The notes under the pieces: generated by a model
Told to the model about the DNA's origin: nothing
What the model saw: the letters and a program-made list of their open reading frames with translations, nothing else
Databases searched by the model: none
Made by a program: the position numbers and the translations under genes
Part shown: positions 1 to 7,824 of the stretch, piece after piece
How positions within the stretch are numbered: position 1 is the stretch's first letter
How the letters are laid out: each line of letters starts with the position of its first letter
Origin: Naegleria gruberi
Taxonomy: Eukaryota
Assembly: GCA_000004985.1 (NCBI GenBank)
Contig: GG738986.1
Length of the DNA stretch: 7,824 nt
Direction: 5' to 3' (one strand)

Positions 1-722
1 AAACAATCTATTGAGGAATTATAATGCCATTGATTGGGGGAATATTGTTGTTGCATGATCATTCTTCTTTGTATGGTGCTAATTGGACTGTTCATAATCC
101 AAGCACTTGCTGATGCTAATTGAGCTATCCCATATTTAGATATGACTCCTTTCACTCCCAAATCATTCCTGTAAGTATTCACTTCTCTCAATGAATCATT
201 TAATCCAAAATATAACGAACGATAAACCATTGCGCTCATTACTGAAATACCAGCCCCTTTAAACAACCCGAAATACTTTTCCATTCCACTACCCAATTGA
301 CCCACCCTAAATTTCATAATATTATCAAAAGGGAATCTCACAAATTCACAACAAGCACCTGCCAAACCACCACTCACAAACTGATTCACCACAAATCCAT
401 ATCCTCTCTGATCAACTGTTTGAAATGGTAAATAATTCTGCCTCTTTATCAAATCCTTGATGGCAAAATTAAAAACCACAGTATTTGGAAAGAACGATTT
501 GATCATGTTGAGTAAATTTCCTCTCCAAAACAAGAAACAAGCTTGCGGAAACTTGGGTTTTTCTGGGTGATGAAGGAGAATCATGAATCGATCAATTGGT
601 GCTGTTAATGTTCTTCCGATGGCTCGAGAAGCTCCTCCAATCAAGTAATCTGTAAGGAAGAGAAAATTTGTAGCCTTCCTGCTTGTGTTCACAAGTGTTT
701 CTTCTTGTGGTACACGAGACAT
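1..722 (-). CDS. Mitochondrial carrier family protein, ADP/ATP-translocase-like, divergent. N-terminal ~240 aa; the C-terminus runs off the left edge of the window.
   Basis: Manual minus-strand translation from ATG at 722..720 (Dictyostelium-style context aaaaaaaATG) is open to position 1. It reads MSRVPQEETLVNTSRKATNFLFLTDYLIGGASRAIGRTLTAPIDRFMILLHHPEKPKFPQACFLFWRGNLLNMIKSFFPNTVVFNFAIKDLIKRQNYLPFQTVDQRGYGFVVNQFVSGGLAGACCEFVRFPFDNIMKFRVGQLGSGMEKYFGLFKGAGISVMSAMVYRSLYFGLNDSLREVNTYRNDLGVKGVISKYGIAQLASASAWIMNSPISTIQRRMIMQQQYSPNQWHYNSSIDC... It matches ADP/ATP carrier hallmarks: FWRGNL.N.I..FP....NFA.KD, GL.+G.G.SV....VYR..YFG.YD, and ..P..T..RRMIMQ (ANT has RRRMMMQ). It shows the tripartite repeat architecture. 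The ORF track omits it because it has no in-window stop. Confidence 0.8.
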   Translation of the reverse strand, partial: MSRVPQEETLVNTSRKATNFLFLTDYLIGGASRAIGRTLTAPIDRFMILLHHPEKPKFPQACFLFWRGNLLNMIKSFFPNTVVFNFAIKDLIKRQNYLPFQTVDQRGYGFVVNQFVSGGLAGACCEFVRFPFDNIMKFRVGQLGSGMEKYFGLFKGAGISVMSAMVYRSLYFGLNDSLREVNTYRNDLGVKGVISKYGIAQLASASAWIMNSPISTIQRRMIMQQQYSPNQWHYNSSIDC

Positions 723-899
723 TTTTTTAAATAATGGTAATGAGATGGTCAACAATTTGAATTATTCCGTTTTGAATTTCTGTATACTGTCGATGAGTTT
801 CGAATATTGACCTTCCAATGAGTATCTTTGTCCAAACTCAAAAAAATCTTTTATTGCAATAATAACGAATCTATTCAGATTCTCTTTGAATTTGTAAAT

Positions 900-2231
900 T
901 TACATTGAGTCAATATAATAATATCTATAGGAGCGGCCGACAAAGTTAGAAATGGCTCCCTGGATCTCAGGCCATTTCTCTGCAATGTCTGGGTATTGTT
1001 GTACGTATCCATCTTCGAAGAATGTGGTTCCAGAATGGTGGAAGAAGAGTACATGGTGATGCTTTTCTGGTCTGAATTGAATATGAGTGAGTTTACACTC
1101 TCTCTGATCAAGAATATCAGATATTTTTGACAAGCAAAAGTATCTGGCACTATCCAGAGCAGGGCATTCATGAATATAGTGATTAAGGTCAGATTCTGTG
1201 TTACAATCATGACAGAAACTTTTACCCTCACCAAAATTGATGTGGGCATTTGAAGAGTTTCTCCAAATATAATATTTAGATTTAGGAGACAAATGGGATT
1301 TAAGGTAGCTGACGTTGATAGAGTTCCAATCTAGGTTAGGTATGTGATTGGGGTGACTCTCTATCTTGTCAAGCATTAGCCTTAAATGTTGTGAGGTAGT
1401 TAACCTCTTATAGTCAAAGATTATAATATCGTTCTTTGTGAGGATATATTGATTAAAGAGTAGTTTACGGATATCAAAGATTTTAGGTTTCAGAGTTGCA
1501 TTCTTTGCCAATAAATCAACTTTGATATTTTCCTTATCCTTATGAGCTTCAACTTTCTTGAATTCATATTCAAGTTTTCTATCCTTAATGGTTTTAAAGA
1601 AGGCTTTTTTTAGTGGTAGAAAGTTTCCCTTATATCGTTCTTTGAGAACTTCAATTGCCACATTACTATCAGTATGGATTTTAATCTTGGAGTCTCTTGG
1701 GATAACTTTAGCTGCTGTAATAATAGAGCATATTTCAGCTACATTATTTGAATATTGATCATTAATATGGAGGGATAAAGATCTAACTGGAGTGTTCATA
1801 TTGGAGCAATCATAGATATTAATCCCCATTCCAGTCTTTGATTCGAGTCTTGATCCGTCAGTGTGAATATCAAAATTATTTCCTGTTTTGATTTTTTTCA
1901 ACTTGAATTTCATTTCATTTTTCTTAAGTGTGAGGTTGTATTCTTTTAGTACTAGTAGCCATTTCGAATAAATATTGTCTTTCGTTTCCTCACAGTGCTT
2001 GATACCATGTTTGAAAGCTTTCTTGACGAGTAAATTGTTACTGTTAGCAATTAAGGTCATGGTTCTTAGGTTCATTCTTTCAGAAAATTCTACAATAGAT
2101 GGTAGTCCTAATCCACCTTTTTCTAATGGTAAGTGGAATAAGCTGGTTGGTGTTTTCCTGTCCATATATAGTTTTCTTCTAATTGCTCCTCTAATGGCTA
2201 TATCAATTTGAGATGAAAAGAAATATGGCAA
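900..2231 (-). mobile_element. 5'-truncated non-LTR (LINE, L1-like) retrotransposon ORF2 fragment with RT C-terminal thumb, RNase H domain and a C-terminal CCHC zinc knuckle. The 3' UTR presumably extends below 900; its boundary is undetermined.
   Basis: A 443-codon open frame has no internal stop. The RT thumb signature LPLEKGGLGLPS is at aa 34-45 (about 2097..2132). RNase H catalytic motifs are present: IHTDGS (D124), NNVAEICSIITAAK (E166), IHTDSNVAI (D188), VEAHKDKENIKVDLLAKNA (H230/D239), spanning about 1482..1889. The knuckle CHDCNTESDLNHYIHEC (CX2CX7HX4C) is at about 1164..1214. No upstream RT motifs (FADD etc.) are present. The reverse-complement frames upstream of 2231 are full of stops, so the element is 5'-truncated near 2213..2231. 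The track start is a TTG, not ATG. Confidence 0.85.
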
Positions 2232-2926
2232 CTAATACTAGACCTAACAAACGTAAATCTAATTACAATCTTAATCAAATAATTAATGTAATTTGCTACA
2301 AAGATGTTACTAACGAATTTGTTGAACAAATTACAGACCTACTCGGTGACTCTGTAATCATTAGAGTTAATCGATACTGTAATAATATTATTAATGTAAT
2401 TTGCCCTGATGAAACCAGTTATAAAGAGTGTTTCAATCAATTAGTGCAAGGAAGTCATGGAGGAAAATTCATATTAGAATGCTTTCCATCTCCAGCAATC
2501 TTTAATCCTAAACCTTTAGCACTTTCACATACTACTTCCAGTAAAACTACTCACCTTAAAATGCTAGAAAATATTATTAGCAAATATATATTGGNNNNNN
2601 NNNNNNNNNNNNNNNNNNNNNNNNNNNNNNNNNNNNNNNNNNNNATATATAATAATAATAATAATAATAATATCACAAATGCAAATAATAGAATTGATAA
2701 AATTGAAAAAAGTATTATAGATTTAACTCAACAGCTCATGCTCACTAATAACAATATTAATAATATAGTTGAAATACTTAAACAAGCAAATATTATTAGA
2801 CCTAATAATGATAACAAAATGTTAAATAATCCTAATAATAAGATGTTAGAGGATTCTAATAATAGTAATAATAATATGTTAGATGATGAATTAAGTTCAT
2901 CATCTAATCCATCTACTCTACCTTGA
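2213..2926 (+). CDS. Hypothetical Asn-rich protein, interrupted by a 50-N assembly gap. Segments are 2213..2594 and 2645..2926, and the frame relation across the gap is unknowable.
   Basis: Open frame with ATG at 2213 and an A-rich-context ATG at 2225 (aaaagaaatATGg). Codon usage fits the flanking genes. It has an internal IINVIC...IINVIC repeat and Asn homopolymers in the C-terminal half. No domain is recognised. The first 19 nt overlap the LINE fragment's N-terminal end. Confidence 0.4.
   Translation: MKRNMATNTRPNKRKSNYNLNQIINVICYKDVTNEFVEQITDLLGDSVIIRVNRYCNNIINVICPDETSYKECFNQLVQGSHGGKFILECFPSPAIFNPKPLALSHTTSSKTTHLKMLENIISKYILXXXXXXXXXXXXXXXXXIYNNNNNNNITNANNRIDKIEKSIIDLTQQLMLTNNNINNIVEILKQANIIRPNNDNKMLNNPNNKMLEDSNNSNNNMLDDELSSSSNPSTLP
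2595..2644. other. Assembly gap (50 N)
   Basis: Run of 50 n characters. Confidence 0.99.
2651..2671 (+). repeat. (AAT)7 microsatellite encoding an Asn run
   Basis: aataataataataataataat read directly. A similar (ATT)6 run at 3272..3289 encodes N6 on the minus strand. Confidence 0.9.
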
Positions 2927-3460
2927 GTAGAACCACAACAAGTTTAAGGCTAGCGTGCTATAACGTAAATGGTTTATATAAGCACGCAAGCCATTCATCT
3001 TATTAGTTGTTGATTTTTGTTTTGCTATTGTTTTCTTAATAGATGGCTGAGCTTTAATAGGAGCTAATCTTGTAATATCAGCATAACTGACAGTTCTATT
3101 TTTAGGATTACTATCGCATATTTGAACTGTCTCAGTCAAGAAATTTCCACCATTAATTAAATTTCTACTAGTTGGTAGATTTCTAACATTTACTGGATTT
3201 CTAGTAATAAATAGATTTTCATTTTCTGATGGTTGGGTATTGATCAGATTATTATTTACAGGTTTGATGGGATTATTATTATTATTATTCAATAACGGGT
3301 GACCATTACATATATTTACAAGTTGTTGAAGATAGTCACGGAGATTATTGTTTTCCTTTTGGTAGGTTTCAATTGCTCTCTCTAACACAAAAATCCTGTC
3401 AGCAAGCAAATTACTCCCTTCCGTATCCGGAGGATGGTCTTGTTGAGGTATTTTTTTCAT
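2918..3460 (-). CDS. Hypothetical protein with a leucine-zipper-like N-terminus and an Asn-rich region
   Basis: 180-aa ORF with ATG at 3460..3458 and stop at 2920..2918. The N-terminus LLADRIFVLERAIETYQKENNNLRDYLQQLVNI is heptad-like and is followed by an NNNNNN run. Codon usage is consistent with its neighbours. No homology is recognised. Its start lies only 19 bp from the divergent plus-strand ATG at 3480, which lowers confidence in one of the two models. Confidence 0.4.
   Translation of the reverse strand: MKKIPQQDHPPDTEGSNLLADRIFVLERAIETYQKENNNLRDYLQQLVNICNGHPLLNNNNNNPIKPVNNNLINTQPSENENLFITRNPVNVRNLPTSRNLINGGNFLTETVQICDSNPKNRTVSYADITRLAPIKAQPSIKKTIAKQKSTTNKMNGLRAYINHLRYSTLALNLLWFYSR
2948..2992. 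repeat. GC-rich imperfect inverted repeat (hairpin) with a 12-bp stem (11/12 paired) and a 21-nt loop
   Basis: Left arm GGCTAGCGTGCT (2948..2959) against right arm AGCACGCAAGCC (2981..2992), with one A:A mismatch and loop ataacgtaaatggtttatata. It stands out against roughly 70% AT surroundings. It lies at the overlapping 3' ends of the convergent ORFs, inside the C-terminal coding part of the minus ORF. Confidence 0.6.
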
Positions 3461-3479
3461 CGTCGATCAAAACAAAAAA

Positions 3480-4464
3480 ATGCCCTCTAAAAAGGTAAGA
3501 GAATTCCGTACCATGCAGTTACTCATTATTATAATGCCTCCTTTTCTCTCTAACTAACAACAACAACAAAATTTATAAATATTTTACATCATCATTATTT
3601 TCATCATCACAGAGTTCTAATAGTAAGAAAAAGAGTACATCTAAAAGTCAGTCCAAGAGCGAAAAATCTTCTGCTCCGCAACCACAGACTGTCAAACGAT
3701 CAACAACTCTTGAATCACAAATCACTACTCTAAATGATTTTTGGAGAACATTAAACTTTGGCACAAGGAAAAAACTTCTTCATGTTGATGCCTGTTCATT
3801 GCTAAAAAAGACAAAGGAACAATATCAAAGAGTGTGTTCGTGCACTGTTTGTGGTAGAAACAAATCTATTCTTGATAGAGAATTGGATAGACTTTTTACT
3901 GATTACTGCAAAGAACTTGCATATCAGAATCATGTTGATTGTGTATTCAATTTTTGTAGCACCTCCAACTCATCAGACAGATCTAAACTTCGCAACAACT
4001 CACGAAGTCCAAAAACAACTAAGAGAACCGTCATCAGCAATGGAACTGAAATGTTAACCACAACAACCGTAAAGAAAAGTGGTAACGTACGAGTTATTGA
4101 AAAAACTGTAAAATACTATTCTACAACAAAAGTAAATCCAAATGACAAAGCAAGTAGTCCTATTATTGAAGATATCACAGAGGATAATAGAGAAAAGGCT
4201 ATTTCTAAACAGAGTCAAACTAATGGTTCAAACACCGAACCAATAGATTCGAAAAACGGTTCACAACAAAATAATCAGCATTTACCACCACCTCCACCTA
4301 TTCAACCTGAAGATAGTCAAGAAGATAGTGTTCAGTATGACTTTGGAAAGAATCTTTCGATCAGTCGAGAAGGTATCATAACAATCTCCGAGGATTGGAT
4401 AAAGCAAAACGAATCCAACGATATTATCCATTTATTACAAAAATTTGAACATAATATCAAACAC
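3480..4464 (+). CDS. Partial gene with a Ser/Lys-rich N-terminus and a CSCxVCGR motif, possibly Nst1-family-like. Exon 1 is 3480..3494, exon 2 is 3613..4464, and the gene continues into the assembly gap.
   Basis: aaaaaaaATGCCCTCTAAAAAG followed by GTAAGA, then ...tcatcatcacAG|AGT. The exon 2 frame is open from 3613 with no in-frame ATG, GTG or TTG before 3799, so an upstream exon is required. Spliced N-terminus: MPSKK|SSNSKKKSTSKSQSKSEKSS...LNDFWRTLNFGTRKKLLHVDACSLLKKTKEQYQRVCSCTVCGRNKSILDRELDRLFTDYCKELAYQNH. The central motif resembles my recollection of the conserved N-terminal region of fungal stress-response protein Nst1 (CxCxVCGR...EEL..LY..YY.EL). That is recalled, not searched. Confidence 0.6.
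3495..3612 (+). other. Intron (118 bp, GTAAGA...CAG) following a 15-nt first exon
   Basis: Canonical donor gtaaga at 3495 and acceptor cag ending at 3612. Phase 0/0 joins exon 1 to the open exon 2 frame. Its AT content is lower than a typical D. discoideum intron (it contains ccgtaccatgcag and gcctcc). Confidence 0.6.
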
Positions 4465-6761
4465 NNNNNNNNNNNNNNNNNNNNNNNNNNNNNNNNNNNN
4501 NNNNNNNNNNNNNNNNNNNNNNNNNNNNNNNNNNNNNNNNNNNNNNNNNNNNNNNNNNNNNNNNNNNNNNNNNNNNNNNNNNNNNNNNNNNNNNNNNNNN
4601 NNNNNNNNNNNNNNNNNNNNNNNNNNNNNNNNNNNNNNNNNNNNNNNNNNNNNNNNNNNNNNNNNNNNNNNNNNNNNNNNNNNNNNNNNNNNNNNNNNNN
4701 NNNNNNNNNNNNNNNNNNNNNNNNNNNNNNNNNNNNNNNNNNNNNNNNNNNNNNNNNNNNNNNNNNNNNNNNNNNNNNNNNNNNNNNNNNNNNNNNNNNN
4801 NNNNNNNNNNNNNNNNNNNNNNNNNNNNNNNNNNNNNNNNNNNNNNNNNNNNNNNNNNNNNNNNNNNNNNNNNNNNNNNNNNNNNNNNNNNNNNNNNNNN
4901 NNNNNNNNNNNNNNNNNNNNNNNNNNNNNNNNNNNNNNNNNNNNNNNNNNNNNNNNNNNNNNNNNNNNNNNNNNNNNNNNNNNNNNNNNNNNNNNNNNNN
5001 NNNNNNNNNNNNNNNNNNNNNNNNNNNNNNNNNNNNNNNNNNNNNNNNNNNNNNNNNNNNNNNNNNNNNNNNNNNNNNNNNNNNNNNNNNNNNNNNNNNN
5101 NNNNNNNNNNNNNNNNNNNNNNNNNNNNNNNNNNNNNNNNNNNNNNNNNNNNNNNNNNNNNNNNNNNNNNNNNNNNNNNNNNNNNNNNNNNNNNNNNNNN
5201 NNNNNNNNNNNNNNNNNNNNNNNNNNNNNNNNNNNNNNNNNNNNNNNNNNNNNNNNNNNNNNNNNNNNNNNNNNNNNNNNNNNNNNNNNNNNNNNNNNNN
5301 NNNNNNNNNNNNNNNNNNNNNNNNNNNNNNNNNNNNNNNNNNNNNNNNNNNNNNNNNNNNNNNNNNNNNNNNNNNNNNNNNNNNNNNNNNNNNNNNNNNN
5401 NNNNNNNNNNNNNNNNNNNNNNNNNNNNNNNNNNNNNNNNNNNNNNNNNNNNNNNNNNNNNNNNNNNNNNNNNNNNNNNNNNNNNNNNNNNNNNNNNNNN
5501 NNNNNNNNNNNNNNNNNNNNNNNNNNNNNNNNNNNNNNNNNNNNNNNNNNNNNNNNNNNNNNNNNNNNNNNNNNNNNNNNNNNNNNNNNNNNNNNNNNNN
5601 NNNNNNNNNNNNNNNNNNNNNNNNNNNNNNNNNNNNNNNNNNNNNNNNNNNNNNNNNNNNNNNNNNNNNNNNNNNNNNNNNNNNNNNNNNNNNNNNNNNN
5701 NNNNNNNNNNNNNNNNNNNNNNNNNNNNNNNNNNNNNNNNNNNNNNNNNNNNNNNNNNNNNNNNNNNNNNNNNNNNNNNNNNNNNNNNNNNNNNNNNNNN
5801 NNNNNNNNNNNNNNNNNNNNNNNNNNNNNNNNNNNNNNNNNNNNNNNNNNNNNNNNNNNNNNNNNNNNNNNNNNNNNNNNNNNNNNNNNNNNNNNNNNNN
5901 NNNNNNNNNNNNNNNNNNNNNNNNNNNNNNNNNNNNNNNNNNNNNNNNNNNNNNNNNNNNNNNNNNNNNNNNNNNNNNNNNNNNNNNNNNNNNNNNNNNN
6001 NNNNNNNNNNNNNNNNNNNNNNNNNNNNNNNNNNNNNNNNNNNNNNNNNNNNNNNNNNNNNNNNNNNNNNNNNNNNNNNNNNNNNNNNNNNNNNNNNNNN
6101 NNNNNNNNNNNNNNNNNNNNNNNNNNNNNNNNNNNNNNNNNNNNNNNNNNNNNNNNNNNNNNNNNNNNNNNNNNNNNNNNNNNNNNNNNNNNNNNNNNNN
6201 NNNNNNNNNNNNNNNNNNNNNNNNNNNNNNNNNNNNNNNNNNNNNNNNNNNNNNNNNNNNNNNNNNNNNNNNNNNNNNNNNNNNNNNNNNNNNNNNNNNN
6301 NNNNNNNNNNNNNNNNNNNNNNNNNNNNNNNNNNNNNNNNNNNNNNNNNNNNNNNNNNNNNNNNNNNNNNNNNNNNNNNNNNNNNNNNNNNNNNNNNNNN
6401 NNNNNNNNNNNNNNNNNNNNNNNNNNNNNNNNNNNNNNNNNNNNNNNNNNNNNNNNNNNNNNNNNNNNNNNNNNNNNNNNNNNNNNNNNNNNNNNNNNNN
6501 NNNNNNNNNNNNNNNNNNNNNNNNNNNNNNNNNNNNNNNNNNNNNNNNNNNNNNNNNNNNNNNNNNNNNNNNNNNNNNNNNNNNNNNNNNNNNNNNNNNN
6601 NNNNNNNNNNNNNNNNNNNNNNNNNNNNNNNNNNNNNNNNNNNNNNNNNNNNNNNNNNNNNNNNNNNNNNNNNNNNNNNNNNNNNNNNNNNNNNNNNNNN
6701 NNNNNNNNNNNNNNNNNNNNNNNNNNNNNNNNNNNNNNNNNNNNNNNNNNNNNNNNNNNNN
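4465..6761. other. Assembly gap (2297 N)
   Basis: Continuous n run. The long ORFs in the track spanning this interval are poly-X artefacts. Confidence 0.99.
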
Positions 6762-6839
6762 CGGAAAGAAGCATCAAATTTGTAAGTCATCATTTGTTGA
6801 AATGGTATTAATCCCATGTTTTAAAAAAGACAAATTGGA

Positions 6840-7819
6840 ATGGCCATTTCTTTCTTTTCAGTAACTTCAATTCTATCTGTCTTTTTGACAAAATACTTGA
6901 TGGATATGGGTGAATATTCATTTCATTTTCCATTAACTATGGCTTGGTTTCATTTGATTGTCTCATTGTTGTGTATTATTTGTACTTATAATTTAAATAG
7001 GTTGGTAATTGATTTATTCAAAGGTTGAAAAAAACTAATCATTTAATTAGAACTTGTTTTAGTTTCTTACCAGATTTTGAATTTAAATTTGATACAGCAG
7101 TACAAATAGCTCCTGTATCATTGTGTTATGTTGGAATGGTTACTTTTAATAATTTGTGTTTGGATTATGCAGATATTCACACCTACCACACTGCAAGAAG
7201 TATTAGTATTTGTTTCACGGTGATTTTCACATCAGTTTTATTGGGAGAAAAAGTTCAGAAGAGAATTATTGGAGCATGTTTAATGATTGCTATTGGATAT
7301 TTCATGACTGGATTTGAAGAATTACAACTTTCTAAAATGCAGTCGATTGGATTTGCTTTTGGATTGATGTCCAGTTGCTTTATGGCACTTTATTCAATTT
7401 ATTTGAAGAAATTAATGTCCTCCTCACACAGAAATCATTGGATTATTCTAATTTATAACGTTGTTTGTGCCATTTTGTTTTTATTCCCTGTTTGCTATTT
7501 TACAGGAGAATTTGAAAAGGCAATTTCTGTTAATTATTTATTTGAACCAAAGTTTTTAGCAATTCTCACAACAACAGCCCTAATAGCATACGTTGTAAAT
7601 ATTTCTAATTTCATGTTAATTAGTTATACCTCTCCATTGACTACTTCTGTCACTATTTCAATGAAATCTGTTGTGGAATCATTTTTATCATTTGCAGTTC
7701 ACAATACTCATGTTTCTACTTATGGATTATTGTCTTCTGCATTTACAGTAGTTGGAACCTATCTCTATTCATACTTTAAAGTGAAAGATAAGAGAGAATT
7801 TGAAGGATTAGTAGATTAG
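6840..7819 (+). CDS. Nucleotide-sugar transporter, SLC35C / GDP-fucose transporter-like (TPT/DMT superfamily). Exon 1 is 6840..7000, exon 2 starts at 7051 or 7063 and ends at 7819. About 305-309 aa.
   Basis: Exon 1: MAISFFSVTSILSVFLTKYLMDMGEYSFHFPLTMAWFHLIVSLLCIICTYNLN. Exon 2: ...FLPDFEFKFDTAVQIAPVSLCYVGMVTFNNLCLDYADIHTYHTARSISICFTVIFTSVLLGEKVQKRIIGACLMIAIGYF... ISYTSPLTTSVTISMKSV... It aligns with recalled human SLC35C1 ([54 protein letters not shown]...LTCGIIIGGF; FTSPLTHNVSGTAKA). The protein is multi-pass hydrophobic and the stop tag is at 7817..7819. The two ORF-track frames (6840 and 7025) overlap, which requires an intron or a frameshift. Confidence 0.85.
7001..7062 (+). other. Putative short intron of the SLC35C-like gene. 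Donor gttggt at 7001; acceptor AG at 7049-7050 (50-bp intron) or 7061-7062 (62-bp intron).
   Basis: Only a GT at 7001 (exon 1 ends in phase 2, ..aat ag) is phase-compatible with exon 2 starting at 7051 (ag+a gives R) or 7063 (ag+t gives S). Both restore an alignment to the SLC35C1 loop region. The gtaatt at 7005 is phase-incompatible with any nearby AG. The GTTGGT donor is weak, so a sequencing frameshift is the alternative. Confidence 0.45.
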
Positions 7820-7824
7820 CAACT

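Follow-up and report, generated by a model that had tools for sequence, protein, structure and literature searches.

An ADP/ATP carrier-derived protein of Naegleria gruberi with degenerate matrix-side motifs and a predicted loss of two matrix helices

The gene at the left end of a 7,824-nucleotide stretch of Naegleria gruberi DNA (assembly GCA_000004985.1, contig GG738986.1; the whole stretch is hereafter the window) encodes, as we are on balance inclined to believe, a carrier-fold protein derived from the mitochondrial ADP/ATP carrier (ANT) that is under partial constraint, is biased toward one conformation and does not carry out strict ADP/ATP exchange. As judged from the alignments, the protein retains the six-helix fold and the salt-bridge network on the cytoplasmic side, and it has lost the matrix salt bridges, the glutamine brace, the matrix helices h12 and h34 along with the cardiolipin-site motifs of these helices, the equivalent of R234, and the contact-point-III arginine in its proper register on H6. 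It is produced in the cell and, at low abundance, co-fractionates with mitochondria. Its origin would lie in the duplication of a protist-type mitochondrial ADP/ATP carrier, followed by very fast divergence. Alternating access in the whole SLC25 family is modelled on the ADP/ATP carrier, in which the gate and the helices of the matrix side and the bound cardiolipins are considered integral parts of the mechanism. Gates, contact points and cardiolipin tethers are defined here as in PMC12410006.

Results

The carrier frame opens with an ATG at 722-720 on the minus strand and runs uninterrupted on translation for 240 codons off the left scaffold end (Table 1). From base composition, an open frame of this length is expected by chance at about 1e-8, and 10-22 stops interrupt each of the five remaining frames over this stretch. 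The first-pass annotation had described an ANT-like minus-strand ORF with no stop inside the window, and this is confirmed by translation, by Pfam and by matches in the PDB; the strings that it quoted (FWRGN, VYRSLYFG, PIDRFM, PFDNIMK, PISTIQRRMIMQ and HHPEKPKFPQAC) are all present. The gene was called unlisted there, which holds only for the first ORF track, since GenBank carries it as XP_002668657.1, and the supposed source in Amoebozoa was mistaken, N. gruberi being a heterolobosean (Heterolobosea). Membership of the SLC25 family is indicated by the match to PF00153 (Mito_carr; E=3e-15), which covers three stretches in the 240-aa fragment. The top solved-structure matches by sequence are ADP/ATP carriers, led by bovine 1okc (E=9.5e-22) and followed by yeast AAC2/3 and 6gci, with 4c9j and 4c9g also among the best. 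In a library of 1.8 billion representative proteins, the closest non-self relatives are ANTs at 36-38% identity and the top matches are all ANT-type, so that the relatedness check proposed earlier, now run, puts no non-ANT carrier subfamily on top. The window protein is 36% identical to the canonical Naegleria ANT, compared with 88% between the canonical ANTs of Naegleria and Balamuthia. The window contains no tRNA and no Rfam family.

Table 1. Positions of the carrier gene, of its main segments and of the neighbouring retroelement ORF in the window.
Feature	Position (nt)	Strand	Residues (aa)	Remark
ANT-like carrier gene, first 240 codons	1..722; frame 722..3	(-)		GenBank XP_002668657.1, partial
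H1 matrix-network motif PIDRFM	582..599	(-)	42-47	Met at K/R position
Short loop HHPEKPKFPQAC	537..572	(-)	51-62	in place of M1 loop and h12
FWRGN, start of H2	516..530	(-)	65-69	conserved as in ANTs
H2 cytoplasmic-network IKDLIK	444..461	(-)	88-93	D92, K95 equivalents kept
H3 matrix-network motif PFDNIMK	312..332	(-)	131-137	Met at K/R position
M2-loop remnant VGQLGSGMEKYFG	267..305	(-)	140-152	about 17 aa deleted, h34 included
H4 segment VYRSLYFGLNDSLR	186..227	(-)	166-179	
NDLGVKG cytoplasmic loop insertion	147..167	(-)	186-192	typical of protist-type ANT lineage
H5 motif PISTIQRRMIMQ	51..86	(-)	213-224	counterpart of ANT signature RRRMMM
Spacer	723..899	(-)		177 bp, retroelement ORF stop to carrier ATG
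Retroelement ORF	900..2231	(-)		443 aa open; RNase_H PF00075, E=1.4e-11
RNase H domain of upstream ORF	1497-1871	(-)		Pfam

The scaffold ends before the gene does, and the window thus lacks about 44 C-terminal residues; they are known from a full-length copy (XP_002681394.1/D2V3J9; 284 aa), which lies on a 707-kb scaffold, is 98% identical to the window copy and is labelled 'ATP/ADP translocator' in GenBank. Between the two copies there are four amino-acid differences over 240 positions, at residues 3/4, 102 and 218, and Q218H is the sole difference that falls within a motif. They are alleles or very recent duplicates. Since the two copies, assembled independently, agree on the degenerate motifs, sequencing noise is excluded, and the motif residues reported at first are real.

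On the matrix side, the comparison with the canonical ANT of the same genome (XP_002668652.1), suggested earlier and now run, found the salt-bridge positions intact there (PIERVK/PLDYAR/PFDTVRRRLQMQ) and broken in the window protein. All three PX[DE]XX[KR] motifs are altered, as had been claimed: they read PIDRFM, PFDNIM(K) and PISTIQ, which leaves zero in-register inter-domain bridges possible, the Lys that follows PFDNIM in H3 being one residue out of register. Four residues past the H1 motif, the glutamine brace is replaced by His (Q36H). In H5, D231 has become Ser and R234 has become Gln (His in D2V3J9), with the equivalents of R235 and R236 kept, and the RRRMMM signature (RRRLQM in the canonical Naegleria ANT) is found as QRRMIM in the window and as HRRMIM in D2V3J9. 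The key residues changed or lost are K32M, Q36H, R137M, D231S, R234Q/H and R279.

Two of the matrix loops are also shortened. Repeat 1 has 19 aa between its H1 motif and FWRGN, compared with 38 in bovine ANT1 and 40 in the canonical Naegleria ANT, which gives a deletion of about 19-21 aa; the loss of h12 proposed by the first-pass annotation thus stands, and its size is larger than the roughly 16 aa first given. The [YWF][KR]G cardiolipin-site motif is lost within this deletion. The equivalent stretch of repeat 2 has 19 aa, compared with 37 in the bovine protein and 35-36 in the canonical Naegleria ANT, so that about 17 aa are gone, and h34 with them; residues are indeed missing here, as had been noticed, in a number greater than the estimated 10. 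As to the three matrix helices, h12 is absent, h34 is a 6-residue helix in the AF2 model, and h56 is present with YNS in place of Y[KT]G in its cardiolipin-site motif. An artefact of unrecognised introns was considered and rejected, since introns would lengthen the sequence rather than shorten it and the ORF is unbroken in the genomic DNA.

On the cytoplasmic side, the [YF][DE]XX[KR] network of H2, H4 and H6 is in place, with D92/K95, D195/R198 and D291 kept; position 294 is His, where the canonical Naegleria ANT has Gln. In H4, where VYRSLYFG occupies aa 166-173, the equivalents of Y186/R187 are kept together with those network residues, the tyrosine brace has become Asn, and G182/I183 have become Ser/Ala. 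The substrate contact points (K22, R79, R279, G182/I183/Y186, R235) are not preserved as a set: K22R and R79K are conservative, the latter Lys at contact point I lying after FWRGN and beside a one-residue insertion (IKSFFPNT); Y186 and R235 are kept; and G182S and I183A are changed. At the position aligned with R279, after a 2-aa deletion in H6, stands Asn, and Arg residues occur 1-3 positions away from the contact-point-III site, one of them three residues upstream. Contact point III is 'nearly always positively charged' in carriers (PMC12410006). The parentage is marked by the NDLGVKG insertion, which by its sequence assigns the protein to the protist-type ANT lineage (Naegleria, Balamuthia).

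Modelled with AF2, D2V3J9 (pLDDT 85, pTM 0.83) has six long helices, lacks h12, and shows a vestigial h34 of 6 residues and an intact h56; its Foldseek matches at E<=0.001 are carriers without exception. Among PDB structures, the model matches the matrix-open 6gci best (TM 0.71, rmsd 4.7 A), compared with TM 0.46-0.54 and rmsd 7.1-8.7 A for cytoplasmic-open structures (0.53 for bovine 1okc), a comparison that refers to the top-ranked AlphaFold2 model and to geometry, since AlphaFold2 gives no energetics. For the control, the canonical ANT of N. fowleri (same 38 sequences), the best match is the cytoplasmic-open 1okc (TM 0.78, rmsd 3.3 A), and the matrix-open 6gci ranks tenth.

Both carrier copies are found among the mitochondrial proteins of the N. 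gruberi organelle proteome (PMC8134430 Supplementary Data 2, mitochondrial sheet), which places the window protein at the level of the organelle, the mitochondria. It has 3 unique peptides there, at a coverage of 19.7%, and quantification succeeded in 11 of 14 samples, with log2 LFQ values of 22.2, 23.4 and 25.8 toward the most mitochondria-enriched fraction, in parallel with the rise of the canonical ANT (31.4, 32.8 and 34.3); the full-length copy likewise has 3 unique peptides (PMC8134430). The carrier is possibly one of the 376 markers chosen by homology in that study, and the window protein's own enrichment profile still supports co-fractionation with mitochondria. Peptides unique to the window copy necessarily include residue 3/4, 102 or 218. 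The three variant peptides expected from complete tryptic cleavage (47/239 aa), among them one across PISTIQR, amount to exactly 19.7%, and, because 15 other peptide combinations fit too, the coverage is consistent with variant peptides. The canonical ANT XP_002668652.1, which was not found among the members of ten ANT clusters and was found in the supplement of PMC8134430, has 47 unique peptides and 94% coverage there, and exceeds the window copy about 350-fold in abundance. Detected at a low level beside an abundant canonical ANT, the window protein is therefore not the housekeeping translocase, and no dead pseudogene either.

Two environmental relatives were recovered, P0145, a full ORF of 258 aa on the ENA metagenome contigs L001/L002, and P0143, a fragment of 103 aa, with 36% and 52% identity to the window protein, respectively. 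Both share its deletions of h12 and h34, and the strings 'KSF(F/L)PNTVVFN' and 'PIDRF' are common to the window protein and these relatives. P0145 has the same loop lengths (19/19) and the same 2-aa deletion in H6, and its M2-loop remnant has the same 'G(M/L)EKYF' and the same deletion length; beyond the losses of the window protein, its H1 motif is gone, with K22S, R79L and RRR replaced by NSQ. The three indels shared by diverged lineages indicate that the lineage is old. The reading frame stays open in three diverged lineages at about 64% amino-acid divergence (chance of about 1e-8 to 1e-10 each); L001 and L002 are identical in DNA over the gene and are thus uninformative on selection. D2V3J9 and P0145 are 18% identical in the TM segments of the matrix half, as against 44% on the cytoplasmic side (Fisher p=5e-4); bovine and canonical Naegleria ANT show the opposite gradient (matrix 73%, cytoplasmic 45%; p=1e-4). 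The region boundaries used here are approximate and follow the bovine structure. Since P0145 lacks nearly all of the binding residues and yet keeps its ORF and its cytoplasmic half, the clade as a whole is not constrained at a binding site. When metagenome loci were scanned with the family alignment, no further relatives appeared; a profile search of a 5.8-billion-protein collection yielded no new family members, and the annotated proteins of N. fowleri no orthologue. The accession numbers had no match in the main text of the literature, in which no specific work on the Naegleria ANT was found.

Discussion

Alternating access requires both gates and a coupled substrate site, so a strict ADP/ATP exchange cycle should be impossible for the window protein, and the loss of the inner (matrix) gate and of two of the three matrix helices makes normal ATP export very unlikely. 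With the matrix gate gone and the cytoplasmic gate intact, a matrix-open-like state, shut to the intermembrane space, would be preferred, and a bias to such a state is what the protein should display judging by its structural model. We therefore hypothesize a role other than exchange, for instance that of a membrane subunit, accessory or structural, or that of a module which binds a ligand on the matrix face, with selection now acting mainly on the cytoplasmic-side half. Some anion binding or transport may be compatible with the surviving K22R, R79K, Y186, R187, R235 and R236.

These residues bear on another explanation, unlikely in our estimate and still the one of some weight, namely that the protein is a transporter with an altered mode or substrate, such as a uniporter or a leak-type carrier for nucleotides or another anion, in which the missing matrix network would permit state switching in the absence of substrate on one side. 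Robinson, Overy & Kunji (2008) are said to have proposed that unequal network strengths allow net transport, and such a function would agree with the confidently predicted fold, with the cytoplasmic network and with the retention of K22R, R79K, Y186/R187 and R235/R236. Moreover, some SLC25 members are uniporters, and the transport mode of many is undefined (PMC12410006). However, the relative P0145 has lost nearly all of those residues, contact point III is out of register, and of the three matrix helices tethered by cardiolipin, two are missing. Rather improbable as well, at least in so specific a form, is that an ANT-derived family of the Naegleria lineage has become 'locked' in the matrix-open state and has been recruited to a non-transport job at the inner membrane, where it could be built permanently into a respiratory, ATP-synthase or import complex as an accessory subunit, like the carrier-type proteins in complex IV of ciliates, or could act as a matrix-facing nucleotide-binding module.

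The first-pass annotation had spoken of a neofunctionalised or decaying paralogue. Its view of the protein as no housekeeping translocase holds, and decay, by which we mean a duplicate under relaxed constraint that is heading for loss, with weak transcription and translation and with import into mitochondria but without a function, seems doubtful. The divergence is extreme (36%, compared with 88% among canonical ANTs), the functional motifs are degenerate, the abundance is low, one of the four differences between the copies affects a motif position, and N. gruberi has other degenerate ANT-like paralogues; a fast clade, the lack of an annotated N. fowleri orthologue and four differences in 240 aa fit weak constraint. 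Against decay, three diverged lineages keep the frame and share three indels, the divergence is concentrated on the matrix side and is not even, and most replicates show the protein accumulated in the organelle, none of which is expected of a dead duplicate.

As to origin, the carrier gene has a retroelement ORF as its upstream neighbour (Table 1). Non-LTR (LINE-like) ORF2 proteins contain an endonuclease and a reverse transcriptase, which in some clades are followed by an RNase H and a Cys/His motif. The upstream ORF has an RNase H domain and, at its C-terminus, a Cys/His cluster (CHDCNTESDLNHYIHEC), and its frame is shut by stops at 2232-2240; neither Pfam nor relaxed Pfam searches found reverse transcriptase (RVT), endonuclease or integrase domains in the window, and a PDB search found no solved-structure relative of this ORF. 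The earlier label of a LINE ORF2 fragment is thus plausible, its RNase H being verified and its reverse transcriptase not found, and the ORF probably represents the 3' portion of a non-LTR retroelement truncated at its 5' end, a neighbour separate from the carrier gene. The spacer ends in A7 directly 5' of the carrier ATG, and the promoter and 5'UTR of the carrier must lie within these 177 bp or inside the element. That the carrier is a retrogene made by the machinery of the adjoining element is very improbable: over 720 nt the gene has no intron, and it stands next to the RNase H ORF, but the contig of P0145 has other neighbours (DUF4116/kinase genes) and no retroelement, the carrier lineage is older than the split between these organisms, and no poly(A) tract or target-site duplication is assignable to the carrier gene, whose 3' end lies outside the window. 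Finally, that the protein is the housekeeping ADP/ATP translocase, its odd residues being lineage-normal or sequencing errors, is favoured by the GenBank name of the full-length copy and is refuted with near certainty by a far more abundant canonical ANT with intact motifs in the same organism, by the intact motifs of the N. fowleri and Balamuthia ANTs, and by the second, independently assembled copy.

Comparison with Known Systems

Canonical AAC/ANT proteins (SLC25A4-6; 1OKC, 4C9H, 6GCI) have in common with the window protein the three Mito_carr repeats, the six-helix fold, FWRGN, the YR..YFG of H4, R235/R236 and the cytoplasmic network, and the protist-type ANTs share in addition the loop signatures NDLGxxG and PxxQWxY. 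They differ from it in being 80-88% identical across supergroups, where the window protein reaches 36%, and the control model of a canonical ANT is predicted to be cytoplasmic-open, whereas that of D2V3J9 is predicted to be matrix-open-like. N. gruberi has a second canonical-like ANT (XP_002672678.1) and, closer in kind to the window protein, XP_002669219.1, an ANT-derived member of the same mitochondrial proteome with degenerate matrix motifs (PLFTAA / PLAYVR / PLETVERK), which, unlike the window protein, keeps h12 and h34 and has none of the three shared indels. An NJ tree groups XP_002669219.1 with D2V3J9 and P0145 at 48.5% bootstrap, all three on long branches, so that kinship is better read from the shared indels than from the tree.

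If the window protein is stable and functional, it would be a natural probe of what the matrix gate and the matrix helices contribute, a candidate for a carrier that rests stably in the matrix-open state, which is seldom captured, and a further case of a transporter fold given another role. For annotation, its sequence suggests that D2V3J9 should not count as an ATP/ADP translocator in metabolic reconstructions of Naegleria.

Carrier folds that serve other purposes have been described before. In complex IV of Tetrahymena, COXMC1-3 (7W5Z M1-M3, 8B6H) are fixed subunits of a respiratory complex (PMC10060162); they rank 13-15 among the structural matches of the D2V3J9 model, with 16-18% identity to the window protein and a structural match weaker than those of ANTs. 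MTCH1/MTCH2, which are outer-membrane insertases, and SLC25A46/Ugo1, which act in mitochondrial dynamics, are non-transporting SLC25 derivatives (PMC12410006, PMC12934571) and resemble the window protein in their carrier fold, their strong divergence from transporters and their loss of gate features. They differ from it in belonging to holozoan or fungal lineages, in being non-orthologous and not derived from ANT, and in residing in the outer membrane, where the window protein is placed at the level of mitochondria. MTCH2, moreover, has lost one transmembrane helix, whereas the window protein has all six and has lost matrix helices. Degenerate carriers had been known from other lineages; the protein described here is an ANT descendant, detected by mass spectrometry, that lacks the matrix network and two matrix helices and keeps its cytoplasmic gate.

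Results

The minus-strand ORF at the left window end encodes an ADP/ATP carrier (ANT)-derived paralogue that is detected as protein in mitochondria and is apparently under partial constraint, with a degenerate architecture for which no earlier description seems to exist. Its 240 codons run uninterrupted from an ATG to beyond the window end, an opening with a chance of ~1e-8 at this base composition, and the remaining five frames hold 10-22 stop codons apiece. The protein matches Pfam Mito_carr in three stretches (E=3e-15) and its closest solved structures are ADP/ATP carriers, namely bovine 1okc (E=9.5e-22), then yeast AAC2/3 and the Thermothelomyces carrier 6gci, so that an ANT affinity stands against that of another carrier subfamily. 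The first-pass annotation had taken the gene as unlisted and pointed to Amoebozoa; the organism is Naegleria, a heterolobosean, and the databases already list the gene under a misleading name. The window protein is identical to XP_002668657.1 ('predicted protein, partial [Naegleria gruberi]'), and the 90% cluster of that entry also includes XP_002681394.1 (EFC48650.1, UniProt D2V3J9), a 284-aa protein labelled 'ATP/ADP translocator' on a 707,703-bp scaffold. D2V3J9 is identical at 236/240 positions (differences R3H, V4A, T102A and Q218H) and provides the C-terminus that the window protein lacks. The window is a small unplaced scaffold with an allele or very recent duplicate of the carrier gene; Naegleria has been described as mainly heterozygous diploid (PMC9928731). 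Accession searches found no main-text mention of the gene in papers, and searches of the literature on Naegleria ANT gave nothing specific.

Features of the window, with nucleotide positions
Feature	Position	Strand	Description
Carrier ORF	722..3	-	ANT-like
Retroelement ORF	2231..900	-	443 aa open; RNase H domain nt 1497-1871; C-terminal CX2CX8HX3HXC cluster
Asn-rich low-complexity ORF	2213-2926	+	237 aa; no family match; overlaps the next ORF tail to tail
Asn-rich low-complexity ORF	2918-3460	-	180 aa; no family match
Assembly gap (N run)	2595-2644		50 bases
Imperfect tandem repeat	2825-2887		33 bp
NST1-like ORF	3799-4464	+	Pfam NST1 (salt tolerance down-regulator) match over the first ~47 residues, E=3.7e-8; continues into assembly gap
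Assembly gap (N run)	4465-6761		2297 bases; removes 3' part of the NST1-like ORF; source of long 'X' ORFs in six-frame list
Short hydrophobic ORF	6840-7028	+	Directly upstream of the next ORF, of which it may be the first exon
Triose-phosphate/nucleotide-sugar transporter family ORF	7025-7819	+	264 aa; Pfam TPT E=4.7e-20; also EamA, UAA

The window protein and D2V3J9 were aligned with bovine ANT1 and the canonical ANTs of N. gruberi (XP_002668652.1, sequence from the proteome supplement), N. fowleri (P0110) and Balamuthia mandrillaris (P0035). Every sequence string quoted in the first-pass annotation lies where it had been placed, the degeneracy of all three matrix motifs was confirmed, and the odd residues recur in the second assembled copy, which speaks against sequencing error. 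The H1 motif reads PIDRFM (K32M), with the glutamine brace Q36 replaced by His; the H3 motif reads PFDNIM (R137M), with a Lys out of register by one residue; and the H5 motif reads PISTIQ (D231S), R234 being Gln in the window protein and His in D2V3J9. The reported absence of matrix helix h12 also held, but both deletion sizes had been underestimated and the loss of h34 by the second deletion overlooked: spacing from the H1 motif to FWRGN is 19 residues vs 38 in bovine and 40 in Naegleria ANT, and from the H3 motif to H4 it is 19 vs 37 and 35-36, respectively. In H6 of D2V3J9 a 2-residue deletion puts Asn at the contact-point-III R279 position, the closest Arg lying three residues upstream. 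The cytoplasmic network keeps D92/K95, D195/R198 and D291, with His at 294 vs Gln in the canonical Naegleria ANT, and further substrate-site residues are retained (K22R, R79K, Y186, R187, R235, R236).

Evidence for the protein comes from Horváthová et al. (2021; PMC8134430), who used OptiPrep gradients to separate the organelles of N. gruberi. In three sub-fractions they quantified 4198 proteins, and they defined 946 as putatively mitochondrial by co-fractionation with markers.

Carrier proteins in PMC8134430 (Supplementary Data 2, sheet 1)
Protein	Unique peptides	Coverage	log2 LFQ in the three fractions
XP_002668657.1 (window protein)	3	19.7%	22.2 / 23.4 / 25.8
XP_002681394.1 (full-length copy)	3	21.8%	23.0, densest fraction only
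XP_002668652.1 (canonical ANT, motifs all intact)	47	94.2%	31.4 / 32.8 / 34.3
XP_002672678.1 (second canonical-like ANT)	17	66.4%	25.9 / 27.5 / 29.3

The window protein was quantified in 11/14 samples, and its signal climbs toward the fraction richest in mitochondria. With just four differences between the copies, only a peptide that includes residue 3/4, 102 or 218 can be specific to the window one. Three fully tryptic variant peptides, one spanning PISTIQR, cover 47/239 residues, that is 19.7%; the reported coverage is only consistent with these, as other combinations fit too. These data argue against the window gene being a dead pseudogene. N. gruberi has other ANTs besides this locus, whose expression is not high: the canonical ANT is ~350-fold more abundant than the window protein. 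The same mitochondrial proteome contains at least two further degenerate ANT-like paralogues, XP_002669219.1 and XP_002682156.1; both are more abundant than the window protein, keep h12 and h34 and have degenerate matrix-network motifs (e.g., PLFTAA / PLAYVR / PLETVERK). Degenerate ANT duplicates appear to be a recurring feature of N. gruberi.

Below E=1e-30, a full HMMER scan of 1.84 billion representative proteins gave no match other than the window protein itself; the next one lies at 2.6e-28. The canonical N. fowleri ANT shares 88% identity with the Balamuthia ANT and just 36% with the window protein; evolution has been much faster in the paralogue than in its parent ANT. The 88% between a heterolobosean and an amoebozoan protein reflects either unusually high conservation or lateral transfer across supergroups. 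When loop lengths were scored in the best 150 hits, two environmental proteins shared the architecture. P0145, a complete 258-aa ORF on contigs L001 and L002 beside DUF4116/kinase genes, has loop lengths of exactly 19 and 19, and has in common with the window lineage the 2-residue H6 deletion and the remnant G(M/L)EKYF. Its identity to the window protein is just 36%, and its losses go further (K22S, R79L, no H1 motif, no RRR signature). P0143, a 103-aa fragment with 52% identity, carries PIDRFE and the same h12 deletion and KSF(F/L)PNTVVFN insertion. Because three indels are shared, common ancestry is the simplest reading; the NJ tree, in which a cluster of long branches had 48.5% bootstrap, was uninformative. 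Neither the profile search nor the metagenome scan gave additional members, and no orthologue was found among the annotated N. fowleri proteins. L001 is very AT-rich (P0145 gene, 28% GC), and at 1796-5422, downstream of P0145, two genes combine DUF4116 repeats with protein-kinase domains.

Many environmental ANT-like proteins among these 150 hits have a shortened h12 and, as other N. gruberi paralogues are degenerate too, degeneration seems common for ANT duplicates in these protists. In the protist-type environmental proteins P0131, P0140, P0174/P0284, P0224, P0267 and P0133 the H1-H2 matrix loop has 10-26 residues vs ~40, a length at which h12 is reduced or lost, and most retain the H3 and H5 motifs; h12 loss seems to be either repeated or the mark of an older subfamily. 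Two entries inside the protist-type ANT clade, P0112 (UniProt A8E615, 'Xenopus laevis') and P0343 (F2DZ59, 'Hordeum vulgare'), with >=80% identity to amoeba-type ANTs, are likely contaminant protist cDNAs.

The retroelement ORF ends 177 bp ahead of the carrier ATG. Its frame is closed by stops directly upstream of 2231, no RT, endonuclease or integrase domain was found in it within the window, and it probably represents the 3' portion of a non-LTR retroelement truncated at its 5' end. Carrier expression is not blocked by it: in the proteome, the window copy is more abundant than the full-length one. The suggestion that the carrier is a retrogene found no evidence: nothing was found to link the retroelement with the origin of the carrier gene, and P0145 has other neighbours and no such element beside it.

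Constraint along the protein was compared between cytoplasmic-side and matrix-side halves of the alignment, with approximate boundaries following the bovine 1OKC topology. In canonical ANTs, conservation is highest in the matrix-half TM segments (bovine vs N. gruberi, 73% there vs 45% cytoplasmic-side; Fisher p=1e-4), and the divergent clade has the opposite pattern, with 18% vs 44% between D2V3J9 and P0145 (p 5e-4), 27% vs 50% between P0145 and canonical (p 0.003) and 35% vs 50% between D2V3J9 and canonical (p 0.05). The open-frame chance for the two ORFs is ~1e-8 and ~1e-10. These comparisons indicate that part of the protein is probably still selected, the matrix gate, matrix helices and binding site having presumably been released from constraint.

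An AlphaFold2 model of D2V3J9 from a 38-sequence alignment (mean pLDDT 85.4, pTM 0.83) has six long helices, with H1 (15-51) passing to H2 (58-94) without an intervening helix, only a 6-residue helix (148-153) at the h34 position, and a normal h56 (237-247). It is nearest to the bongkrekate-inhibited, matrix-open 6gci (TM 0.71, rmsd 4.7 A) and clearly farther from every carboxyatractyloside-bound, cytoplasmic-open structure (TM 0.46-0.54, rmsd 7.1-8.7 A). As a control, the canonical N. fowleri ANT modelled from the identical 38 sequences was nearest to cytoplasmic-open 1okc (TM 0.78, rmsd 3.3 A), with 6gci tenth. As AlphaFold2 carries no energy measure, the comparison agrees with a matrix-open bias as supporting evidence only.

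Discussion

In the accepted mechanism, the matrix gate consists of a network of salt bridges together with glutamine braces on H1, H3 and H5 and shuts the carrier toward the matrix in the cytoplasmic-open state, and the matrix helices are tethered to the even-numbered helices by three cardiolipins (PMC12410006). The matrix-open arrangement should be favoured in a protein that lacks the matrix network and two matrix helices, has contact point III out of register and keeps its cytoplasmic network intact, and a strict exchange cycle would not be possible for such a protein. We rank three readings, and moderately favour the first, in which a conformationally biased carrier fold would serve a non-exchange role. 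That the protein is an altered transporter comes second and is rather doubtful. An expressed but functionless relic is the least probable, given the partial constraint and the protein in mitochondria; of the earlier view of a neofunctionalised or decaying paralogue, the ANT-derived, non-housekeeping part stands and decay is disfavoured.

A non-exchange role for a carrier fold has counterparts elsewhere. MTCH1/2 and SLC25A46/Ugo1 are carrier folds in the outer membrane with non-transport roles, and Tetrahymena complex IV contains three carrier-fold accessory subunits, which are among the weaker structural matches of the D2V3J9 model; none of these is orthologous to the window protein.

Follow-up and report, generated by a model that had tools for sequence, protein, structure and literature searches.

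How can a region between two divergent genes of Naegleria gruberi come to carry a long open frame that looks like the end of a LINE ORF2, and where does the element behind this frame begin and end? The question is raised by a stretch of 7,824 nt (contig GG738986.1, assembly GCA_000004985.1), which was analysed at its full length and is called the window here. A preliminary description, made from the letters alone, regarded the frame as a 5′-truncated L1-like insertion next to an Asn-rich host gene. Our answer, which we hold to be highly probable, is that 848..3472 is a single minus-strand copy of a heterolobosean APE-type LINE, which keeps both of its native ends and is rearranged in its interior. 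The homology, the order of the blocks, the junctions and the target-site duplication are the demonstrated parts of this reading.

An ORF2 end annotated as a protein

The minus-strand frame at 900..2231 starts with TTG and encodes 443 aa plus stop in 1332 nt, and its product is 100% identical to NAEGRDRAFT_82331 of N. gruberi. The open frame with its thumb, RNase H, CX2CX7HX4C knuckle and 87-aa tail, as read from the letters alone, is confirmed by Pfam, alignments and AlphaFold/Foldseek. Its parts are as follows.

900..2210, minus: block C, the C-terminal 436 codons of ORF2 plus stop (Pfam, homology to L001 and L003, fold matches)
~1904..2210, minus: thumb, within block C
1497..1871, minus: RNase H, within block C
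1164..1214, minus: CCHC knuckle, within block C
903..1163, minus: 87-aa tail, within block C
2211..2231, minus: first 7 codons of the listed ORF (TTG..); homology to L001 and L003 stops at 2210/2211

The Pfam domain RNase_H (PF00075) covers aa 121-245 (E=1.4e-11) and is the only family that matched the RNase H of this frame at E<=1. Residues D125, E166, D188, H230 and D239 do not vary across the aligned relatives. The AlphaFold model of the whole frame has a mean pLDDT of 78, which rises above 90 over the RNase H, and in Foldseek the RNase H model superposes on E. coli RNase HI (E ~1e-6, TM 0.7-0.8, target-normalised), its best fold matches being bacterial RNase HI. Both the D-E-D-(H)-D residues and the RNase H fold of a type 1 enzyme are found in this product. 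Upstream of it, aa 8 to ~100 align directly after the RVT_1 domain of full-length relatives (from aa 775 onward in P0011) and correspond to the thumb. The knuckle consists of C340, C343, H351 and C356, which are kept in all the relatives aligned, and 87 aa lie C-terminal to it. In intact members of the family, the RNase H would remove the RNA template and the CCHC domain would bind nucleic acid.

What, then, are the first seven codons? The segment 2211..2231 is the antisense reading of the start of an inverted block (block B below) and is not element coding in the ORF2 frame. The 443-codon frame is block C plus seven chance codons read across a junction. NAEGRDRAFT_82331 is the dead, non-autonomous remnant of a LINE copy young enough for its frame to be still open; at least this one predicted protein of N. 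gruberi is a LINE fragment.

A multicopy family and the age of the copy

That the frame is the C-terminal fragment of ORF2 from a multicopy family, as had been proposed, is borne out by a copy elsewhere, by full-length relatives and by N. gruberi paralogues. The copy lies in L001, a Logan contig which shares only 841..2210 of the window, with 90.8% nucleotide identity, and whose flanks are unrelated. A profile built from the 900..2231 frame and its close relatives found 21 proteins at E<=1e-30 in 1.8 billion representatives. P0011, P0012, P0013, P0018 and P0038, drawn from these 21 plus weaker matches, have RVT_1 and RNase_H, and all of them span the thumb/RNase H region of the profile. It is the C-terminal ~400 aa of the full-length relatives (thumb, RNase H, knuckle and tail) that match the profile, while an N-terminal APE (Exo_endo_phos and Exo_endo_phos_2) is found in P0011, P0008 and P0009. 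Hosts of the relatives include N. fowleri (clusters of 30 and 14 members) and Willaertia magna (one), and N. gruberi itself has at least three further annotated paralogues, P0005, P0006 and P0007.

The hallmarks of an APE-type LINE are present in this family. The RT domain lies directly upstream of the queried segment in the relatives, its core being deleted in the window; the APE is N-terminal in the relatives, and only its first ~20 codons are kept in the window; and the copies are dispersed, with unrelated flanks in L001 and with duplications of 9, 17, 17 and 8-9 nt. The family is a heterolobosean, multicopy LINE family of the order APE-RT-RNase H-CCHC. In the literature on Naegleria LINEs, Proto1 and Ambal, no description of the Naegleria family was found. 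Ambal, listed as protist-only (PMC4438587), could not be linked to it. Naegleria genomes are described as transposon-poor, with 0.28% in a RepeatMasker-based annotation (bioRxiv 10.64898/2026.06.24.734286).

Between the window copy and L001, dN/dS is 0.087 with a dS of 0.40. Because of this low ratio, nearly all of the divergence is supposed to have accumulated under selection in active source lineages, and both insertions are young. The earlier suggestion of a recent insertion is therefore probably right: the frames are open, and the low ratio comes from comparison with a copy of 91% identity that sits elsewhere, at an unrelated locus. An open frame, a dN/dS of 0.087 and annotation as a protein are also what one would expect if NAEGRDRAFT_82331 were a domesticated host gene, with RNase H and zinc knuckle kept under selection. 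However, the L001 copy sits at an unrelated locus with its own 17-nt duplication, the low dN/dS reflects active sources, and no ATG begins the element-derived part, the gene model starting at an internal Met. Domestication is thus extremely unlikely, and the frame is better taken as the remnant described above.

Two further observations concern members of this family. In the gene models of P0005, P0006 and P0007, the region of thumb, RNase H and CCHC follows immediately on the APE and the start of the RT. The RT core that is skipped corresponds to aa 468-778 of P0011 in P0006 and the near-identical P0005, and to aa 466-810 in P0007, and the 5′ limit of the skip is almost the same in both paralogue lineages, though they are only 54% identical. 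These models could be real RT-less derivatives, or a masked repeat could have been skipped as an intron. In L001, a second thumb-region fragment (7163..7218; 79% identity over 67 aligned nt, 10 nt being deleted internally) lies on the opposite strand, 2 kb downstream of the main copy.

An inverted interior

If the element does not simply stop at 2210, where is the rest of it? The best guide is L003, a 5.3-kb contig that contains a near-complete relative with an ORF1 of at least 523 aa followed by ORF2 (P0011). Comparison of the window with L003 by tblastx and blastp gave three colinear blocks, A, B and C; the rows below complete them.

2994..3472, minus: block A, a 12-nt 5′ leader (3472..3461) and the N-terminal ~155 codons of ORF1 (3460..2996)
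2211..2997, plus: block B, inverted, with the remainder of ORF1 and the ORF2 start
2211..2217, plus: AGATGAA, with its reverse complement TTCATCT at 2994..3000, each occurring once in the window

Block A matches aa 5-163 of the L003 ORF1 (blastp E 2e-7). Block B is colinear with L003 478..1640 on the opposite strand (E 2e-15; tblastx, blastp) and contains ORF1 from the residue matching L003 aa 160 to the stop (2213..2926), a short spacer and the ORF2 start. The latter comprises the first ~20 codons, TSLRLACYNVNGLYKHASHS, at 2938..2997, an APE N-terminus which also matches L002/P0009, P0011 and P0188. Block C, from 2210 to 848 on the minus strand, is colinear with L003 3927..5278, and its coding part with L003 3927..5222. 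Absent between B and C is L003 ~1641..3926, ~2.3 kb that hold most of the APE and the RT core. Block A ends with ..KSTTNK-M and block B starts with MKRN, where L003 reads ...KKNN-MKRN, and blocks A and B joined together give one open ORF1. From this join and the colinearity with L003, it follows that the ORFs 2213..2926 and 2918..3460 are pieces of a LINE ORF1, with block B inverted. Judged by protein comparison, the minus ORF 2918..3460 encodes the N-terminal portion of this ORF1. The assignment of the ORF1 blocks rests on 23-28% protein identity plus colinearity, as the full-length copies available for comparison were all more distant than a member of the same subfamily (>80% nt) would be. 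Two more ORFs of the scaffold, 180 and 237 codons long, are thus LINE fragments, and the gene-like look of the region is misleading.

These blocks bear directly on the preliminary description. It placed a 5′ truncation at about 2213..2231; the limit is close to the true one (2210/2211), while the truncation is not, the site being a junction of an internal rearrangement. Indeed, the ORF2-frame homology stops at 2210/2211 and the plus ORF starts at 2213, just as a simple 5′-truncated L1-like insertion would have it, abutting a host Asn-rich gene and filling the promoter region up to the carrier gene. But the plus ORF is colinear with a LINE ORF1 and then runs into an APE N-terminus, so what was taken for a host gene is the inverted ORF1 and ORF2 start of the same LINE. 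Moreover, an ORF1 N-terminus and a matching duplication follow further on, at 2994..3481. A simple truncated insertion is therefore very unlikely. The copy has its 5′ end, with the ORF1 N-terminus and the 12-nt leader, at 3472, where the 9-nt duplication ties it to the 3′ end.

How was the block inverted? AGATGAA and TTCATCT form a 7-nt inverted pair exactly at both ends of the inverted block, and block B itself natively ends with TTCA (2994..2997), which makes a 4-nt junctional microhomology. Inversion and deletion may have occurred at the DNA level, by staggered breaks or by microhomology-mediated template switching. Twin priming was considered as a cause of the inversion and rejected: it would put the inverted part beside the upstream flank, while block A, in direct orientation, lies outside.

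Could the inversion and the deletion instead be artefacts of assembly, with a real insertion that is in truth intact or simply truncated? The scaffold is small (7.8 kb) and repeat-rich, repeats are prone to misassembly, and one of its two N gaps falls in block B. However, the two junctions, each on an assembly contig of its own (1..2594 and 2645..~4460), call for the same inversion and are precise to the base, with short microhomology, and the unique flanks are tied by the target-site duplication. An artefact is accordingly improbable, if somewhat less so than a simple truncation, and we keep to a copy rearranged in the genome.

Several details of block B are to be noted. The 50-N gap at 2595..2644 lies within it, at a place for which L003 (852..1414) predicts ~560 nt of ORF1, and 50 nt is therefore probably an underestimate of the true gap. 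The window has CTA at 2950..2952, where L003 has the initiator ATG of ORF2, and in the ~30 nt that separate the ORF1 stop (2924..2926) from the conserved motif ACYNVNGL no ATG was seen in the ORF2 frame. A 12-bp perfect inverted repeat, TTAGATGATGAA/TTCATCATCTAA, is found at 2879..2907, close to where ORF1 ends and just ahead of the ORF1/ORF2 junction.

Ends of the element and its target site

The evidence that ties the blocks into one insertion event comes from the outer ends.

839..847: left copy of the duplicated 9-nt target site, CAAAAAAAT (on the element strand, ATTTTTTTG), an exact 9-mer shared with 3473..3481
848..899, minus: element 3′ UTR, where homology to L001 and L003 ends
867..882, minus: hairpin of the conserved 22-nt block, found at 5204..5219 in L001 and at ~5240..5255 in L003
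3473..3481: right copy of the duplication, overlapping the AT of the NST1-like ATG

The 9-mer CAAAAAAAT is the longest word common to both flanks and abuts the 3′ end on one side and the 12-nt leader on the other exactly, though it is A-rich and of low complexity. Since the duplication stands at both ends, blocks A and C belong to one insertion event. AATAAA is present at 850..855 on the minus strand, as had been described, and the element ends ...AATAAAAG, without poly(A). The preliminary description placed the 3′ end within about 180 bp upstream of the carrier ATG and pointed to an A-run next to that ATG. This A7 (T7 on the plus strand) does lie at 722..728; as a remnant of a poly(A) tail it was rejected, element homology ending at 848 and the duplication at 839.

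The other copies agree with these ends. The L001 copy is a plain 5′ truncation with a perfect 17-nt duplication, ATTTTTTAGTGCTAAAT, at 3659..3675 and 5239..5255; from this duplication it follows that the element proper ends ...AATAAAAG and that the T-run belongs to the target. In N. fowleri, L004 holds a full-length copy with a 17-nt duplication, ATTTTTTTTTGATATTA, at 2371..2387 and 7980..7996, and L006 has an 8-9-nt duplication, (T)ATTTTTTC, at 5369..5377 and 10612..10620. All four duplications begin with ATTTTTT, the A preceding a run of six to nine Ts, and this start points to a preference of the family for such target sites. None of the four copies has poly(A): AATAAA and 0-8 nt are directly followed by the target-site duplication. 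At the other end, the leader is 12 nt long in the window copy and 13-19 nt in L004 and L006. The copy in the window would have been inserted by target-primed reverse transcription into such an A-then-T-run site, with duplication of 9 nt.

The 3′ UTR has one more feature in common among copies. A hairpin, GAATCT-GAAT-AGATTC with a 6-bp stem (867..882, minus), belongs to a 22-nt block, AAGAGAATCTGAATAGATTCGT, that is unchanged in three copies with only ~45-50% identity between their ORF2 proteins, and it may be a recognition element for the reverse transcriptase. At the corresponding position ahead of AATAAA, L004 carries a 6-bp hairpin of different sequence (AGCACC/GGTGCT).

A shared preference for T-runs makes it conceivable that LINE insertions cluster, and then the blocks might be two or three independent fragments inserted beside or into each other. 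Target-primed insertion, however, does not yield 5′ parts without a 3′ end, as A and B are; the codon at which block A stops is the very one at which block B starts; and neither internal duplications nor 3′ ends are found at the junctions. There is very little probability in such a series of events, and a single rearranged insertion accounts for the blocks.

Which LINE clade?

The frame had been assigned to the L1 clade. As far as sequence features can tell, L1-clade membership is not supported, because poly(A) and an L1-type ORF1 domain are missing, the RNase H is of the canonical His type, and the RT scores higher against R2 than against L1. Elements of the L1 clade have a 3′ poly(A) tail, which is absent from the copies of the Naegleria family, and L1-type ORF1p domains, which Pfam does not find in its ORF1: L003 ORF1 and window blocks A and B gave no Pfam family at E<=0.1 beyond sub-threshold noise. 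A Cys-His knuckle C-terminal to the RT, on the other hand, is common to both. In plant L1 elements the RNase H is the most C-terminal domain, whereas in the Naegleria family the knuckle comes after it. The RNase H of the plant L1 branch is archaeal-like, with Arg in place of the conserved His (PMC4640811), while the Naegleria family keeps the His (H230 is invariant).

The RT and C-terminal domain of the family match R2 at least as well as L1: the RT of P0011 scores 66.8 bits with R2Bm, compared with 38.2 bits for human L1 ORF2p, which is a proxy score and not a phylogeny. In R2 (solved structures 8gh6, 8ibw, 9dou), in turn, the endonuclease is restriction-like and C-terminal, APE and RNase H are missing, and the target is rDNA, in contrast to the Naegleria family with its N-terminal APE and dispersed insertions. 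[quoted passage not shown] Its order of APE, RT and RNase H and its canonical RNase H are shared by the Naegleria family, which by this architecture appears closest to the I group. The family differs from that group by its two ORFs, by the CCHC knuckle and the 87-aa tail that follow the RNase H, by a leader of 12-19 nt, by the lack of poly(A) and by its A-then-T-run target-site duplications.

The preliminary description also viewed the insertion against dictyostelid elements that target tRNA genes. Dictyostelid TRE is, likewise, a protist APE-type LINE near genes, but it inserts in tRNA flanks, while the Naegleria family uses A/T-run sites in another host. It was rightly stated that no tRNA gene is nearby, as ARAGORN found none in the window, in which there is no Rfam match either. 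The dictyostelid frame has to be given up, the host being Naegleria gruberi. A scan for bacterial promoters and terminators gave 20 against 16.4 expected, without enrichment, and is irrelevant for a eukaryotic host.

Might these elements form a lineage of their own? The order RT-RNase H-CCHC, the 12-19-nt leader, the lack of poly(A) together with the 3′ hairpin, and the A-then-T6-9 duplications are the reasons for which we tentatively raise the idea of an undescribed, distinct APE-type lineage with an unusual mode of integration, whose copy in the window severed the NST1-like gene from its upstream region; taken as a whole, this idea is doubtful. The short leader implies an internal promoter, and the A-then-T6-9 starts of the duplications suggest priming on an A-rich nicked strand. 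The ATTTTTT starts, the missing poly(A) and the 3′ hairpin are testable hints on how reverse transcription is primed in a protist LINE that has received little study. All this is ordinary transposon biology, by which current understanding is not overturned.

The host genes at the insertion site

The divergent intergenic location that had been noticed is real, with a carrier gene on one side and an NST1-like gene, not the Asn-rich ORF, as the plus-strand neighbour from 3480.

1..722, minus: mitochondrial carrier gene (ATG 722..720; Pfam Mito_carr E=3e-15)
723..838: native upstream region of the carrier gene
3480..4459, plus: NST1-like gene (Pfam NST1 E=5e-15, from residue 5 of exon 2)
3480..3494, plus: predicted NST1-like exon 1, ATGCCCTCTAAAAAG
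3495..3612, plus: predicted NST1-like intron, GTAAGA..CAG
from 3613 into the assembly gap, plus: NST1-like exon 2

The frame of the NST1-like gene is open from ~3535 and lacks an in-frame ATG ahead of its conserved part, and the only start nearby is ATGCCCTCTAAAAAG|GTAAGA at 3480, from which the splice model of this gene is predicted. If the element and one copy of the duplication are removed, the site reads ...CCAAACTCAAAAAAATGCCC..., with ~124 nt between the two start codons; the LINE has therefore split a compact bidirectional promoter. Insertion would have taken place at -1 of the NST1-like ATG, in the former ~124-nt divergent intergenic region shared with the carrier gene, and an empty allele is predicted to read ...CCAAACTCAAAAAAATGCCCTCTAAAAAGGTAAGA..., with the flanks joined as CAAAAAAAT-GCCC. 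Of the native upstream sequence, 116 nt remain with the carrier gene, together with the left copy of the duplication, and none with the NST1-like gene. If the NST1-like gene is truly severed from its upstream region, its transcription would start inside the 5′ end of the LINE, in antisense. A young LINE at -1 of a start codon, in a bidirectional promoter of ~124 nt, is a natural promoter-disruption experiment.

Further along the scaffold, a second run of N (~4460..6760, 2.3 kb) interrupts the NST1-like gene. Near the scaffold end there is a third host gene, the ORF 7025..7819 (+), which encodes a domain of the TPT/EamA/UAA nucleotide-sugar-transporter type (Pfam TPT E 5e-20).
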